A stretch of 64,000 nucleotides of DNA from Salinispira sp. (lineage in GTDB: Bacteria > Spirochaetota > Spirochaetia > DSM-27196 > Salinispiraceae): positions 128,001 through 192,000 of the forward strand of contig CBDDDG010000021.1 in NCBI GenBank assembly GCA_965226555.1, given 5' to 3'. The position numbers were made by a program, and so were the translations under genes. Below are positions 1-64,000 of this stretch, piece after piece. The first letter of the stretch is position 1, and each line of letters starts with the position of its first letter. Below the pieces are notes generated by a model. That model ran no database searches. It saw nothing but the letters and a program-made list of their open reading frames with translations, and was not told the origin of the DNA.

Positions 1-5
1 GAGAC

Positions 6-107
6 AATGAGCCTGCCGGGCGGGCTTCCGCATGAAACACCTTTGGTCGGCTCTGCCGTTCTTGCGGCTCTAATGAGCCTGCCGGGCGGGCTTCCGCATG
101 AAACACC
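6..107. repeat. Two identical 36-bp direct repeats (6-41, 72-107) separated by 30 unique bp
   Basis: AATGAGCCTGCCGGGCGGGCTTCCGCATGAAACACC occurs twice with a 66-bp period and contains an imperfect hairpin (AGCCTGC/GCGGGCT). It is also open in frame +1 to TAA at 130-132. Confidence 0.9.
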
Positions 108-135
108 GGCTATTGCGGGCACTGGAGAATAACGA

Positions 136-1110
136 ATGAGCGAGATGCAGAGTACCATACAGAATCGTACAATCTTCTGTAAGGACAACCTCGAAGTGCT
201 GCGGGGAATGAATACCGGCAGTATCGACCTCATCTATCTTGATCCTCCCTTCAACAAGAAAAAAACCTTTACCGCTCCCATAACATCAACTGCGAAAGGG
301 GCGAGTTTTAAGGATATTTTTCAGGAAGAAGATGTGAAGGCTGAATGGGTGGAAACAATTCGCGAGGATAATGTTTCTCTGTATGAGCTGCTCGATTTTG
401 CCCGGAAGTCGGAGGGCAGAACATCGTATAATTTTTGCTATTTGTCGTATATGGCAATTCGGCTAATAGAGATACATCGAGTACTGAAAGATACCGGCAG
501 CGTCTATCTTCATTGCGATCCGACCATGAGCCATTATCTCAAACTCTCCATGGATTGCATTTTTGGAGAGAAAAACTTCAGAAATGAAATTATATGGTGC
601 TATACATTCCCCGGAAATTTTCCCCGAGACTTCCCCCGGCGGCACGATGTATTGTTCAGATATTCGAAAACGGATACGAGGGTTTTTAACAAACACGATA
701 TATCTCTGAAGTACAAGGCTCATTTTACCCCCGCGAGAGGCGTTCAGGGACACAAAGACTATGACGAAGCACATAAAATACAAAGACATGAGCAGGGAAA
801 AACCCCGGAGGACTGGTGGACCGATATTTCAAATGTTTCGCAATGGAAAAATGAATTAGTCGGTTATCCAACTCAGAAACCGCTTGCACTTCTGGAACGA
901 ATTATAAAAAGCAGTTCCAATGAAGGGGACATTGTGCTCGATCCTTTCTGCGGATGCGCAACGACCTGTGTTGCTGCTGAGAAATTGCAACGGAAATGGA
1001 TAGGAGTCGATATAAGCGTTGAAGCCTTTAACGTGGTGAAAAAGCGGCTCAGTCAGGAAGTTGAAATGAACGGCACAATTTTCTATGAACCCTCATCCAT
1101 TATCCACTGA
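136..1110 (+). CDS. Site-specific DNA methyltransferase (N6_N4_Mtase, beta class), orphan in this window
   Basis: IDLIYLDPPF catalytic motif followed by YPTQKP and LDPFCGCATT SAM-binding motif. Confidence 0.92.
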   Translation: MSEMQSTIQNRTIFCKDNLEVLRGMNTGSIDLIYLDPPFNKKKTFTAPITSTAKGASFKDIFQEEDVKAEWVETIREDNVSLYELLDFARKSEGRTSYNFCYLSYMAIRLIEIHRVLKDTGSVYLHCDPTMSHYLKLSMDCIFGEKNFRNEIIWCYTFPGNFPRDFPRRHDVLFRYSKTDTRVFNKHDISLKYKAHFTPARGVQGHKDYDEAHKIQRHEQGKTPEDWWTDISNVSQWKNELVGYPTQKPLALLERIIKSSSNEGDIVLDPFCGCATTCVAAEKLQRKWIGVDISVEAFNVVKKRLSQEVEMNGTIFYEPSSIIH

Positions 1111-1734
1111 TTCCTTTATCATAGCAAAAAATTTCTTCTTCGGCATGTCGGCGGCGCGAATGCAGATATTGGCAGCGTCGCGGGCGAGCGGGCGGCGCCG
1201 TTCGTAGATTTCATGAAAGGTTTTTCGGGGATTGTCTGTTTCAAGATATGGCGGGAATCCCCTTCGCTGTATGCGCTCAAAGAGAATGTTTTCTGGAAGA
1301 TCAAGAAACAGGGTGAGCATGCGGCGCTTCTGTATGGCTGCAATGAGGGGGCGGTTTTCCATGCTGCCGCCTCCGGTCGCAAGCACAAGGCCATCCGGCG
1401 GAAGCTGCGAAAAGGCAGCGAGCTCAGCAGCCCTGAACCAGCTTTCTCCCTTCTGACGGTAGAGCTGCCGTATGGAATCTGCGGATGGATGCGCTTTGAG
1501 AATGCAATTATCAAGATCAAAAAAGGGGATATCAAGATACTTTGCCAACCTGCGGCCATGATGTGTTTTCCCGCTATGTTTTAACCCGATGAGGGCAAAA
1601 TCCTGCGCAAAACCCCTCAGAGCCCTGCCAACCCCCGTCCGCTCGCCAACCCCCGTCCGCTCGCCAACCCCCGTCCGCTCGCCGGATACATCAGCTTCAT
1701 CAGGCAAATTTATCAAAGTAGATTCGTTTGTCAT
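1093..1734 (-). CDS. aroK: Shikimate kinase (start uncertain, about 1707-1734)
   Basis: LIGLKHSGKT P-loop, FFDLD, FR..E, LATGGG, R..RR.L motifs. Confidence 0.85.
   Translation of the reverse strand: MTNESTLINLPDEADVSGERTGVGERTGVGERTGVGRALRGFAQDFALIGLKHSGKTHHGRRLAKYLDIPFFDLDNCILKAHPSADSIRQLYRQKGESWFRAAELAAFSQLPPDGLVLATGGGSMENRPLIAAIQKRRMLTLFLDLPENILFERIQRRGFPPYLETDNPRKTFHEIYERRRPLARDAANICIRAADMPKKKFFAMIKESVDNG
1627..1683. repeat. 18-bp tandem repeat x3 encoding (GERTGV)3 at the AroK N-terminus
   Basis: GCCAACCCCCGTCCGCTC at 1627, 1645 and 1663. Confidence 0.95.
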
Positions 1735-2821
1735 CCATGTCATTATCGCGCATGACCACCATGCAGGCGTCAAGCATGCCGGGGCTGCCGCAGAGGTAGC
1801 CCTCCTTTTCGGCATTTTTCAGATGATCCTGTTTCAGATATTTATCAAGTACGGTTGTAATGAGGCCGGTTTCTCCATCCCATTCGCTGCCTTCCTCGGG
1901 TTCGGAGAGGGCGGGGATGAAATGGAAAGTGGGGTACTTCTTTTCAAGTTCGCGGAGCCAACTGAGATAAAAAATATCCCGAATGGACAGAGCCCCGAAG
2001 AAATACCAGACCTCCCGTTCGTTAATTTCTCCTGAATGGATCATATCATTAAAAATAGACTTAAATGGCGCCATGCCCGAACCGCCCGCAACACAGATCA
2101 TGGTCGCCGTAGTGGACTGCACGTGAAAATCGCCGACGGGAAGCACCATGTTAAGATGGTCGCCTTCCTTGAGATAATCGTGCGCGTAGGTTGTTACAAT
2201 ACCCCCGGGAACCAGCCGTATAAGGAATTCCACGTACCCCTTCTGATAAGGAGCGGAGGAAAAGGAATATGCCCGCTGCGTTGTTTCTCTGATCTTTGCG
2301 TACTTTGGCGCTTCAACCTGCCCGTACTGCCCTGCCGTGTAGTTAACTTCCACACCCTCGGGAAGTTTTACCAGCACCTCCTTAATGTCGTGCGTGAGAT
2401 CGGTAATTTTTTCAACGGTACCGTTTACCTTTTTAATGTTAAAAAGACTTTCTGGAATGTCAATGGCAAGGTTCTGTTTAACCTTAATTTGGCAGGCAAG
2501 CCGTGTACTGTCGGCGAGTTCCTCTGTTGTAAGATAGGGGATTTCAGTAGGCAGAACGGGGCCGATATCGGTGGTAATCTTCACCTTGCAGGCGCCGCAG
2601 CTGCCCCGGCCTCCGCAGGCGGATGGGAGAAAAATATCCTGCTCGGAAAGGCTCAGGAGAAGGTTGCTTCCCCCTGTTACCTCAACCTGGCGTTTTCCCT
2701 CATTAATGGAAATATCAAGCTGACCATAATTGTTTACAATTTTGTCGGTAATGGAAATGAGCGCTCCCAGAATTGCGCTCACCGCTCCAAGGGCAAGGGG
2801 GGCAAGAATGAGTGTTGACAT
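1700..2821 (-). CDS. nqrF: NqrF-like NADH oxidoreductase subunit (TM anchor, 2Fe-2S, FAD- and NAD-binding)
   Basis: PSACGGRGSCGAC...RLACQ ferredoxin, RAYS flavin motif, AGGSGMAP, YLCGSPGM, terminal FDKF; start at MSTLIL. Confidence 0.85.
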   Translation of the reverse strand: MSTLILAPLALGAVSAILGALISITDKIVNNYGQLDISINEGKRQVEVTGGSNLLLSLSEQDIFLPSACGGRGSCGACKVKITTDIGPVLPTEIPYLTTEELADSTRLACQIKVKQNLAIDIPESLFNIKKVNGTVEKITDLTHDIKEVLVKLPEGVEVNYTAGQYGQVEAPKYAKIRETTQRAYSFSSAPYQKGYVEFLIRLVPGGIVTTYAHDYLKEGDHLNMVLPVGDFHVQSTTATMICVAGGSGMAPFKSIFNDMIHSGEINEREVWYFFGALSIRDIFYLSWLRELEKKYPTFHFIPALSEPEEGSEWDGETGLITTVLDKYLKQDHLKNAEKEGYLCGSPGMLDACMVVMRDNDMDDKRIYFDKFA

Positions 2822-2834
2822 TTTTGTGCGCTCC

Positions 2835-3428
2835 TTACTGTATCCGCAGCATTCCGGAAAATCCGATGAATGCCATGGCCATAAATCCAATGGTAATAAG
2901 GGTTATTCCCGGCCCCTGCAGAGCTTCAGGAACCGGCGCCTTATCTGTTTTTTTGCGGATGGCGGCAAGCGCAAGAATTGCGAGCCACCAGCCGATACCG
3001 CTTCCGAATGAGTATATGACTGTTTGAATGAAACTATAGTTTCGAATCTGCAGAAAGAGACTAACACCGAGAATGGCGCAGTTTACCGTAATGAGCGGAA
3101 GGAAAATACCAAGCGTCATATAGAGCTCTGGACTCACTCTGTCAATTATCATCTCAAGTATCTGCACCACCGCCGCTATGACAATGATAAAGACAATGAA
3201 CCGCAGATATTCCAGTTCGAGAGGGATAAGAACGAAGTGCAGCACAATCCAGTTCAGTATACCGGTAACCAGCAGTACAAGGGTTACTGCCATTCCCAAT
3301 CCGTTTGAACTTTTAAAATTCTTTGAAATTGCAATAAAAGAACACATCCCGAGAAAATTTGAGAGCAGAATGTTCGATGTGAAAATTGATGCAAAAAGAA
3401 GTTCCATGGGGTTTAATACAGGGCTCAT
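2835..3428 (-). CDS. nqrE: NqrE/RnfA-family membrane subunit
   Basis: FLGMCSFIA and LGIFLPLITVNCAILG motifs. Confidence 0.85.
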   Translation of the reverse strand: MSPVLNPMELLFASIFTSNILLSNFLGMCSFIAISKNFKSSNGLGMAVTLVLLVTGILNWIVLHFVLIPLELEYLRFIVFIIVIAAVVQILEMIIDRVSPELYMTLGIFLPLITVNCAILGVSLFLQIRNYSFIQTVIYSFGSGIGWWLAILALAAIRKKTDKAPVPEALQGPGITLITIGFMAMAFIGFSGMLRIQ

Positions 3429-4048
3429 TGTTCACCTCCTGCCTGTGATTTTAGCATGTATGATTTCGCAATCCAGAGAAGGATGCCGAGCATGAAAAAT
3501 GCGCTTGGCGCCATTACCATGATCGTCCAGTTATATCCGCCGTTTGTAAAATCGGTCGGGAGGACACGGAAGCCGAAAAGCGTGCCGAAACCGAGGAGTT
3601 CCCGAAAAAAGGCAATGAAAATGAGCACCGACATGTATCCAAGCCCGCTTGTGAAGCCGTCCCAGAAAGAAATGAGCGGCGGATTACTCTGCGCGAAGGC
3701 CTCCGCCCGCCCCATAATGATGCAGTTCGTTATAATGAGCCCGACGTAGGGGCCAAGATTTTTGCTTATTTCCGGGCTGAAAGCCTTGAGAAGAAGATCG
3801 ACAATAATAACATAAAACGCAATAATGAGCGTCTGCACGATCATGCGGACCTTTCGGGGAATGAGCTTTTTGATAATTGAGATAGTGAGATTCGAGAAGG
3901 CTGTTACAAGAATTACCCCCGCGGTCATGATCATGGTGTTTGTGAGAAGGTTGGTGACGGCAAGCGTTGAGCAAATTCCCAGCATTTGAATGAGAATGGG
4001 ATTGTTCTCCCATACGTTTTCTTTGAGCATGTGTTGTGTCTGACTCAC
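3425..4048 (-). CDS. nqrD: NqrD/RnfE-family membrane subunit
   Basis: NNPILIQMLGICSTLAVT, GLIITNCIIMGRAEAFA and APSAFF motifs. Confidence 0.85.
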   Translation of the reverse strand: MSQTQHMLKENVWENNPILIQMLGICSTLAVTNLLTNTMIMTAGVILVTAFSNLTISIIKKLIPRKVRMIVQTLIIAFYVIIVDLLLKAFSPEISKNLGPYVGLIITNCIIMGRAEAFAQSNPPLISFWDGFTSGLGYMSVLIFIAFFRELLGFGTLFGFRVLPTDFTNGGYNWTIMVMAPSAFFMLGILLWIAKSYMLKSQAGGEQ

Positions 4049-4719
4049 AGATCACCTCCGAGTATTGTATGTATATCTCTCACTGCCTGAGATACGATGG
4101 CCTTCATTGAGTTGCTTGTTACCGTTGCTCCGGTTATTGCATCAATCATATTATCATCCGGTTCATCGGCGGCGCCGGAACCGCTGGCGCCAAGTTCCAT
4201 ACTTCCGCCTGCCATTATCTCGGCGGAAATTGCCTGATCTCTGAATTGTTCCTTGAACCAATCTTCATCAATTCTCCCGCCAAGACCCGGCGTTTCACTC
4301 TGGTTAATTATTTCCAGACCGGTAAAGCGGGTGAGATCCGCATTAAAACCTATGACAACCTCAATAGTGCCCCATAATCCCGGTCCCTGAGTTCTCAGGG
4401 CATAGATATTTTCCCCGCTGCCCCGTATTCCGCCGGACTGCGATCCGCTGTCCTGCGATCCGTTGCCCCGCGATGTATAATAGGTGAAATCGCCCGATGT
4501 TGCTGTTTCAACACCATCGAATTTTTCAATAATATCGTTCCGATTGTCGGGGTCGTAGGCAATGCCCAAGGCATTGAGCACTGCGCGGTTTGCAACAATT
4601 TGCTGATTCTCCCGAACAAGATCAACAGTTCCGACATTCGTGAGGGCAAGAAAAAACACACAGACAAAGGTAATTACAAAACAAAAGATAACGGTATATA
4701 TGATGTTGTTCTTATTCAT
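4045..4719 (-). CDS. nqrC: NqrC/RnfG-family FMN-binding subunit
   Basis: N-terminal TM, GPGLWG, ETPGLG and DAITGAT covalent-FMN motif. Confidence 0.85.
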   Translation of the reverse strand: MNKNNIIYTVIFCFVITFVCVFFLALTNVGTVDLVRENQQIVANRAVLNALGIAYDPDNRNDIIEKFDGVETATSGDFTYYTSRGNGSQDSGSQSGGIRGSGENIYALRTQGPGLWGTIEVVIGFNADLTRFTGLEIINQSETPGLGGRIDEDWFKEQFRDQAISAEIMAGGSMELGASGSGAADEPDDNMIDAITGATVTSNSMKAIVSQAVRDIHTILGGDL

Positions 4720-6002
4720 GTTGTCGTTCCTGCTGGTTTTTCTGATTTTTTCGGTTCGGCTGATTGGGCTGATTGGGCGGCGGGGTTTGCCGGTTTTTTT
4801 GCTGGGGCAGCAGGTTTTGCCTTCCTGCTTTTTTTCTTTGGCGCCGGCGATATTTCATCGAGGAGATTAGCGAAGGTATTTCCCACGAGAATACCGAAAC
4901 TTGTACCTTCAGGAAATCCGCTGAATACACGGATGAGAATGGTTACCGATCCAATGATTATACCGTAGAGAAATTGGGCGAGCGGTTTGTTTGGTCCTGA
5001 AACGGGATCGGTCGACATGAAAACCGCAACATAGAAAAGGGAGCCGGAAAAAAGAAACTTGGTAATATCGAGTATGTGCCCTGTTACATTGGTGTTCTGC
5101 GGATTCATAAGCGCGCCCCCGCTGAGTTCGGCAATGAAGCCTCCATAGTACAGAAAGCTGGTGAGTACAGCGGCCGAAAGCAGAGTCATAAGAATCATGC
5201 GCCAGTTGGCTGTTTTCGTCCAGATAAGATATATCCCCGCAAGTATGATAAGAAAAATGGCACTTTCGCCAATTGAACCAACACGCCGACCGAAGAAGAG
5301 GTTGAGTAAGGTATTATTATTGATAAATTCGTATCCGGCAGGAAGATTATCGGATTGAAGCCCCCGGTATATCTCAAGAGGAGTGACGGTGCTCACTGCA
5401 TCAATTTCCGGTGTCAGTACTCCCGCATATGAGGTAATAACATAGAGAACAACCATAAGAATAATTGCCCCCGCGATAGTTCCCTTCACGAGTTTCTTTT
5501 TTTCAAAGTTATTCGTTACCACGACAAAGAGAATTATGACAATGACAGTCATAAATACCGCTTCCAGAATACTGCTGCTCTGGGGCTGGGTATTGATACC
5601 GGCCGTTCCAAAGAGACCCGGAATCATCCATGTTGTCTGCATGAGGAGCGGAAACGATATATAGGTAAAAATTCGTCCGGTAATAGCCGGATTAAAAATG
5701 TTTCGCCCGAATCCTCCGTAGGCTCCCTTTCCCATAACCACTGAAAAAACCGATGCCAGCGCAGCTACCCAGAGGGGAACAGCGGGCGGAAAGGAGAGGG
5801 CAAGAAGAGCACAGGTAACGAGCACTGCCTCGCTTACCTTTTTATTTTTTGCCTTTTCCATAATAAATTCCGAAAGAATACCCACAGCAAACACCACAAT
5901 ACTGACGGCGAGAACTCTCCAGCCGTACAGCCATAGTGAGTACAGCGCAATAGGCGCAAGCGAATACAGAACCCTTCGCATTATTTGTTGTTTTTGAAAC
6001 AT
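4716..6002 (-). CDS. nqrB: NqrB/RnfD-family membrane subunit
   Basis: GGFGRNIFNPA, GSIGE, FMSTDPVSGP and FPEG motifs; FMN site reads DAVSTVTP. Confidence 0.85.
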   Translation of the reverse strand: MFQKQQIMRRVLYSLAPIALYSLWLYGWRVLAVSIVVFAVGILSEFIMEKAKNKKVSEAVLVTCALLALSFPPAVPLWVAALASVFSVVMGKGAYGGFGRNIFNPAITGRIFTYISFPLLMQTTWMIPGLFGTAGINTQPQSSSILEAVFMTVIVIILFVVVTNNFEKKKLVKGTIAGAIILMVVLYVITSYAGVLTPEIDAVSTVTPLEIYRGLQSDNLPAGYEFINNNTLLNLFFGRRVGSIGESAIFLIILAGIYLIWTKTANWRMILMTLLSAAVLTSFLYYGGFIAELSGGALMNPQNTNVTGHILDITKFLFSGSLFYVAVFMSTDPVSGPNKPLAQFLYGIIIGSVTILIRVFSGFPEGTSFGILVGNTFANLLDEISPAPKKKSRKAKPAAPAKKPANPAAQSAQSAEPKKSEKPAGTTT

Positions 6003-6154
6003 TGTTACTCCCGAGATACCGAGCTAAAACCTTCACCAATATGATGGCCGCTACACTTCTGCCGACTCCTCATAGAAACTTTTGCCGATTTCCCATACTA
6101 GTATATATATACTTTTTTATCAATAAAAAAATATCTTTTTATGAAAAAGTTTTT

Positions 6155-6250
6155 GCTACTGAAAATTGTGCTTGCAAAATTTTCCAATAAGGATTTTCTC
6201 AAGGTATAGAAAGTTTTGCTACTGGAAATTGTGCTTGCACAATTTTCCAA
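6155..6250. repeat. Two 33-bp AT-rich palindromic repeats (6155-6187, 6218-6250); a third copy lies inverted at 50335-50368
   Basis: GCTACTG(A/G)AAATTGTGCTTGCA(A/C)AATTTTCCAA, 2 mismatches between the copies. Confidence 0.9.
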
Positions 6251-6265
6251 GGCAAAACTTTATCA

Positions 6266-6439
6266 ATGCAAAATTTCGCCCATGAATGTGCGTGTACCTT
6301 GACAGTTCTGTCCCACTATGGATATATTCAATATAACAGCAGGGGTGATATTATCCAAGAAGGAAGCCGTGATAAACGGATATTTGCAGGGACGCTGTAT
6401 CAAATAACTATCCCTGCAAAGGAGTTACGAGATGATTGA
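6266..6439 (+). pseudogene. C-terminal relic of a GHKL/HATPase-like protein upstream of the STAS-like gene
   Basis: Translates ...LTVLSHYGYIQY...IFAGTLYQITIP..*, resembling the terminal F-x-G-T strand of HATPase domains; overlaps the next start. Confidence 0.5.
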
Positions 6440-6770
6440 TGTCATAGATGTTGGTGATGATTTTTCACCGCGATTAATCAACAGAGATAAGACTCAAGGA
6501 GATGGCCGATTCTCTGGTGTAGAGTTCAGAGAAAAATATCTCTCAGGGCTTGAGAAAAAGGAAATGTGGAAGAGCAATGATGTGTTCATAACTCTTGACT
6601 TTGAGCATGTCGAAAAGATTGGCCCTTCATTTGCAAACGAAGTTTTTGCGTACTTTTGCCAGTACGTCAAGGACAAGGCACAGATACATAATAAAATTAA
6701 ATTTCAGCATATCACTAAGGTGAAAATGTCTATTATTAATGAGGAAATAAATTCCGGATTTGACACATGA
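6432..6770 (+). CDS. STAS-like (DUF4325-type) protein
   Basis: FSPRL..R...G..FRE, ITLDFEHVEKIGPSFANEVF pattern; GGAG RBS upstream. Confidence 0.7.
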   Translation: MIDVIDVGDDFSPRLINRDKTQGDGRFSGVEFREKYLSGLEKKEMWKSNDVFITLDFEHVEKIGPSFANEVFAYFCQYVKDKAQIHNKIKFQHITKVKMSIINEEINSGFDT

Positions 6771-6888
6771 AGCGGTATTCCCATCCGTATTAAGAGACGA
6801 CCGTCAATGAAGAGATGCCGGGAATCTATGCACTATATCGCCGCTTGAAATACAAAAAACCAACCATTGAAATGATGATATATGGAAG

Positions 6889-7800
6889 TCATACCAAATG
6901 CACCAATGTGTCAGCGATCACATCGGTTTGGTCAAACAAATCCAACTCAGCGACCGATTGCTCACCCCAAATATTTTTCAAATTCGGCGTGCATTGATAT
7001 GCTTTGTAATGCGCGCGAATGTCATCGGCATCGCCGATGGTTTTTAATCTTGTTTTGATGCATTGCACATTGTTGGAATCCAGTTCAATGCCAATAGATT
7101 TTCGCTGCAATTGTTTGGCGGTCACCAGCGTGGTGCCGGTGCCGGCAAAAGGATCCAAAACCGTATCGCCCAAGTTGCTTGATGACAAAATGATTCGCAA
7201 AAGCAACGCAATCGGCGATTGTTGTTTATGAAATCGGCCGCCATCAGCATCGCGAATCGCTTCTTTACCGGCAAAAAACCCGGAGGTTAACTCGCGAATA
7301 TCATCCCAAACATCGGTAACATATATGCCGTTTTCGCGTTTGACTTTATAGTTCGCCGGCAACTCCGGATTAATACGCAAGCGGTTAAACACCCGCGCCT
7401 TTAATCCTTTTGTCGCATAAACGATTATTTGGTATTGTTTGCCAAACTTGCACGGCACCGGCACCGCCGAAGTTTTCTTTTTCCATATAATTAAGTTTTG
7501 AAAACTCCAGCCGGTCTCACGCAAAACAGTCATCACAAATTCGGCATTCTTTTCGCGCTGCATAAAGTACATTGCTCCGCCTGCGGCGGTGCTGCGATAA
7601 ACGTGACGGCAAACTTCGCGCATCATGTCCCAGTATGCAGCATCATCCATTGCATCGTCGTGCGCAGCGTAAAACTTTCCTTGATTGAATGGCGGATCGA
7701 GATAAGTCACATGCACCGTATCTGCCGCGACTTTTTGCAACTGCGTTAAACAGTCGCCGTCATAAATTATGTGCCGCCCTGAATCGTGGATATGTTTCAT
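6889..7800 (-). CDS. Site-specific DNA methyltransferase (beta class), orphan
   Basis: YLDPPFN, HKQQSP and LDPFAGTGTT motifs. Confidence 0.92.
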   Translation of the reverse strand: MKHIHDSGRHIIYDGDCLTQLQKVAADTVHVTYLDPPFNQGKFYAAHDDAMDDAAYWDMMREVCRHVYRSTAAGGAMYFMQREKNAEFVMTVLRETGWSFQNLIIWKKKTSAVPVPCKFGKQYQIIVYATKGLKARVFNRLRINPELPANYKVKRENGIYVTDVWDDIRELTSGFFAGKEAIRDADGGRFHKQQSPIALLLRIILSSSNLGDTVLDPFAGTGTTLVTAKQLQRKSIGIELDSNNVQCIKTRLKTIGDADDIRAHYKAYQCTPNLKNIWGEQSVAELDLFDQTDVIADTLVHLV

Positions 7801-7886
7801 AGCACACATGATAGCCAAAAATCCTGCCCTCTGCAAGAGCGGTGCAACCGCAGATTCCCCACTCATTCAGGCAAGTTCGATGGTGG

Positions 7887-8699
7887 TCAATACGTTTTCT
7901 CATGTGATGAATGGTCGTCATGGTGCGGATCAACCATTGTCAGCACGGCATCATGAATGATCCCATTACTTGCCACAACTTGTGTACCCAGCCGCGCCCG
8001 ACCTTGAAAATCGGTAAATGTGCCGCCGGCCTCCTGCACAATGGGCATGATGCAGGCAATGTCCCAGATACTTACTATGGGATCAATAACCAGTTCTGCC
8101 CGACCGCTTGCCAGCATGAGGTAGGCATGCCCGTCTCCCCAGCCCATGCTCCATTTTACTGAGCCGATAAGCTCGGCAGCGCGGGGCGACATGTTGAGGA
8201 ACTCTGCCGGCTCACCCAGGAGAAACCGCGATTCGGCAAGATTCGCAATACTACTGACAGTTGAGGGCTGTCCATTATAGAAACAGCCGAGACCATTTCC
8301 CGCCGAGATCAACTCCTCGGTTTGCGGATTATAAATAACTCCAAGAACAGGTTCGCCGCGGTACAGGAGACCGACAAGAACAGTATAGAGAGGCACCCCA
8401 TGGATAAAACTGATCGTACCGTCAATAGGATCAATGATCCATTTCCATGGGGAATGTGGACTGCCGCTCAGTCCGAATTCTTCTCCAAGTATCTGATGAC
8501 TGCTGTATTCCCGTTCAATGTGCTGCCGCATGGCGGTTTCTGCCTCTTTATCGGCGCGTGTTACCGGCGTTTCATCGGCCTTCGTCTCAATTGCAATGTT
8601 CCGTCCAAAGTAATATCTGCCGATATCACCGCCGATCCGCGCGAAATCTTCGGCTTTTTCAAGAATGGAAGCGATCATTTCCTTCTCCACAGGTTCCAT
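7887..8699 (-). CDS. hisN: Inositol-monophosphatase-family histidinol-phosphatase
   Basis: PVTRADKEAE, ILGEEFG, WIIDPIDGTISF and WDIA motifs. Confidence 0.8.
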   Translation of the reverse strand: MEPVEKEMIASILEKAEDFARIGGDIGRYYFGRNIAIETKADETPVTRADKEAETAMRQHIEREYSSHQILGEEFGLSGSPHSPWKWIIDPIDGTISFIHGVPLYTVLVGLLYRGEPVLGVIYNPQTEELISAGNGLGCFYNGQPSTVSSIANLAESRFLLGEPAEFLNMSPRAAELIGSVKWSMGWGDGHAYLMLASGRAELVIDPIVSIWDIACIMPIVQEAGGTFTDFQGRARLGTQVVASNGIIHDAVLTMVDPHHDDHSSHEKTY

Positions 8700-8797
8700 T
8701 GCTGCTCCTCTGTTTTTCTTTGGGTTTTCTTTGGGTTTTTCAGATTTTTCAGGATCGATGGTATCGGGCGCTGCCGATGTCGATCAGTTTTCATACT

Positions 8798-9250
8798 TCA
8801 GGATCGATGAGACGATTTCAGGTCTCGGTCAATCTGACGTTTTACATCCCGTTCTTTAATGCTTTTTCGCTTATCATGAACTTTTTTCCCTCGGCAGAGA
8901 GCAATTTCAACCTTAATGAGCCCATCTTTGCGTAACAATGCCACGGGAATGAGCGTGAATCCCTTTCCTTCTGTTTTCCGAATGAGTTTTTTGATTTCTT
9001 CCCGATGCAGAAGGAGTTTACGCTTTTGTACCGGTTCATGGTTATGAATGTTGCCATGATCATAGGCGCTTATATGGAATCCGACGAGCCAGCATTCATT
9101 ATGGGTAATGCGCGCATAGCAGTCGGCAAAATTGAATGTACCCGCTTTCAAACTTTTTACTTCAGTACCCCGAAGTACAATACCGCATTCATAGCGTTCG
9201 ATAATCTCATATTCATAAAAGGCACGGCGGTTTTTTCCAAGAACTTTCAT
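8798..9250 (-). CDS. smpB: SsrA-binding protein
   Basis: NRRAFYEY, GIVLRGTEVKSL, RKLLLHREEI and GKKVHDKR motifs. Confidence 0.97.
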   Translation of the reverse strand: MKVLGKNRRAFYEYEIIERYECGIVLRGTEVKSLKAGTFNFADCYARITHNECWLVGFHISAYDHGNIHNHEPVQKRKLLLHREEIKKLIRKTEGKGFTLIPVALLRKDGLIKVEIALCRGKKVHDKRKSIKERDVKRQIDRDLKSSHRS

Positions 9251-9259
9251 AGCATGGGC

Positions 9260-10690
9260 TCATTCCCTTTCAAAAACAAGGCGAAAGGTGGTAACAGGAC
9301 TGACGGTAAGGGGCCTAAGCATGCCGATTTCATCGCTGCCGTTCTGAACCTGAATACCGGCTGCCTGAAAAATCTGGTAGATATGTTCCTGTCCTCTGTT
9401 CTCAAGCAGGGCCTTCTGCAGGTCAGATATTTCATGTGTTTCAACTATCAGTGCAGGAGTGTTGCGATCTGCCGATGGATAGGCCTGAATATACTGCCCG
9501 GTGTATTCCCATATATCGGTTTCGGTATCTATAATTTCCGTTAGTTCCTTCGGATAGGGCAGGCGGATGCGCGCATTTTCCGCATACTGCTCCAGCCATT
9601 CAATGAACATGAAGAGCGCGAGCGCCCCGGTTCCTCTGGTGGGTTCTCCGGCGCTGCTGTGAATGGGCCTGCCGAAGGGATCATGAAGGAAGTGGTTTGC
9701 GGTGGTAAGCCCCCGATCTTCAAGCAGCTGCGCATTATGTTCTGACCAGATATCCTGTTCTGAGAGGAAGCGCTGAAAAAGGGCATAATTTACTGGTTCC
9801 GACATAATGAGAGTTCCATTTTTTTCTCTGAGAGAACCGCTGTATCCGAGAGAACGCAGCACGGCCTTGAGTTCACGTGAATTTAATGCAGAGGCGGGGT
9901 TGGGGTCAGAGGCAGAGGCGGCAGAGGCGCCGGAAAACAGCCGGATTAACTGCTCAGGTTTTTTATCGGTCGGCAGAATGTCTTCCAGCTGCCGCATAAT
10001 ATCCGCATTATCGCCGGATACGAGGAGGTTCAGCATTGTACTGATCCCGAGAGAGTTCGGAATAAGCGCGTTCGAAGTAAGGCGGGAGGTTCCCCGAAGA
10101 ATATCTCTGAGCTGTTGGTCATTACCAACAATGCCGGAGGGGAGAATATTATGCGGCAGATCGGCGATGACTTCATCGTTCCGTCCGATGGCGGAAATAG
10201 CATAATCATCGAAAACAGGAGGAATTTGGCGCACTGCGCTCACTGCAAAGAGCCCCAAGGTGGAAAGTTCAAGCACTACCGGCTTTCTGAATTCCCTGCT
10301 GCTGATCGATGTATTTGGCGAGAGGGTAATGACGATTTTATCGGAGCGCGGGAAGAATAGGCTGAAAAATAAGCGCCCCCCAACATCAATTTTCTCAGTA
10401 TGCGATTCAAAACCAGCAGCGCGCACATCAAGTGTATGGCTGCCCCGCTGAATAAAATATACTCCGGGCAATTTTCCTCTGAGCTGATCATCAATAAACA
10501 TTCCCGCCCCTTCGGCATTCGTCCATATTTCAAGGCGGGTACCATCCTTAAGAATTCCCGGGAGCAGGATGAGGGCGAGAACAATGAGTATGAGAAAAAA
10601 TACAGAGAGATATATCAGCCAGACCTCCGGCTTTACGCCAAAGATATCGGTAAGTTTGACCGGTTCCTTCATTTCCCGCGTTGCTTTCAT
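9260..10690 (-). CDS. Membrane-anchored PEGA-domain protein
   Basis: N-terminal TM followed by PEGA-like segment (GAGMFIDD..RG..P...GSHTLDVRAAGF). Confidence 0.65.
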   Translation of the reverse strand: MKATREMKEPVKLTDIFGVKPEVWLIYLSVFFLILIVLALILLPGILKDGTRLEIWTNAEGAGMFIDDQLRGKLPGVYFIQRGSHTLDVRAAGFESHTEKIDVGGRLFFSLFFPRSDKIVITLSPNTSISSREFRKPVVLELSTLGLFAVSAVRQIPPVFDDYAISAIGRNDEVIADLPHNILPSGIVGNDQQLRDILRGTSRLTSNALIPNSLGISTMLNLLVSGDNADIMRQLEDILPTDKKPEQLIRLFSGASAASASDPNPASALNSRELKAVLRSLGYSGSLREKNGTLIMSEPVNYALFQRFLSEQDIWSEHNAQLLEDRGLTTANHFLHDPFGRPIHSSAGEPTRGTGALALFMFIEWLEQYAENARIRLPYPKELTEIIDTETDIWEYTGQYIQAYPSADRNTPALIVETHEISDLQKALLENRGQEHIYQIFQAAGIQVQNGSDEIGMLRPLTVSPVTTFRLVFERE

Positions 10691-10696
10691 TCCCGC

Positions 10697-10725
10697 ATTG
10701 TACTGGGGGCTGTGTTACTTGTCAA
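10697..10725 (-). promoter_or_regulatory. Sigma70-type promoter ending 6 nt before the ATG of the PEGA gene (leaderless geometry)
   Basis: Minus strand TTGACA-17 nt-TACAAT-6 nt-ATG. Confidence 0.75.
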
Positions 10726-10756
10726 TTCACATCCGCGCATGCTACATTCATGTTAT

Positions 10757-11761
10757 ATGGATATTGGATCACGGCTCAGGGAAATTACGGAAAAAATGCT
10801 CACGGCCCGCCGGAATAGAATTTGGGCGCGGAAGGAGCGTTCACGCAGGCGGAACCCCATTCTCGACTGGCTGGGCGCCTTTCTCTGGGCTGCTCTTGTT
10901 GTTCTGCTCATCAATCAATATCTTTTTCAGGCATACCGCATTCCATCAGGCTCAATGATTCCGACATTTCTTATTGGCGACAATATTTTTGTTAACAAAC
11001 TTGTGTATGGGCCGGAGCTATTACCGGGAATTGGGAAGCTGTCGGGGTTCAGGGAGGTTCAGCGAAACGATCTTATTATTTTTGATCATCCTGAATATAT
11101 CAGTAAGGGATCGTTCTACACCGTAACACGGCGTCTTATTTATATGCTGACGTTTTCTCTGGTCGATATTGAGCGTATTCAGAGCGGAACGCTTGTTCAT
11201 GACCTCCTCACAAAACGCGTTATCGGCATTGGGGGAGACAGAATCCGCTATGATGAGGGAGAAGTTCTGGTTCTTCCCGCGGGCGGCGCGGAATGGCTTG
11301 ATCCGGCTGAATTTCAGCGCATGTATGATGTGCATTTCACAATTAACCGATTGGCCGGTAATTACGGAGCTTTGAAAGAGGCTGTTCGGCTCAATGCCTG
11401 GGCGCGCGCCGGTCTTATTGACATTGGAGAGGCGGAAGAGCGGCTGAAAGAGCTTAACACGAAGCTTCGTTCTCAGCGCGATGAAAACAATATTCTCATA
11501 CGTACATATGACAGACTTCAGGGCGAACGTGAAGTTAACCGAACCTCACTGAGTCTTTATCCGGGAGATTACCGTGTATGGTCTGAATCGGCAAAACAGC
11601 AGAAGGGATGGTATGTGCCGGAATCGCGGATTTTGCCCATTGGCGATAACCGCGACGATTCATACGATGGCCGGTATTTTGGTCCTGTTCTGAAAGAGGA
11701 TGTTCTCGGCCAGCCGGCATTCCGATTCTGGCCAATTCCCCGCCTCGGAGCGCTGCGCTGA
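10757..11761 (+). CDS. lepB: Signal peptidase I
   Basis: IPSGSMIPT (Ser), LTKRVIG (Lys), GDNRDDSYDGRYFG. Confidence 0.93.
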   Translation: MDIGSRLREITEKMLTARRNRIWARKERSRRRNPILDWLGAFLWAALVVLLINQYLFQAYRIPSGSMIPTFLIGDNIFVNKLVYGPELLPGIGKLSGFREVQRNDLIIFDHPEYISKGSFYTVTRRLIYMLTFSLVDIERIQSGTLVHDLLTKRVIGIGGDRIRYDEGEVLVLPAGGAEWLDPAEFQRMYDVHFTINRLAGNYGALKEAVRLNAWARAGLIDIGEAEERLKELNTKLRSQRDENNILIRTYDRLQGEREVNRTSLSLYPGDYRVWSESAKQQKGWYVPESRILPIGDNRDDSYDGRYFGPVLKEDVLGQPAFRFWPIPRLGALR

Positions 11762-12549
11762 TGGCCGGATATTCCCGCAGCCGCTCCAGTGCCCGCAGCC
11801 GCACTCGCAGCAGCAGCCGCTCCAGTGCCCGTACCCGCTCCAATGCCCGCAGCAGCACTCGCAGCAGCAGGCGGCGAAAAAATCCGCGGACTATCCGCAG
11901 GATCGGGGGTATTGCGCTGGGTTTTTTTCTCATACTTGAAATTACCGGAAGCCTTTTCATGTATTTTGCCCGGGTTTCCAGTAGGAGCATGGCCCCGAAC
12001 TATCGGGTAAGCGAGAGGATGCTGATAAGCAGTTTCAATTTCGGTATGGTTTTTCCGTTCACCGATTTTGTGCTGAGAAAGCCTCAGAATGCTCAGCGCG
12101 GTCAGGTTATACTCCTCAAACCTCCCTACAGCGCGGGTGAACATGTGCCGGTTCTGCATGATATATGGGCTTTTTTCGCCCCGAAGCGACCCCTGCCGTG
12201 GATGCCCGGGAACGGGGAATTCACACATGAGGGGCTCATTATGCGCAGGATAATTGCTCTTCCGGGGGACCGGGTGTATCTGAGCGGGGGAATTGCCTAT
12301 GTGCAGACTCAGGGCAGGGGTGAATTTGTTTCTGAACATTCCATTGGCTCTGAAATCTATGAACTTCTTCTCCCCAGCGATGAATTTGATGATCCAGATC
12401 TCCTGAATCATTATTATTCCAATACCTTTGTGGTGCCCGAAAATGAAATTTTTGTTCTGCCCGATAATCGGCGGGAAGCATTCGGCTCAGTTTCCTGGGG
12501 CGGCATAGCGCTGAGCGCCGTCCGCGGGCGCGTGCTGAGGAAGTATTAA
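11761..12549 (+). CDS. Second signal peptidase I-like protein with degenerate catalytic motifs and Ser/Arg-rich N-terminus
   Basis: VSSRSMAP, IMRRIIALPGD, FVLPDNR motifs; TGATG overlap with lepB. Confidence 0.8.
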   Translation: MAGYSRSRSSARSRTRSSSRSSARTRSNARSSTRSSRRRKNPRTIRRIGGIALGFFLILEITGSLFMYFARVSSRSMAPNYRVSERMLISSFNFGMVFPFTDFVLRKPQNAQRGQVILLKPPYSAGEHVPVLHDIWAFFAPKRPLPWMPGNGEFTHEGLIMRRIIALPGDRVYLSGGIAYVQTQGRGEFVSEHSIGSEIYELLLPSDEFDDPDLLNHYYSNTFVVPENEIFVLPDNRREAFGSVSWGGIALSAVRGRVLRKY

Positions 12550-12571
12550 GCCATGTAGCCGGGCGGGGGGA

Positions 12572-12770
12572 GAGCAGGCGCGCAACGCCGACCAGTCCCC
12601 GTCTCAGCAACAGTCGCATGGCGAGCCAGCCGCGCAGCCTCCCCGACCAGCCCCGTCTCAGCAACAGTCGCATGGGCGAGCAATCGAAAAAAGGCAGGCA
12701 CGGATTTTTTCCGTGTCTGCGGGAGAGCAATCGAAAAAAGGCTGGCACGGGGGAAAATCCGCGCCTGCCG
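12572..12770. repeat. Mosaic GC-rich intergenic repeat cluster (REP/BIME-like) between convergent genes
   Basis: CCCCGTCTCAGCAACAGTCGCATGG x2, GAGCAATCGAAAAAAGGC(A/T)GGCACGG x2, hairpin GCAGGCACGGA...TCCGTGTCTGC. Confidence 0.85.
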
Positions 12771-12783
12771 ATGAGCAGTCATT

Positions 12784-14587
12784 CTAATTTTGACACGTAC
12801 GACTCGCGCCTGTACCTGTGCTATTGCAATACCACGACGGAACACCCACAGCAGCCTCAGTCTCAACATCACTGGTGTTTGGATCATCAACAATCCCATT
12901 CACCACGCCGGAATTATTAAACATAAAGGTGTCTGTTCCGGTATATTGGGGAGGAGTACCGGTATCAAGCATGAGATGAGATCCCCAACTCTCAAGATTC
13001 TGATTGAATGCGCTTGCGTTAACGAACATCTGTGTCATATTCGTTACCGAGCTAACATCCCAATCCGAAATATCGCCATTGAATGCGCTTGCGCTAGAGA
13101 ACATCCCAAGCAGATTCGTTACCGAGCTGACATCCCATCCGGAGATATCGCCATTGAATGTGGTTGTGAATGAGAACATCTCTGGCATATTCGTTACCGA
13201 GCTAACATCCCAATCCGAAATATCGCCATTGAATGCGTTTGCGCTACGAAACATATTGCTCATATTTATTAGCGAACTGACATCCCAGCGTGAGATATCG
13301 CCATTAAATGTGCTTGCGAAGGCAAACATATTTTCCATATTCATTACCTTACTGACATCCCAGCGTGAGATATCACCATTGAATGTGGTTGCAGAATTGA
13401 ACATATTGTACATGTCCGTTACTGCCGTGGTAATAATGTAGTTGAGGTCGACAGTATTGCCCCAAGTAGTTATCCCCGCATTTACCGCTGTTTTCAGCTC
13501 GGCGTTAGTAGTAGGACTCTCGGTAACAAAGAAATACTCGGCAAACCGTCGACCATCAGCTCCGATTGCATATATCACATATGTTCCTGCCGTTGTATCC
13601 GCGGTAACCGTAAGCGTAATAAATCCGCTGCTCGAATCGACAGTCGGCGGGGTGACTCCATTGGGCGTAGCTACGGAGGTGACCTTCGTAATGTCTCCTG
13701 AATTATCGACTGTGATATTGCTTGCTCCCACCGTGGTCAAAGAAACGCTGAGCTCGGTGGCAATTTCAGGGGCAAGAGGGTTATCAATATCAGCCGGAAC
13801 AATTGCGACCGCTGACTCGCCGGCGGGAAGCTGCGTTGCAAACGGAAACGGGAACATTGCGGATTCAGACCATTCGCCGCTGCCCTGCGCGTTGACGGCG
13901 CGTACCCGTAGTTGGTAGTTGGCGCCGTCTGCCGTAATGCTGTGAATTGTGTAAGGGGAGTACGATGAGAAGGGAAAATGACAGACTTCTGTCTGCCCCT
14001 CGCTGCGTGCGCAGGCAATGCCGGAGCTAATGATCGTCCATGGCTCCATGTCATCTGCGCGATATCGCAGTTCGTACCCGGTAATGGGGCTGCCGCCGTT
14101 ATCGGTTGGCGCAGTCCATGTGGCAATGAGTAACCCAGTGCCTGCTTCAAGGGCTGGAACAGTCGGCGCGGCAGGGACAGTGAGAGTTGCGGTAGGTGTT
14201 GCCGTGGAAGATGCCGACCAGCCGCCGGTGCCCCCCGCGTTGACGGCGCGCACCTGCACAGCATAATTCATGCCGTTTGTCAGGTCGGTAATGGTATGGC
14301 TTGCGCCGGTAATACCGGATGTGATCTCTGTCCAGCTCTCGCTGCCGAATTCACCATAGCGCAAGTTGTACGCGGTAATGGCGTTGCCATCCTTTTTGTT
14401 TACCTCATTCCATATAGCGGCGAGCTCAGCCCACGATGCAGTGAGCTGTCCGTCTCCCGCAATGAGGGCTGGCGCAAACATGGTAGGCGGAGCATCCGGC
14501 ATGGGACATCCCGCGACCAATGCAATAAACATTGAGCAGAGAATGAAAAGGGCTACCCCCCCCCCAACTGTATGATGTAATTTTCAT
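12784..14587 (-). CDS. Fn3 + DUF285/BspA-like repeat surface lipoprotein; signal peptide out of frame at a G10 tract (long ORF 12784-14532)
   Basis: AGGAGG RBS + ATG at 14587, lipobox LVAGC, two Fn3 domains (VRAVN..G.G.WS), FNGDISxWDVSSVTNM repeats. Confidence 0.85.
14556..14565 (-). repeat. Poly-G10 tract in the signal-peptide coding region
   Basis: C10 on the + strand; G9 would fuse ATG 14587 to the long ORF. Confidence 0.9.
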
Positions 14588-14728
14588 AATTTTGCCTCCT
14601 TGGCACTATGTGGAATCTCTGGTATTTCACACTACATCGTGAAAATAGCGTTTTTTTAAGCTCCACTGTGCTATAGTATCGTCAAAAAATTCGTTTGTGT
14701 CAAGCCATTTGCTCATTCTGCAAACTTT

Positions 14729-14995
14729 CTAATAGGACAGAATGAATTTTCCATGAGCCATGAAGAAATTACATTTGGAAAGAATATCCATACCTAACAG
14801 AATGTGATAATTACTGCTATGATATAGTAGTTCAGTTACATTAATATTGGGGAAGGTACACAGATTCACTTTCATTCTCGCGAGTTTCGGTTCCTGATCG
14901 TTCATTACCACTTCACCTATGGGCATAGCAGGAATAATACCCCAAATCGAGTTTTTGGTCTGTTACCTGCTGTATGGAAAATATTTTATCCTCAT
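14729..14995 (-). pseudogene. Degenerate retropepsin-like aspartyl protease
   Basis: MRIKYFPYSR* then in frame ...ILLGMDILSKCNF; no catalytic DTG motif; internal TAA. Confidence 0.5.
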
Positions 14996-15044
14996 ACAAG
15001 ACTCTCCCCGCTTCCCGTGAACCGCCGCTCCCGCCGATGGGAAA

Positions 15045-16217
15045 TTAATTCAGGTAATTCAGAGGATTTTCAAAAACTCCGTTCCGTATAATGGAAAAGT
15101 GCAGGTGCGGTCCGGTTGATCGGCCGGTATTACCCATACGCCCGATAGTCTCGCCCTGATAGATATATTCACCCCTGTTGACCCCGATGGTGTTAAGATG
15201 AGCATAGAGCGTTTGAAAACCTCCGGCATGCTGAATAATAATGAATTTGCCGTAGTTTCCGATCTGACTTTCAATATGCACCACCGTGCCGGCCATGGAT
15301 GCCCGAACAGAAGTGCCGGGGTTGTTTGCAAGATCAATGCCGTTATGAAAGCGCCGCTGACCGGTAAAGGGATCAGCGCGGTATCCGAATCCGCTGGTGA
15401 ATCGTCCATTGGTCGGAAATATGAACAATTCTCCGAGCACCAGCTTCAGCGCGGTACTGTCCATACGGGCGCCCGGAATAAACAGTGCCTGCTCGGGGGT
15501 AATTTCTTCGCTGAACAGAGAATTGGCGTCTAAAATGGCATTAAAGCTTGAGCCGTATTCTTCGGCAAGTCCTGAAAGACTATCGCCCGTACTGACCGTA
15601 TGCAGGAGACCATCTCTGTTCGGAATCTTAAACTCCTGCCCTATCTGCAATCGGCGCACATCACGAATCTTATTAAAACTAATAAGGGTATCCATATTCA
15701 GTCCATGATCAATGGCAATCTGGCTGAGCGTATCGCCGGGCTTAAGGGTGTAGGCGCTGAGGCTGAGAGCTTCAAATTGATTTTGGTTAATTTCGGGAGC
15801 TTTGCTGATAGCGCCGTTAGCAGCGGCAGATCCGCCGGTAATAGGGGTTTCCGCAGGCGGGGGCGATGAGATGTAGAGCCCCTGGGGAATCGTCAGAATG
15901 TCGGTGGTGAAGAGTAAGCCCATAGGTCCGAAGGAATGGGAGAAAAATATATTGAGGACAAAGAGCATGGTTATCAGGTTTGTCATAAAAATAAGATCAA
16001 GAAAATTCACGCCCGATTTTTCTTCCGTTTCCAACTTCGGAATGGAATAATTTCGGGTAGTTCTGTAGGCTCTTCGCGGCTGATGAATCCTGTGTCCCCG
16101 CTGATGAGGCACTGTCTGAAGTGAATGTCTCATAACAGATTTGTAGCGTATTCTGCCGTTCTGACCGACAGTATTTCTCCGGACATTGATCTGCTGATTA
16201 TGTATAAGTTGGTTCAT
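15045..16217 (-). CDS. LysM x2 + M23 metallopeptidase
   Basis: YTLKPGDTLSQIA, HTVSTGDSL, HNGID and TGPHLHF motifs. Confidence 0.92.
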   Translation of the reverse strand: MNQLIHNQQINVRRNTVGQNGRIRYKSVMRHSLQTVPHQRGHRIHQPRRAYRTTRNYSIPKLETEEKSGVNFLDLIFMTNLITMLFVLNIFFSHSFGPMGLLFTTDILTIPQGLYISSPPPAETPITGGSAAANGAISKAPEINQNQFEALSLSAYTLKPGDTLSQIAIDHGLNMDTLISFNKIRDVRRLQIGQEFKIPNRDGLLHTVSTGDSLSGLAEEYGSSFNAILDANSLFSEEITPEQALFIPGARMDSTALKLVLGELFIFPTNGRFTSGFGYRADPFTGQRRFHNGIDLANNPGTSVRASMAGTVVHIESQIGNYGKFIIIQHAGGFQTLYAHLNTIGVNRGEYIYQGETIGRMGNTGRSTGPHLHFSIIRNGVFENPLNYLN

Positions 16218-16305
16218 AGTTCATATATCGACTGAATAAAGAATTATATGAAGTCCATGTAACGGCGTTTGCACGTATTTTTCAAGTACTATATGATGAT
16301 AGTAC

Positions 16306-18303
16306 ATGATTGATTTATACAAGCAGGGTGAACATCACCGTAGCAGTCTCCGCAATTACATTCCGGTTCATCTTGCCCTCATTCTTGCGCTGTGTATTCT
16401 GCTCTTTGAAAATAATTTTTTCGGCATGCGGGTTTCGGCGCTTGCGCCCGCACACACACCCGCACACACACCGTTATATTCCGCGCTTTCCGAAGGCGGC
16501 CGTAATAGCGGGCTGGATAGCGGCATTGGGCTGAGTAGCGGCATTGGGCTGGATAGCGGCATTGGGCTGGACAGTACTATCAAAATCAGTGAAGATATCC
16601 GCCTCGATACAAGCAGTATTCCGCATGACAAGCTTTTCTGGCAGGACCTGCCGGATGAACAGATCATCACTGCGCTTATCGGGAATATGGAGGCTGAAGA
16701 ACTCATTTCTCAAATGCTGATGCTCGGCTGGGTGAGTGAATATGCTGAGGGTCCCATTATGGACTGGATTTCCCGAAGGAATATCGGCGGGGTGAAAATC
16801 TTCGGCTGGAATGGAAAGAATGTTGGTACGCTGAGTACCACACTTACCCAGATGCAGGCTGCTTCCCTCACCAACCGGCATGGTATTCCGCTCTTTACGG
16901 CCACCGATCAGGAGGGGGGCTGGGTACGTCATATAAAAGATAGTACAAGCATAACCCCGGGCAATATGGCTATTGGGGCATCTGCCCTTCCTGCTGATAG
17001 TTATCTGAGCGGTTATTATATTGGACGGGAGTTGCGGGCAATTGGGGTGAACATGAATTTTGCGCCGACAGTCGATGTCTATGTGAATAAAGATGCTCAC
17101 GTTATCGGACCGCGGGCATTCTCGGCCGACCCGCAGGAAACCGCCATTCTCGGCACCGCCTTTTTTCACGGCATGAGACAGGCGGGAATTATTGCCACTG
17201 CAAAACACTTTCCCGGGCACGGAAACGCCCTCGGCGACAGCCATGGGTATCTGCCGGTAATTAATGATGATCTTCAGACTGTCTGGGGCAGAGACATCGT
17301 TCCCTACCGTATGCTCATACCGGAGGGCCTTCCCGCCATACTCTCAGGACACCTCAACTTTCCCCGTATTACCGGCAACGCGGTTCCGGCATCGTTGAGC
17401 GCATATTTCAAACAGGAAATTCTCCGCGGCAGGCTCAATTTTGAGGGTATTGTTATAACCGACGATCTCTACATGGGCGGATCAGTTCAATACGGTGAAA
17501 GCCGCGGCTGGAATATGGCTGAAATTGTTCTTGAGGCAATTACAATAGGCAATGATATGGTCATGCTCTCGGAAACACCCTCGTTGAATGACGAAATTTG
17601 GCAGCGGCTCTCCCATGAATTTACCGTGAATTCACATTTCAGGGCGCGGGTGAAGGAAGCTGTTTCCCGCATTCTGAAAGTTAAGTTACTCTATCTCAAG
17701 GCCGACTGGCGGGTACCCTTCAGCACCGAAGCGTCTCAGGTCTATGAGGATATTGCCGCTCTCAAAGAAGAACCCTTCTTTCAGGAGCAGGCAGCCAGAG
17801 GGGTAACGCTTATTCGTGATCATGGAATTCCCTTCCAGGGCGCGGGGAAGGAACGCATTCTTCTTGCCGGGCAGGATGCCGATTTTCTCCGTGAAGGAAG
17901 CAGACAGTATCCCGGCGCAGACAGTTTCTATTTTGACTATGCCCCCTTTTATTCAGCCGATGAACAGGTTATACGTACTATCAGAAGCCGCATCCCTCTC
18001 TACGACAAAATTATTTTTAATCTTTCGAATCCAAACAGTCTTGAGGTACTGAAAAACCTGCGCGACTATCGGGACAAAATCATTGTATTCTCCACACTTA
18101 CCCCCGTGTATCTGGAAGAAGTCCCGTGGATACGCTCTGCCATTGCCGTGTACGGCTGGGGCATTGAATCATTCGCGGCCGGGTTTTCCGCTCTCCGCGG
18201 CACCATTCCCTTCAAAGGCCGCCTCCCCATTAATATCACCAATATCACCACCGAAAACGCGGGAGAAAACAGTACTGCCGCCGCCCGGAACGCGGAAGAA
18301 TAA
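16306..18303 (+). CDS. Glycoside hydrolase family 3 (beta-N-acetylhexosaminidase-like), membrane-anchored
   Basis: DQEGGWV, NFAPTVD, KHFPGHG...DSH, ITDDLYM; (SGIGLD) repeats near the N-terminus. Confidence 0.9.
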   Translation: MIDLYKQGEHHRSSLRNYIPVHLALILALCILLFENNFFGMRVSALAPAHTPAHTPLYSALSEGGRNSGLDSGIGLSSGIGLDSGIGLDSTIKISEDIRLDTSSIPHDKLFWQDLPDEQIITALIGNMEAEELISQMLMLGWVSEYAEGPIMDWISRRNIGGVKIFGWNGKNVGTLSTTLTQMQAASLTNRHGIPLFTATDQEGGWVRHIKDSTSITPGNMAIGASALPADSYLSGYYIGRELRAIGVNMNFAPTVDVYVNKDAHVIGPRAFSADPQETAILGTAFFHGMRQAGIIATAKHFPGHGNALGDSHGYLPVINDDLQTVWGRDIVPYRMLIPEGLPAILSGHLNFPRITGNAVPASLSAYFKQEILRGRLNFEGIVITDDLYMGGSVQYGESRGWNMAEIVLEAITIGNDMVMLSETPSLNDEIWQRLSHEFTVNSHFRARVKEAVSRILKVKLLYLKADWRVPFSTEASQVYEDIAALKEEPFFQEQAARGVTLIRDHGIPFQGAGKERILLAGQDADFLREGSRQYPGADSFYFDYAPFYSADEQVIRTIRSRIPLYDKIIFNLSNPNSLEVLKNLRDYRDKIIVFSTLTPVYLEEVPWIRSAIAVYGWGIESFAAGFSALRGTIPFKGRLPINITNITTENAGENSTAAARNAEE

Positions 18304-19184
18304 TGCCTTGGATACGGGCGCTTTCACATCATCAATCGCCAATAGAAAATTTCATTTTACCGCGGGAACACTACTGCGCCAGCCTGAGCGCCCGCCTCCG
18401 CAGAGCAGGGGATAACCGCATTCACATCCCCGATGTTTCTCAGGCGCATATATTTATTGAAGTTTCCAATTGGCAGAATGCGGCGCATGCGCCATCAATT
18501 ACCTCGCTGTACTACATTGAACGCAGCGGATTCAGTTTTATCATATGTGCGAATCGGAAACGGAGCGCTGCCGAACTCATACCTCTGCGCCGTCTTATAT
18601 CGCCCTCCCTGAAAAAGCTCTTTTCCTGCATGGGACGAGCGGAAGACTGCGAGACCTTCGGCAGAATGTTCGGCATTGAAGCGAAGCACAAAATAGATTA
18701 TTTCATGATGGAACGCCTGCAGGAATATCAGCAAAAATATCAGCAGAAACATAAACCGAAACATAAAATTCACCGAGGCGCAGTGCAGGACGCGGAAAAA
18801 CTCCTCCCGCTGCACATTGCCTATGAAAAAGAAGAGGTCATTCTCCCCGGGTATGTTCTCAATAGTATGTTCCTTTCCCGTCAGTTTCATGAAATTCTGC
18901 GGAGGGAGCGTCTCTTTTTTTGTGAGATAGATGGGCGGGCGGTCGCGAAGGCTCAGACAAATGCCCGAGGGCTGGGAGTGGAGCAAATTGGCGGGGTCTA
19001 CACTGTGCCGAGCCTGAGAAGGCGCGGAATCGGCACATTGCTCATCGACCGCCTGTCGCGGGAAATAATGCAGGACGGAAAGGGCGCGGTACTGTTTGTA
19101 AAAAGGCATAATGAGGCTGCCGTGAAGCTGTATGAAAAATGCGGTTTCAATGTAACCTGCCGTTTTACCATTATGTATTTCTGA
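18303..19184 (+). CDS. GNAT-family acetyltransferase
   Basis: QIGGVYTVPSLRRRGIG and N.AA..LYEKCGF motifs. Confidence 0.88.
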   Translation: MPWIRALSHHQSPIENFILPREHYCASLSARLRRAGDNRIHIPDVSQAHIFIEVSNWQNAAHAPSITSLYYIERSGFSFIICANRKRSAAELIPLRRLISPSLKKLFSCMGRAEDCETFGRMFGIEAKHKIDYFMMERLQEYQQKYQQKHKPKHKIHRGAVQDAEKLLPLHIAYEKEEVILPGYVLNSMFLSRQFHEILRRERLFFCEIDGRAVAKAQTNARGLGVEQIGGVYTVPSLRRRGIGTLLIDRLSREIMQDGKGAVLFVKRHNEAAVKLYEKCGFNVTCRFTIMYF

Positions 19185-19566
19185 GGGCTGGCGCTGGGCG
19201 CTGCAGATGTTGACATAATGATGTTGACATAATATTGATACTTTCTTATCTTTATAGAAGATCATTGATTAAGGGGTAAAAATATCTGGAAAAGTAGGAA
19301 AATTATCTGTAGAATTAGACAGGGTGTCGGGGAAAGTGGAAAAAGTATCGGAAGATTTGAGAAAAGCTGAGTCATGGATAAATGTTCTGAATACTGCTGT
19401 AATGCTGATTAACAAAAAATAAATTTCGGTCATCTTTAGAAATTATCATGGAAGCTGCAACAACAATTCAGGAAATGCTGAAGGGAAATACCATTGCCAT
19501 TGCATAGGTTTTGGGGACATGCTACTATGCAGCAATCGTATAATTGCTATCGTAAGGAGGTACATA

Positions 19567-21024
19567 ATGAATATCAAATTATACAGGGGAATCCGTAGTC
19601 TATTCTGCGCGATGTGCATAGCATTAATTGCTGCATGTCCCATGCCGGAACCGGTTGCGGAACTAACCGCGCCGGGCACAATGGCTGCTCCAACCCTTGA
19701 AGTGAGGAATGGGTTGCTTGTTGCGACATGGACTGCGCCGGAAGATAACGGCGGCAGCCCCATTACCGGGTATGGACTGCAATATCGCACAGGCGATGAA
19801 GCATGGATGAAAATTAGCTCCGGCATCGGCACAAACACAAACTACACCATTATGGAGCTGACAAACGGCAGTACCTACAAGGTACAGGTACGCGCTGTCA
19901 ATGAAATCGGCGCTGGCGACTGGTCGGAATCTGCCACTGCAACCCCTTTCGTGCCGGATGCCCCGCGGCTCATCGCGGAAAGTAAGCAGCTTGTTGTTGA
20001 ATGGACTGCCGCGAACAATGCTGCCATTACCGGGTATGAGCTGCAATATAGTTCTAATGGCGGAACCACATGGACATTAATTAAAGACTCCGATATTACC
20101 GGCACAGACCACATCATTACCGACCTGACAAACGGCAGTACCTACGAAGTGCAGGTGCGCGCCGTCATCAACGCGCAGGGCGCGGGTGAATGGTCTGCAT
20201 CCGCAACAGCAATGCTGCCGAGTTTTACGACACAGGTTCCTGCGGGAACAGCAGCGTCCTCAATTCTTTCGAATGATATTGATACCCTCGTTACCACTGA
20301 GAATCTCGTTGTTTTTTTGACGACAGTGGTCCCGGGCACTCTCACGGTCGATGAAGTGTCAGGAGACATGACAGTCACCCCCGCAACGGCGCCCGCAGAT
20401 GTTACCATTCCGCTGGTTAATGTGACTACCGGACTTATTACCGTTACCGCAGATACAACGGCAGGAACATATCTGGTATACGGCAAAAACGGAAGCGAAG
20501 ATGTACGCTTTGCCGAATATTTTTTTGTTACCCTGAGTCCAACAACTAACGCTGAACTGAGCGCAGCGGTAACGACGGGGATATCAAACTGGGGCAATAC
20601 TGCCGATCTCAACTACATTAGTACCGCTGCAGTAACGGATATGTCTAGCATTTTCAATAGTAAAACCTCATTCAATGGCGATATCTCCGGCTGGGATGTC
20701 AGCGCGGTAACGAATATGTTTCAGATGTTCAATAACGCAAGCGCATTCAATGGCGATATCTCCGCTTGGGATGTCGGTTCGGTAACGATTACAACCCAGA
20801 TGTTCAATAGCGCTGCTACATTCAATATCGATATCTCCGGCTGGGATGTCGGCTCGTTAACGACTATGCCCTTTATGTTCAATTCTGCAATCGCATTCAA
20901 TGTCGATCTTGAGGAGTGGAAGGATCATTGGACGCTCGATGGCGATGGAAAATATACCGGAACCATAGTAAGTATGTTTGATGGTTCCGGTGTGACAGGT
21001 GATCTGATTCCGTCATGGTATTAG
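19567..21024 (+). CDS. Fn3 + DUF285/BspA-like repeat surface lipoprotein
   Basis: AAGGAGG RBS, lipobox LIAAC, two Fn3 domains, FNGDISGWDVS repeats, terminal PSWY. Confidence 0.88.
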   Translation: MNIKLYRGIRSLFCAMCIALIAACPMPEPVAELTAPGTMAAPTLEVRNGLLVATWTAPEDNGGSPITGYGLQYRTGDEAWMKISSGIGTNTNYTIMELTNGSTYKVQVRAVNEIGAGDWSESATATPFVPDAPRLIAESKQLVVEWTAANNAAITGYELQYSSNGGTTWTLIKDSDITGTDHIITDLTNGSTYEVQVRAVINAQGAGEWSASATAMLPSFTTQVPAGTAASSILSNDIDTLVTTENLVVFLTTVVPGTLTVDEVSGDMTVTPATAPADVTIPLVNVTTGLITVTADTTAGTYLVYGKNGSEDVRFAEYFFVTLSPTTNAELSAAVTTGISNWGNTADLNYISTAAVTDMSSIFNSKTSFNGDISGWDVSAVTNMFQMFNNASAFNGDISAWDVGSVTITTQMFNSAATFNIDISGWDVGSLTTMPFMFNSAIAFNVDLEEWKDHWTLDGDGKYTGTIVSMFDGSGVTGDLIPSWY

Positions 21025-21157
21025 TTTCATAGCCCGCAGTGGCTAATGAAACGCTGCAATTCAACCTCAGGCAGGCATGGGGCTGAGTGCGCCCTCACGC
21101 CGTTTTTATGCAAAGGTTTCTCAGAAAACTGCCACACTTCTCGAAGAGGAATATTGT

Positions 21158-21865
21158 ATGGAAAATACGTTATTTGATCACGAAACACTCTCCAAAACAG
21201 AGACGGCAAAAACGGATGTCAGCGGATACTCGCTCTATAACCCGATAATAAAGCAGCGAGAGAGAAAAAATACCTTATTGGTAGATGGATTTCCGTATCC
21301 GCCTCTTCCGAGTATGAAATATGACATTATTTATGCCGATCCGCCTTGGCATTACAACGGCAAGGTGCAGTTCGATAAATCTCTGGTAAAGAAGGAAAAT
21401 CCACATTATCAGAAACATATATTCGTTAGTTTGGCAAGCTTCAAATATCCAACAGTCAAAACACAGGAGCTGGCAAAAATACCTGTTCACACTATTGCGG
21501 AAGATAATTGTCTTTTATTTCTATGGACAACGAACCCGCACTTGGCGCAGGCCATAGAATTGGGCAGGGCATGGGGGTTTGAATATAAAACCGTGGCCTT
21601 TGTGTGGCATAAGCACAATCATAATCCGGGGCAGTACACCCTGTCATATTGCGAATTATGCCTGTTGTTCAAAAAGGGAAAAATACCCTGCCCGCGATGG
21701 GCGCGAAATGTTAAACAATTTTTACGCGCGCCGAGAACAGAACACAGCAAAAAACCTGTAGAAATTGCGCGCAACATTACAAAGATGTTTCCAACACAGA
21801 AAAAAATAGAATTATTTGCGCGGCAGCGTTTTGATAATTGGGACGCCTGGGGGCTGGAAATATAA
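21158..21865 (+). CDS. MT-A70-family adenine methyltransferase, orphan
   Basis: YDIIYADPPW, LFLWTT, WGFEYKT, HSKKP and IELFAR motifs. Confidence 0.92.
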   Translation: MENTLFDHETLSKTETAKTDVSGYSLYNPIIKQRERKNTLLVDGFPYPPLPSMKYDIIYADPPWHYNGKVQFDKSLVKKENPHYQKHIFVSLASFKYPTVKTQELAKIPVHTIAEDNCLLFLWTTNPHLAQAIELGRAWGFEYKTVAFVWHKHNHNPGQYTLSYCELCLLFKKGKIPCPRWARNVKQFLRAPRTEHSKKPVEIARNITKMFPTQKKIELFARQRFDNWDAWGLEI

Positions 21866-21994
21866 CATATGGGATCGGATGTATTTCTGAACTATAATCA
21901 TTTCAATACATACTTAAAACCCTTGCTTTAACCTTACTGACATGAACACAGCAAAGAATACCGCAGATTTTCTTGAACAGTACTTTGCCGCTCG

Positions 21995-22143
21995 GCCTGG
22001 CGCGCCCATGCGTCCGGGAAAATCCGTGCCTGCCTTTTTTCGATAGAGACAGGCTGGTCGGAGGCTTGCGCGCATCTTGGGCTGGTCGGAGGCTGCGCCT
22101 CCTGCTCGCCTATGCGCATCCGGCTTGCCATGCGTCCGGGCTG
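21995..22143. repeat. Mosaic REP-like repeat cluster (same family as 12572-12770, inverted)
   Basis: AAAATCCGTGCCTGCCTTTTTTCGAT and GGCTGGTCGGAGGCT x2. Confidence 0.8.
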
Positions 22144-22522
22144 ATCAAACAGTAATATCTCAAAATAATAAAACCTTCTCATATTCACCATTCATATTTT
22201 ACCCGTCTATATGGTATGAGCAAAAAATATATCGATATGGTACATGATAAAAGCTGGAAATATGCTTTTGAAAATCCTCAGATATTCTGGAACTTCATAT
22301 ATTCATATTTCAACAAAGACCTCGCGCGGAGCATTGTTCCCGGGATCGTGCGTCAATACACCCTATAATACAGGGCGAATTCAACCATACGCTCACCCCA
22401 TTCCTGCCCACTCATCCCTCCTTCCCCCATCCCTGAAAAAAATCACAACATTCTTTCAAATTCTCTCAAAATACATAGTCAAGAATGACATTTTACCCGT
22501 TATAGATGTAAGAGGAATGTTT

Positions 22523-23602
22523 ATGAAAAAATCATCCCACAGCAAAGTCCATATCCATGACCTAGCCTTCAAGATCGCCTACTACAGAACCCCCCGGCTG
22601 ATTCCCGACCTGCTGGGACTGTTCTGTGAGGATACAACGCTTGCCAAGCTGGATCTGGACAAAATCCGCATTGAAACCCCCAGCTACATTGCGGGAAAAA
22701 AGAACCTTCACTGCGATCTCGTTGTCAGCGCCCCCTTCCTGTCAGACCCCGACCGGAAGGCCCTGTTCATTATTGAACATAAAAGCTACCTGCACAAACA
22801 CGTTCTCACACAGATTGATGACTATCAATATGCCCTCAGAAACAGCAATGTGTACAATGAAAATGATGCTATCTATATACTGCTGCTCTACCATGGAAAA
22901 AAGGAATGGAACCTCCCGCTCACATTTTACAGTTCGCATGGAAATGCTGCTTCCGAATCCATGATCGAAGGCACGGTAGATGTCAAGGTGAAAGTATCGT
23001 ACGTTGTGCGCGATCTGAGGCGAATGACAAAGAAGCAGTTGGCATGGCGTTTCGATGGAAAACGATATACATCGACTGCGTTGTGGTATATAATGCGAGA
23101 TAATGAGATGGATGCTGAGGGGCTGAAAGAAATTGCGCAGCTCCTGAACGGTCTGTCATCACAAGACTTTACTGATCTGGCAGAGAGTGTGCTAGGTTAT
23201 CTGAAAGATCTAGATCCAAAACTGTATGAACAGTTTGAGAAAATTGACAGGGAATTATATCCTGAAGGAGAAAACAGTATGCGGACATATAACATTACCA
23301 ACGCCTTTGTCAGGGAAGGCATTGCGAAGGGCCGTGTTGAAGGTCTTGAGCAGGGAATGGAGAAAGGTATTCTGAAAGGAATGGAGAAAGGTATTCTGAA
23401 AGGTCGTGTTGAAGGGCTTGAGCAGGGTATCACAAAGGGCCGACAGGAAGGACTTCAGGAAGGCCGCGCTGAGGGGCATATTGAGGAGCGGAGAAAAAAC
23501 GCCCGCAGTATGTTTTTGGAAGGGTTGTCGACCGATGCTGTTCAGAGGATTACCGGGCTGAGCGATGAGGAAATGCGGACAGTGCGGAACGGATCGCATT
23601 AA
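22523..23602 (+). CDS. Rpn-family recombination-promoting nuclease / putative transposase (PD-(D/E)XK)
   Basis: HDLAFK, CDLV, IIEHKS, LLYHGKKEW, (E/K)G repeats and C-terminal RITGLS. Confidence 0.9.
   Translation: MKKSSHSKVHIHDLAFKIAYYRTPRLIPDLLGLFCEDTTLAKLDLDKIRIETPSYIAGKKNLHCDLVVSAPFLSDPDRKALFIIEHKSYLHKHVLTQIDDYQYALRNSNVYNENDAIYILLLYHGKKEWNLPLTFYSSHGNAASESMIEGTVDVKVKVSYVVRDLRRMTKKQLAWRFDGKRYTSTALWYIMRDNEMDAEGLKEIAQLLNGLSSQDFTDLAESVLGYLKDLDPKLYEQFEKIDRELYPEGENSMRTYNITNAFVREGIAKGRVEGLEQGMEKGILKGMEKGILKGRVEGLEQGITKGRQEGLQEGRAEGHIEERRKNARSMFLEGLSTDAVQRITGLSDEEMRTVRNGSH
23279..23602 (+). CDS. Putative intragenic small protein (RpnS-like antitoxin), in frame within the Rpn gene
   Basis: GAAGGAG at 23264-23270, 8 nt before the in-frame ATG at 23279 that precedes the EG-repeat tail. 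Confidence 0.6.
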   Translation: MRTYNITNAFVREGIAKGRVEGLEQGMEKGILKGMEKGILKGRVEGLEQGITKGRQEGLQEGRAEGHIEERRKNARSMFLEGLSTDAVQRITGLSDEEMRTVRNGSH

Positions 23603-23604
23603 TT

Positions 23605-23703
23605 GGCGTTGCAGGCCTGCTCGCCCAAGCGACTGTTGCTGAGAGGTCGGAGGCTTGCGCCTCCTGGGCTGGTCGGCGCTCCGCGCCTGCTCGTCATGCA
23701 TCC
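23605..23703. repeat. Mosaic REP-like repeat cluster immediately after the Rpn gene
   Basis: TGCTCGCCCAAGCGACTGTTGCTGAGA and GGTCGGAGGCTTGCGC match modules at 12.6 kb and 22.0 kb. Confidence 0.8.
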
Positions 23704-23783
23704 GATCTGCTCAAATGTTTATTTCCCACAAAACTCATTGAAGCTTTTGCATTTTTCAAAACTTTTTGCTATACATATCTGTT

Positions 23784-25301
23784 ATGAACATTATTATGCT
23801 GAGCAGCGAAGTATTTCCCTTTGCAAAGGCCGGCGGGCTTGGAGATGTCGTCCCTCAATTAAGTGAGGAACTCTCCCGATCAGGCAATACGGTGAAAATT
23901 CTCATGCCGCGTTATAAGCTTGTTGAAACATCCGGGCTGAACCTTCTGCCCATTTCGCTTCACATACCACTCGCGGGGAAGAATTTTCACATCAAACTCT
24001 ATTCCTCCTTTCTGGAACAGGGAACCGAAGTATTTTTCCTCGAACATGCGGAGCTCTTTGCTTCGCGGGGTTTGTATGCCGATGAGGCCGGAACCGAGTA
24101 CCCCGATAACCTTCTTCGCTTCACCATACTTTCGGAGGCCGTATTTCCCCTCTGTAGAAAACTCGGCTGGTACCCCGACATCATCCATGCCCACGACTGG
24201 CATGCTGCCCTGAGCATGAGCCGCGCGCGCGATGAAACCGATTTCTCCGAAACCGCATCAATTTTTTCCATTCACAACATCGGCTATCAGGGAATATTCG
24301 ATATCGAAAAACTCTCCGATATCGGAATGTCCAACGAAGAATATCATGAGCGCGGTCTGGCATATCACGGAAAAATCTGTTTGCTGCAATCGGCGCTCAG
24401 CTGTGCCGATTATATTACGACCGTTTCACCGACATATGCCGATGAAATACTCGGCGACACCTTCGGTTTCGGTATGCAGAACATTCTCAGAAAGCGGAGG
24501 AACCGGCTAATAGGCATTCTCAACGGAGCCGACTACAGGCTCTGGAATCCTGCTGCCGATACCATGATTCCGCATCACTATGACCATGAAAACCCCGAAG
24601 CGAAGACCCTCAACAAAACCTTTGCGCAGGAAACATATGGACTGAAAATTGATCATGAACTACCGCTTGTCGGCATTGTTTCGCGTCTGGTGGAGCAGAA
24701 GGGCTTTCGTTTTTTACTTGGCAATAGGGGGCAGCATCTCCTGAACATACTTAATGAACTCAAGCTCCAGTTCATTGTTCTTGGAACAGGCGATAAGCAA
24801 ATTGAAGAAGATTTTCAGCGCATCGCCGCTGATCGGAACGATATTGCCGTTATTATCAATTATGATGAGTCCCTGAGTCATCTGATCCAGGCCGCTTCCG
24901 ACTTCTTTCTCGTTCCTTCCCTCTATGAACCCTGCGGACTCACGCAAATATATGCTCTCCGCTATGGCTCCTTACCCATTGTCAGTAGAACCGGCGGTCT
25001 TCTTGACACGGTGAACGACATTAATGAAAATCCTGAAATCGGCACGGGAATTCTCATCGGCGGGAACAGCGACGACACTGCCGACAGCGTCGGCAAGCCC
25101 GATACCGTGGTGACCGAGGGCACTATTTTTCATGCCCTCCAACAGGCCGCGGATGTGTGGCAGGATCATCAGCGTTATTACGGCGGCAGAATTCGGGCAA
25201 TGCATCAGCATTTCGGCTGGGAAGAATCGGCGCAGCAGTACCAGCAGGTCTATGACAAAGCATGCTGGCAGAGAACTGCGCGAGGTGAGGTGGAGAAATG
25301 A
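23784..25301 (+). CDS. glgA: Glycogen synthase
   Basis: KAGGLGDV, HAHDWH, TVSPTYA and PSLYEPCGL motifs. Confidence 0.95.
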   Translation: MNIIMLSSEVFPFAKAGGLGDVVPQLSEELSRSGNTVKILMPRYKLVETSGLNLLPISLHIPLAGKNFHIKLYSSFLEQGTEVFFLEHAELFASRGLYADEAGTEYPDNLLRFTILSEAVFPLCRKLGWYPDIIHAHDWHAALSMSRARDETDFSETASIFSIHNIGYQGIFDIEKLSDIGMSNEEYHERGLAYHGKICLLQSALSCADYITTVSPTYADEILGDTFGFGMQNILRKRRNRLIGILNGADYRLWNPAADTMIPHHYDHENPEAKTLNKTFAQETYGLKIDHELPLVGIVSRLVEQKGFRFLLGNRGQHLLNILNELKLQFIVLGTGDKQIEEDFQRIAADRNDIAVIINYDESLSHLIQAASDFFLVPSLYEPCGLTQIYALRYGSLPIVSRTGGLLDTVNDINENPEIGTGILIGGNSDDTADSVGKPDTVVTEGTIFHALQQAADVWQDHQRYYGGRIRAMHQHFGWEESAQQYQQVYDKACWQRTARGEVEK

Positions 25302-26638
25302 AGGGACGTCTTAAAATTACGTTTATGGGCGCAGGCAGCACGATCTTTCTGAAGAACATTATTGGCGATACATTCATGTTTGAATGTCTTCAGGAATGTG
25401 ATATTGCTCTCTATGATATTGATGAATTGCGCTTGAAGGAATCGCAGGGTGTTATTGAAGCCCTGAATACTATTATCAATAAGGGACGCGCCCGCATATT
25501 CACATTTTCAGGAGCTGCCCAACGGAAAGAGGCGCTGCGCGATGCCCATTTTGTCTGTAATGCGATTCAGGTAGGAGGATATGAACCTGCTACTGTTATC
25601 GACTTTGATATACCGAAAAAATACGGTCTCATGCAGACCATTGGCGATACTCACGGTATTGGCGGTATTTTCCGCGCTCTCCGTACTATTCCGGTTATGC
25701 TGGATTTTGCGCGCGATATGGAAGAAGTCTGCCCCAATGCCCTCTTTCTGAACTACACCAATCCGATGGCCATGGTAACCGCAGCCCTCCGTCAGGCATC
25801 ATCTGTCCCTTCAGTAGGGCTGTGCCATTCTGTTCAAGTCTGTGTTCCCGACCTGCTGAAATCGCTCAATATGAACATACAGAATCCTCAGTGGAAAATT
25901 GCCGGTATTAATCATACTGCCTGGCTTCTGGAGATCGCTGACGGCGGCAGGGATCTATACCCCGAAATACGCCGCCGCGCAGCCGAAAAGAACAGCATTG
26001 CTCTCAGGAAGGGAGAAAAACATAACGATATGCTTCGTTTTGAGTTAATGAAACTATTCGGCTATTACGTAACCGAATCCTCCGAGCACAACGCAGAATA
26101 CACGCAGTACTGGATTCGCCGCGATGCGGAAGACCTCATTGAACGCTTCAATATCCCCCTCAATGAGTATCCCCGCCGCTGCCGTGAACAGATCGCTGCG
26201 TGGAAAAGTCTCAGGGAAGGGCTCATTCGGGGTGAGGGACTAACACATGAATTAAGCCGTGAGTATGGAGCGCGGATCATGAATGCAATGGTGAGTGGAA
26301 ACACCTGCGCAATTCACGGCAACATCATGAACACTCCCGGGTATATTGCCAACCTTCCCCGAGAGGCTGTGGTTGAGGTTCTCTGCATGGTCGATGCAAA
26401 CGGAATTCACGGAACATATGCGGGAAATCTTCCGCCGCAATGCGCCTCCCTGAATCGTAACAATATTAATGTACAAATCATGACGGTTGAGGCAGCCCTC
26501 AGTCGGAAAAAAGAAGCTGTATATCAGGCAGCCCTCCTCGATCCGCATACATCGGCTGAACTTCCACCCGAGAAAATTATCGCTCTCTGCAATGAACTCC
26601 TCAATGCCCACCGCCAATGGCTTCCCGAGTATCGCTAA
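25298..26638 (+). CDS. melA: GH4 alpha-galactosidase/alpha-glucosidase
   Basis: KITFMGAGS, QTIGDTHGIGG, LNYTNPM, GLCHSVQ, GINH and TESSEH motifs. Confidence 0.88.
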   Translation: MKGRLKITFMGAGSTIFLKNIIGDTFMFECLQECDIALYDIDELRLKESQGVIEALNTIINKGRARIFTFSGAAQRKEALRDAHFVCNAIQVGGYEPATVIDFDIPKKYGLMQTIGDTHGIGGIFRALRTIPVMLDFARDMEEVCPNALFLNYTNPMAMVTAALRQASSVPSVGLCHSVQVCVPDLLKSLNMNIQNPQWKIAGINHTAWLLEIADGGRDLYPEIRRRAAEKNSIALRKGEKHNDMLRFELMKLFGYYVTESSEHNAEYTQYWIRRDAEDLIERFNIPLNEYPRRCREQIAAWKSLREGLIRGEGLTHELSREYGARIMNAMVSGNTCAIHGNIMNTPGYIANLPREAVVEVLCMVDANGIHGTYAGNLPPQCASLNRNNINVQIMTVEAALSRKKEAVYQAALLDPHTSAELPPEKIIALCNELLNAHRQWLPEYR

Positions 26639-26722
26639 TCATATTGTTGACAAAGCGCCGAAATCTAATCATATTACCAGCAGAATAACAGAAAATTTTA
26701 TGGATGTGGGTTTCACAGATAA

Positions 26723-26767
26723 GGCGCGTGGACGCTGGCGGCCATAAGACCGCCGCGTGCCAGCGCC
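26723..26767. other. Long bulged GC-rich hairpin between convergent genes (terminator-like or sRNA 3' stem)
   Basis: GGCGC-TGG-ACGC-GGCGG pairs with CCGCC-GCGT-CCA-GCGCC. Confidence 0.6.
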
Positions 26768-26774
26768 AGTTTGG

Positions 26775-27224
26775 CTACTCCGTGTCTCCTCCCTCCTTGG
26801 GATTCGCTCCATAGCGGTTTTCTCCCGGCTGACTATCCTGACACATAAAGACCAGCAAAATAATGCCGGCAATGGCAGGAGGAAAAAAGAAACCAAAGGC
26901 TCCTCCGAAGTTGCCAAGGAGAGGCATGAGCGAAAAATCATTCGAAACAAAAATGATCGTTCCAACAATTGCAGTAATAAGTACTGTAATTATCAAAAGC
27001 AATGTCCACAAGCCGCTCCGACCGGTATCGTGAAGGCGACGCACTGACACAGCAAGGGTGGGTACAAGCACAAGCAGGGAATATAACCCTCCAAGGCTTG
27101 GTACTATGGCTGAAATAATGGAAGAGATTATGACGCTTATGAGAGTAAACATCCAATACTCTTTCCTCCGGGCTCGCCCGGCGAAAACTGCGTACTTCTT
27201 GAGTACTGAAATATAGTAATTCAT
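26775..27224 (-). CDS. DUF805 (YhaH-like) membrane protein
   Basis: KKYAVFAGRARRKEYW, VRRLHDTGRSG and NRYGANP motifs. Confidence 0.9.
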   Translation of the reverse strand: MNYYISVLKKYAVFAGRARRKEYWMFTLISVIISSIISAIVPSLGGLYSLLVLVPTLAVSVRRLHDTGRSGLWTLLLIITVLITAIVGTIIFVSNDFSLMPLLGNFGGAFGFFFPPAIAGIILLVFMCQDSQPGENRYGANPKEGGDTE

Positions 27225-27300
27225 GGCAGGTATTATCGCATAATAATAAAAAAGATGCAAGTGATTGTCTGTGGATTGATGGGAAAATTGATTCTATCGC

Positions 27301-27330
27301 TTGACAATATCCTGCCGCCTCTATTATAAT
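27301..27330 (+). promoter_or_regulatory. Consensus sigma70 promoter for the ABC ATPase gene
   Basis: TTGACA-18 nt-TATAAT, then GGAGG RBS before ATG 27365. Confidence 0.75.
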
Positions 27331-27364
27331 GCCGTCTTATAAAATAACTTGTGGAGGTTTCACA

Positions 27365-28462
27365 ATGGCTACTGTTGAATTGAAAAATGTCAACAAGATT
27401 TATGAAGGTAATGTTCATGCAGTGAAAGATGCGAATATTACTATTCAAGATAGAGAATTTGTCGTTCTTGTCGGTCCCTCAGGCTGCGGTAAGACGACTA
27501 CCCTTCGTATGGTAGCAGGACTTGAAGAGATATCAGCCGGTGAGCTTTATATTGATGAAAAGCTTGTTAATGATGTTCCCCCGAAGGATCGGGATATAGC
27601 GATGGTTTTTCAGAACTATGCGCTGTACCCTCATATGACTGTTTTTGATAATATGGCCTTTGGTCTCAAAATTCGTAAATACGAGAAACAGGAGATCCAA
27701 AAGCGGGTAGACGATGCAGCTGAGATTCTTGAAATAAAAGAGCTTCTCACTCGCCGTCCCAAGCAGCTTTCGGGTGGTCAGCGTCAGCGTGTCGCTGTCG
27801 GACGCGCTATTGTACGGCATCCGAAAGTCTTTCTCTTTGATGAGCCGCTTTCTAACCTCGATGCAAAGCTCAGAGTTCAAATGCGCGCTGAAATTTCTTC
27901 TCTTCACATACGGCTTCAGGCAACAATGATTTATGTTACTCATGATCAGGTTGAGGCAATGACTATGGGCGACAAGATTGTTGTTATGCGCGATGGTATC
28001 ATTCAGCAGATTGGCGATCCGCTCACGCTGTATAATGAGCCGGTAAACCGTTTTGTTGCGGGCTTTATGGGTTCTCCGCCGATGAATTTTATGACCGTTA
28101 ACGTAAAGAAAGACGGCAGTAAGATTATGATAGAAGAAGACGATTTCAGTCTTCATATCACCGGGAAGAATGCTGATGCAATTTCACCCTATGTCGACAA
28201 ATCTCTGGTTTTCGGTTTTCGGGCAGAAGATCTGGAATATAGCGCAAAGGCAGTAGCTGGTAAATCAATACCGGTATCTATCAGTGTTGTTGAACCGCTT
28301 GGAGCTGAAACCCATGTGTATGGAAATACATCGAATCACCAGATGATTGCCCGGGTAGAGTCGAACATCAAGATGGAAGTTGGAGAGCAAGCTCATTTTT
28401 GTCCTAATTTGGATAAGGTAATTTTCTTTGACATGGAGACAGATGCTTCAGTAAATCTCTGA
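27365..28462 (+). CDS. Sugar ABC transporter ATP-binding subunit (MsmK/MalK/UgpC family), stand-alone
   Basis: GPSGCGKT, MVFQNYALYPH, LSGGQRQR, DEPLSNLD and C-terminal VVEPLG. Confidence 0.95.
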   Translation: MATVELKNVNKIYEGNVHAVKDANITIQDREFVVLVGPSGCGKTTTLRMVAGLEEISAGELYIDEKLVNDVPPKDRDIAMVFQNYALYPHMTVFDNMAFGLKIRKYEKQEIQKRVDDAAEILEIKELLTRRPKQLSGGQRQRVAVGRAIVRHPKVFLFDEPLSNLDAKLRVQMRAEISSLHIRLQATMIYVTHDQVEAMTMGDKIVVMRDGIIQQIGDPLTLYNEPVNRFVAGFMGSPPMNFMTVNVKKDGSKIMIEEDDFSLHITGKNADAISPYVDKSLVFGFRAEDLEYSAKAVAGKSIPVSISVVEPLGAETHVYGNTSNHQMIARVESNIKMEVGEQAHFCPNLDKVIFFDMETDASVNL

Positions 28463-28489
28463 CAGCAGCATCTTCTGAGCAAAAAGAGC

Positions 28490-28521
28490 AAAAAACCACC
28501 TGAGATCAGGTGGTTTTTTTG
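28490..28521. terminator. Bidirectional Rho-independent terminator
   Basis: A-run-CCACCTGA-GA-TCAGGTGG-T-run. Confidence 0.9.
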
Positions 28522-28649
28522 TTTTATTGGGAAAAGAAATTTCAGAACATATCGGATTCATCAGGATAATAAAGCCTGAGGATATCTGCTGCGATGCTGT
28601 TCATTTTCACTTAGTTGAGCTCCATGTAAACGCCATTTATGCGCCGGCG

Positions 28650-28720
28650 TATAAATGGATTATAAATGGCGTATAAATGGCTTATAAATGGCTTATAAAT
28701 GGCTTATAAATGCGTATAAC
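28650..28720. repeat. 11-bp tandem repeat x6 (TATAAATGGCT)
   Basis: Units start at 28650, 28661, 28672, 28683, 28694, 28705; inverted partial copy GCCATTTAT at 28632-28640. Confidence 0.92.
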
Positions 28721-28738
28721 TTATGAGCGATATATAAG

Positions 28739-30406
28739 TTATGCGCTGAAGTTGTAAAAAGCAGTCTTCCGATCGCCATGTTTGTAAATTTTACCTTTAT
28801 TCGCGAGCTGCATCAGAAGTTTTGTGGACTGGTTTGGGGTTAAATGGCAGAGTTCGACTACATCGGATCGCCTGATCTTTTTGTGCTTCTGTATGAATCG
28901 CATTACCATCTGTTCCTGTTGAATTTTGTTGAATCCGATCTGGCGGATGTATTCGGCCTGTTGGCCTGTTTTCTGGTAAAGATGAGCGCTCAGGGTGTAG
29001 GTTCGTCCTCGGCCGGTGCCATGCGCTTCCAGAAAACCCGTTTCACACAGTTTTTCGAGCGTGGCTCGAACATTGGCTTCTGATTTTTGTACAGATTCAG
29101 TAAGGTCAGCCGTTGTTAAGCGTCTTTCTTCCCGTAATTTGGACAGAATAATGAGAGAATCAATGGGCATATTTTCAAATTTATCTTGTTCGATCAGCAT
29201 TTTAAGGAATTCAATATCTGCAACAGTATTGAGCATCTGAACAGAGACAGCAAATTCATCTGACATAGTATAATCTGGCGCCGGTCGACCATATCGCAAC
29301 ATGCCTTCATAAATCCGGTCAATACCTCTTCCTGTTCGTTCAGCCAGTCCAATTCGCTTTATTACATCGGCCAATAAGGGATTACGTGAACGAGGAGCCG
29401 CGACCAACAGATTATTGAAATTAACCCCCTCAACAAATCCGCCCGGATTACTAATTGTGAGTCCGTCATGAGAAATGGTAACATGAACAGCGCCTAATCT
29501 GCTGAAATCGCGATGAACGAGAGCATTAACAAAGGCCTCCCGAAATGCGCGGCGATCGTAATTGGGAACCGGAACACGAAATAACCCAATTTGAATTTCT
29601 TCCTCTTCCACGCGCGCCTTAAACAAAACTTCAATTTCCTCAAAAGTTTGCAGGAGCGGTTTTCGGAAAAACTCATTTACCCTGACATCTGTACCATTGA
29701 GAACCTGAAAGGCAGCTTCGTAGGCCGGAATATGCTGACGCAGGAGGTACTCTGTTCCCAACAACAGCAAACCGGTAATGGTCGGCCGTTTGCTGCCATT
29801 AACCTCCCGACATAAGCCCAATGCATCATCCAATTCTTCATCGGACAAAGGAAGGAGACTCGGTTCTCCGCCATATTTTTTAATGGCATTTCGCAGGCGC
29901 AGACGTTGAAGGGAATCCAACTGTCGGTGAGAAATATCTTCTAAAATCATTGCCGATGGATCAATCTGCCCCATTGATGACTGCCGCTGAATAAATTCGT
30001 GCGCGTAGAACGGGACAGCCTCAGGAGTACCGTTAAGTTTTACGCGGCGCCGAAGTAGGCGCCCATCTGAAGTTGAGATTAGTTGCCGTGATTTTGGGAC
30101 GTGAATGTGCGCAACTGATTTGCCGGAAATAGTGTATTTTTCCACATTGACTGAAACGGCAGGATTGGTTTTATTCGCAACAAGCGGGGGAATACCGGAA
30201 ATGTCTATATGATTCGGATGCAGTCCCGTAACTGTTCCATCATCTTCAACGCCAAGCAATAATTCACCCCCTTCAGTATTCGCAAGGGATACAACTGCCG
30301 CAAGCACATCTTTGTCCGACAGTGGCTTCTGATCACTTTTGAACTCCACAGTTAAGCTTTCTCCCTGCTGAATAATATCTGCTATTTCATCTCTGCTCAC
30401 GCCCAA
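28739..30406 (-). CDS. AlbA_2/Schlafen-domain + HATPase_c_4 + winged-HTH protein
   Basis: GESLTVEFK, LANTEGGELLLGVEDDG, REAFVNALVHRD, RNPLLAD, ERTGRGI and C-terminal wHTH-like segments. Confidence 0.88.
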   Translation of the reverse strand: MGVSRDEIADIIQQGESLTVEFKSDQKPLSDKDVLAAVVSLANTEGGELLLGVEDDGTVTGLHPNHIDISGIPPLVANKTNPAVSVNVEKYTISGKSVAHIHVPKSRQLISTSDGRLLRRRVKLNGTPEAVPFYAHEFIQRQSSMGQIDPSAMILEDISHRQLDSLQRLRLRNAIKKYGGEPSLLPLSDEELDDALGLCREVNGSKRPTITGLLLLGTEYLLRQHIPAYEAAFQVLNGTDVRVNEFFRKPLLQTFEEIEVLFKARVEEEEIQIGLFRVPVPNYDRRAFREAFVNALVHRDFSRLGAVHVTISHDGLTISNPGGFVEGVNFNNLLVAAPRSRNPLLADVIKRIGLAERTGRGIDRIYEGMLRYGRPAPDYTMSDEFAVSVQMLNTVADIEFLKMLIEQDKFENMPIDSLIILSKLREERRLTTADLTESVQKSEANVRATLEKLCETGFLEAHGTGRGRTYTLSAHLYQKTGQQAEYIRQIGFNKIQQEQMVMRFIQKHKKIRRSDVVELCHLTPNQSTKLLMQLANKGKIYKHGDRKTAFYNFSA

Positions 30407-30579
30407 TACACCTCGGATAATCCACTTCCGATTATACCGGAAATTTTGAAAAATGCAAAATTTCTATTTGCAAAACTTCTATAATGTAGTTTTCTGAAAC
30501 ATTGCTGCATGTTGAATGAGAATGAACAGATGATTGGCAAGGACTGGAGAATAGTGTATACTGCCACTATGGAGTGAAC

Positions 30580-31332
30580 ATGATTATTCATGAAATTGAA
30601 TGCCGTGCAATTGTATCTATGCAGGTTGCAGATATTCAACCAACAGCAGATATTTTTACCAAAATGATTTCACACTTTTCCGATCTAGACCTCATACCAT
30701 CAACGTATGAAGAAATGGATGGTAAAGGGAACATGACTACACGGTTGCAACTACGTTCATCGGATGTGGACTTGTGGACAATAAATTTTTCTTCCAATAT
30801 GGTCGATATAAAACGCCGAAACACAAACATACATACTATTCCGTTTAATAAAAAAACAAAATTCACAGAGGAAATTACATATATTCTGACAAAAATTCTT
30901 CAGATATTTCCCAGATTCCGCGATCAATCTTTCAGCAATAATCTTTTATTCATGAGTGAATATTTTTTGACAGAATTAGATCATGAAGAAAAGCAAAAAT
31001 CGACACGGGGTTTGTACACTCTCGGAAGCATATATTCTAATGAAATTTTACCCAACTGGGGGCAAAGCGCTATGATCCGGAAAAAAATAGATATTGGTGA
31101 AAAACAAGAGGAATGCAATGTACTTGCGCAGGCGCAACAAGCGCAGGGAAAGCTACTGATAGAATCAGAATATCAATCTTGGGAGGGTATTAAAATTAAT
31201 TATATTATGCGTACTCTTCTGGAGAATAGTGCTTATCGATTCGGAATTGATGAAATTTCTTTATTCTACCAATCAATTATTACAATGGAAGATCAGCTAA
31301 AAACCGACTTCATAAATGGATTAGGGAGGTAG
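30580..31332 (+). CDS. Hypothetical protein, possibly TIGR04255-like (gene A of a three-gene module)
   Basis: About 250 aa, GGAG RBS, beta-rich pattern RLQL...WTINFSSNMVDI; AT-rich codon usage. Confidence 0.6.
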   Translation: MIIHEIECRAIVSMQVADIQPTADIFTKMISHFSDLDLIPSTYEEMDGKGNMTTRLQLRSSDVDLWTINFSSNMVDIKRRNTNIHTIPFNKKTKFTEEITYILTKILQIFPRFRDQSFSNNLLFMSEYFLTELDHEEKQKSTRGLYTLGSIYSNEILPNWGQSAMIRKKIDIGEKQEECNVLAQAQQAQGKLLIESEYQSWEGIKINYIMRTLLENSAYRFGIDEISLFYQSIITMEDQLKTDFINGLGR

Positions 31333-31336
31333 TTAT

Positions 31337-31978
31337 ATGGAATACAAAGAACTTTCCCCGATATTTTATTCGATGAAACAATTAACCGAAATTACCAAGA
31401 GCTTTTCGGAGAGCATAAGTGAAATGCTTCATTCGAATGTTATAGAATCTCCCAACAGCACTTCTAACCTTGAAAAGTACGATGAAAACAAAATTAACAG
31501 GGAGAGACTGGAATTCCTTCGTAAACATACTACCCCGCGATTTATTAAGCTCATTCGGGAGGAGCATTTTGAATTTGGCTATACATCGCAAAGCGAAATT
31601 TTTCTCAGAGAATTATTGGAGAAGAATTCTTTGGCAACAATGAGCTGGCTGAACGAATTGTATAACGATAACTTTCACAATGATGTTATTCTGATAGGGA
31701 TAGTGAGGTTACTTGGAAGATTCGATGAAGCAAGTATAAAACCTCAGGGACAAACTATGGCATTAGGGTCACTTATTCATAAAAATTTGGAAATTTGCGA
31801 ATTAGGTATTAGAGCATTTGAAAGTTGGGGATCAACGGACAGTCTCCGTATTTTGAAACAGACTCGCGTTAGTGTTTTGAAACAGATTTCTATTGCAGAC
31901 AAGTGGCTCAAACAGTACCTTGAAGAAGTAATTAGCGATTTGGAAGAAGATCATGCCCTATCTAATACGAAAATATAG
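31337..31978 (+). CDS. Hypothetical helical (HEAT-like) protein (gene B)
   Basis: GGGAGG RBS; amphipathic helices EEHFEFGY, ELGIRAFESWG, WLKQYL. Confidence 0.65.
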   Translation: MEYKELSPIFYSMKQLTEITKSFSESISEMLHSNVIESPNSTSNLEKYDENKINRERLEFLRKHTTPRFIKLIREEHFEFGYTSQSEIFLRELLEKNSLATMSWLNELYNDNFHNDVILIGIVRLLGRFDEASIKPQGQTMALGSLIHKNLEICELGIRAFESWGSTDSLRILKQTRVSVLKQISIADKWLKQYLEEVISDLEEDHALSNTKI

Positions 31979-32483
31979 TCGGGCAAAATGGAGGGGAGTA
32001 GATTTTCATAAACCTCAGAATGCCCCCGCAGATGCAATTACAAACTGCCTTAAAACAACTGATAATACTTTGTCTGTTTGGGAAATTGATTCTCCCGACA
32101 AACCGGATGAAGGGGTGCTTGCGATTGCTGGATCATTAGACCACATTGCGGCAATTGATATTATTATTCTGAATGAAGATGACATTAAAGACGCAGATAT
32201 TTCTGTTGAATCTTCCGAGGGAGATACAACAGTCACCGATCTTAAAGAAACTCATAAGGATATAGTAAATCTTACATATTATACGCTTGGCAAAATAAAT
32301 GATCTTATGGTTACAAGTCTTAAAAATAAATTGTGTAAGCGTTACACCGCAGGGGAATTGAAAAAGATTCTCAAAAAGGCACTTAACGAAAAACGAATAC
32401 ATTGGGAGAATTTATCTCCAGGATTGCAGAAAATTTGTAAAAAACTGTTGGAGGGCGAAGAATATCATGCCCAGAGAACCTGA
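31953..32483 (+). CDS. Hypothetical protein with ADP-ribosyltransferase-like motif spacing (gene C)
   Basis: YLIRK, ADAITNCLKT..NTLSVW, GDT...H.DI; overlaps gene B and the mod gene. Confidence 0.6.
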   Translation: MPYLIRKYSRAKWRGVDFHKPQNAPADAITNCLKTTDNTLSVWEIDSPDKPDEGVLAIAGSLDHIAAIDIIILNEDDIKDADISVESSEGDTTVTDLKETHKDIVNLTYYTLGKINDLMVTSLKNKLCKRYTAGELKKILKKALNEKRIHWENLSPGLQKICKKLLEGEEYHAQRT

Positions 32484-35061
32484 GAAGAAACAGATTACAT
32501 CGTATGCTCATAAGGATGCGCTGCGGACGAACAATCCGCTGGTTGGGTTGGTGACGCCGGGCACCGATCCTGACGAGGGGAAAGCCACGAGCTATGCCTA
32601 CGATCCGCACATTGACCCGCACATGGAATGGGCAGGCAAGGCGGAGCGTATGTCCTTTGCGGTTCCGCTGCAATCGTTGCATGTGCATGAGCGCATTGAC
32701 CCCCGCAGCATTATTGAGGCGGTGTGCAGGCGCGGCGGTCGGCAGGGCAGGCAGATGGGCCTGTTTGAAGAAGAGCGCGAGGTTCCGCTGCGTCAGGCTA
32801 TTGAATTCTATCGGCATTCCCGGAACTGGAGCAACCGGCTCATTGCCGGCGATTCGCTGCTCATTATGAATTCCCTGCTGGGTAAGGAAAATATGGCAGC
32901 CAAGGTGCAGTGCGTGTACATGGATCCGCCCTACGGCATTACATACGGCTCCAATTTTCAGCCCTTTACGAACAAACGCGAGGTCATGGACGGCAAGAGT
33001 GAAGATTTAACCGCCGAGCCGGAAATGATTAAGGCATTCCGCGACACCTGGGAACTCGGCATTCATTCCTACCTCTCATACATGCGCGACCGGCTGCTGC
33101 TCATACGCGAGCTACTGACCGAAAGCGGAAGTGTGTTTGTGCAGATAGGCGCCGAGAATGTGCACAGGGTGAGTCTTATAATGGATGAGATATTCGGCGC
33201 GGAGAACAGAGTGGCAACAATTACCTTCATGACATCGGGCGCCAGCTCATCGAACACCTTGCCGTCAGTTGCCGACTATCTCCTCTGGTATGCCAAAGAC
33301 CGGAAAAACATGAAATATCGGCAATTGCACGACCCGCTGAATCGCTCCGAAACGGTGGAGTTTTTTACTTCATACGCTGCTGTTGAACTGCCGGATGGTA
33401 CCTGCCGAAAACTTACAACTGATGAACGTTCCGACCCCAATACATTGCCTCATGGCGCGCGGCTGTACCAACGCATGCCATTGACATCTCAAGGGTTATC
33501 AAGTACTGGGCGATCTGATCCTTATGAATGGAACGAGAAGATATTTCCCTGCGCTCCTCGGCACTGGAGTGTTTCAATGGATGGTCTGGATCGTCTGGCT
33601 GAAATCAACAGGTTAGATGCTGCGGAATCTGATGGCGCCACATTAGGATGGAAGCGATACGAGAATGAAACACCCGGGCGCAAAATTAACAATGTATGGG
33701 CGAGGCAAATGTCAGTTGCCGGCAGCGCGAAGCGCTATGTTGTGCAAACTGCCGACAGCGTGTTGGAACGCTGCCTGCTCATGGCCAGCGATCCGGGCGA
33801 CTTGGTATTCGACCCGACCTGCGGAAGCGGTGTTACCGCCTATACCGCCGAAAAATGGGGCAGACGCTGGATAACCTGCGATACCTCCCGTGTTGCTACC
33901 GCCATTGCCCGGCAGCGGCTCATGACTGCGCTATTCCCGTATTACAAACTAGCATATCCGCAAGATGGAGTGGGCGGCGGCTTTGAATACAAGAAAGTGC
34001 CCTATGTTTCGGCAAAAACTCTGGCATACAACGAAGTGCAAACCTTCACAACCCTGTATAACCAGCCGCTGAAAGATTCTGCGCGCAGCCGCGTAACCGG
34101 ACCCTTCACCGTTGAGGCCGTACCATCCCCGACCGTGCAGCCAATTCATGAGCTTAGCCCCCCGCCGGAACCTCTTCCCGAAAATGAGTCCATTGTTCGC
34201 GCTGGCGAGACCCTGCGTCAGAACGAATGGATCGATGAATTACTGGAAAACGGCATCCGCGGAAAAAATAATCAGCATATCTCCTTCTCGCGCATTACCC
34301 CCCTGCCCAACCGCTGGCTGCATGCCATTGCCGAGACATCTCCAGACAATTCCGCCCGCGCTAGCGCCGCCGCCAGCCGTCCCAAATCAGCGCCCGAATC
34401 CGCCGCCGAATTGCTCCGCGCTGCCTTCAGCTTCGGCCCTGAGCATGCCCCGCTCGAGCCGCGTCAGGTAGAAAATGCCCTGCAGGAAGCGGGAAAACTT
34501 GTCCCCAGCCCGAAAATAGTTATTTTCGCCGCCTTTCAGTTCGACCCCGAAGCATCAAAAGATATTGCCGAAACAAACTGGCCCGGCGTTACCCTGCTCA
34601 CCGTGGGAATGAATGCCGATCTGCAAACTGACGATCTGAAAAAGAAACAAACCGGCAGCGACAGCTTCTGGCTTATCGGGCAGCCGGATATTCAGGTCGA
34701 GCAGATACGCGCGGGGGATCATGTCGGAAGATGGTTTGTAAAAGTAGAGGGATTTGACTATTTCAACACGAGAACCAGTGAACTGACAAGCGGCAATGCG
34801 GAAAACATCGCCATCTGGATGCTCGATACCGATTATGACGGGCGAAGTGTCTACCCCCGGCAGGTATTCTTCCCCATGGCGGGAAAAAACGATGGCTGGC
34901 AGAAGCTGGCAAAGAATCTGCGGGCAGAAATAGACACCGGCCTCATGGAAGCATACCGGGGAACGACATCCCTGCCCTTTGAGTCCGGCAAGAACAAACG
35001 AATTGCGGTTAAAATTGTGGATGATCGCGGCATTGAAAGCCTGCGGGTCATGAACCTTTAA
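32467..35061 (+). CDS. Type III R-M-like adenine DNA methyltransferase (Mod)
   Basis: NRLIAGDSL, YMDPPYGI, FRDTWELGIHSYL, FDPTCGSG and C-terminal IAVKIVDDRG. Confidence 0.92.
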   Translation: MPREPEKKQITSYAHKDALRTNNPLVGLVTPGTDPDEGKATSYAYDPHIDPHMEWAGKAERMSFAVPLQSLHVHERIDPRSIIEAVCRRGGRQGRQMGLFEEEREVPLRQAIEFYRHSRNWSNRLIAGDSLLIMNSLLGKENMAAKVQCVYMDPPYGITYGSNFQPFTNKREVMDGKSEDLTAEPEMIKAFRDTWELGIHSYLSYMRDRLLLIRELLTESGSVFVQIGAENVHRVSLIMDEIFGAENRVATITFMTSGASSSNTLPSVADYLLWYAKDRKNMKYRQLHDPLNRSETVEFFTSYAAVELPDGTCRKLTTDERSDPNTLPHGARLYQRMPLTSQGLSSTGRSDPYEWNEKIFPCAPRHWSVSMDGLDRLAEINRLDAAESDGATLGWKRYENETPGRKINNVWARQMSVAGSAKRYVVQTADSVLERCLLMASDPGDLVFDPTCGSGVTAYTAEKWGRRWITCDTSRVATAIARQRLMTALFPYYKLAYPQDGVGGGFEYKKVPYVSAKTLAYNEVQTFTTLYNQPLKDSARSRVTGPFTVEAVPSPTVQPIHELSPPPEPLPENESIVRAGETLRQNEWIDELLENGIRGKNNQHISFSRITPLPNRWLHAIAETSPDNSARASAAASRPKSAPESAAELLRAAFSFGPEHAPLEPRQVENALQEAGKLVPSPKIVIFAAFQFDPEASKDIAETNWPGVTLLTVGMNADLQTDDLKKKQTGSDSFWLIGQPDIQVEQIRAGDHVGRWFVKVEGFDYFNTRTSELTSGNAENIAIWMLDTDYDGRSVYPRQVFFPMAGKNDGWQKLAKNLRAEIDTGLMEAYRGTTSLPFESGKNKRIAVKIVDDRGIESLRVMNL

Positions 35062-35119
35062 TGCGTGAGATTATTGTGAGGTAATGCAAAATGATTCGGA
35101 AACTTAAGCTGTCAAATTA

Positions 35120-37873
35120 ATGAATCAACGCTCTTTAATTATCAATTCACCGTACAAAATGCCTTCCCGCCATTGGAAATTTGCCGGACAGGGCACTTCT
35201 CCCGATCTTGTGGAGGGGCGGCATGAGGCCGGGTACATGGTTTCAGATACGGGAGCAAAGCCTCATCAGGATAGTGGAACCTTCATTCCTTTGCCGCTGG
35301 TGAATCAGATTCGCATGGCTGTGAATGCTTGGCGGAATGCGGGGTATCCGGGGATTACCGGAATTACGCAGGTCCTTCTGGAACATTGGAACGACAGCGA
35401 ACAGAGGGAATATCCATTGTTCTTCTGTCAGCTTGAAGCCATTGAGACACTAATATGGCTTATTGAGCTGTCCAATTCGAAGAAGCGGGGAATTACTATT
35501 CCTTCAGATGGCGGGGAGTTCAGTCGCTTTTGTTCCAAACTCGCTACGGGCACCGGTAAGACCGTTGTCATGGCAATGGTCATTGCATGGCAGGCAATTA
35601 ACCGTGTGACCTATCCGCGCGATGAACGATTCTCGCAGAACATTTTTATTGTTGCGCCGAACCTGACGGTCAGAGAGCGGCTTTCTGTTTTAGAACCCTC
35701 ATGCAATGGGAATTATTACGATGAATTTAATGTTGCGCCGATCTCGTTGCGAGAGAAACTTTTACAGGCCCGGGTGCTCATAAAAAACTGGCATGTATTG
35801 AATTGGGAAACTGAGGAGAAAATTCGGAGCAAGAAGGGTGTGGATAAGCGCGGAGCCCTGAGCGACACGGCATACACGCGGGCAGTTCTGGGAGATATGG
35901 CGCATGCCCGCAACATCCTTGTCATTAACGATGAAGCGCACCATGCTTGGCGCGTCCATCCTGAGTCAAACATACGCGGCGTGAAGAAAGACGAAATAGA
36001 CGAGGCAACCAAATGGTTGGGCGGGCTTGATAGAATTAACAACACGCGGGGAATTCTCTGCTGTTTCGATTTTTCCGCAACGCCCTTTGCGCCGAGCGGG
36101 AAAACGGCGCCCGAATTATTCCCGTGGATAGTCAGCGATTTCGGCCTGAACGATGCCATTGAGGCAGGGCTGGTGAAAACGCCCCGCATTGTGGTGCGTG
36201 AAGACGCCATTCCCGCCGGAAATTATAAACCTCGTTTGTATCATATTTTCAGCGATCCGGAAGTGAAGGACAATTTGAATAGGAGCGCTGGAGAAGATGA
36301 CCCCCTGCCCGATTTTGTCCATAACGCCTACCGTCTTCTGGCATGCGACTGGGAGAAAACAAAGGAAGCATGGAGCGGGCGCGGAACGCCGCCGGTTATG
36401 ATTACGGTGGCAAACCGCACCGAAACGGCGGCGCGCATTACACGCGCATTTGAGAAAAAATTCATTGATCCACCATCCCTCTGCGATCCCAAAGGACTCT
36501 TGCATATTGACTCAAAGGTTCTGAAGGAGGCGGAGGAGCAGGAGCCCGAAGAAGGGACGCGGAAGAGCGCTCACAATGGAGAGGGCAGGAAACAAACACG
36601 GAAGGAAAGGGCAGACTTTCTCCGGGAGCAGGTCAATACGGTCGGGCAGGAAGGAACCCCGGGGGAACAGATACAAAATGTCATATCTGTGGGAATGCTG
36701 TCCGAGGGTTGGGACGCCCGAACGGTAACGCACATTATGGGGCTGCGGGCCTTTACCAGTCAGTTGCTCTGCGAGCAGGTTGTCGGGCGGGGTCTGCGGC
36801 GCGCTTCGTATGAAATTAATGAAGAGACCGGGTTATTTGATCCGGAATATGTCAATGTATTCGGCGTGCCCTTCAGTTTTTTGTCTATGGATAATGACGA
36901 TAGCGCGCCGCCGCGCCCTCCTGCGCAGAAAATTGAGGTTAAACCGGTGGATGAGAAGAAACGGTTTGAGATCCAATTTCCGAACATTGTCCGCGTGGAA
37001 CGAAAATGTCAACAAAAACTCTCAGTGAATTGGGCAGCGCTGAGTCCTCTGAAAATTGATGCATCCACAATTGTAGAAATTGCCGAAATTGCTCCCACGG
37101 TGAATAATTTGCCGGATCTGAACAATATTGAGACTCTGAATCTGGAAAAATTACTTGGCGCAAAGCGCAGGCAGACCCTTATTTTTCAGGCGGCGGAGAG
37201 CGCATGGAACCGCATGAAGTCCACATGGAAGGGGTCTGAGGATCGCTTAGTCGCGGAGTTAATAGGGCTGGCGGAGGAGTTTATGAGTTCAGGGAACATT
37301 CACATTACTCCCAATTCCTGCAACACCGGGAAAAGAAGGCATATTGTGCTCATGCTGAGTATGTCAAAAATCTTTTACCATTTTATCGATTCCATAACAT
37401 TCAGCAATTCCGAAGAACTCATTCCGGTGTTCAATAAGGACAGACCAATTCAATGGACGGGCGATATGCTTCCGTGGAGAACAGGCAGACCCTGTGAATA
37501 CACGAAGAAGAGCCATAGTAATTATTGTGTCTACGATAGCACTTGGGAGTCATCGGACGCGTTTGAACTGGATCGGAATGATCATGTCGATGCATGGGCG
37601 AAAAATGATCATGTGGGCTTTGAGGTTCTCTATGTTCACAATGGGGTAGTGCGGAAATATCGCCCCGATTTTCTCATTCGTCTGCGGTCGGGCGCTATGC
37701 TTGTGCTGGAGACGAAGGGAAGGCAGACGGATATGGATGATTCAAAGCATTCTTCCATGAGGGAATGGATTGCTGCCGTGAATGGCGATGGAAGGTTTGG
37801 ACAGTGGCAGTTTGATGTTTCGGCTCATCCGAAGGAAATAAAAAATATTCTCGCGCGGAGCGGTCAGGAATGA
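35120..37873 (+). CDS. Type III R-M-like restriction subunit (SF2 helicase + PD-(D/E)XK nuclease)
   Basis: LATGTGKT, DEAHH, SATP, LSEGWDA, EQVVGRGLRR and YRPDF...LETKG. Confidence 0.92.
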   Translation: MNQRSLIINSPYKMPSRHWKFAGQGTSPDLVEGRHEAGYMVSDTGAKPHQDSGTFIPLPLVNQIRMAVNAWRNAGYPGITGITQVLLEHWNDSEQREYPLFFCQLEAIETLIWLIELSNSKKRGITIPSDGGEFSRFCSKLATGTGKTVVMAMVIAWQAINRVTYPRDERFSQNIFIVAPNLTVRERLSVLEPSCNGNYYDEFNVAPISLREKLLQARVLIKNWHVLNWETEEKIRSKKGVDKRGALSDTAYTRAVLGDMAHARNILVINDEAHHAWRVHPESNIRGVKKDEIDEATKWLGGLDRINNTRGILCCFDFSATPFAPSGKTAPELFPWIVSDFGLNDAIEAGLVKTPRIVVREDAIPAGNYKPRLYHIFSDPEVKDNLNRSAGEDDPLPDFVHNAYRLLACDWEKTKEAWSGRGTPPVMITVANRTETAARITRAFEKKFIDPPSLCDPKGLLHIDSKVLKEAEEQEPEEGTRKSAHNGEGRKQTRKERADFLREQVNTVGQEGTPGEQIQNVISVGMLSEGWDARTVTHIMGLRAFTSQLLCEQVVGRGLRRASYEINEETGLFDPEYVNVFGVPFSFLSMDNDDSAPPRPPAQKIEVKPVDEKKRFEIQFPNIVRVERKCQQKLSVNWAALSPLKIDASTIVEIAEIAPTVNNLPDLNNIETLNLEKLLGAKRRQTLIFQAAESAWNRMKSTWKGSEDRLVAELIGLAEEFMSSGNIHITPNSCNTGKRRHIVLMLSMSKIFYHFIDSITFSNSEELIPVFNKDRPIQWTGDMLPWRTGRPCEYTKKSHSNYCVYDSTWESSDAFELDRNDHVDAWAKNDHVGFEVLYVHNGVVRKYRPDFLIRLRSGAMLVLETKGRQTDMDDSKHSSMREWIAAVNGDGRFGQWQFDVSAHPKEIKNILARSGQE

Positions 37874-37906
37874 TCTTGTGTAGTACAATGGATATAGGGA
37901 CATATT

Positions 37907-39628
37907 ATGATCAGACAAGATAATAAGCAGGAGATGCGGAAGAAGATCGGGCGCCTTTTTGTGTGCGGTTTCGATGGTACGGAAATTAATGAACATACCG
38001 ATTTTCTGCTGCGGGAATTGACTATTGCTAACTGGGTACTGTTTGCCCGCAATGTTTCAGAGTATGGGCAGGCGGCCGAGCTTTGCCGGAATCTTACCCG
38101 TGAAACACAGCGCATCAACGGTATGCTCCCCTTTGTGAGCATAGATCAGGAGGGCGGCATAGTAAGCAGGCTGCATGGAGATATGAATATGTATCCTGGT
38201 GCCATGGCGCTTGCTGCTCTTGATGATGTGGATATTGCTGCCACGGTCGCCCGCATTACCGGAGAGCACCTCCGCGCACTCGGCTTCAATATGAACCTTG
38301 CGCCGGTCTGCGACATAAACAGTAATCCGAAGAATCCCATTATCGGCACCCGCAGCTTCGGCGACAGTCCCGGGAAGGTCGCTGCCCTTGCCGCTGCCGT
38401 TATGAAGGGCTACATGAGCGCCGGAGTAATTCCCGTGCTCAAGCATTTTCCGGGACATGGCGATACTGATCTGGATTCACACCTCGAACTGCCGCTCCTG
38501 CCTCATGAGCGCAGTATTCTTGAAAAACGCGAACTGCATCCTTTCCGCCATTGCATTCAGGAAGGCGCTCCCGCGGTCATGACGGCGCACATTCGTGTGC
38601 CGGCACTTGACGATTCAAAGCTTCCCGCTTCATTGTCGAAGCAGATTGTTCAGGGGCTTCTCCGTTCATCGTTGAATTTTGATGGGCTTGTGCTCACAGA
38701 CTGCCTAGAAATGAAGGGGGTAAGTGCTCGTTTCAGCATTGGAGATGCGGTCATCCATGCCTTCGAGGCCGGCAGCGATCTGTTGCTTATCAGCCATCGT
38801 GCGGAGGAGCAGGAACGGGGGTTCAAAGCCCTGTACGATGCTGCCGTATCCGGAAAAATTTCCGAGAGCCGTATAGATCACTCCCTTAATCGAATGGAAG
38901 AGTGCCGGCGCGCAATGTCCCTGAACACGCATCCCGCGCCGATCAGCCTGCCGGTCAGCCGAGAGGGCGCGGGCAGCCGGGAGGTCGCTGGCACCGACGG
39001 CGCATCGGTCAGCCGGGAAGGTGCGGTCGGCCTGCCGGTCAGCCGGATTTTCGAAGAAGATGCCCCCTTTCTCCGTGAAGTGAGCCGGAAAAGCCTCACC
39101 CTCGTTCGCGATAGGGGCTTTCTGTCATCGGGCAGTCTGCCCAATAGCCCCGAAACCCTCATTCTCGCCATTGAAAGGCCTGAGCAATTTATTGGGGAGA
39201 ACACTGTTTCCGGCGGAAGACCTATAAGACGCTTGCGGGAAGCATTTCCGCGCGCCGATTTTCATAGTATTCATGCCGATTGTTCTGCGCAGGAAATTCT
39301 CCATGTAGACGGCGTGGATATTCTCACGGCAGCAACTTCCCAGCGCTATACCCGCATTCTTATTACCACCTCCGATGCTGCCTTCTATCCCGAGGCAATT
39401 GAGGCAGTCCGCGCTATCTGCGGAGAGAGCTGCCCCGTTGGAGTTGCGGTAATGCGCAGTCCCTATGAAGCCGCTCACTTCAATACCGCAGACCTTATCC
39501 TGCTTACCTGGGAAGATACTGTTCCCGCGGTGGAAGCCCTCATTGCCGTTCTCAGGGGGGAGATGCGGGCCGAAGGCAGATGCCCTGTGCGCATTCCGGG
39601 ACTTCAGCTTCCTGGCACTCAGCCATGA
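37907..39628 (+). CDS. GH3 beta-N-acetylhexosaminidase (NagZ-like), cytoplasmic
   Basis: SIDQEGGIV, NLAPVCD, KHFPGHGDT..DSH and TDCLEM motifs. Confidence 0.92.
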   Translation: MIRQDNKQEMRKKIGRLFVCGFDGTEINEHTDFLLRELTIANWVLFARNVSEYGQAAELCRNLTRETQRINGMLPFVSIDQEGGIVSRLHGDMNMYPGAMALAALDDVDIAATVARITGEHLRALGFNMNLAPVCDINSNPKNPIIGTRSFGDSPGKVAALAAAVMKGYMSAGVIPVLKHFPGHGDTDLDSHLELPLLPHERSILEKRELHPFRHCIQEGAPAVMTAHIRVPALDDSKLPASLSKQIVQGLLRSSLNFDGLVLTDCLEMKGVSARFSIGDAVIHAFEAGSDLLLISHRAEEQERGFKALYDAAVSGKISESRIDHSLNRMEECRRAMSLNTHPAPISLPVSREGAGSREVAGTDGASVSREGAVGLPVSRIFEEDAPFLREVSRKSLTLVRDRGFLSSGSLPNSPETLILAIERPEQFIGENTVSGGRPIRRLREAFPRADFHSIHADCSAQEILHVDGVDILTAATSQRYTRILITTSDAAFYPEAIEAVRAICGESCPVGVAVMRSPYEAAHFNTADLILLTWEDTVPAVEALIAVLRGEMRAEGRCPVRIPGLQLPGTQP

Positions 39629-40404
39629 ATATGCTCCTGTTCTCCGAAGGGGAGTGGCGGCAGCCGCTTAGTGCCGATGATTACCGCAGCGTCCACATTC
39701 GTGAACAGCTCGGCCTCCGCAGGGGCGATACCGTGCGTGTCGGGCTCATGGGTCAGGGAAGGGGCAGGGCGATACTGCTGACTGAGCCCGATCCATCGCA
39801 GGCGCTTGTCCTTCGTTTTCCGTACCACCTCACCAGTGTTCATTTTCATCCGGTGCATCTTGTTATTGGGCATCCCCGGCCGCCGGTCTTCGCTCGGCTC
39901 GTGAGAGATCTCAGTTCCCTCGGGGTTGCCCGCATGAGCTGGATTCATACTACCCTTGGTGAGAAAAGTTATCTTTCAAGCAAAATGTGGCAGGCAGATC
40001 TTCTGGAGAAACAAATCCGCATCGGCCTTGAGCAGGGCGCTCACACATTGCCCCCCATCATCCGCAAATTTTACTCACTCCGCCATTTCATGGAAGAAGA
40101 AAAGGAAACAGCGCAGTCCTCCAAAATTGTTCTTCAGCCGCCAAACGATTCCGAAAAACGTGTACAATCTCTGAACAGCGTTCTGTTTCGGGGCGGAGGA
40201 ACAGAACAGCGGAACATTATTATGGCGATTGGAGCGGAGCGCGGATGGACAGTGGATGAAATGAGAATTATGGAAGATGCAGATTTTACAAAGGCGCATC
40301 TCGGCGCATCGATATTACGCACCGAGAACAGCGCCCTCATTGCGGCAGGCATGGCAATGCTCAGCACCTGCGGCAGGGCAGATGTACTGACAGCATCATC
40401 CTGA
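39625..40404 (+). CDS. rsmE: 16S rRNA m3U1498 methyltransferase
   Basis: H...L, EQ and AIGAERGW...LGASILRTE SPOUT motifs. Confidence 0.85.
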   Translation: MNMLLFSEGEWRQPLSADDYRSVHIREQLGLRRGDTVRVGLMGQGRGRAILLTEPDPSQALVLRFPYHLTSVHFHPVHLVIGHPRPPVFARLVRDLSSLGVARMSWIHTTLGEKSYLSSKMWQADLLEKQIRIGLEQGAHTLPPIIRKFYSLRHFMEEEKETAQSSKIVLQPPNDSEKRVQSLNSVLFRGGGTEQRNIIMAIGAERGWTVDEMRIMEDADFTKAHLGASILRTENSALIAAGMAMLSTCGRADVLTASS

Positions 40405-40528
40405 GTCCGCCGGAGGCAGGGAAAAACCGTGAGTATCGTAAAAAGACTTGATACTGATAGTGGTACTATTCCATAATGGTAAACATCCGAAAAAACGGAT
40501 GAAATTGCAAAATTTTCTGTGAGGTATT

Positions 40529-41527
40529 ATGAAGGCATATATTCGTTCTGTGGGAGTGTATCTTCCCGCAAGAATTGTAACCAATGATGAACTTTCACAG
40601 ACACTCAATACTAATGATGATTGGATATTTTCTCATACAGGAATTCATGAGAGGCGGATTGCAGCAGAGAATGAAGCTGCCAGTGATCTGGCCTATAAGG
40701 CCGCAGTAGCGGCATTGGAATCTCTTCATACGCAGGACGATAGTATATCCGCAGCGGATATTGACCTCATACTTCTTGCAACATCTACTCCCGACTATCC
40801 CGGACTTCCTTCCACAGCCTGCATTGTGCAGGAACGTCTTGCCGCAAAAAATGCGGGGGCCATGGATATTGTAGCGGCCTGTACCGGATTTATTTACGCA
40901 TTGGAAACTGCCAGAGCCTTTGTTGCGAGCGGAGGCGCGAGTAATGTTCTTGTTATTGGCGCCGAAGTATATTCAAAAATTGTGAACTGGCAGGACCGTT
41001 CAACCTGTGTTCTCTTTGGAGACGGAGCAGGCGCGGTTCTTGTGAGCGCCGCCGAAGAAAACAGCGAAAGCGCCGTCATCGGTTCCTTTCTCAGAAGCGA
41101 CGGCAGCGGTGTTGAACATTTGTTTTGCCCGGGAGGGGGCAGCAGACAGCCCCGTCATCAGGAAAAAAATGAGGCCGATCAATATCTGTACATGAACGGT
41201 CGTCAGGTATATATATTTGCCGTGAAAGCAATTATTGAGACGGTGAAACAGCTCGAAAAACAGTATGATCTGAGTATTGATGATGTCGACCATGTTATAC
41301 CGCATCAGGCAAACAGAAGAATTATTGAGGCTGCCTGCAAGCGTGAGGGCTGGCCTGAAGAAAAGTTTTTTATGAATATGGATCGCTACGCCAACACATC
41401 GGCAGCGAGCATACCCATTGCTCTGGAAGAGATGGAGAAAAAAAACATTCTCACGCGCGGAGACCGCATTTTGATGGTTGGCTTTGGAGCAGGGCTGACA
41501 TTTGGCGGGAATTACCTTATGTGGTAA
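40529..41527 (+). CDS. fabH: 3-oxoacyl-ACP synthase III
   Basis: AACTGF, LFGDGAGA, PHQANRRI, NTSAASIP and GFGAGLT motifs. Confidence 0.96.
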   Translation: MKAYIRSVGVYLPARIVTNDELSQTLNTNDDWIFSHTGIHERRIAAENEAASDLAYKAAVAALESLHTQDDSISAADIDLILLATSTPDYPGLPSTACIVQERLAAKNAGAMDIVAACTGFIYALETARAFVASGGASNVLVIGAEVYSKIVNWQDRSTCVLFGDGAGAVLVSAAEENSESAVIGSFLRSDGSGVEHLFCPGGGSRQPRHQEKNEADQYLYMNGRQVYIFAVKAIIETVKQLEKQYDLSIDDVDHVIPHQANRRIIEAACKREGWPEEKFFMNMDRYANTSAASIPIALEEMEKKNILTRGDRILMVGFGAGLTFGGNYLMW

Positions 41528-44500
41528 GCAGCTCCTTGCTGAGTTCACGCGCAATGTCGGTAATTTCTCTTTTTGTAAATCTCCGTTGAAGCCTGTGCGG
41601 TTCATTCTGCCTGAGATCATAGATGATCGCCTCCGGCTCCGGCCAGCCCATCATTTCAAGCGCAAGACGATATATGTCCAGCTGCATACGATAATCCTCA
41701 GGTTTCACGCTCCTGCCGCTTTTATAATCGATGAGCATAGTGCGTTCGCCTGTGACCAGAAACAGATCAATTTTTCCATGAATGGAAAATTCTTCGAGGC
41801 AGAGCGTGAAGGGCAGCTCAAAATAGGCCTCATCGGCATCCTCAATATTACGGAAAAGTTCGGTGCGGGTAAGCGAATGCACAATATCACAGGCCTGTTC
41901 ATACAGGGCATGGTCATTACGTATGCGAGAAGGCAGGGAAGTATGAGAAAGCAGGGAAGCCGGCGGAATATACATTTCTCCGGTTTTACGGACATGCGCG
42001 AATGCTTTTTCAAGAAGATAATGCAGCAACGTGCCGAATTCCGCTGCCTCCTCGGAATCGCCGTCCTGCCTATCGCCGTCCCGCAGGGAATCGCCGCCCT
42101 GCCTATCGCCGTCCGTCCCACCGATGGTATTCTGCGCTTCAGTGTGATGATCTTCCCCGTTTGCTGTGTGATCCTTACTAAGTTGAAATTTCTGCATTTC
42201 ATTCACTGAAAAATGTGTGCGGGGCATGGGGGGAAGAGGGAGCTGTCGGGCCGGCCCTGAGAAATCACCCGCCTCGGGCGCCGAATGTATGGGCTGAAGA
42301 TCATTTCTGCCCACGGGCTCGGGAAGGGTAAGAAAAATACTTCCCGCTTCCGTACGCTGTTCGCTGCGGTATAATGGCCCCTGTTGTACTATTTCTTCCG
42401 GGTTGAGGTTCATGCCGGCCTGTATGAGGTCAAAAAAATTCTCATTCCATTCGCGTGCGGGTTCCGTCTGTGAACGTTCTTTCCGTGAATTTTTGATGCC
42501 CGAAGCGCTGATGAACAGATGCTGTTCGGCCCGCGTCATTGCAACATAGAGTATCCGGCGGGTTTCGGCATTTTCCCGTTCGCATTCATCGTTTTCATAC
42601 TGTTTTACGAGCGGGTTCCGATAGCTCCTGATCATGCCCGGATCATCTTTCAGATACTTCGCGGAAGTCGCCCTGCCCAGACCCCCGTAAAGTATGAGCT
42701 CACCGTTTTTCCCGCTCACCCAACTTGCGGATGCCTCAGTGGAATTCCGCTCTTTCCCATTCGTATTAACGAGGAAGACAACGGGAAATTCCAGCCCCTT
42801 GGCCTTATGCACCGACATAATACTGACGCCGCGTTTTTTTTCCTGAACAATACTAATGTCTTCAATTTTCCCGAATTTTCCTAAATTCGCTTCCATAATT
42901 TCCAGAAGTTCCACGAGTGGAACATCAGCATGAAGATCGAAAAATTCAAGGAGATAATCGTAGTGCTCCAGCCATGTTCGACGGCGCGGGCTGAGGTCGA
43001 CATAATTGAGATAGGCAGAACGCTTCCACATTTCCGCGAGAAGTTCGCTGTGGGAACAATGCCCTATGAGGGAACGGATATCATCAAGAAAATCGAGAAG
43101 GGCATTGTATGCGGAAACATCCTCAGAAGACATAATACCGCGCATCGCATTCTCACTGCCCGACTGCGCCGACTGATCCGCATGCGCCGATTGATCATGC
43201 AACGGAATTTTTTCCCCGCTGCTGAGCCTTCCATCAGCAAGCTGAAAAAGAAGGGCTGCAATCGTATCATCGCCGAGTCGGCAGAATGGTGAGCGCAGAA
43301 CGGCTGCCAGGGAGAAACTGTCTTCAGGAAATATACAGAGTTTGAGCAGGGCATGGGCATCGAAGGCCGGAGCATCGAGAAAGAGTGATCGGATGCTGTC
43401 GCTTGAGAAGGGAATGTCGAAGCGCCGAAGCATTTTTTCTATGAGGTACTGTATCGTTCCGCTGCGAAATAAAATGGCGATATCATCATAGCTCACCGGC
43501 GTCACCGCATCTCCCTCCTGTTTCAGGAGTGTATCGTCATTGCAAATTTCATAAATACGCTTCGCTATGCTGTAGGCCTCCATTTCCTGCCGGGAGAGAA
43601 GGGGGGTGTCATGCTCCGTTAGGTCTGTTTTTTTGCGCTCGCGATGAAGAATGAGTTCGATATGGCTTGCAATGCTTGTGCTGCGCCCTGTTTCGAGGGG
43701 GCTATAATCTGCTTCAAAATCTTCCCTGCCGCCCATAATGCGGGGGAAGAAATGATTAAAAAAATCTATGAGGTCCCGGCTGCTGCGATAGTTTGTGTTG
43801 AGTGAAAGGATGTTGCTCTCTGTGTGGAATTCTCTGCCAAGTTTGCGGAATACCGACACATCCGCGCCTCGAAAACGGTATATCGACTGCTTCTGATCTC
43901 CCACGAGAAAAAGCCCCTTCGACCGCAGCTGACTGAAATTGGGGATTTCGGGCGCGCTGTATCCCTGCGGGGCGGAGAGCAGAAAGAGAAGGTTTTTCTG
44001 CAGAACATTGTTATCCTGAAATTCATCTATCATTATGTACTGAATTTCTTTCCGGTAGTAGTCGGCAAGCGCCGGATGATCCAGAAGAATGCGAATGCTC
44101 AGTTCAAGCAGGTCGCGGTAATAGAAGACGCCGCGTTTCCGCTTAAACTCCCTGACCCGGCAAAGATAATCATCTGCGAGCTCATAGAATTCCGTGTAGA
44201 ATTCCTGTTCGGTAAAAATAAGAAGTGCCGGAATGAGTATTGTTCTGATCTTTGTGCATAGTTCCTTCCAGTGTTTCCAGGGCTTTCGGGATGATCGTGA
44301 TCCGGCGAGAAAATAGAGGGCTGCGACGGCGGGCTGAAGAACCTCAATGAGGGCTACGGCGATGGTATTGTCGATTTTACCCTCTCTTTTCTTCCGCTCG
44401 ATACTTTCCATTTCCCACGAGATTTCTTGCAATGCCCATCTGTCGAAAAGAGTATTGCTCGGTTCTCGTCCATTTTTATTTCTGAATTTCTGCATTATTG

Positions 44501-45305
44501 TTTCTGCTTCCATGTTTTCGTCTATCGTACTCATTCCGTCAAGCTCCGTGAGGCAGCGTGAACATGTGTTCATTGCCTCGCGGTGATGTTCCTTGTTTTG
44601 CGCATTTTTCTGCTCCTGCGCGTTCACATGAAGAATTTCAGGAATTGCTCTTTGCAGCGTGATTAATTCCCTGCGCGCGAGGTCATTAAGAAGGTCGAAA
44701 AATATTTCTGCCTGCCCGATGGTGCCGTCCTTTCCGGTGCCGTCCTTTCCGGCGCTGTCGCCCCCACCGGCGCCATGGGTGCCGCCGACCTGAGTCAGGC
44801 TGAGAAATGTGCTGCCGAGTCTGATGAACAGTTCCCTAACAATTTTTTCATAGGAGAACTGTTCCAGCAGACGGGTGATGATCCGGCTGCGGCGGGAAGA
44901 TGCAAGATAGTTCAGGGTGAAGGATTCGAGCTCACGGAGAAAATTGCCCTCATCTATGTGAAAATTGACCGGATAACCATATTCGCTGACATAGGGTTTG
45001 ATAATCCGGCTGCAGAAACTATCAATCGTGGTAATCCGCGCCCTGTCAAAGCGCAGAAATTCCCGCTGCAACATCGGTGAACCTTCCTGGTTCAGACGGT
45101 GATATATCCGCCGGTACATTTCCCCCGCGGCTTTGCGGGTAAATGTGAGGCAGAGAATGTTTTCAACAGCAAGATTATCCGTTTTCAGGAGGGAGATGTA
45201 GCGTTCCACGAGCACTGCCGTTTTTCCGGCGCCGGCGCCTGCCGATACAATGCTGTGTCCGCGGGCATCAATTGCTTCCTGCTGCTCTCTGTTAAACTGC
45301 ATCAT
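41517..45305 (-). CDS. addA: AddA/RecB-like UvrD helicase-nuclease
   Basis: AGAGAGKT, TFTRKAA, IDEFQD, VGDQKQSIYRFRGA, HKAKGLEF, YVAMTRA and GKID..IDYKS. Confidence 0.88.
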   Translation of the reverse strand: MMQFNREQQEAIDARGHSIVSAGAGAGKTAVLVERYISLLKTDNLAVENILCLTFTRKAAGEMYRRIYHRLNQEGSPMLQREFLRFDRARITTIDSFCSRIIKPYVSEYGYPVNFHIDEGNFLRELESFTLNYLASSRRSRIITRLLEQFSYEKIVRELFIRLGSTFLSLTQVGGTHGAGGGDSAGKDGTGKDGTIGQAEIFFDLLNDLARRELITLQRAIPEILHVNAQEQKNAQNKEHHREAMNTCSRCLTELDGMSTIDENMEAETIMQKFRNKNGREPSNTLFDRWALQEISWEMESIERKKREGKIDNTIAVALIEVLQPAVAALYFLAGSRSSRKPWKHWKELCTKIRTILIPALLIFTEQEFYTEFYELADDYLCRVREFKRKRGVFYYRDLLELSIRILLDHPALADYYRKEIQYIMIDEFQDNNVLQKNLLFLLSAPQGYSAPEIPNFSQLRSKGLFLVGDQKQSIYRFRGADVSVFRKLGREFHTESNILSLNTNYRSSRDLIDFFNHFFPRIMGGREDFEADYSPLETGRSTSIASHIELILHRERKKTDLTEHDTPLLSRQEMEAYSIAKRIYEICNDDTLLKQEGDAVTPVSYDDIAILFRSGTIQYLIEKMLRRFDIPFSSDSIRSLFLDAPAFDAHALLKLCIFPEDSFSLAAVLRSPFCRLGDDTIAALLFQLADGRLSSGEKIPLHDQSAHADQSAQSGSENAMRGIMSSEDVSAYNALLDFLDDIRSLIGHCSHSELLAEMWKRSAYLNYVDLSPRRRTWLEHYDYLLEFFDLHADVPLVELLEIMEANLGKFGKIEDISIVQEKKRGVSIMSVHKAKGLEFPVVFLVNTNGKERNSTEASASWVSGKNGELILYGGLGRATSAKYLKDDPGMIRSYRNPLVKQYENDECERENAETRRILYVAMTRAEQHLFISASGIKNSRKERSQTEPAREWNENFFDLIQAGMNLNPEEIVQQGPLYRSEQRTEAGSIFLTLPEPVGRNDLQPIHSAPEAGDFSGPARQLPLPPMPRTHFSVNEMQKFQLSKDHTANGEDHHTEAQNTIGGTDGDRQGGDSLRDGDRQDGDSEEAAEFGTLLHYLLEKAFAHVRKTGEMYIPPASLLSHTSLPSRIRNDHALYEQACDIVHSLTRTELFRNIEDADEAYFELPFTLCLEEFSIHGKIDLFLVTGERTMLIDYKSGRSVKPEDYRMQLDIYRLALEMMGWPEPEAIIYDLRQNEPHRLQRRFTKREITDIARELSKELLTT

Positions 45306-48019
45306 TCCCAGCCCATCCGCAGAGAAAAAGCATGCCGACAGAGTGCCTCATGCCGGCAGGAGGGACAGCCCGCTGGAGGAATGCGAAAATCACCCCTATC
45401 GATCTGACCGCGCATATCGCGCAGATTTTCGAGAATTTCCTGTTCAAGTATGTCCGCAACTTCCGGATTGGTAACAGGCAGAGAAGACCTTCCGGCTTTC
45501 TCCCCGTTTCGGTCTATTACGCCATGGTATATTTTTGTACTTCCGCGTGAAGCTGAATAATATGCTGCCGATTTTACCCGCTGCCCTGCGTTTTTGAGGA
45601 GGAGGGCGTAGGCGGAGAGCTGCACATTTTTGGCATCGTTTTTGATCTTTCGTATTTCCTGCAGGGCATCCTCTGTTAGTTCCTTGCTGAGCAGGCTGCC
45701 GATTTTGCCGAGAATGCCGCTTGCTGTCGGCAGGGAACCGGTCTTATAGTCTATTATTGATAATTCACCGCTTTCGGGGTTTTGCATAATACGGTCTATC
45801 CGTCCGCTCAGGCGCGCGGCAGGGTCAAGTTCCTCTTCGAGACGATACTCCAATTCATGTATGCGGTAGTTATTATGATGTTTGCCGTCTTCCTCCAGTA
45901 TTCCGGCTATGCGGTCTTCAAAGAAATCCCGCAGACTTGCATGCAGAATTTTGTTAATGCCCAAAAGCAGGCTGCGGTCGGCAAAAGCCGTATCCAGAAC
46001 TTCACGGCTTATCTCCCCGTAGCGCTCAAGCAGGCTGATGCGGAAATACCCGCCCGATTCTTCCCCAATACGCCGGTATATGCGTTCCATTATTGTGTGC
46101 AGCGCAATGCCTATGCGTCTGAACGGCCAGAGCTCGGGTATGAGTGTAATCGTCTCAGGTTTGCACTGCATCCAGAAATAGGAAAAGGGGCAGTGAAGCC
46201 AGGCCTCAAGCCTGTTCACCGAGATAGAGGGGGGAATAAATTGTTCGCTGATTGTTTCTGATATGCTGCGCCAGTTCGTCTTCTGAAGGTTCAGAATATC
46301 TTCTTTTCGGTTGTTCGGGAGATGGTGATGGTGATGGTGATGGCGGCGATGATGGCGGCGATCTGCATCGTTTTCGGGGAGTTTGTCGCCACTGTTATCG
46401 GGGATGTTGCCGGCGCTGGGCCCTCGGTGATATTCCTGTATCTTGTCCGACGTGAGGAAGAGGAGGATCGGCAGATTTTCACGCCCCCGCGTGTGCCTGC
46501 TGTAACTAATCCATACATTGCGGCCCGAGGCGGTATAGGCTGTGATGAAATTGTCTGTTAGTGCGGAGGAAGAGTCGAAGAGTTGCCGAAGAATGTCTTC
46601 CCTGAGAAACTCAAGCCCCTTCCTGTTCACCGCGACCGATTCGGCATTAAAATTGATGCAGAAATGATGCTCAACTGCCAGCCCTGCTCCCACTCGGTAA
46701 TCGTAAACGGCGATACCTTCCGTATTTTGCGGAAGATAGGTAACGGATTCAAGCTGTGTGATCGTGAAATTGAGTATGTCGGGTTGAATATCAGGGAACT
46801 GCGCGAGTTCCCTCCCTATTTCCTCAATATGGATTACTGCCCGTTGCCAAGCGGCAGCATCGTTCGTATTCCAGCGGTCGGTTTGGGTATATGTTCCAAG
46901 GAATCGGTACATTGCTGCGTATAATTCATCCGCATCCCGCGCTGCCGTAATCTTTCTGAGCGCATCAAAGAGCCCAGCGCTTCCGTGCACTTCGCCTGTC
47001 CGATTCTCTGCTGACCCCGCGGACTTCCTGCCCAGCTCAACATTCTTCCATGCTGAAAATCCTCCCTCAAGAAGATTAAAATCGATAGCGCGGGCGATAA
47101 GACGGCGGTTTGTTTCCGGATACTTCCACGGCAGCCCGGGGTGAAGAAGGAAATTCCGCACATTCCTAAATGAGAAATTGTCCCGCATATCTGCGAGCAT
47201 TTTCAGCCAAGAAACAGAGGAGTACTCGCAGAGGTTCTTCCCCCTGCGCCGGTTCAGGGGAATACCGAGGTTCCGGGCAATGTATTCCAGCCGTGGGTAG
47301 AGGGATGAGTAATCGCTGAGGGTAATGGCAATGTTTTTCGGCCCTACTCCGCTCTGGAGCAGGGCGCCGGCTGCCTCAAGGCAGCGCTGGAACTCCTGAC
47401 GATAGTCGGCAAATTCATAGAGGAGCACACTTCCCTGTTCTTTAGAGCCTTCTATTAATGTTATGTCTTCGGTTTTTTCAAGCTCTGCCCGGTATTCTTC
47501 AAAATCTTCCAATAGCTGGGGATAAAAGATGCAGTAGGAATTCCCATTGGGTATGTACTCCCGTCCTGAATCCGCAGGTTCATAGCGGCCGTGGCGGTCG
47601 AGAAAATCGCGGTAGCTATCGCAGATATTCTTCACATCTTTGAAAAGTGAGGCGCTGATCATGTTCTGTAATGTATCTTGAACGGTGCGGGAGATGAGCC
47701 GAGATAGTACGGCAACAATGGCGGGGCTGTAGAGTTCAATGTCGTTGCGATAGCGGGGAGGAACAAGAACAGAGAGAAGGGGCGCCTTCCGGTTTTTCTG
47801 CAGAAGGTGGTAGGCGAAGATATTTCTGAACAATGTGTTGGCCGGTTTCCGTTCTTCCCTGCCGAAGAATGTCAGTTCCTTGAAATGGTCCCAGGAAATG
47901 AAACGGTCATGCCGGACAATTCCCGTACCTTCGGCAATTCGCTGAGCCCATGAGGCAGCGGTTATTTCCGAAGGAAAGACAAGTACCGCAGATGAATCGG
48001 TATAAAATTCAAATATCAC
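45302..48019 (-). CDS. addB: AddB-like PD-(D/E)XK nuclease subunit
   Basis: HCPFSYF, GRIDRI, IIDYKTG, QL..Y and terminal CxxC...C; overlaps addA. Confidence 0.78.
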   Translation of the reverse strand: MIFEFYTDSSAVLVFPSEITAASWAQRIAEGTGIVRHDRFISWDHFKELTFFGREERKPANTLFRNIFAYHLLQKNRKAPLLSVLVPPRYRNDIELYSPAIVAVLSRLISRTVQDTLQNMISASLFKDVKNICDSYRDFLDRHGRYEPADSGREYIPNGNSYCIFYPQLLEDFEEYRAELEKTEDITLIEGSKEQGSVLLYEFADYRQEFQRCLEAAGALLQSGVGPKNIAITLSDYSSLYPRLEYIARNLGIPLNRRRGKNLCEYSSVSWLKMLADMRDNFSFRNVRNFLLHPGLPWKYPETNRRLIARAIDFNLLEGGFSAWKNVELGRKSAGSAENRTGEVHGSAGLFDALRKITAARDADELYAAMYRFLGTYTQTDRWNTNDAAAWQRAVIHIEEIGRELAQFPDIQPDILNFTITQLESVTYLPQNTEGIAVYDYRVGAGLAVEHHFCINFNAESVAVNRKGLEFLREDILRQLFDSSSALTDNFITAYTASGRNVWISYSRHTRGRENLPILLFLTSDKIQEYHRGPSAGNIPDNSGDKLPENDADRRHHRRHHHHHHHLPNNRKEDILNLQKTNWRSISETISEQFIPPSISVNRLEAWLHCPFSYFWMQCKPETITLIPELWPFRRIGIALHTIMERIYRRIGEESGGYFRISLLERYGEISREVLDTAFADRSLLLGINKILHASLRDFFEDRIAGILEEDGKHHNNYRIHELEYRLEEELDPAARLSGRIDRIMQNPESGELSIIDYKTGSLPTASGILGKIGSLLSKELTEDALQEIRKIKNDAKNVQLSAYALLLKNAGQRVKSAAYYSASRGSTKIYHGVIDRNGEKAGRSSLPVTNPEVADILEQEILENLRDMRGQIDRGDFRIPPAGCPSCRHEALCRHAFSLRMGWE

Positions 48020-48324
48020 GTTGAAAAATCAACGACAGCGCTATCCTTCACCATGGCAACAAGCCGTTTTGCCGCTGCCCGGTGCTCAGGATGATTCCGG
48101 TATGTTTTCAGAGCGGCCCTATCCCTGTGAACACTGCGCAGCACCAAATCCCAGGCGGCATCACCATCATTGAAATTGAGACCAAGCTCCAGCGATTCAA
48201 GTTCCGGTATTTTTTCCGTAAGGCCCTCAAGCAGGGGTTTCAGCTCCGCGAAGGCGCTTTGACCATCAACATCATCATTAAATTTCCACATTACAACATG
48301 TACAATCATAGGGCATTCTTTCAT
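48016..48324 (-). CDS. Dabb-family stress-responsive A/B barrel protein
   Basis: MIVHVVMWKF, IPEL, Y..HPEH and VVDF motifs. Confidence 0.88.
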   Translation of the reverse strand: MKECPMIVHVVMWKFNDDVDGQSAFAELKPLLEGLTEKIPELESLELGLNFNDGDAAWDLVLRSVHRDRAALKTYRNHPEHRAAAKRLVAMVKDSAVVDFST

Positions 48325-48392
48325 GAATAATCGTTATATGCAATACCGCAGCTCTTGTTGACAATGCCCTGTAATTTTTGTATATTATGACC

Positions 48393-48872
48393 ATGATTGA
48401 CACACTACTCGCATCAAAAACATTGCAGAAAAATGGTTTCTCTCTTCAGCAGTCGGATGTGCTGGCAAAGATCATTGCGCAGCAAAACGACGAACTCGTA
48501 ACGAAGCAAGATATTCAGCTCCTAAAAAAAGATATGAAGCAAGATATTCAGCTCCTAAAAAAAGATATGGAGCAAGATATTCAGCTCCTAAAAAAAGATA
48601 TTCAGCTCCTAAAAAAAGATATGAAGCAGGATATTCAGCTCCTAAAAAAAGATACGGAAAAACTGCAAACCGATGCGCAGGTACTGCGACACGATATGCA
48701 GGCGCAGCGGGAAGAAACAAAGGAAAATATTCAGGTACTGCGGGAAGAAACAAAGGAAAATATTCAGGCGCTGCGGGAAGATATAACGAAATCAATTCGG
48801 CACATATTCTGGTTGCTTGCTCTCATATTCCCGGTTATGATTACCATACTGGTACTTTTCACACAGCGATAA
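48393..48872 (+). CDS. DUF1640/Bdr-like coiled-coil protein with tandem repeats and C-terminal TM anchor
   Basis: IDTL...L...GFS..Q, LVTKQDI, (QDIQLLKKD) 33/21-bp repeats, hydrophobic C-terminus; TTGACA-17-TATATT promoter 6 nt upstream. Confidence 0.8.
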   Translation: MIDTLLASKTLQKNGFSLQQSDVLAKIIAQQNDELVTKQDIQLLKKDMKQDIQLLKKDMEQDIQLLKKDIQLLKKDMKQDIQLLKKDTEKLQTDAQVLRHDMQAQREETKENIQVLREETKENIQALREDITKSIRHIFWLLALIFPVMITILVLFTQR

Positions 48873-49029
48873 TTATGCGCCGCACCGAAAAATCCGCTAG
48901 CCGCAATGAGCGCGGTACCTTCGCAGGCTTTGACCCTAACCCGCAGGCAGTTCCCTAATATCTTCCAAAATGCGAGAATGCTCAGTGCATAAAAGCATGT
49001 CAAATTTAAAACTTTGCGGAGCAAAACTT

Positions 49030-49470
49030 TCAATATGAACCGGCGTCAATATCGTGATCGTCATGATTTCCGCTGCTGCCGTGCGCGTCTTCAATCTGCT
49101 TGTTCATGCGGGCGATAATTCTGTTCGGCAGACAGGCAGCCCAGTCGCCGCCCCGTTCGAGGTAGCCGAATGAAATACAAATTTTATCTCTGCAGTCGGA
49201 ATGGACAAAACGCGCCCTCCCATCATTCGTGACCTCAAGGATTGTTTTGCCGATCGGGCCTTCAAATTCAACTGTCCGGGGACTGCCGAGTTCATAGCGG
49301 TATTCGGTACCGGATGCCTGAATGAGAACTGATCCGGCAGCGCCGATGTTCTGTACCGACAGAATGAGGAAAAGAATGAAGATCCCAATATATGTGAAAA
49401 TTACAATGAAGTCTCCGGGAGTGAGCGCGCGGAAAAAAGTGGATAATTTGGGGAATCGGCGCCGCATCAT
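49030..49470 (-). CDS. NusG domain II-containing (DUF1312) protein
   Basis: TM followed by GPIG, SDCRDKIC and ACLPNRI motifs. Confidence 0.85.
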   Translation of the reverse strand: MMRRRFPKLSTFFRALTPGDFIVIFTYIGIFILFLILSVQNIGAAGSVLIQASGTEYRYELGSPRTVEFEGPIGKTILEVTNDGRARFVHSDCRDKICISFGYLERGGDWAACLPNRIIARMNKQIEDAHGSSGNHDDHDIDAGSY

Positions 49471-50204
49471 GACCGTTTTTTGCGGTTGCAGATGTACAGA
49501 CCCGAACCCTGCTCATTCCTGCGGTGATCAACCGTGAAAAGGCCAATTGCCCGCACAAGCTCGCCCAGTTTGTTGTAGCCATAGTTGCGGGCGTCAAACT
49601 GCGGCCAGGCGTTCATAACAATTTGCCCAACTGTTCCGAGGTTTGACCAGCCATCGTCATCGTTGCTGTCATCAATGGCCTTGCGTATGGAGTTGATGAG
49701 GCGGGTGTCCTGCTTGAGTTTCATGGGGGTAATTTTTTTTGCCGCAATTTGCGGTTCGTCTCCGGCGCCGTGGAGGTTTTCGGTGTAGAAAAAGCGGTCG
49801 CAGGCTGAGGTGAAGGACTCAGGGGTCTGTTTTCTTCCGAAGCCGAATACAATTTTCCCCGATTCTCTCAGGCGCGATGAAAGCCGCGTGAAATCGCTGT
49901 CGGAGCTGACAATGCAGAATCCATCGAGGTTATCGGCGTACAGCAGGTCCATGGCATCAATAATGAGTGCCGAATCGGTGGCATTCTTGCCAATTGTGTA
50001 GGCAAACTGCTGCATGGGCTGGAGGGAGTTGGAGTGCATGTGCTCCTTCCATGTTTTCATATGCGTGCTGGTCCAGTCGCCGTATATCCGTTTAACATGG
50101 GCTATGCCATGGTTTGCGACCTCTGTGAGTATGGCTTCAATGAGTCCTGCCTGAGTGTTATCGGCATCTATAAGCACCGCAAGACGTTTCTGGTTTTCTT
50201 TCAT
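49467..50204 (-). CDS. NYN-domain ribonuclease-like protein with C-terminal OST-HTH/LOTUS domain
   Basis: LAVLIDADN, KRIYGDW, GKNATDSALIIDAMD, SSDSDF and FDARNYG motifs. Confidence 0.92.
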   Translation of the reverse strand: MKENQKRLAVLIDADNTQAGLIEAILTEVANHGIAHVKRIYGDWTSTHMKTWKEHMHSNSLQPMQQFAYTIGKNATDSALIIDAMDLLYADNLDGFCIVSSDSDFTRLSSRLRESGKIVFGFGRKQTPESFTSACDRFFYTENLHGAGDEPQIAAKKITPMKLKQDTRLINSIRKAIDDSNDDDGWSNLGTVGQIVMNAWPQFDARNYGYNKLGELVRAIGLFTVDHRRNEQGSGLYICNRKKRS

Positions 50205-50334
50205 ATTAGTTCCTATTCCTGTGTAACTCTGATAAAGTATATACTGCCGATTAGAAAAGATCAACAAACAGGGTTTGCATGAATAAAGTTTGTATTTTGC
50301 AAAACTTTGTAATATACTTATTGAAATGTTTGCA

Positions 50335-50368
50335 TTGGAAAATTGTGCAGAGCACAATTTCCAGTAGC
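50335..50368. repeat. Inverted copy of the palindromic element at 6218-6250
   Basis: TTGGAAAATTGTGCAGAGCACAATTTCCAGTAGC is the reverse complement of the 6218 copy with one extra base. Confidence 0.88.
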
Positions 50369-50405
50369 GAAACGTTATCAAATTATTACCGTAAGGAGTG
50401 AAAGT

Positions 50406-51950
50406 ATGAGGATCAAATTTATGGGGGGGGTAGCTCTCGTCGCATTCTGCTCAATGTTTATTGTATTGATTGCCGGATGTCCGATGCCGGAACCAACCCC
50501 TGAACCCGAGCCAACCGTGCCGGGCACAATGGCTGCGCCAACCCTTGAAGTGGGGAATAAGGCACTCATTGCTACATGGACTGCTCCGAACAATGGCGGA
50601 AGCCCCATTACCGGGTATGCTCTGCAATATCGCACAGGCGGTGAAGCATGGACGGAAATTACCGAAGGCATCACCGGCACAGACCACAGCATTACGGGCC
50701 TAGCAAACGCCGCCGAGTACCGCGTACAGGTGCGCGCCGTCAATGCGGTCGGCGCTGGCGACTGGTCGGAATCTGCCGCTGCAACTCCCCCTGCCACTGT
50801 TCCTGCTGCCCCGGTTGCCCCAACCCTTTATGCGGGCACTGGACGGTTCGTTGCTACATGGACTGCGCCGGAAGATAACGGCGGCAGCGCTATTACCGGG
50901 TATGCTCTGCGATATCGCACAGGCGACGGAGCATGGACACAAATTACCGAAGGCATCACCGGCACAGACCACAGCATTACGGGACTGACAAACGGCGCCA
51001 TCTACCACGTGCAGGAGCGCGCCATCAATGAAATCGGCGCTGGACCCTGGTCTGTATCCGCGCAGGGAACGCCGCTAATTTCTACGACATATATTCCTGA
51101 GAGTACGGCAGTTCCTGTAGTCCCTGTGGCTGTCTATAATGCCATTATTGCCAATGAAAACCTCAGCGTTTCTTTAACCCCGGTGGAACCGGGCACTCTC
51201 ACGGTTGAAGGAGGAGACCTGAAGGTAACCCCCGCAACTGCGCCCGACAATGTCACCCCGCCGACAGTTAATGAAAGTACCGGAATTGTTACGGTTACTA
51301 CAAGTACAACGGCAGGAATATATCTGGTATATGGCACTGAAGCCGGAGGTACAGGTATACTGTTTGCCGAATATTTCTACGTTACCGTGAATCCTCAAAC
51401 TAACGGTAGACTGAAAACAGCGGTAACTGACGGGATAACTGCTTGGGGCAATACTGCCGACCTCAACTACATTCTTACCGCGGCAGTAACGGATATGTCT
51501 GAGATTTTCCTACGTAAAAGTGCATTCGCTGGCGACATCTCGCTCTGGGATGTCAGCTCGGTAATGAATATGGCAAGTATGTTCCAGGACGCAAGCGCAT
51601 TCAATGGCGACATCTCACTCTGGGATGTTAGCTCGGTAACGAATATGCAGGGGACATTCAATGGAGCAACCTCATTCAATGGCGATATCTCCGGCTGGAA
51701 TGTCAGTTCGGTAACAAGTATGACCGGTATGTTCCAATCGGCAAGCGCATTCAATCAAAATCTTGAGGATTGGGCCTGGAATAACTCGGTTAATCCCGCT
51801 GTTACATGGAAGACTACTGATGGTGGTGGTAAATGGAATGATGGCACATATATCGGAACTAAATCTGCTATGTTTGCGAATTCCGGCTTGGATGTGGATA
51901 CGGATGGCATTACTCCTGGGAAGCAAACGATTTTTCCGTCATGGTATTAG
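50406..51950 (+). CDS. Fn3 + DUF285/BspA-like repeat surface lipoprotein; in-frame G8 tract in the signal peptide
   Basis: AAGGAG RBS, G8 at 50423-50430, lipobox LIAGC, two Fn3 domains, FNGDISLWDVSS repeats, terminal PSWY. Confidence 0.88.
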   Translation: MRIKFMGGVALVAFCSMFIVLIAGCPMPEPTPEPEPTVPGTMAAPTLEVGNKALIATWTAPNNGGSPITGYALQYRTGGEAWTEITEGITGTDHSITGLANAAEYRVQVRAVNAVGAGDWSESAAATPPATVPAAPVAPTLYAGTGRFVATWTAPEDNGGSAITGYALRYRTGDGAWTQITEGITGTDHSITGLTNGAIYHVQERAINEIGAGPWSVSAQGTPLISTTYIPESTAVPVVPVAVYNAIIANENLSVSLTPVEPGTLTVEGGDLKVTPATAPDNVTPPTVNESTGIVTVTTSTTAGIYLVYGTEAGGTGILFAEYFYVTVNPQTNGRLKTAVTDGITAWGNTADLNYILTAAVTDMSEIFLRKSAFAGDISLWDVSSVMNMASMFQDASAFNGDISLWDVSSVTNMQGTFNGATSFNGDISGWNVSSVTSMTGMFQSASAFNQNLEDWAWNNSVNPAVTWKTTDGGGKWNDGTYIGTKSAMFANSGLDVDTDGITPGKQTIFPSWY

Positions 51951-52085
51951 AAACTTTTGCGGAAGCGCGGTTTCCAGAAAAAGCATTCCATAAGCATTCT
52001 GAGGAGGAAATCTGCTTCGAATTATATGTTCCGGTGGAAAGCTGAATCTGAAATTACCCTAGTATAATGATTATGGGAGCATGAA

Positions 52086-52613
52086 ATGGGATCGAAAAAT
52101 CAGAGAGAGGTTGATGCGCGCGCATTAGTGCTGTCGGTGCCTGAAAAAGATTATGGCGAGAATTACCGGGATCATTTCCTGCAAATCTATTTCACATGTC
52201 TTGATATGGCAGATAAGATTAGTGATCGGCGGCAGTCGGCAAATAGCTTTTTTTTGAGCATCAATTCTGCCATTATTGCTTTTTTCGGATATACCGCATC
52301 GGGCGCTGGTAATGTTCCGGCGGAGTTGCCTCAGTGGCAGTGGATATTTGCCGCTGTTGGAGTGCTGCTCTGTTGGATATGGCGCGGGCTGATTATTTCG
52401 TATAAACGATTAAACAGCGCGAAGTTCAAAATCATACTCGAAATGGAAAAGCACCTCCCCGCAAAACCATTCGGCGCGGAATGGGAACTCCTAGAAAAAG
52501 GACAGAAGCCGAAAATCTACCGACCATTTACCACCATGGAACAGTATGTGCCGGTAATTTTCATGGCGCTGCACGTAATTATTATTATTTTTGCAGCCGG
52601 ATTTTTGCGATAA
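52086..52613 (+). CDS. Small membrane protein, RipA/8xMP-like (possible pore-forming defence effector)
   Basis: MADKISDRRQSANSFF, SYKRLNSAKFKII..E..LP, three hydrophobic segments. Confidence 0.6.
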   Translation: MGSKNQREVDARALVLSVPEKDYGENYRDHFLQIYFTCLDMADKISDRRQSANSFFLSINSAIIAFFGYTASGAGNVPAELPQWQWIFAAVGVLLCWIWRGLIISYKRLNSAKFKIILEMEKHLPAKPFGAEWELLEKGQKPKIYRPFTTMEQYVPVIFMALHVIIIIFAAGFLR

Positions 52614-53006
52614 TGCCTTCCAGCATTCGTTGAGCAGATTGTTCTTCCAGCAAAAAAACAACTTCCTTCACCGGGGATCCGCTCCATTGAAAAGCCCCTC
52701 TGTCCACAACCACCTGACTGCCCCGTCCGGCAAATTGCCGAAATTCCTCGGCCAATTCCTCCAGCAGCGTGGGATACAGCTGATTCTCCGGCTCCGTACC
52801 TCGGCAAAACCCTTGCTGCCGCCCTCTTTCACGAGGGCGGTATGGACATTGGACTTGAGAGCTTCCTGTAAAAACTCAAACACATGAAAAATCGTGCTTT
52901 TGCCAGTGCCGTTGGCGCCGACAATTACGCAAAAATTGGGTATGTCTCTCATAGTGACAGAACGCAGCCCCTTGAAATTCTTAACCCGTAATTGCTCAAT
53001 TTTCAT
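52600..53006 (-). pseudogene. Internally deleted AAA ATPase gene plus the start of a DUF4276-like partner
   Basis: Walker A GANGTGKS joined out of frame to EPENQLYP, then terminal LWTEGLFNGADPR*; overlapping GTG 52671 gives VKEVVFLLEEQSAQRMLEGII. Confidence 0.7.
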
Positions 53007-53144
53007 TTCTGCCTCCAGAATCCGTATAGAACCATATCATGCTACATCCATATCATTCCATGTTTCTGCATCGTTTCAAGGCAGATTGACAGCATACAAA
53101 CAAATATCTTGCAAAAATATCAATATCGGATTATCTTATAAGGT

Positions 53145-54122
53145 ATGGAAGTCAGTAAAAACATTGATGAGATTCATGAACGGCTCGCATTGACAATGCC
53201 CCCCCACGAGGTTGAGGCGGCACTGGAGAAAATTCGGGAAATTCATGAGTTGAAGCGGAGCATGAATGTTGTTGTGCTTGGGCATAATTATATGACCCCC
53301 GATGTTTTTTACGGTGTTTCCGATATTGTCGGAGACAGCCTCGGGCTTGCCCGGGCGGCGGCTGATACCGATGCCGATATTATTTTGTTTAACGGCGTGC
53401 ATTTCATGGCGGAGACCGCCAAAATTATGAACCCCCGCAAGACCGTGCTCATTGCCGACCGTGAAGCCGGCTGCTCCCTTGCCGAAAGCATTAACGCTGC
53501 CGATGTGCGCGCCCTGAAGGCGGAGTATCCCGGCGCTCCGGTGGTAACCTATGTGAACTGCTCCGCCGAGGTCAAGGCTGAGACTGATATCTGCTGCACG
53601 AGCGCCAACGCCCTGAAAGTGGTGGAGTCGGTGGACAGCGATACCGTCATCTTCCTGCCCGATGCCTACCTTGCCAAAAATATCGCCAAACAGACGAGTA
53701 AGAAGATTATTTCTTGGGAGAAAGGAAAGTGTATGGTGCATGAGCAGTTTACGCGGGCAGACATTGAATCGGCCCGATTCCAGTTTGATGATCTGCTTGT
53801 TATCAGCCATCCTGAATGCGATACCGATGTGACCGGCGCCTCCGATTTTTCCGGCAGCACCAGCCAGATGGAAAGCGTGATCCGCGGCAGCGACCGGAAT
53901 AATGTCATGCTGATTACCGAATGCAGCATGGGCGACAACCTCCGCTCGGTTTTTCCGCGGCGCAATTTTGTAAGCACCTGTCAGACCTGTCCCCACATGA
54001 AACGCATTACCCTCGACAAAATTCTTCATTCCCTGAAGGAACTGGTATGTGAGGTTGATCTGGATGATGATATTATCCGCCGTGCCCGAAAGTCAGTTGA
54101 GCGGATGATCGCCATCGGCTAA
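53145..54122 (+). CDS. nadA: Quinolinate synthase
   Basis: [34 protein letters not shown] and CPHMK motifs. Confidence 0.96.
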
Positions 54123-55150
54123 TCCTCGCCGTTTGTTTTTTGCTGATATTCCTGTATCCGCCGGAGCACTTCGGTATGAGCGATGTTTTCTGCGCTGTTC
54201 TGCCTGTTCCGATTTTCCTTTAATGCGGCATACTGCGCGCCGGCATGGTAGCTTGAGCGGACGAGGGGGCCGGCCTCAACAAAGGCGAAACCCTTCTCAA
54301 GCGCATGTTCCCGAAGGTCGGTAAATTCCTCAGGACTCCAGTATTTTCTGACCGGCAGATGATTGCGGCTCGGCTGAAGATACTGCCCCATGTTCATCAT
54401 GGAAACACCGCAGCCGATGAGGTCATCCATGAGCCCGAGCACTTCCTCCTTTGTTTCACCGAGTCCGAGCATAATGCTCGATTTCAGTACCGCATGCGGA
54501 TCTTGCTCTCCGAACATTCTGAGCACCCGCAGGCTTCTGTCGTAAAATGACCGCGAACGGACAACAGGCGTCAGGCGGCGAACTGTTTCGAGGTTATGGC
54601 TCATAATATCGGGACTGCTGTTGAGAACACAGGCTATTGCATCAGCATTTGCCATAAAATCGGAGGTGAGCAGTTCAATTCCGCAGTCGGGCGCCCGCTG
54701 CCGTATGGCATGCACCGTCTCGGCAAGGAGGCGCGCGCCGCCGTCCTTCAGATCATCTCTGTTAACCATGGTAATGACCACGTGCTGAAGGCGCAGTTCA
54801 CGCACGGAGTCGGCCACGCGCTGCGGTTCTCCCCAGTCGACAGCGCCGGGCAGGCCGGTTTTAACGGCGCAAAAACGGCAGCGGCGGGTGCAGGTATCTC
54901 CGAGTACCATGAATGTTGCGGTCTTATGGCTTCCCCAGCACTCATGGATATTCGGGCAGCGGGCTTCCTCGCAGACGGTATGCAGGCCTTCCCGTTTGAC
55001 CATCTGCTTGAGGCCGCGGAATTTTTCAGTGGTATTGAGCCTGATCCGCAGCCATTCCGGCTTGCGCCGTACCGCAGGCGGCTCTTCCGGCGCAAGCCTC
55101 GTAAATTCAGCCAGATCGGTCGATGAGTTCATAACAAGATGTTCTTTCAT
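54119..55150 (-). CDS. lipA: Lipoyl synthase
   Basis: [26 protein letters not shown] and PLVRSSY motifs. Confidence 0.97.
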
Positions 55151-55183
55151 GATGTTCCCATTATACACCGGAACACCGCTTTT

Positions 55184-56788
55184 TTAGAACCGCCTGTCAC
55201 TTAGTTCCCTGTAGGCATCGGTGCCTTGTAAGGCTTCGTTTTCCTGTATGAGATCCCATGCGGTGGTTCCGTTTTCATCCTGTGCATGAACATCAGCGCC
55301 GGCATTCAGGAGTGTGGTAATAATTTCGGGGTTTTGGTTATATCTGGCAGCCAACAATAGGGCTGTCCATCCGAGGTTATTCCGCGCATGAACATCAGCC
55401 CCGGCATTGATGAGGGTGGTAATGATATTAGGTTTTTGGGTATTACTGGCAACCATCATCAGGGGAGTCCATCCGAGGTTATTCTGCGCATGAACATCAG
55501 CGCCGGCATTGATGAGGATGGTAATGACATCGGGATTTTGGTTATTACGGGCAGCCCACATCAGGGGAGTCCATCCGTCTTTAGTCCGCGCATGAATATC
55601 AGCTCCGGCATTGATGAGGATGGTAATGACATTGGGGTTTTTATTATTTTTGGTAGCCACCATCAGGGAAGTCCATTCGTATTCAGTCCGCGCATGAATA
55701 TCAGCGCCGGCATTGATGAGGGCGGTAATGACATCGGGGTTTTCGTTATATTCGGCAGCCCGCATCAGGGGAGTCCATCTGAATTTATTCCGCGCATTAG
55801 CATCAGCTCCCGCATCTAGCAGGGCGGTAATAATTTTGGGGTTTTGGTTATATCTGGCAGCCGCCATCAGGGGAGTTCCGTATTCATTCCGCTCATTAGC
55901 ATCAGCTCCCGCATCTAGCAGGTCGGTAATAATTTTGGGGTTTTGGTTATTACGGGCAGCCACCATCAGGGCTGTCCATCCGTATTCAGTCCGCGCATGA
56001 ATATCAGCTCCAGCATTGATGAGGGTGGTAATGACATCGGGGTTTTGGTTATATCTGGCAGCCGCCATCAGGGGAGTTCCGTATTCATTCCGCGCATTAG
56101 CATCAGCTCCCGCATCTAGCAGGGCGGTAATAATTTCGGGGTTTTGGTTATATCTGGCAGCCACCATCAGGGCTGTCCATCCGTTTTCAGTCCGCGCATG
56201 AATATCAGCTCCAGCATTGATGAGGGCGGTAATGACATCGGGGTTTTGGTTATATCTGGCAGCCCGCATCAGGGAAGTCCTTCCGTCTTCGGTCTGCGCA
56301 TGAATATCAGCGTCAGCATTGATGAGGGCGGTAATGACATCGGGGTTTTGGTTATTACGGGCAGCCAGCATCAGGGATGTCCATCCGTCTTTAGTCCGCG
56401 CATGAATATCAGTTCCAGCATTGAAGAGGGCGGTAATGACATCAGGGTTTTGGTTATATCTGGCAGCCACCATCAGGGCTGTCCATCCGTTTTCAATTTG
56501 CGCATGAACATCAGCTCCTGCATTGAATAGGGCGGTAATGATATTAGGGTTTTGGTTATTACTGGCAGCCAACATCAGAGGAGTCCATCCGCGGTTATTC
56601 CGCGCATGAACATCAGCCCCGGCATTTATGAGGGCTGTAATAATTTCGGGGTTTTGGTTATATCTGGCAGCCCGCATCAGGGGAGTCCTTCTGTCTTCAT
56701 CCTTCGCATATACATCTATGCTTCCTGCGCTCAGTGCCTGCCGTACTTCTTTAGGCGATATGTTTATCCAGTCTTTGGCATCCCACAT
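55184..56788 (-). CDS. Ankyrin-repeat protein, about 14 near-identical 33-34-aa repeats between N- and C-caps
   Basis: (TPLMxAAxxNQNPDVITALINAGADIHAR)n with a 99-102-bp period. Confidence 0.95.
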   Translation of the reverse strand: MWDAKDWINISPKEVRQALSAGSIDVYAKDEDRRTPLMRAARYNQNPEIITALINAGADVHARNNRGWTPLMLAASNNQNPNIITALFNAGADVHAQIENGWTALMVAARYNQNPDVITALFNAGTDIHARTKDGWTSLMLAARNNQNPDVITALINADADIHAQTEDGRTSLMRAARYNQNPDVITALINAGADIHARTENGWTALMVAARYNQNPEIITALLDAGADANARNEYGTPLMAAARYNQNPDVITTLINAGADIHARTEYGWTALMVAARNNQNPKIITDLLDAGADANERNEYGTPLMAAARYNQNPKIITALLDAGADANARNKFRWTPLMRAAEYNENPDVITALINAGADIHARTEYEWTSLMVATKNNKNPNVITILINAGADIHARTKDGWTPLMWAARNNQNPDVITILINAGADVHAQNNLGWTPLMMVASNTQKPNIITTLINAGADVHARNNLGWTALLLAARYNQNPEIITTLLNAGADVHAQDENGTTAWDLIQENEALQGTDAYRELSDRRF

Positions 56789-56952
56789 CAGGGAGTACTT
56801 CCGTATTCGGTCTGTGCATGAATATCAGCGCCGGCATTCAGCGGGGCGGTAATGACATCGGGGTTTTGGTTATAAACGGCAGTGTGCATACGGGCAGTGT
56901 AGCCGATACACAGCAGTATCGTCAATATCATTGAAAAATTGTATGTTTTCAT
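56788..56952 (-). CDS. 54-aa leader ORF (hydrophobic N-terminus + partial ankyrin repeat) joined by a TGATG overlap to the ankyrin gene
   Basis: MKTYNFSMILTILLCIGY...EYGSTP*; the stop overlaps ATG 56788. Confidence 0.6.
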   Translation of the reverse strand: MKTYNFSMILTILLCIGYTARMHTAVYNQNPDVITAPLNAGADIHAQTEYGSTP

Positions 56953-57022
56953 AATGACCTTTGTTATATGTTGATGGTCAATTATATATGATGTCGCGGG
57001 ATGCATCTATAGTGCCGCTTTT

Positions 57023-58665
57023 TTAGAACCGCCTTTTGTTGAGTTCCCTGTAGGCATCGGTTCCTTGTAAGGATTCGTTTTCCTGTATGAGAGCCCATGC
57101 GGTGGTTCCGTTTTCATCTTGTGCATGAACATCAGCCCCGGCATTGATGAGGGCGGTGATAATTTCAGGATTTTCATTATATCTGGCAGCAAACAACAAG
57201 GGAGTCCATTTGTATTCATTCCGCGCATTAGCATCAGCTCCCGCATTCAAGAGAGTGGTGATGATTTCAAGGTTGCTGTTAAAACCAGCAGCCGCCATCA
57301 GGGGAGTCCATCCGCGGTTATTCTGCGCATGAACATCAGCGCCGGCAGTGATGAGGGTGGTAATGACATCAGGGTTTTTATTATTTTTGGCAGCCACCAT
57401 CAGGGGAGTCCATCCGCGGTTATTCTGCGCATGAACATCAGCGCCGGCATTGATGAGGATGGTAATGACATCAGGGTTTTTATTATTTTTGGCAGCCATC
57501 ATCAGGGAAGTCCATTCGTATTCAGTCTGCGCATGAATATCAGCGCATTAGCATTGATGAGGGCGGTAATGACATCGGGGTTTTGGTTATATCTGGCAGC
57601 CGCCATCAGGGGAGTTCCGTATTCATTCCGCACATTAGCATTAGCTCCCGCATTGATGAGGGCGGTAATAATTTCGGGGTTTTGGCTAGGGCAGCCACCA
57701 TCAGGGGTCCATCCGTTTTCAGTCCGACATCAGGGCATTGATGAGGGTGGTAATGACATCGTTCAGGGGGTTATCTGGTCAGGGAGCCGCCATCCGTTTT
57801 CAGTCCGCACATGAATATCAGCTCACGGGCAGCCATCATCATGGCTGTCCATCCGTTTTCAGTCCGCGCATGAATATCAGCTCCAGCATTAATGAGGGCG
57901 GTAATGACATCGGGGTTTTGGTTATATCTGGCAGCCGCCATCAGGGGAGTTCCGTATTCATTCCGCCATTAGCATCAGCTCCCGCATCTAGCAGGGCGGT
58001 AATAATTTCGGGGTTTTGGTTATATCTGGCAGCCGCCATCAGGGGAGTCCATCCGTTTTCGGTCCGCGCATGAATATCAGCTCCAGCATTGATGAGGGTG
58101 GTAATGACATCGGGGTTTTGGTTATATTTGGCAGCCCGCATCAGGGCTGTCCATCCGTCTTTAGTCCGCGCATGAATATCAGCGTCAGCATTGATGAGGG
58201 CGGTAATGACATCGGGGTTTTGGTTATTACGGGCAGCCAGCATCAGGGATGTCCATCCGTCTTTAGTCCGCTCATGAATATCAGCTCCCGCATCTAGCAG
58301 GACAGTAATAATTTCGGGGTTTTGGTTATATCTGACAGCCCACATCAGGGGAGTCCATCTGTTTTTATCCCGTCCGTTAACATCAGTGCCGGCATTGATA
58401 AGGGTGGTAATGACATCGGGGTTTTGATTATTACTGGCAGCCACCATCAGGGCTGTCCATTCCGTTATTCAGTCTGCGCATAAATATCAGCTCCGGCATT
58501 TATGAGGGCTGTAATAATTTCGGAGTTTTGGTTATATTTGGCAGCCCGCATTAGGGAAGTCCTTCCGTCTTCATCCTTCGCATATACATCTATGCTTCCT
58601 GCGCTCAGTGCCTGCCGTACTTCTTTAGGCGATATGTTTACCCAGTATTCTTTGGCATCCCACAT
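57023..58665 (-). pseudogene. Tandem duplicate ankyrin gene broken by several indels (true decay or assembly error)
   Basis: Fragments 58465-58665, 57941-58447 and 57023-57502; scrambled repeats at about 57680-57850. Confidence 0.8.
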
Positions 58666-58829
58666 CAGAGAGTACTTCCGTATTCGGTCTGCGCATGAAT
58701 ATCAGCGTCAGCATTGATGAGGGCGGTAATGACATCGGGGTTTTGGTTATAAACGGCAGCGTGCATACGGGCAGTGTAGCCGATACACAGCAGTATCGTC
58801 AATATCATTGAAAAATTGTATGTTTTCAT
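58665..58829 (-). CDS. Second copy of the 54-aa leader ORF with the same TGATG junction
   Basis: MKTYNFSMILTILLCIGY...EYGSTL*. Confidence 0.6.
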   Translation of the reverse strand: MKTYNFSMILTILLCIGYTARMHAAVYNQNPDVITALINADADIHAQTEYGSTL

Positions 58830-58907
58830 AATGACCTTCGCTATATGTGTTATATTTGATGGTCAATTATATATGATGTCGCGGGATGTATCTATAGTGC
58901 CGTTTTT

Positions 58908-59699
58908 TTAGAATCGCCCTTGGCTGAGTTCCCTGTAGGCATCGGTTTCCTCTACGGCTTCGTTTTCCTGTATGAAATCCCATGCGGTGTTTCCGTATTC
59001 ATCTTGCGCATGAACATCGGCGCCGGCATTGATGAGGGTGGTGATAATTTCGGAATTTTCGTTATACCAAGCAGCCAGCATCAGGGCTGTCAATCCATCT
59101 CCAATCCGCGCATGAACATCAGCATCGGCATTCAGGAGGGCGGTGATAATTTCGGGGTTTTGGTTATATCTGGCAGCCCGCATCAGGGGAGTCCATCCGT
59201 TTTCATCCGGTATGTTAACATCAGCCCCGGCATTCAGAAGGGCTGTGATAATTTCGGGATTTTCGTTATATCTGGCAGCCACCATCAGGGAGGTCAATCC
59301 GCCTCCGGTCTGCGCATGAACATCGGCGCCCGCATTCAGCAGAGTGGTAATAATTTCAGGATTTTCGTTATTAAAGGCAGCCGTCATCAGGGCTGTCCAT
59401 TTGTATTCACCCTGCGCATTACCATCAGCGCCGGCCTTCAGCAGGGCGGTAATGGCAGCGGGGTTTTGGTTAATGGCGGCAGCCCATATCAGGGCAGTGT
59501 TTCCGTATTCATCCTCCGCATATGTATTTATGCTTCCTGCGCTCAGTGCCTGCTGTACTTCTTCAGGCGATATGTTTATCCAGTACTCTTTGGCAGCCCA
59601 TTCCTGCTCAGATGCGGAATTGCCTGCCGTTGTCATGCATGAGCTTAGTACGACCACTGTTAGCAGCAGCGCTGAAATGTACGGGTTGATGTTTGCCAT
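58908..59699 (-). CDS. Ankyrin-repeat lipoprotein (about 5 repeats)
   Basis: AGGAGG RBS, lipobox VLSSC, same N-cap (WINISP.EV.QALSAGSI) and C-cap (AWD.IQENE...TDAYREL...RF). Confidence 0.92.
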   Translation of the reverse strand: MANINPYISALLLTVVVLSSCMTTAGNSASEQEWAAKEYWINISPEEVQQALSAGSINTYAEDEYGNTALIWAAAINQNPAAITALLKAGADGNAQGEYKWTALMTAAFNNENPEIITTLLNAGADVHAQTGGGLTSLMVAARYNENPEIITALLNAGADVNIPDENGWTPLMRAARYNQNPEIITALLNADADVHARIGDGLTALMLAAWYNENSEIITTLINAGADVHAQDEYGNTAWDFIQENEAVEETDAYRELSQGRF

Positions 59700-59889
59700 T
59701 GTATCCTCCTGAATAGGTAATCGCGCGTACACGCATTGTACCATGTTTTGCTAAGTATTTACCGTTGGTATTCCAGATTTATCGACACTACCGCCTGTCA
59801 TTTAATTATCTGGTAGCATCAACATCACCCTCACGATTGACAAAAAACGATTGGCAGGGTGTAATGCAGGGGAGGATGTGCGTTCATAC

Positions 59890-60300
59890 ATGCTTACAAA
59901 ACTGATAATAGAGAATTTCAAACTTTTTGAGCGGGCGGAAATTCCGCTCGGCAACGGCTTTGTGTTTATTGGCCCGAACAACAGGGGGAAAACAACTGCC
60001 CTGCAGGCGCTGGCGCTCTGGCATTTTGGGCTGCGGGGCTTTCTCTTGGCAGATCGCACAGACAAGTCTCTGCAAACAACGGGGAATCTGCGGGAATATC
60101 AATGGAAAAAACGTGAAATAGAGAATTATCTCTGCAATAAGCAGGCAATTTCGGATATTCCCTCTTCGCGTTCTTTGCAGAAGAAAGATTTCTACAAACT
60201 GATCGCACACATTCCTGAAAAAGACATTGACCCCGAGGTAAGCGATGTGCTGGACATGGTGCAGCAGGTGGCGGAAGCGGGGGCAACAGTGACCGCATGA
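59890..60300 (+). pseudogene. Miniaturised AAA ATPase/TOPRIM-like gene, still in frame after internal deletions
   Basis: MLTKLIIENFK..F, GPNNRGKT Walker A, then directly DR...WKKREIENYL and a C-terminal helix; no Walker B; 136 aa. Confidence 0.65.
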
Positions 60301-60373
60301 TTGAGCTTAAAACAACGTTGTTTTACGCAATGAATCATGAAAATTTCGAGTTTCCAGAGGTTCCCAGTTTCCA

Positions 60374-62494
60374 TTAGGGCTTTTCTCCAACATTCACCTC
60401 CACAGTTGTCATTGTGTCGTTGCCGAGAATGTCTACCACCTTCACAGCGATCTTACGCCGCCCGGGACTCACCTCGCGTGCCGCGCTTTTCAGTTCCAGC
60501 GAACGATCCTTCCGTGTGCGGAAGCTCTGCCACTCGTTCTCGAAAATATAATTGCCCGTCCACTCCTCGCTGGTCTCACCGATTTCCGAATTTTTCACGC
60601 GGATAATTTCCCGCTTATTTTCGAAGTCGAAGTCAACGCTCCAGTAGTCTATCCAATCTGTCCAGCTCTGGGTTAGTATTTCGCGCTGCACAATTCCCTT
60701 TTTGTCTTTACTCAGCCGTATAACCTGCCCATTTTTCACCACGATTTTGCTGCCTTCCTTCTTCGTTTTGCTCAGCGCATCTTCTGCTTTGATGATGCTG
60801 TCCTGCGAGTAGTAGACCGAGAAATCTGTCAACTCCACTGCCACCGTTGGCGGCGTGCTTTTCTTGCCCGCGCGTACATGCGGTTTTACCTCAATGTAGC
60901 TCACATCGTGAAAAACCACGTGGTTCTTTTCTACCGCCCGTTTGTCGAAGACCTCCGCGGGAATGTATTTCGGCGCAATGTTAATGCCCGTGGACAGAGC
61001 CTCGTTCAGCGAGTTGGGGAAGAGCCCCATTTCGAACTCGAAGCCGAGGATGTCTACCGCGCTCATGTGTTTTTTGCGGCATTCGCGGATGATCTCCTCC
61101 ACAAAGAGCCTCGTTACCGGTAGGTTCACCGGTCCTATCGCCACAAGCCGCCCTGCTCGCGTGCCGTGGAAGCTCTCGAACTGCGTTACCTTTTCCGCTC
61201 CGTAGGCCTTCAGAATGAGGTCGAGGAAGGCAGCCTCCTTCTGCGCCAGTTGCTGCAGCTGTTCCTCCTCGCGCAGGTTAGGATTAATGCCCACAAAATG
61301 CTGGCGCTCGTATTTGCCGAGGTTGAGAATTTCAAAGGCGCGGTAATTTTGCCCCTGCTCTTTACGCTGCCGCTGCACAGCGATCATCCGTTTGCGCGTG
61401 CTGTGAATGGCGAACTTGCCCAGATCCGCGCACATCCATTTGCGCCCCAACTGTTCCGCTACTGCCGCCGTTGTGCCCGAGCCGCAGAAGAAGTCGGCGA
61501 CAAGATCGCCTTCGTTGCTGGATGCTTTAATAATGCGTTCGAGCAGGGCTTCGGGTTTTTGGGTGGGGTAGCCGATTCGTTCATCGGCTAATGGGTTTAT
61601 TATTGGAATATCCCAAACATCATCTACCGGTGTTCCACGTGGATTAGGCTCATATTTTGTTCCTGATGCGCCAACTATTCCACCCCTAGCGTAACCACTG
61701 GTTTCTTTATAGGGAACCCGAACAGCGTCAATATTGAAGATACATTTCTCTGCTTTCCGATACCAGAAGAGGTTGTCGTGCTTCTTTGAGAAATAGTGTG
61801 TTGATCGTCCGCCGCCGGTATAGTGCCAAGCTATTTCATTGAGATGGTTTCCTTGTCCAAAAATCTCATCTAAGCACAGTCGAACTACGGAGTTTACGCG
61901 CCAATCGCAATGCACATAAATACTCCCATCCTCGGCTAACAAGTCCCGCATGAGAATGAGGCGTTCGTAGATCATGGCGATGAAGGAATCGGCGCCCTTG
62001 CCCCAGGTGTCGCGGTAGGCAATTTCCTCAATAATGCTGGGTTTTTTGGTAAAGGTGTCGCCGCCGATCTCAATATTCATGGAGAAATCCGCTCCCACAT
62101 CGAAGGGCGGGTCAATGTAAATGAGTTTCAGCCCGCCCTGTGCCTCAATATCATCGCGCAGCGGCCCGTTCTTGAGGGCTGACAGGATCAGCTTGTTGTC
62201 GCCCCAGATCAGCTTGTTTGTCCAGCCCTTGATCTGCCGTCCCCGCTCATCGGTCGAGAATAACTCCATCTGCTGTGATGTATCATACGGCTTCTCCGCC
62301 CGCGGCTCGTCCACCTGCTCAATGGTCTGGAAGGGCAGCGTAATGTTGCAGACCTCAGTGGTTTTCCCGTTCCAGACAAGTTCGACCTCGCGCGTGTCTT
62401 CGAACAGCAGAAATCGGTACTTCTCCGGCAGCGCCTTGCCCGCCTCAATGCAACGCTCAATTTCCTGTTTTTCCTGTTCAGTCAGTTTCAGCAT
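60374..62494 (-). CDS. Type III Mod-like adenine DNA methyltransferase without adjacent Res
   Basis: [31 protein letters not shown] and [12 protein letters not shown] motifs. Confidence 0.92.
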
Positions 62495-62505
62495 GTATTG
62501 CTTTA

Positions 62506-63117
62506 TTACCTCTTTGCGATTCCTGAATTCCTGCCCTGCTCTATTTTTCTGTATAATCTCCCGCTGCCCGTATGTCCCCATTCTCCCGTTCTTGCCTGAT
62601 CATTCGAATGATCAGATGCCCCCTGCGACATTCCCTTTGATGGCTGTAACACTCCCATGGAGGGTGTTCGCATGAGTACGCTAATTAATTCTTCAACTGC
62701 CGATCTTCCTTCGAATGTTTGATAACCGGTTGGTTTTCCCGGATATCGCACAATTCCTTGAGAGTTATAGTATGAAAGTTCTTCCTTAGCATATATTTCT
62801 GCAAATTTTGAAGGGTTTGTTCGTACTGCGTTGGTTACAAGGATTACTCCTTTCTCATTATTGCTTAGGTAGTCGACATCTTTCGCGGTATTTAGTTCTT
62901 CTACAGGCCATCCATCGCGTTCCATGCGAATGACCAATTGTTCATATTGATTATCTTCAAATATGCTTTCATTGTTTGAAAGATTGTTTGAAATATTTAA
63001 GGCACTTGCTATGGAGTCAACAATTCCTTGAACTGTCTCACAGGAGGAAAATAAAAGGAGCGATAGGAGAACTATGCACATGTAATGTATTCTAACTTTC
63101 TTGGAGCATTTTTTCAA
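62506..63117 (-). pseudogene. CAP/SCP-domain lipoprotein, apparently C-terminally truncated
   Basis: TTG start, lipobox LFSSC, N..RTNP, A.DHS.DQ...G..GHTGS; the sequence then diverges before the expected ENI/GHR motifs. Confidence 0.6.
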
Positions 63118-63162
63118 TTCAACAAGGATTTTCCAGAAAGCTCTGGAGCCTTATTTCTCATA

Positions 63163-64000
63163 TCAAAACCGCCTGTCACTTAGTTCCCAGTAGGCATCGG
63201 TTCCCTCTAAGGCTTCGTTTTCCTGTATGAGATCCCATGCGGTATCTCCTTCGTCACTCCGCACTTGTACATCGGCTCCTGCATTTAGCAGAGTGATAAT
63301 AATATCGGGATTTTGGTTTTTACTAGCAGCGAACATCAGGGGTGTCGCTCCATATTCATTCCGCGCATGAACATCAGCTCCTGCATTGATGAGGGTAGTA
63401 ATAATATCGGGATTTTGGTTTTCAGTAGCAGCCGCCATCAGGGGAGTCGTTCCGTTTTCATTCCGCGCATTAACATCAGCACCGGCATTCAGCAGGGTGG
63501 TGATGATTTCGGAATTTTCGTTAGACCAGACAGCCGCCATCAGGGGAGTCCATCCGCTGTTATTCTGCGCATGAACATCAGCGCCAGCATTTATGAGGGT
63601 GGTAAGGACATCGAGGTTTTGGTTGTTAGCGGCAGCCACCATCAGGGGAGTCAATCCGTTTTCCTCCCGCGCATGAACATCAGCTCCGGCATTGATGAGA
63701 GCGGTAATGACATCGGGGTTTTGGTTATTATCGACAGCGAACATAAGGGGAGTCGCTCTGTTTTCATTCCGCGCATGAACATCAGCTCCTGCATTGATGA
63801 GGGTAGTAATGACATCGAGGTTTTGGTTATTAGCGGCAGCCACCATCAGGGGAGTCAATCCGTTTTCAATCTGCGCGTTAACATCAGCGCCAGCATTGAT
63901 GAGGGTAGTAATGACATTGGGGTTTTTGTTAACAAAGATAGCCATCATCAGGGGAGTAAATCCGTTTTTATCCCGCGCATGAACATCAGCGCCAGCATTG
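63163..64000 (-). CDS. Ankyrin-repeat protein, 5' end outside the window
   Basis: Same repeat and C-cap family as the 55-59 kb genes; repeats continue to the window edge. Confidence 0.93.
   Translation of the reverse strand, partial: NAGADVHARDKNGFTPLMMAIFVNKNPNVITTLINAGADVNAQIENGLTPLMVAAANNQNLDVITTLINAGADVHARNENRATPLMFAVDNNQNPDVITALINAGADVHAREENGLTPLMVAAANNQNLDVLTTLINAGADVHAQNNSGWTPLMAAVWSNENSEIITTLLNAGADVNARNENGTTPLMAAATENQNPDIITTLINAGADVHARNEYGATPLMFAASKNQNPDIIITLLNAGADVQVRSDEGDTAWDLIQENEALEGTDAYWELSDRRF

Follow-up and report, generated by a model that had tools for sequence, protein, structure and literature searches.

Toxin-antitoxin-chaperone (TAC) systems encode a toxin, an antitoxin with a C-terminal addiction tail and a SecB-like chaperone, in that order, and the accessible part of one study reports that the antitoxin is released from the chaperone when its tail is removed (10.1101/2024.02.24.581848). 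DS-42 (PRO1), a three-gene unit with products of 238, 190 and 363 aa, is given as a validated E. coli defense unit in Tables S6 and S8 of its source (PMC13092281). The gpA-gpQ hotspot of P2 has been validated for defense, and systems cloned there were defensive according to the accessible part of that work (PMC9122126). Here we compare with these systems a trio of genes, A, B and C, found in the window, a 64,000-nt stretch of a Salinispira genome.

Organization of the locus

Genes A (30580-31332, ATG start, 250 aa), B (31337-31978, 213 aa) and C (31953-32483, 176 aa) lie on the plus strand, followed on the same strand by mod (32467-35061) and res (35120-37873), and are divergent from a minus-strand gene (28739-30406) to which Pfam assigns AlbA_2 (Schlafen), HATPase_c_4 and wHTH domains. 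The preliminary description of this DNA had noted three tightly coupled, AT-rich reading frames between a divergent Schlafen/AlbA_2 gene and a type III restriction-modification (R-M) locus, and each part of that picture was borne out. The coordinates give a gap of 4 bp between A and B and overlaps of 26 bp between B and C and 17 bp between C and mod, and the three genes have 35.2, 36.8 and 37.5% GC, compared with 47.2% for the genome. The downstream genes encode a type III R-M system of the BPTD_3080 family, the Mod methyltransferase preceding the Res helicase-nuclease; the pair gave matches to PADLOC MTase_III (E 2e-149) and NF046055 (1018.8 bits against a cut-off of 800). At 54.5 and 50.3% GC, mod and res differ in composition from the 35-38% of A-B-C. 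The best sigma-70-like promoter match upstream of A (30534..30562, plus strand) and a divergent match for the AlbA gene (30459-30431, minus strand) each agree at 10 of 12 positions; as a set, the 10 such sites found, against 7.9 +/- 2.4 in shuffles, are not above chance.

A 16-nt direct repeat (31943-31958 and 32457-32472, 15 of 16 identical) spans the ribosome-binding site and start of both C and mod, and is partly accounted for by their common start context. Recombination between its copies would delete C and join mod to B; no such joint was seen in the contigs compared. Just 3' of the AlbA gene, about seven tandem copies of an 11-nt unit (28622-28722), with an inverted copy at 28622-28645, are matched by a 41-nt high-depth contig of sequencing run X5, and are possibly an island boundary or a protein-binding array. 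Long repeats flanking the island were not found.

Gene neighborhoods

The proposal that A-B-C-mod-res form a five-gene unit guarding the R-M system was not supported by comparison with other loci. Among 300 genomes of the phylum, none of five other mod loci with upstream DNA had A, B or C within about 1.5 kb (a sixth was cut at a contig end), and the type III pair stood beside the trio in one of 44 other trio loci (L074), upstream and not downstream. A type II/III-like methyltransferase adjoins the trio in L080, and R-M genes of any type lay within two genes of it in 9 of the 44. The type III pair is thus a neighbor of the cassette and no conserved part of it, and the trio is independent of R-M. 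The AlbA gene, whose homologues by blastp occur at two of the loci compared (L071 and L086), is an island resident and likewise no conserved part of the cassette. Enrichment of defense genes among the neighbors was not seen: in a scan of 136 of the 198 selected neighbor ORFs, at 44 of 65 loci, 28 of 136 had some PADLOC match against 20 of 100 arbitrary genes, and 15 of 136 matched R-M genes against 6 of 100 (p 0.25), the control being one unmatched, defense-rich genome, that of the window itself. These 100 genes come from ten arbitrary 16-kb stretches (L226-L235, genome G000), and their 20 matches are to methyltransferases, AAA ATPases and DUF262-like proteins, suggesting that the window's genome is unusually rich in defense-like genes.

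Conservation and genomic placement

The order A-B-C recurs elsewhere, as the preliminary description had expected of a true module. Profiles of A and B built from genome and viral loci were applied to 39 non-redundant loci from metagenomes, each with 1.7 kb or more of upstream DNA; B lay beside C in 36 and both A and B were present in 31. A few contigs are duplicates of training loci, and the whole set was retrieved with short motifs of the nearer subfamily. The eight exceptions comprise five loci with a first gene of about 250 aa that is divergent by eye (L147, L150, L151, L153, L155), two with no first gene (L145, L154) and one with half of B and no A (L108). Pairwise identities among A, B and C correlate (0.74-0.82). 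In 64 of 65 loci the gap between A and B is between -14 and +11, and in 63 of 65 B and C either overlap or are separated by fewer than 10 nt, so that tight coupling is a trait of the family. The C family comprises 2,614 clusters at 50% identity, and in named genomes it occurs in Bacteroidota, Pseudomonadota, Planctomycetota, Bacillota and others.

Consistent with the anti-phage module first envisaged, the trio occupies cargo positions typical of defense systems, namely the P2 hotspot, other prophage slots and small plasmids. In P2-like prophages of E. coli it has the replication genes on one side and the portal genes on the other (6 of 5,426 genomes in a DNA search, two of them inspected), and L006 has it in the same P2-type slot. 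It follows the lysis genes in Acinetobacter temperate phages, adjoins an integrase-like gene in L005, L007 and L008, and forms the principal cargo on three plasmids (4.4-7.5 kb), the small plasmids that bear it being of ColE1 type with the trio as almost their sole cargo. Because of this placement, we consider a defense role for A-B-C very likely. Table S5A of the P2 study lists the trio as hypothetical proteins in at least 10-11 rows, and the eight P2 systems given as cloned in the accessible part of that source do not include it (PMC9122126). Among the putative new defense genes scored by DefensePredictor is one from the cluster of the E. coli C (log-odds 4.6), and the accessible tables place that cluster among the uncharacterized clusters and not among the tested units (PMC13092281).

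The trio matches no named system in PADLOC v2, Pfam, NCBIfam or the literature, as had been stated from the outset, although a recent naming may have escaped us. A, B and C had no real match in the three databases, nor did 21 homologous proteins in PADLOC and NCBIfam, and all three genes match PHROG families without assigned function, A weakly and B in PHROGs 21208 and 14576. No RNA holder was among the matches listed. The literature searched, including PMC13586616, PMC10865869, PMC11980606 and PMC13069673, contained no paper naming the trio in its openly accessible parts.

Exchange of cargo within gene A

In a related strain, sequence similarity extends through the upstream region and ends 19 nt into A (30580..30598, plus strand), where other DNA takes over, forming a cargo-swap junction. 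Contigs of X4 and X5, two runs from one other study, match the AlbA gene and 30542-30598 at 95-99% and have an identical loose end at 30598, with a low depth of 3.6-4.8 at that contig. The shared AlbA and promoter region, followed by different DNA from 30598 in both runs, suggests that the slot behind the promoter swaps cargo, and the AlbA gene is kept in the strain bearing the other cargo. C was found in none of 60 related genomes, indicating that the cassette was acquired sporadically. In the window, all three frames are open and coupled, and the source contigs agree base for base. As a separate observation, the frame of A stays open in the alternative cargo over the 30 letters shown after six common codons, and by eye this stretch resembles the N-terminal motif of TIGR04255; one type of first gene may therefore have replaced another at the start codon.

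The three proteins

C is predicted to have an ADP-ribosyltransferase (ART) superfamily fold with a C-terminal helical add-on. The preliminary description had suggested such a fold from the motifs YLIRK, NTLSVW and GDT..H-x-D; these are present and conserved among 150 sequences (R6 in 144, S41 in 150, W43 in 149, G90 in 136, H101 in 149, D103 in 122), and the predicted structure contains the ART core, with R6, S41 and H101 (D/N103) on three core strands. Position 103 is D in 122, N in 22 and E in 5 of the 150. C does not have the R-S-E or H-Y-E motif with a terminal Glu: the R and S are there, and the fifth strand carries H101 and D103. It matched no Pfam ART family and no PDB chain by sequence, and Foldseek returned nothing from the PDB at E <= 0.001.

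B consists of a variable N-terminal tail and a helical body, as first seen in the window and now in an alignment of members. The window copy has a Ser-rich variable tail of about 49 aa, followed by a helical HEAT-like domain of about 150 aa with an acidic F-[ED]-x-G motif. Across the family, the tail spans 10-185 aa at 11% mean identity, compared with 144-187 aa (about 152 residues) at 34% for the domain, and contains 14% Ser, 16% Asp+Glu and 9% Phe+Tyr. Matches to HEAT_2 were weak, in 2 of 48 members. In the window, a tandem duplication at about 31850-31890 adds 8 residues to the last helices of B and is absent from all homologues. Three B-C loci without an adjacent first gene have 28, 50 and 55 residues before the motif glycine, whereas the median is 104 and just 2 of 66 members are as short, a comparison of three loci with a cut-off picked after the fact. 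In TAC, loss of the tail frees the antitoxin, and the short B tails of these loci therefore fit addiction. A complex prediction for the A-B pair of L040 (65-row paired alignments, without folded controls) scored 0.11 against a mark of 0.32.

A is predicted to be a two-repeat alpha/beta saddle with a TBP-like fold. Its nearest folds include TBP, Rep initiators and viral early transcription factors, with none at E <= 0.001 by Foldseek against the PDB, and strand alternation would place the conserved residues Q9, R74, R121, N180, D209 and N211 on one face. The window copy keeps 2 of 8 conserved open-face residues and ranks 2 of 66 in relative divergence; its fold is nevertheless predicted to be retained. 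The earlier comparison of A with TIGR04255 stands in part: window A does not match the model itself (cut-off 30 bits), but profiles indicate remote homology (hhalign prob 77, E 2e-5, 182 columns, compared with prob 0.2-1.2 for control profiles of B, C and McsB). A single-sequence search recovered A alone, and its profile had no significant match among PDB sequences. Pfam SecB did not match A at E <= 1, and SecB was absent among the 50 matches listed for A. McsB/guanido kinase, the top VIA match, was rejected: hhalign against up to 25 McsB homologues gave prob 0.2 and E 0.36, and the kinase-domain motifs of ATP:guanido phosphotransferases are absent from A.

TIGR04255-headed trios

TIGR04255 is an uncharacterized NCBIfam family that, like A, takes first position in three-gene units. 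Its model matched 4 of 40 first-position proteins, and true members head the same B-C pair in L064, L071, L072 and L216; window A belongs to a separate subfamily with a D-I-N-T motif that is altered in the window copy. The comparison covered 33 TIGR04255 loci, drawn from 401 genomes of the phylum to which the window belongs plus one additional genome: in 28 a second gene is coupled to the first, and in 27 a toxin-like gene follows in the next positions. Pfam identified the toxin-like gene as DUF7689 in three and PIN in two, and one locus has A's own B-C pair; by motif, we take others to be HicA-like (4), small R..S..H ART-like (9) or members of a QGD..SQxCD family (8). Profile comparison of C with five of the small ART-like third genes gave no match (prob 0.1), so their likeness is one of motif. 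Second-gene clusters track third-gene clusters, suggesting that one first-gene family serves many cognate pairs, and because TIGR04255 genes head trios with other toxin-like third genes, the layout resembles TAC mirrored, with the order reversed. The tails of these other second genes are modestly distinct in composition (Ser/Thr/Asn/Gln 29% vs 22%), with a small difference in conservation.

The window's genome has two other loci, each with a true TIGR04255 gene: L213 (G000:C2:27528-31262) is a full trio whose 134-aa last gene is ART-like by motif, and L209 (G000:C25:1674-5405) has a second gene and no clear third. At L217:2992-4742, on a plasmid of Picosynechococcus, the hsdR and hsdS genes of a type I R-M locus are separated by a trio whose first gene is of the L073 type and whose third is small and ART-like. 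Eight loci (L187, L189, L192, L193, L196, L197, L204, L208) end in a gene of 185-260 aa with QGD and SQxCD-like motifs; seven of these proteins had no Pfam match (L204 lay outside the scan), and the family is a candidate for an undescribed toxin family.

Discussion

We propose that A-B-C is a conserved and horizontally moved anti-phage cassette of toxin, antitoxin and regulator, an explanation that, taken whole, we regard as evenly poised between right and wrong. C would be an NAD-using ADP-ribosyltransferase-type toxin, kept inactive by the HEAT-like domain of B, the proposed antitoxin, and this pairing is probable. A, the proposed regulator or sensor, would bind the variable N-terminal tail of B and couple the stability of B to infection: a phage product would displace A, B would be lost, and C would arrest the infected cell. 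That A acts through the tail is conceivable, though somewhat doubtful.

Two other readings concern A itself. It could be a stand-alone sensor, its TBP-like concave face binding phage nucleic acid or protein and activating C through B as an adaptor, with the tail a linker or degron, so that loss of A would silence the system. The nearest folds of A and the putative single conserved face suit such a role, as does the tolerance in the window of a remodeled A beside an intact C. However, in the three loci without A an intact C occurs only together with a short B tail, and a single family of first genes goes with unrelated effectors that each have a second gene of their own, which fits a generic holder of the second protein; we consider the stand-alone sensor improbable. 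The family might also work as proposed while the copy in the window is decaying or newly re-specified, A having been joined to the resident start codon at 30598 and its ligand face lost. The junction falls within the first seven codons of A, few face residues are kept and divergence is high, but the frames are open and coupled, the contigs agree, the fold is predicted to be retained and N121/R211 could be a reciprocal swap, making decay or re-specification unlikely.

The remaining readings question the role of the trio as a whole rather than that of A. As an addiction or maintenance module of plasmids, prophages and islands, it would have no anti-phage activity, and its near-exclusive hold on small ColE1-type plasmids and the flat neighbor-enrichment control point that way. 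Its presence in the P2 hotspot, where the systems assayed in the accessible part of the study proved defensive (PMC9122126), its DefensePredictor score and the validated defense activity listed for DS-42, alike in layout, argue against this, and we regard it as a distinctly poor prospect. Poorest of all is the notion that A-B-C-mod-res form one system, with the trio protecting the type III R-M enzymes from phage inhibitors. The 17-bp overlap, with probable co-transcription in the window, would favor it, as would the 9 of 44 other loci that have R-M genes of one type or another no more than two genes away; the difference in GC, the absence of the trio from all five other mod loci with upstream DNA, and the lack of an R-M neighbor for most homologues, with plasmid and prophage copies standing alone, make it highly improbable.

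The toxin-antitoxin-regulator reading offers a testable function for a large, unannotated, toxin-like family on mobile elements of E. coli, Acinetobacter and Klebsiella that could shape phage host range, and a mechanism for the uncharacterized TIGR04255 family and possibly for DS-42. More tentatively, TIGR04255-like proteins may be sensor-chaperones of a second class, distinct from SecB and built on a TBP-like saddle. They would hold the N-terminal addiction tails of many unrelated antitoxins and let a phage trigger control interchangeable warheads (R-S-H ART, smaller ART-like proteins, HicA-like, PIN, DUF7689, MBL nuclease), and A-B-C would be one large branch of this widespread mirror-image counterpart of TAC. 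The E. coli P2 copy makes the modular phage-sensor reading directly testable.

Comparison with known systems

Layout links A-B-C to DS-42, in whose tables a first gene of 238 aa is followed by one of 190 aa that begins with a Ser/Thr/Asn-rich stretch and then by an effector gene. Its first gene resembles that of L073 by eye, and the small L073 profile gave prob 0.7 against A; tblastn with the L073 first gene found no DS-42-like locus. The third gene of DS-42 encodes a 363-aa MBL-fold hydrolase, which the 176-aa C, a predicted ART, is not, and by eye its second gene lacks the B motif. Another unannotated trio in the P2 gpA-gpQ hotspot is Rst_3HP (three hypothetical proteins; PMC9122126), but its proteins are larger and show no A, B or C motif by eye in Table S2A, suggesting a different system in the same slot. 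On the basis of size and sequence (by eye for Rst_3HP), neither Rst_3HP nor DS-21, as far as their accessible sources describe them, appears to be the trio. The small R-S-type ART-fold toxins, including Tse2, the RES toxins (VPA0770, MbcT, ParT), DarT, AvrPphF/HopF and Tpt1, differ from C, which has no PDB-chain or Pfam ART match, carries extra C-terminal helices and has a HEAT-like partner rather than Xre, DarG or Tsi2.

The accessible accounts of CmdTAC (PMC11618068; 10.1101/2024.02.24.581848) describe, like A-B-C, three coupled genes with an ART-fold toxin, a fold that is predicted for C. In CmdTAC and TAC, as in A-B-C, the middle gene carries its long unstructured tail at the end next to the third component, and in TAC that component is shared among different toxins and the systems are located in prophages. 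SecB-like chaperones serve many cognate pairs, as TIGR04255 first genes appear to do, with the trios reversed and the tail first. PADLOC gave no match at a meaningful E value to the 3 window and 21 homologous proteins, and the CmdT triad is of the H-Y-E type (diphtheria-type H-Y-[EDQ]; PMC11618068), compared with R6, S41, H101 and D/N103 of C. A, a two-repeat protein of 250 aa, has no SecB match and by sequence lies outside the SecB family, and B is HEAT-like. The order of TAC, with its C-terminal addiction tail, is replaced in A-B-C by regulator, tail-first antitoxin and toxin, the tail being at the N-terminus of B. A-B-C would thus work like TAC in its inferred steps and depart from it in chaperone family, gene order and tail position; if A is a modular phage sensor controlling antitoxins through an N-terminal tail, chaperone-gated immunity would have arisen twice, on different folds.

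Follow-up and report, generated by a model that had tools for sequence, protein, structure and literature searches.

The window, a 64,000-nt stretch of a Spirochaetota metagenome-assembled genome (completeness 93.5%, contamination 6.67%), holds part of a tandem family of ankyrin-repeat genes that has probably grown by duplication and unequal recombination of its repeat units, followed by amino-acid change that is fastest at a few codons predicted to lie in the binding groove of proteins that are mostly predicted to be exported. Approximately 10 genes are arranged in tandem on the minus strand in a 25-kb cluster extending beyond the window end, and two more family loci lie outside the cluster in the same genome. 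Searches with tblastn and an HMM built from the repeat gave 162 repeat matches in 25 open frames. All family members have in common an N-cap, a 34-aa repeat subtype with the consensus GxTxLM-x-AA-xx-NxNP-xxITxLxxAGAD, and a C-cap, and eight of the 10 cluster genes have signal-peptide-like N-termini, a call made by eye from the N-termini alone. The closest relatives show at most 51% identity over short stretches only, with no orthologues, and the metagenome loci that resemble the family reach at most 40% identity. As part of the same reading, and with the same confidence, we consider the family to be lineage specific.

The family members in the window are listed in Table 1. The 534-aa gene consists of an N-cap, 14 repeats (12 of 34 aa and two of 33 aa without column 5, as numbered below), and a C-cap, and has no in-frame signal peptide. 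The open frame upstream of it encodes the signal-peptide-like MKTYNFSMILTILLCIG and then a partial repeat, and it ends in a TGA that has one base in common with the 534-aa gene's ATG. Over 128 nt, this frame matches the corresponding stretch upstream of the second gene at 97.7% identity, and there the same signal-peptide-like start and partial repeat are out of frame with the N-cap. The second gene shares both the N-cap and the C-cap with the first and is 86% identical to it over 1.7 kb. The 278-aa gene encodes a lipoprotein-type signal peptide (…VVLSSC, presumably a lipobox, as matched by eye to the consensus), an N-cap, five repeats, and a C-cap; the 524-aa gene encodes a lipoprotein-type signal peptide, an N-cap, 12 units as counted, and a C-cap. 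The sharing of C-cap and N-cap among paralogues that differ in repeat number, as noted in the preliminary description, is visible in the open frames.

Table 1. Coordinates of the ankyrin family features (window positions, except for the cluster)
Feature	Position	Strand	Basis or remark
Ankyrin gene, 534 aa	55184..56788	-	ORF; Pfam Ank_2 E = 1.7e-148, Ank E = 1.2e-97
Open frame upstream of 534-aa gene	56788..57006	-	72 aa stop to stop, Met ~56952
Second ankyrin gene, five frame pieces	57023..58701	-	Self-BLAST, frame reading
Second-gene frame pieces	58465-58701, 57941-58468, 57771-57968, 57502-57729, 57023-57547	-	
Open frame upstream of second gene	58665..58862	-	65 aa stop to stop
Ankyrin gene, 278 aa	58908..59744	-	ORF; Pfam Ank E = 4.4e-35
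524-aa ankyrin gene, 3' part	63163..64000	-	Rest beyond window, L001 1163-2737
Ankyrin gene cluster	C21:183187-207944	-	tblastn + repeat HMM

The codon-by-codon analysis covered columns 1–30 of each unit, where column 3 is the codon preceding the beta-turn Gly and column 10 is the codon following LM. For the 534-aa gene, it had been claimed that the former is always NNC and the latter always NNG. Both claims hold, with NNC in 15 of 15 units including the C-cap unit (GAC, CGC, AAC, TAC, TTC, and CTC) and NNG in 14 of 14 (CGG, TTG, GTG, CTG, GCG, TGG, and ATG), and the exceptions listed for the paralogues (GAT, TAT, TTC, and TTT) are present as well. The pattern is therefore real, but it is less special than described. 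A frozen wobble base is not peculiar to these two codons, since the third base is invariant in 13 of the 30 columns across the 14 repeats of this gene. Family-wide, the third base is C in 108 of 118 units at column 3 and G in only 74 of 118 at column 10, where 35 units have T, mostly as TTT (Phe). Column 3 encodes D, N, or Y in 91 of 118 units and, instead of varying freely as NNC, switches at a single base, (G/A/T)AC. Codon bias is not the source of the pattern: for D, N, and Y the genome prefers T-ending codons (GAT 0.68, AAT 0.59, TAT 0.61), and their C-ending codons have a usage of 0.32–0.41. Because the wobble bases run against this bias, they record the common descent of the repeats. The NNC/NNG appearance would thus be inherited: all units would go back to a single ancestral unit, and their wobble bases would have yet to move toward the genome's preference for T. 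A further contribution would come from the genetic code, in which base 1 alone distinguishes the codons for D, N, and Y, and those for W and M must end in G.

To place the columns on the fold, the repeat register was set by alignment to ankyrin-R/B, the best solved-structure matches (PDB 4rlv, E = 4.5e-79; 5y4d, E = 2.6e-76), and to designed ankyrin (DARPin) chains (PDB 6mol_A, 2qyj, and 1mj0). The ankyrin binding groove is built of inner helices and finger loops, as described for ankyrin-R/B (PMC4358367). In that description the groove is extremely conserved among animal ankyrins, whereas it is the most variable part of this family. The repeats of DARPin 6mol_A differ from one another at positions 2, 3, 5, 13, 14, 26, and 33, and columns 2, 3, 5, 13, and 14 of our repeat coincide with positions of this set. 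Of the two codons that had been assigned to the binding surface, column 3 thus aligns to a position that differs among the 6mol_A repeats; column 10 aligns to the fixed Leu of TPLHLAA in that chain, yet it sits on the inner helix. From this register, the fast-changing codons are predicted to face the binding groove.

Third codon positions of the repeats change at the background silent rate. By parsimony, there are six silent changes on 0.38 silent sites at column 3 (15.8 per site), with 15.6 per site at column 10 and 17.4 globally. Positions 1 and 2 change two to several times faster in columns 5, 10, and 13, with column 3 a less clear case. The parsimony changes per nucleotide at codon positions 1/2/3 are 35/31/20, 37/30/20, 37/28/32, and 34/17/9 for these columns, respectively, and four-fold third positions average 16.7 changes (range 5–43). 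The global omega of the repeats is 0.66. Site-wise codon likelihood was applied on two trees of the units, both from 90 nt and poorly resolved: a full tree, which is conservative, and a scaffold-only tree built without the variable codons, which is liberal for balanced polymorphisms. At column 10, dN robustly exceeds dS by every estimator, with ratios of 1.6–1.8 from independent nearest pairs, 1.9 from parsimony counts, 5.9 on the full tree (beta/alpha, p = 3.6e-6), and 19 on the scaffold-only tree (p = 1e-10), in a comparison of paralogous repeats from one genome, in which repeated mutation and the reshuffling of old variants by recombination look alike. The outcome at column 3 depends on the estimator and runs from 0.3 to 6: 0.3–0.9 from independent nearest pairs, 1.2 by parsimony, 2.4 on the full tree (p = 0.036), and 6.0 on the scaffold-only tree (p = 4e-5). 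Of 60 neutral simulations, five fell below p = 0.05 and none below p = 0.001, which indicates that the site-wise test is calibrated. With alpha fixed at its global value, columns 3, 5, 10, and 13 reach omega values of 1.7, 2.8, 2.9, and 3.2 on the full tree (p = 1e-3 to 5e-15), but such tests overstate the signal because four-fold sites differ so widely in their number of changes. When each site is given its own silent rate, columns 5 and 13 fall short of significance on both trees (ratios 1.2–1.6). Thus, of the two codons named in the preliminary description, column 10 has dN/dS above 1 and column 3 does so only by some estimators. The diversifying selection with repeat shuffling proposed there stands in kind, but "strong" is too much.

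The same data bear on an alternative that we regard as unlikely, namely that the variable codons are unconstrained surface positions drifting approximately neutrally in recent duplicates, with the wobble bases reflecting shared descent and no positive selection. Parsimony omega is 1.0–1.2 at columns 1, 2, 3, and 23 and only 1.5–1.9 at columns 5, 10, and 13, the fastest four-fold site exceeds every replacement position, and the nearest pairs at column 3 and the lack of significance of columns 5 and 13 relative to their own silent rates favor relaxed constraint as well. Against it, column 10 changes at 5.9-fold its own silent rate on the conservative tree (p = 3.6e-6) with no neutral simulation below p = 0.001, column 3 is significant on the tree made without the variable codons, and its restriction to mostly D, N, and Y is far from free. 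These observations would be accounted for by selection that promotes or maintains differences in groove residues between repeats.

The units themselves are less alike than had been described. The scaffold DNA is not "nearly identical," as mean pairwise identity is 81% for DNA and 68% for protein within the 534-aa gene and 74% and 62.5%, respectively, across 115 family units; self-BLAST among the family genes gave 71–86% identity over long stretches. Re-used near-identical units do exist but are few, with nine segment pairs at or above 96% identity over 77–128 nt in the 25-kb cluster. For 47 of 115 units the nearest neighbor belongs to the same gene (12.5 expected by chance), for the other 68 it belongs to a different gene, and two-unit blocks with a common one-codon deletion were found in two genes. 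Duplication of these 34-residue units, together with their unequal recombination, is the likely route by which the family expanded.

Programmed cassette recombination like that of spirochaete vls/tprK, in which broken or start-less copies serve as silent donors copied piecewise into an expressed ankyrin gene, is very improbable. In its favor, the host is a spirochaete, one copy is in five frame pieces, the signal peptide is out of frame in two copies, and for most units the closest relative belongs to another gene. However, each copy comes with an N-cap, a C-cap, and a signal-peptide sequence upstream, all of its own, which marks them as whole genes and not head-to-tail cassettes. Moreover, no segment at or above 96% identity exceeds 128 nt over the 71–86% background, a single expression site is not evident, and short-read contigs lack at least one of the frame breaks. 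In run X2, a 155-nt contig (one mismatch) is missing a base at 58461 and another at 58467, the site of the second gene's first frame break, and a run X3 contig carries the same two changes; this break may therefore be an assembly error or a polymorphism.

We give equally little credence to mis-joined or collapsed repeats in the metagenome assembly as the origin of chimeric units and an apparent pattern. The contamination of the assembly, the four frame breaks in the second gene, and the small insertions and deletions by which public-run contigs differ from the assembly would fit such an artefact, but the 534-aa gene reads as a single clean frame whose units have a regular length of 34 or 33 aa, 124 of the 236 run X1 contigs matched to the stretch are at least 99% alike, and mis-joins cannot confine variation to particular codon columns across 118 units at 12 loci.

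Mutagenesis of the diversity-generating retroelement (DGR) type, in which a reverse transcriptase copies a template repeat with adenine errors (AAC to NNC) and writes the product into the ankyrin repeats in trans, is rejected, and we assign it almost no weight. NNC is the classic DGR codon design, and its prevalence at column 3, on a predicted ligand-binding surface, resembles that design. However, the checks named in the preliminary description found none of the components in the 93.5%-complete assembly: RVT_1 at E ≤ 0.01 and TIGR02436 (Avd-type) had no match, although both searches give matches in control genomes, and no repeat copy lies outside the ankyrin loci as a possible template. Nor is the variation adenine-specific, as the consensus at variable nucleotide columns is A at five, G at seven, T at six, and C at seven. 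Of the 24 A-consensus columns, ten show conservation of 95% or more and are located between variable codons, including the A-rich scaffold codons AAC CAA AAC. In addition, changes at base 2 of column 3 are half as frequent as those at base 1 (17 versus 34), and an AAG template giving NNG would include TAG stops. Known DGR targets have C-type lectin or Ig folds, and the target fold here is ankyrin.

The likely explanation is ordinary selection, acting after the repeats had duplicated and favoring new binding surfaces, and not a mutagenic machine; of the earlier interpretation, the duplication and shuffling with diversifying selection is retained in kind and the DGR-like alternative is not. The encoded proteins are predicted to be exported solenoids that bind other proteins, with competitor, grazer, or phage proteins as candidate targets. 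This kind of evolution is already known and is best documented in the repeats of fungal NOD-like receptors (NLRs), where ANK, TPR, and WD repeat domains with high internal conservation have been described (Dyrka et al. 2014, PMC4986451). As described there, the fungal repeats resemble those of this family in keeping their scaffold conserved, in varying in number, in showing signs of exchange both among repeats and among genes, and in positive selection at a handful of concave-face positions (inner helices and beta-hairpin). In contrast, the present family is bacterial and without NACHT or NB-ARC, its members consisting outside the repeats of no more than the caps and, in most cases, a signal peptide, and its repeat identity (68% in the gene, 62.5% in the family) compares with a threshold of 85% given for the fungal NLRs.

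Among bacteria, Imm-ank immunity proteins, which are described in polyimmunity loci (PMC3482391), and the Bdellovibrio self-protection ankyrin, a conflict protein (PMC4686830), are likewise ankyrin-only proteins, some exported, which function through binding to another protein and form tandem paralogue arrays; partner binding is a prediction for our family. The likeness is one of description; a difference is that a Pfam scan of the cluster neighbors found no toxin genes.

DARPin libraries also combine a fixed framework, variable groove positions, and repeats flanked by an N-cap and a C-cap (PMC9611651), but their variation is combinatorial and that seen here is evolutionary. The repeat here is 34 aa long, with one residue more in the NxNP loop and TPLM in place of TPLH, column 10 is among the most variable positions and not a fixed Leu, and column 3 is not free as it is in the DARPin. 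Column 34, the equivalent of DARPin position 33, is by eye mostly R or Q.

All five copies in the window match Pfam ankyrin profiles, which identifies them as ankyrin repeat proteins, and their best PDB matches are ankyrin-1/2 and DARPins. For the 534-aa gene, Ank_2 was matched with E = 1.7e-148 and Ank with E = 1.2e-97 over 13 stretches (PF00023 / PF12796). The significant Pfam matches were to ankyrin families only, others falling below the curated cut-offs, and no NACHT or NB-ARC (NOD) domain was found. As the preliminary description had stated, the paralogues share their caps and differ in repeat number. The common N-cap reads …EYWxNxSPEEVxxALSAGxIDV… and the common C-cap …TAWDLIQENEALxGTDAYxEL…. 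The window corresponds to C21:128001-192000 of an assembly of 2.98 Mb in 26 contigs (93.54% complete, 6.67% contaminated). A tblastn search showed that the cluster extends beyond the window on the same contig (C21) to C21:207944 with six further genes of 129 to 883 aa, and that further related ankyrin loci are present on contigs C1 and C12.

Features of the ankyrin cluster in the window
Feature	Window position	Strand	Basis
Four ankyrin-repeat genes	55184-64000	minus	ORFs and Pfam
Ankyrin gene, 534 aa (first gene)	55184-56788	minus	
Second ankyrin copy, five frame pieces (second gene)	57023-58701	minus	
Ankyrin gene, 278 aa	58908-59744	minus	
735-aa N6/N4 DNA methylase and 149-aa AAA_15 ATPase fragment	59851-62581, between third and fourth ankyrin genes		PF01555, E = 1.1e-51 (methylase)
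203-aa protein	between third and fourth ankyrin genes		no Pfam match
Ankyrin gene, 524 aa, 3' part only inside window	from 63163, beyond window end	minus	

The repeat unit is 34 aa long, and its spacing in the 534-aa gene is 34 except for two cases of 33, in which one codon is missing. Units were numbered such that Gly is column 4, T-x-L-M columns 6-9, and N-Q-N-P columns 15-18; column 3 is the codon before Gly and column 10 the codon after LM. The register relative to the canonical repeat was set by alignment to ankyrin-1/2 and DARPin chains. In this register the column 9 Met occupies the place of the His of TPLH, column 10 takes that of the following Leu or Ile, and the inter-helix loop has one residue more than the canonical repeat. 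Whereas the canonical ankyrin unit has 33 residues and a TPLH motif, the unit here has 34 aa and TxLM, with Met at column 9 in 105 of 118 units. The 34-aa TxLM unit is a variant subtype, with membership in the ankyrin family intact. An AlphaFold2 model of the 278-aa paralogue, computed from the single sequence, had a mean pLDDT of 49 and was unusable, so the groove positions were assigned by aligning the sequence to chains of known structure. The ankyrin groove is formed by the inner helix and finger loops, according to a passage of PMC4358367, and column 10 is predicted to lie on that inner helix and to be part of the groove.

To describe codon use, 129 units were taken from the C21, C1, and C12 loci by repeat profile. 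Eleven units with insertions, deletions, or frame breaks were left out, giving 118 for codon counts, and three more (two signal-peptide-fused partial units and one truncated at a frame break) were left out of the rate analyses (n = 115). Within the 534-aa gene, the reported codon pattern was borne out: all 15 units have NNC at column 3, and all 14 have NNG at column 10. Its reading as a special, frozen wobble base held less well, since the third base is invariant in 13 of the 30 columns of that gene and a dominant third base is usual across the family. Family-wide, column 3 ends in C in 108 of 118 units (residues D 40, Y 26, N 25, others 27), and column 10 ends in G in only 74 and in T in 35 (F 29, L 23, V 14, W 13, R 13, A 13, plus others). 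The column 3 pattern opposes the codon bias of the genome (GAT 0.68, AAT 0.59, TAT 0.61). The scaffold DNA had been called nearly identical between repeats, which overstates the likeness: units of the 534-aa gene share on average 81% of their DNA and 68% of their protein sequence, and for the whole family these means fall to 74% and 62.5%. The re-use of near-identical units is likewise confined to nine segment pairs of at least 96% identity, 77-128 nt long, against a self-BLAST background of 71-86% over long stretches.

Silent change was then quantified by parsimony, using a FastTree of the 115 units and Fitch reconstruction, which counted 692 replacement changes and 371 silent ones. Per silent site, column 3 had 15.8 silent changes and column 10 had 15.6, compared with 17.4 overall; thus the third bases of both columns move at the background silent rate. 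The wobble looks frozen because NNY codons permit one silent change only, because W and M need G, and because the units are too young for silent sites to be saturated. We infer that the third base looks frozen as a side effect of shared descent and of the genetic code. The codon pattern is real but was over-read, and is an ordinary evolutionary signature rather than a mechanism. Four-fold third positions changed 16.7 times on average (range 5 to 43). It should be noted that silent change is uneven along the unit, with 5-9 changes at columns 7, 8, 11, and 12 (helix 1, beside the variable codons) versus 27 and 43 at columns 27 and 28; context-dependent mutation, selection on DNA or RNA, or short conversion tracts are possible causes.

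Replacement rates were estimated in several ways. Parsimony and nearest-pair omegas were taken against the global silent rate, with 57 independent nearest pairs, and ratios from uncorrected pairwise diversity were similar. The nearest-pair values are given little weight because pairing by overall likeness is biased to identical variable residues. Alpha and beta were also fitted codon by codon in a site-wise likelihood test (MG94 with HKY) on a fixed tree, which was either the full tree or a scaffold-only tree built minus the nine most variable codons; the global fit gave an omega of 0.66 and a kappa of 2.55.

Rates of change at variable columns of the repeat unit
Column	Changes per nucleotide, codon positions 1/2/3	Omega, parsimony	Omega, nearest pairs	Beta/alpha, full tree	Omega, alpha global	Beta/alpha, scaffold-only tree
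2				5.8, p = 0.002		5.0, p = 8e-4
3	34/17/9	1.2	0.3-0.9	2.4, p = 0.036	1.7	6.0, p = 4e-5
5	35/31/20	1.55	1.05-1.4	1.2, not significant	2.8	about 1.6, not significant (optimisation not clean even with clipping)
10	37/30/20	1.9	1.6-1.8	5.9, p = 3.6e-6	2.9	19, p = 1e-10
13	37/28/32	1.9	1.7-1.8	1.3, not significant	3.2	1.6, not significant
14						5.7, p = 3e-5
23						3.6, p = 1e-4

Since the variable codons contributed to the full tree, it errs on the conservative side. For balanced polymorphisms the scaffold-only tree errs on the liberal side, as these are inflated by topology errors, and the truth lies between the two trees. In 60 neutral simulations on the full tree, p fell below 0.05 in five and below 0.001 in none. 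At column 10, dN exceeds dS throughout, and this result is robust. Column 3 is probably above 1, although not robustly, as the outcome depends on the estimator. Columns 5 and 13 evolve fast, as do their own silent changes, and their excess is estimator-dependent: with alpha fixed at the global value, p ranged from 1e-3 to 5e-15 across columns 3, 5, 10, and 13, whereas columns 5 and 13 are not significant against their own alpha. The diversifying selection proposed in the preliminary description is upheld in kind, at column 10 by every estimator, but "strong" overstates it; per-site dN/dS, the check it had suggested, supports such selection to a moderate degree at one to four codons of the groove.

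The units themselves appear to have multiplied in place. For 47 of 115 units the nearest relative sits in the same gene, compared with 12.5 by chance, and for the other 68 it sits in another gene. Units that share the one-codon deletion occur twice in each of two genes, within a two-unit block. The own-gene excess and the recurring two-unit blocks fit tandem unit duplication combined with some exchange or shared ancestry between genes. Of the proposed repeat shuffling or gene conversion, this part stands; very recent or frequent conversion is argued against by the scarcity of long near-identical tracts. Cassette variation of the vls / tprK type is very unlikely, as every copy has its own caps and an upstream signal-peptide sequence and the longest tract of at least 96% identity is 128 nt. 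The suggestion of DGR-like templated mutagenesis is dismissed: in the 93.54%-complete assembly there were no matches at E <= 0.01 to the reverse transcriptase profile PF00078 (RVT_1; as a control, the same search was positive in 3 of 14 genomes) and none to the Avd-type four-helix-bundle profile TIGR02436 (positive in control genomes), blastn of the 534-aa gene against the genome returned ankyrin loci only and no spare copy that could serve as template repeat, and the variation is not adenine-specific, the consensus of the 25 nucleotide columns whose major allele is below 70% being A in 5, G in 7, T in 6, and C in 7, and 10 of 24 A-consensus columns being at least 95% conserved, including the AAC CAA AAC run between variable codons.

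The family was also sought in other genomes and in sequencing runs. A scan of genome contigs with the 278-aa paralogue found no locus, and a scan of metagenome contigs found nothing close (5 loci, 34-40% identity). Across 30 related genomes, identity was at most 51% and over short stretches only, compared with 53 matches in the source genome. A search of 5.8 billion proteins found many metagenome proteins that share the 34-aa subtype and its kind of C-cap (29-53% identity among the matches listed); homologues of this subtype carry H or M at column 9. The ankyrin expansion is lineage-specific, as far as sampled. The lipoyl synthase adjoining the cluster is closest to those of Spirochaetales and Spirochaetaceae MAGs, at no more than 70% identity. 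Five public runs contain part of the window, as contigs, with no RNA run listed among them. Contigs at least 99% alike came from runs of one coded sample and from a run labelled cave metagenome, which also contains a 436-nt contig matching the unique flank exactly. Because 107 of the 236 contigs of one run (X1) aligned at 90% likeness fit two places, population variants are inseparable from paralogous repeats.

By eye, 8 of the 10 cluster genes have hydrophobic, signal-peptide-like N-termini, for example MKTHNFLMILMLLCIGSLLPAQ and …VVLSSC, and two of these eight carry a lipobox-like …LSSC; export of the family proteins is a prediction. In the 534-aa gene and the second gene, the signal-peptide-like sequence is on a short upstream open frame whose reading phase differs from that of the N-cap. 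This frame, which holds the signal peptide and a partial repeat, ends in TGA in both copies (window 56786-56790 and 58663-58667), and at the 534-aa gene this stop codon shares one base with the ATG of the N-cap frame (TGATG). The two genes are 97.7% identical over 128 nt at this arrangement, which may be a frameshift passed on by descent, a case of translational coupling, or a fault of the assembly. The second gene has four frame breaks. A 155-nt contig from run X2, with 1 mismatch, has one base fewer at window 58461 and at 58467, and a contig from run X3 has the same two changes. Since the first frame break coincides with these positions, the second gene may be intact in the sequenced population.

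The closest precedent comes from fungal NOD-like receptors, whose ANK, TPR, and WD repeat domains keep their scaffold conserved, are polymorphic in repeat number, evolve in concert, and show positive selection on the concave face (PMC4986451). The family here resembles them in positive selection at concave-face positions, robust for column 10, and in differing repeat numbers, seen among paralogues of one genome. It differs in being bacterial, in having no NOD domain, and in unit identity, which is 68% within a gene and 62.5% across the family, as opposed to at least 85% over at least 100 aa in the text of PMC4986451. The family is neither a natural DARPin library nor a new DGR target. Positions differing between repeats of a DARPin chain coincide with variable columns 2, 3, 5, 13, and 14, and DARPin libraries have six randomised positions according to a review (PMC9611651); column 10, however, is a fixed Leu in DARPins and variable here. 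Bacterial ankyrin proteins appear as immunity proteins of polyimmunity loci in text from PMC3482391 and as a Bdellovibrio self-protection factor in text from PMC4686830. Unlike the Imm-ank polyimmunity loci, the cluster has no polymorphic toxin gene among its Pfam-scanned neighbours, a scan that covered some of the small ORFs; these neighbours comprise LipA and NadA-side housekeeping genes, the DNA methylase, AAA_15 fragments, an OmpA/FlgD_ig protein, a nucleotidyltransferase, an IS integrase, and an oxidoreductase.

Taken together, the family likely reflects repeat duplication with faster replacement at groove codons. A literature search found no prokaryotic ankyrin family analysed likewise, and the family is a clear-cut bacterial case of a process known so far mostly from fungal immune receptors. 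A bolder and rather unlikely reading is that it is a prokaryotic counterpart of the fungal repeat-receptor repertoires. The tandem set of predicted exported ankyrin binders, its groove kept diversifying by unit shuffling and positive selection, would then recognise or neutralise changing foreign proteins (competitor toxins, grazer factors, or phage parts) in a free-living spirochaete. Binding and targets of the family proteins are predictions; if they are exported binders with distinct targets, they would offer a natural scaffold set and a handle on the dealings of an uncultured spirochaete with other organisms.

Several features of the neighbourhood were also observed. Another AAA_15 fragment lies at window 52668-53006, and the methylase and AAA_15 fragments may be left over from a defence or restriction island. 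The upstream neighbours (window 49467-52613) encode a NYN/LOTUS-domain protein, a 535-aa surface-type protein with fn3 and DUF285, and an 8xMP membrane protein. Long antisense open frames on the plus strand cross the ankyrin genes (window 55388-58297; the frame at 55388-55819, for example, reads MNISPGIDEGGNDI…); they share the repeat period and look like a by-product of the codon make-up of the repeats. On L001, a stretch running past the window end, a 1293-aa protein with FlgD_ig, CHU_C, Big_13, and a C-terminal OmpA domain lies among the ankyrin genes (L001 2896-6777, C21:192896-196777). On the same stretch, an IS-type integrase (rve, HTH_21; L001 14608-15899, C21:204608-205899) abuts the 129-aa ankyrin gene, which ends after two repeats and was probably cut by an IS-type insertion.
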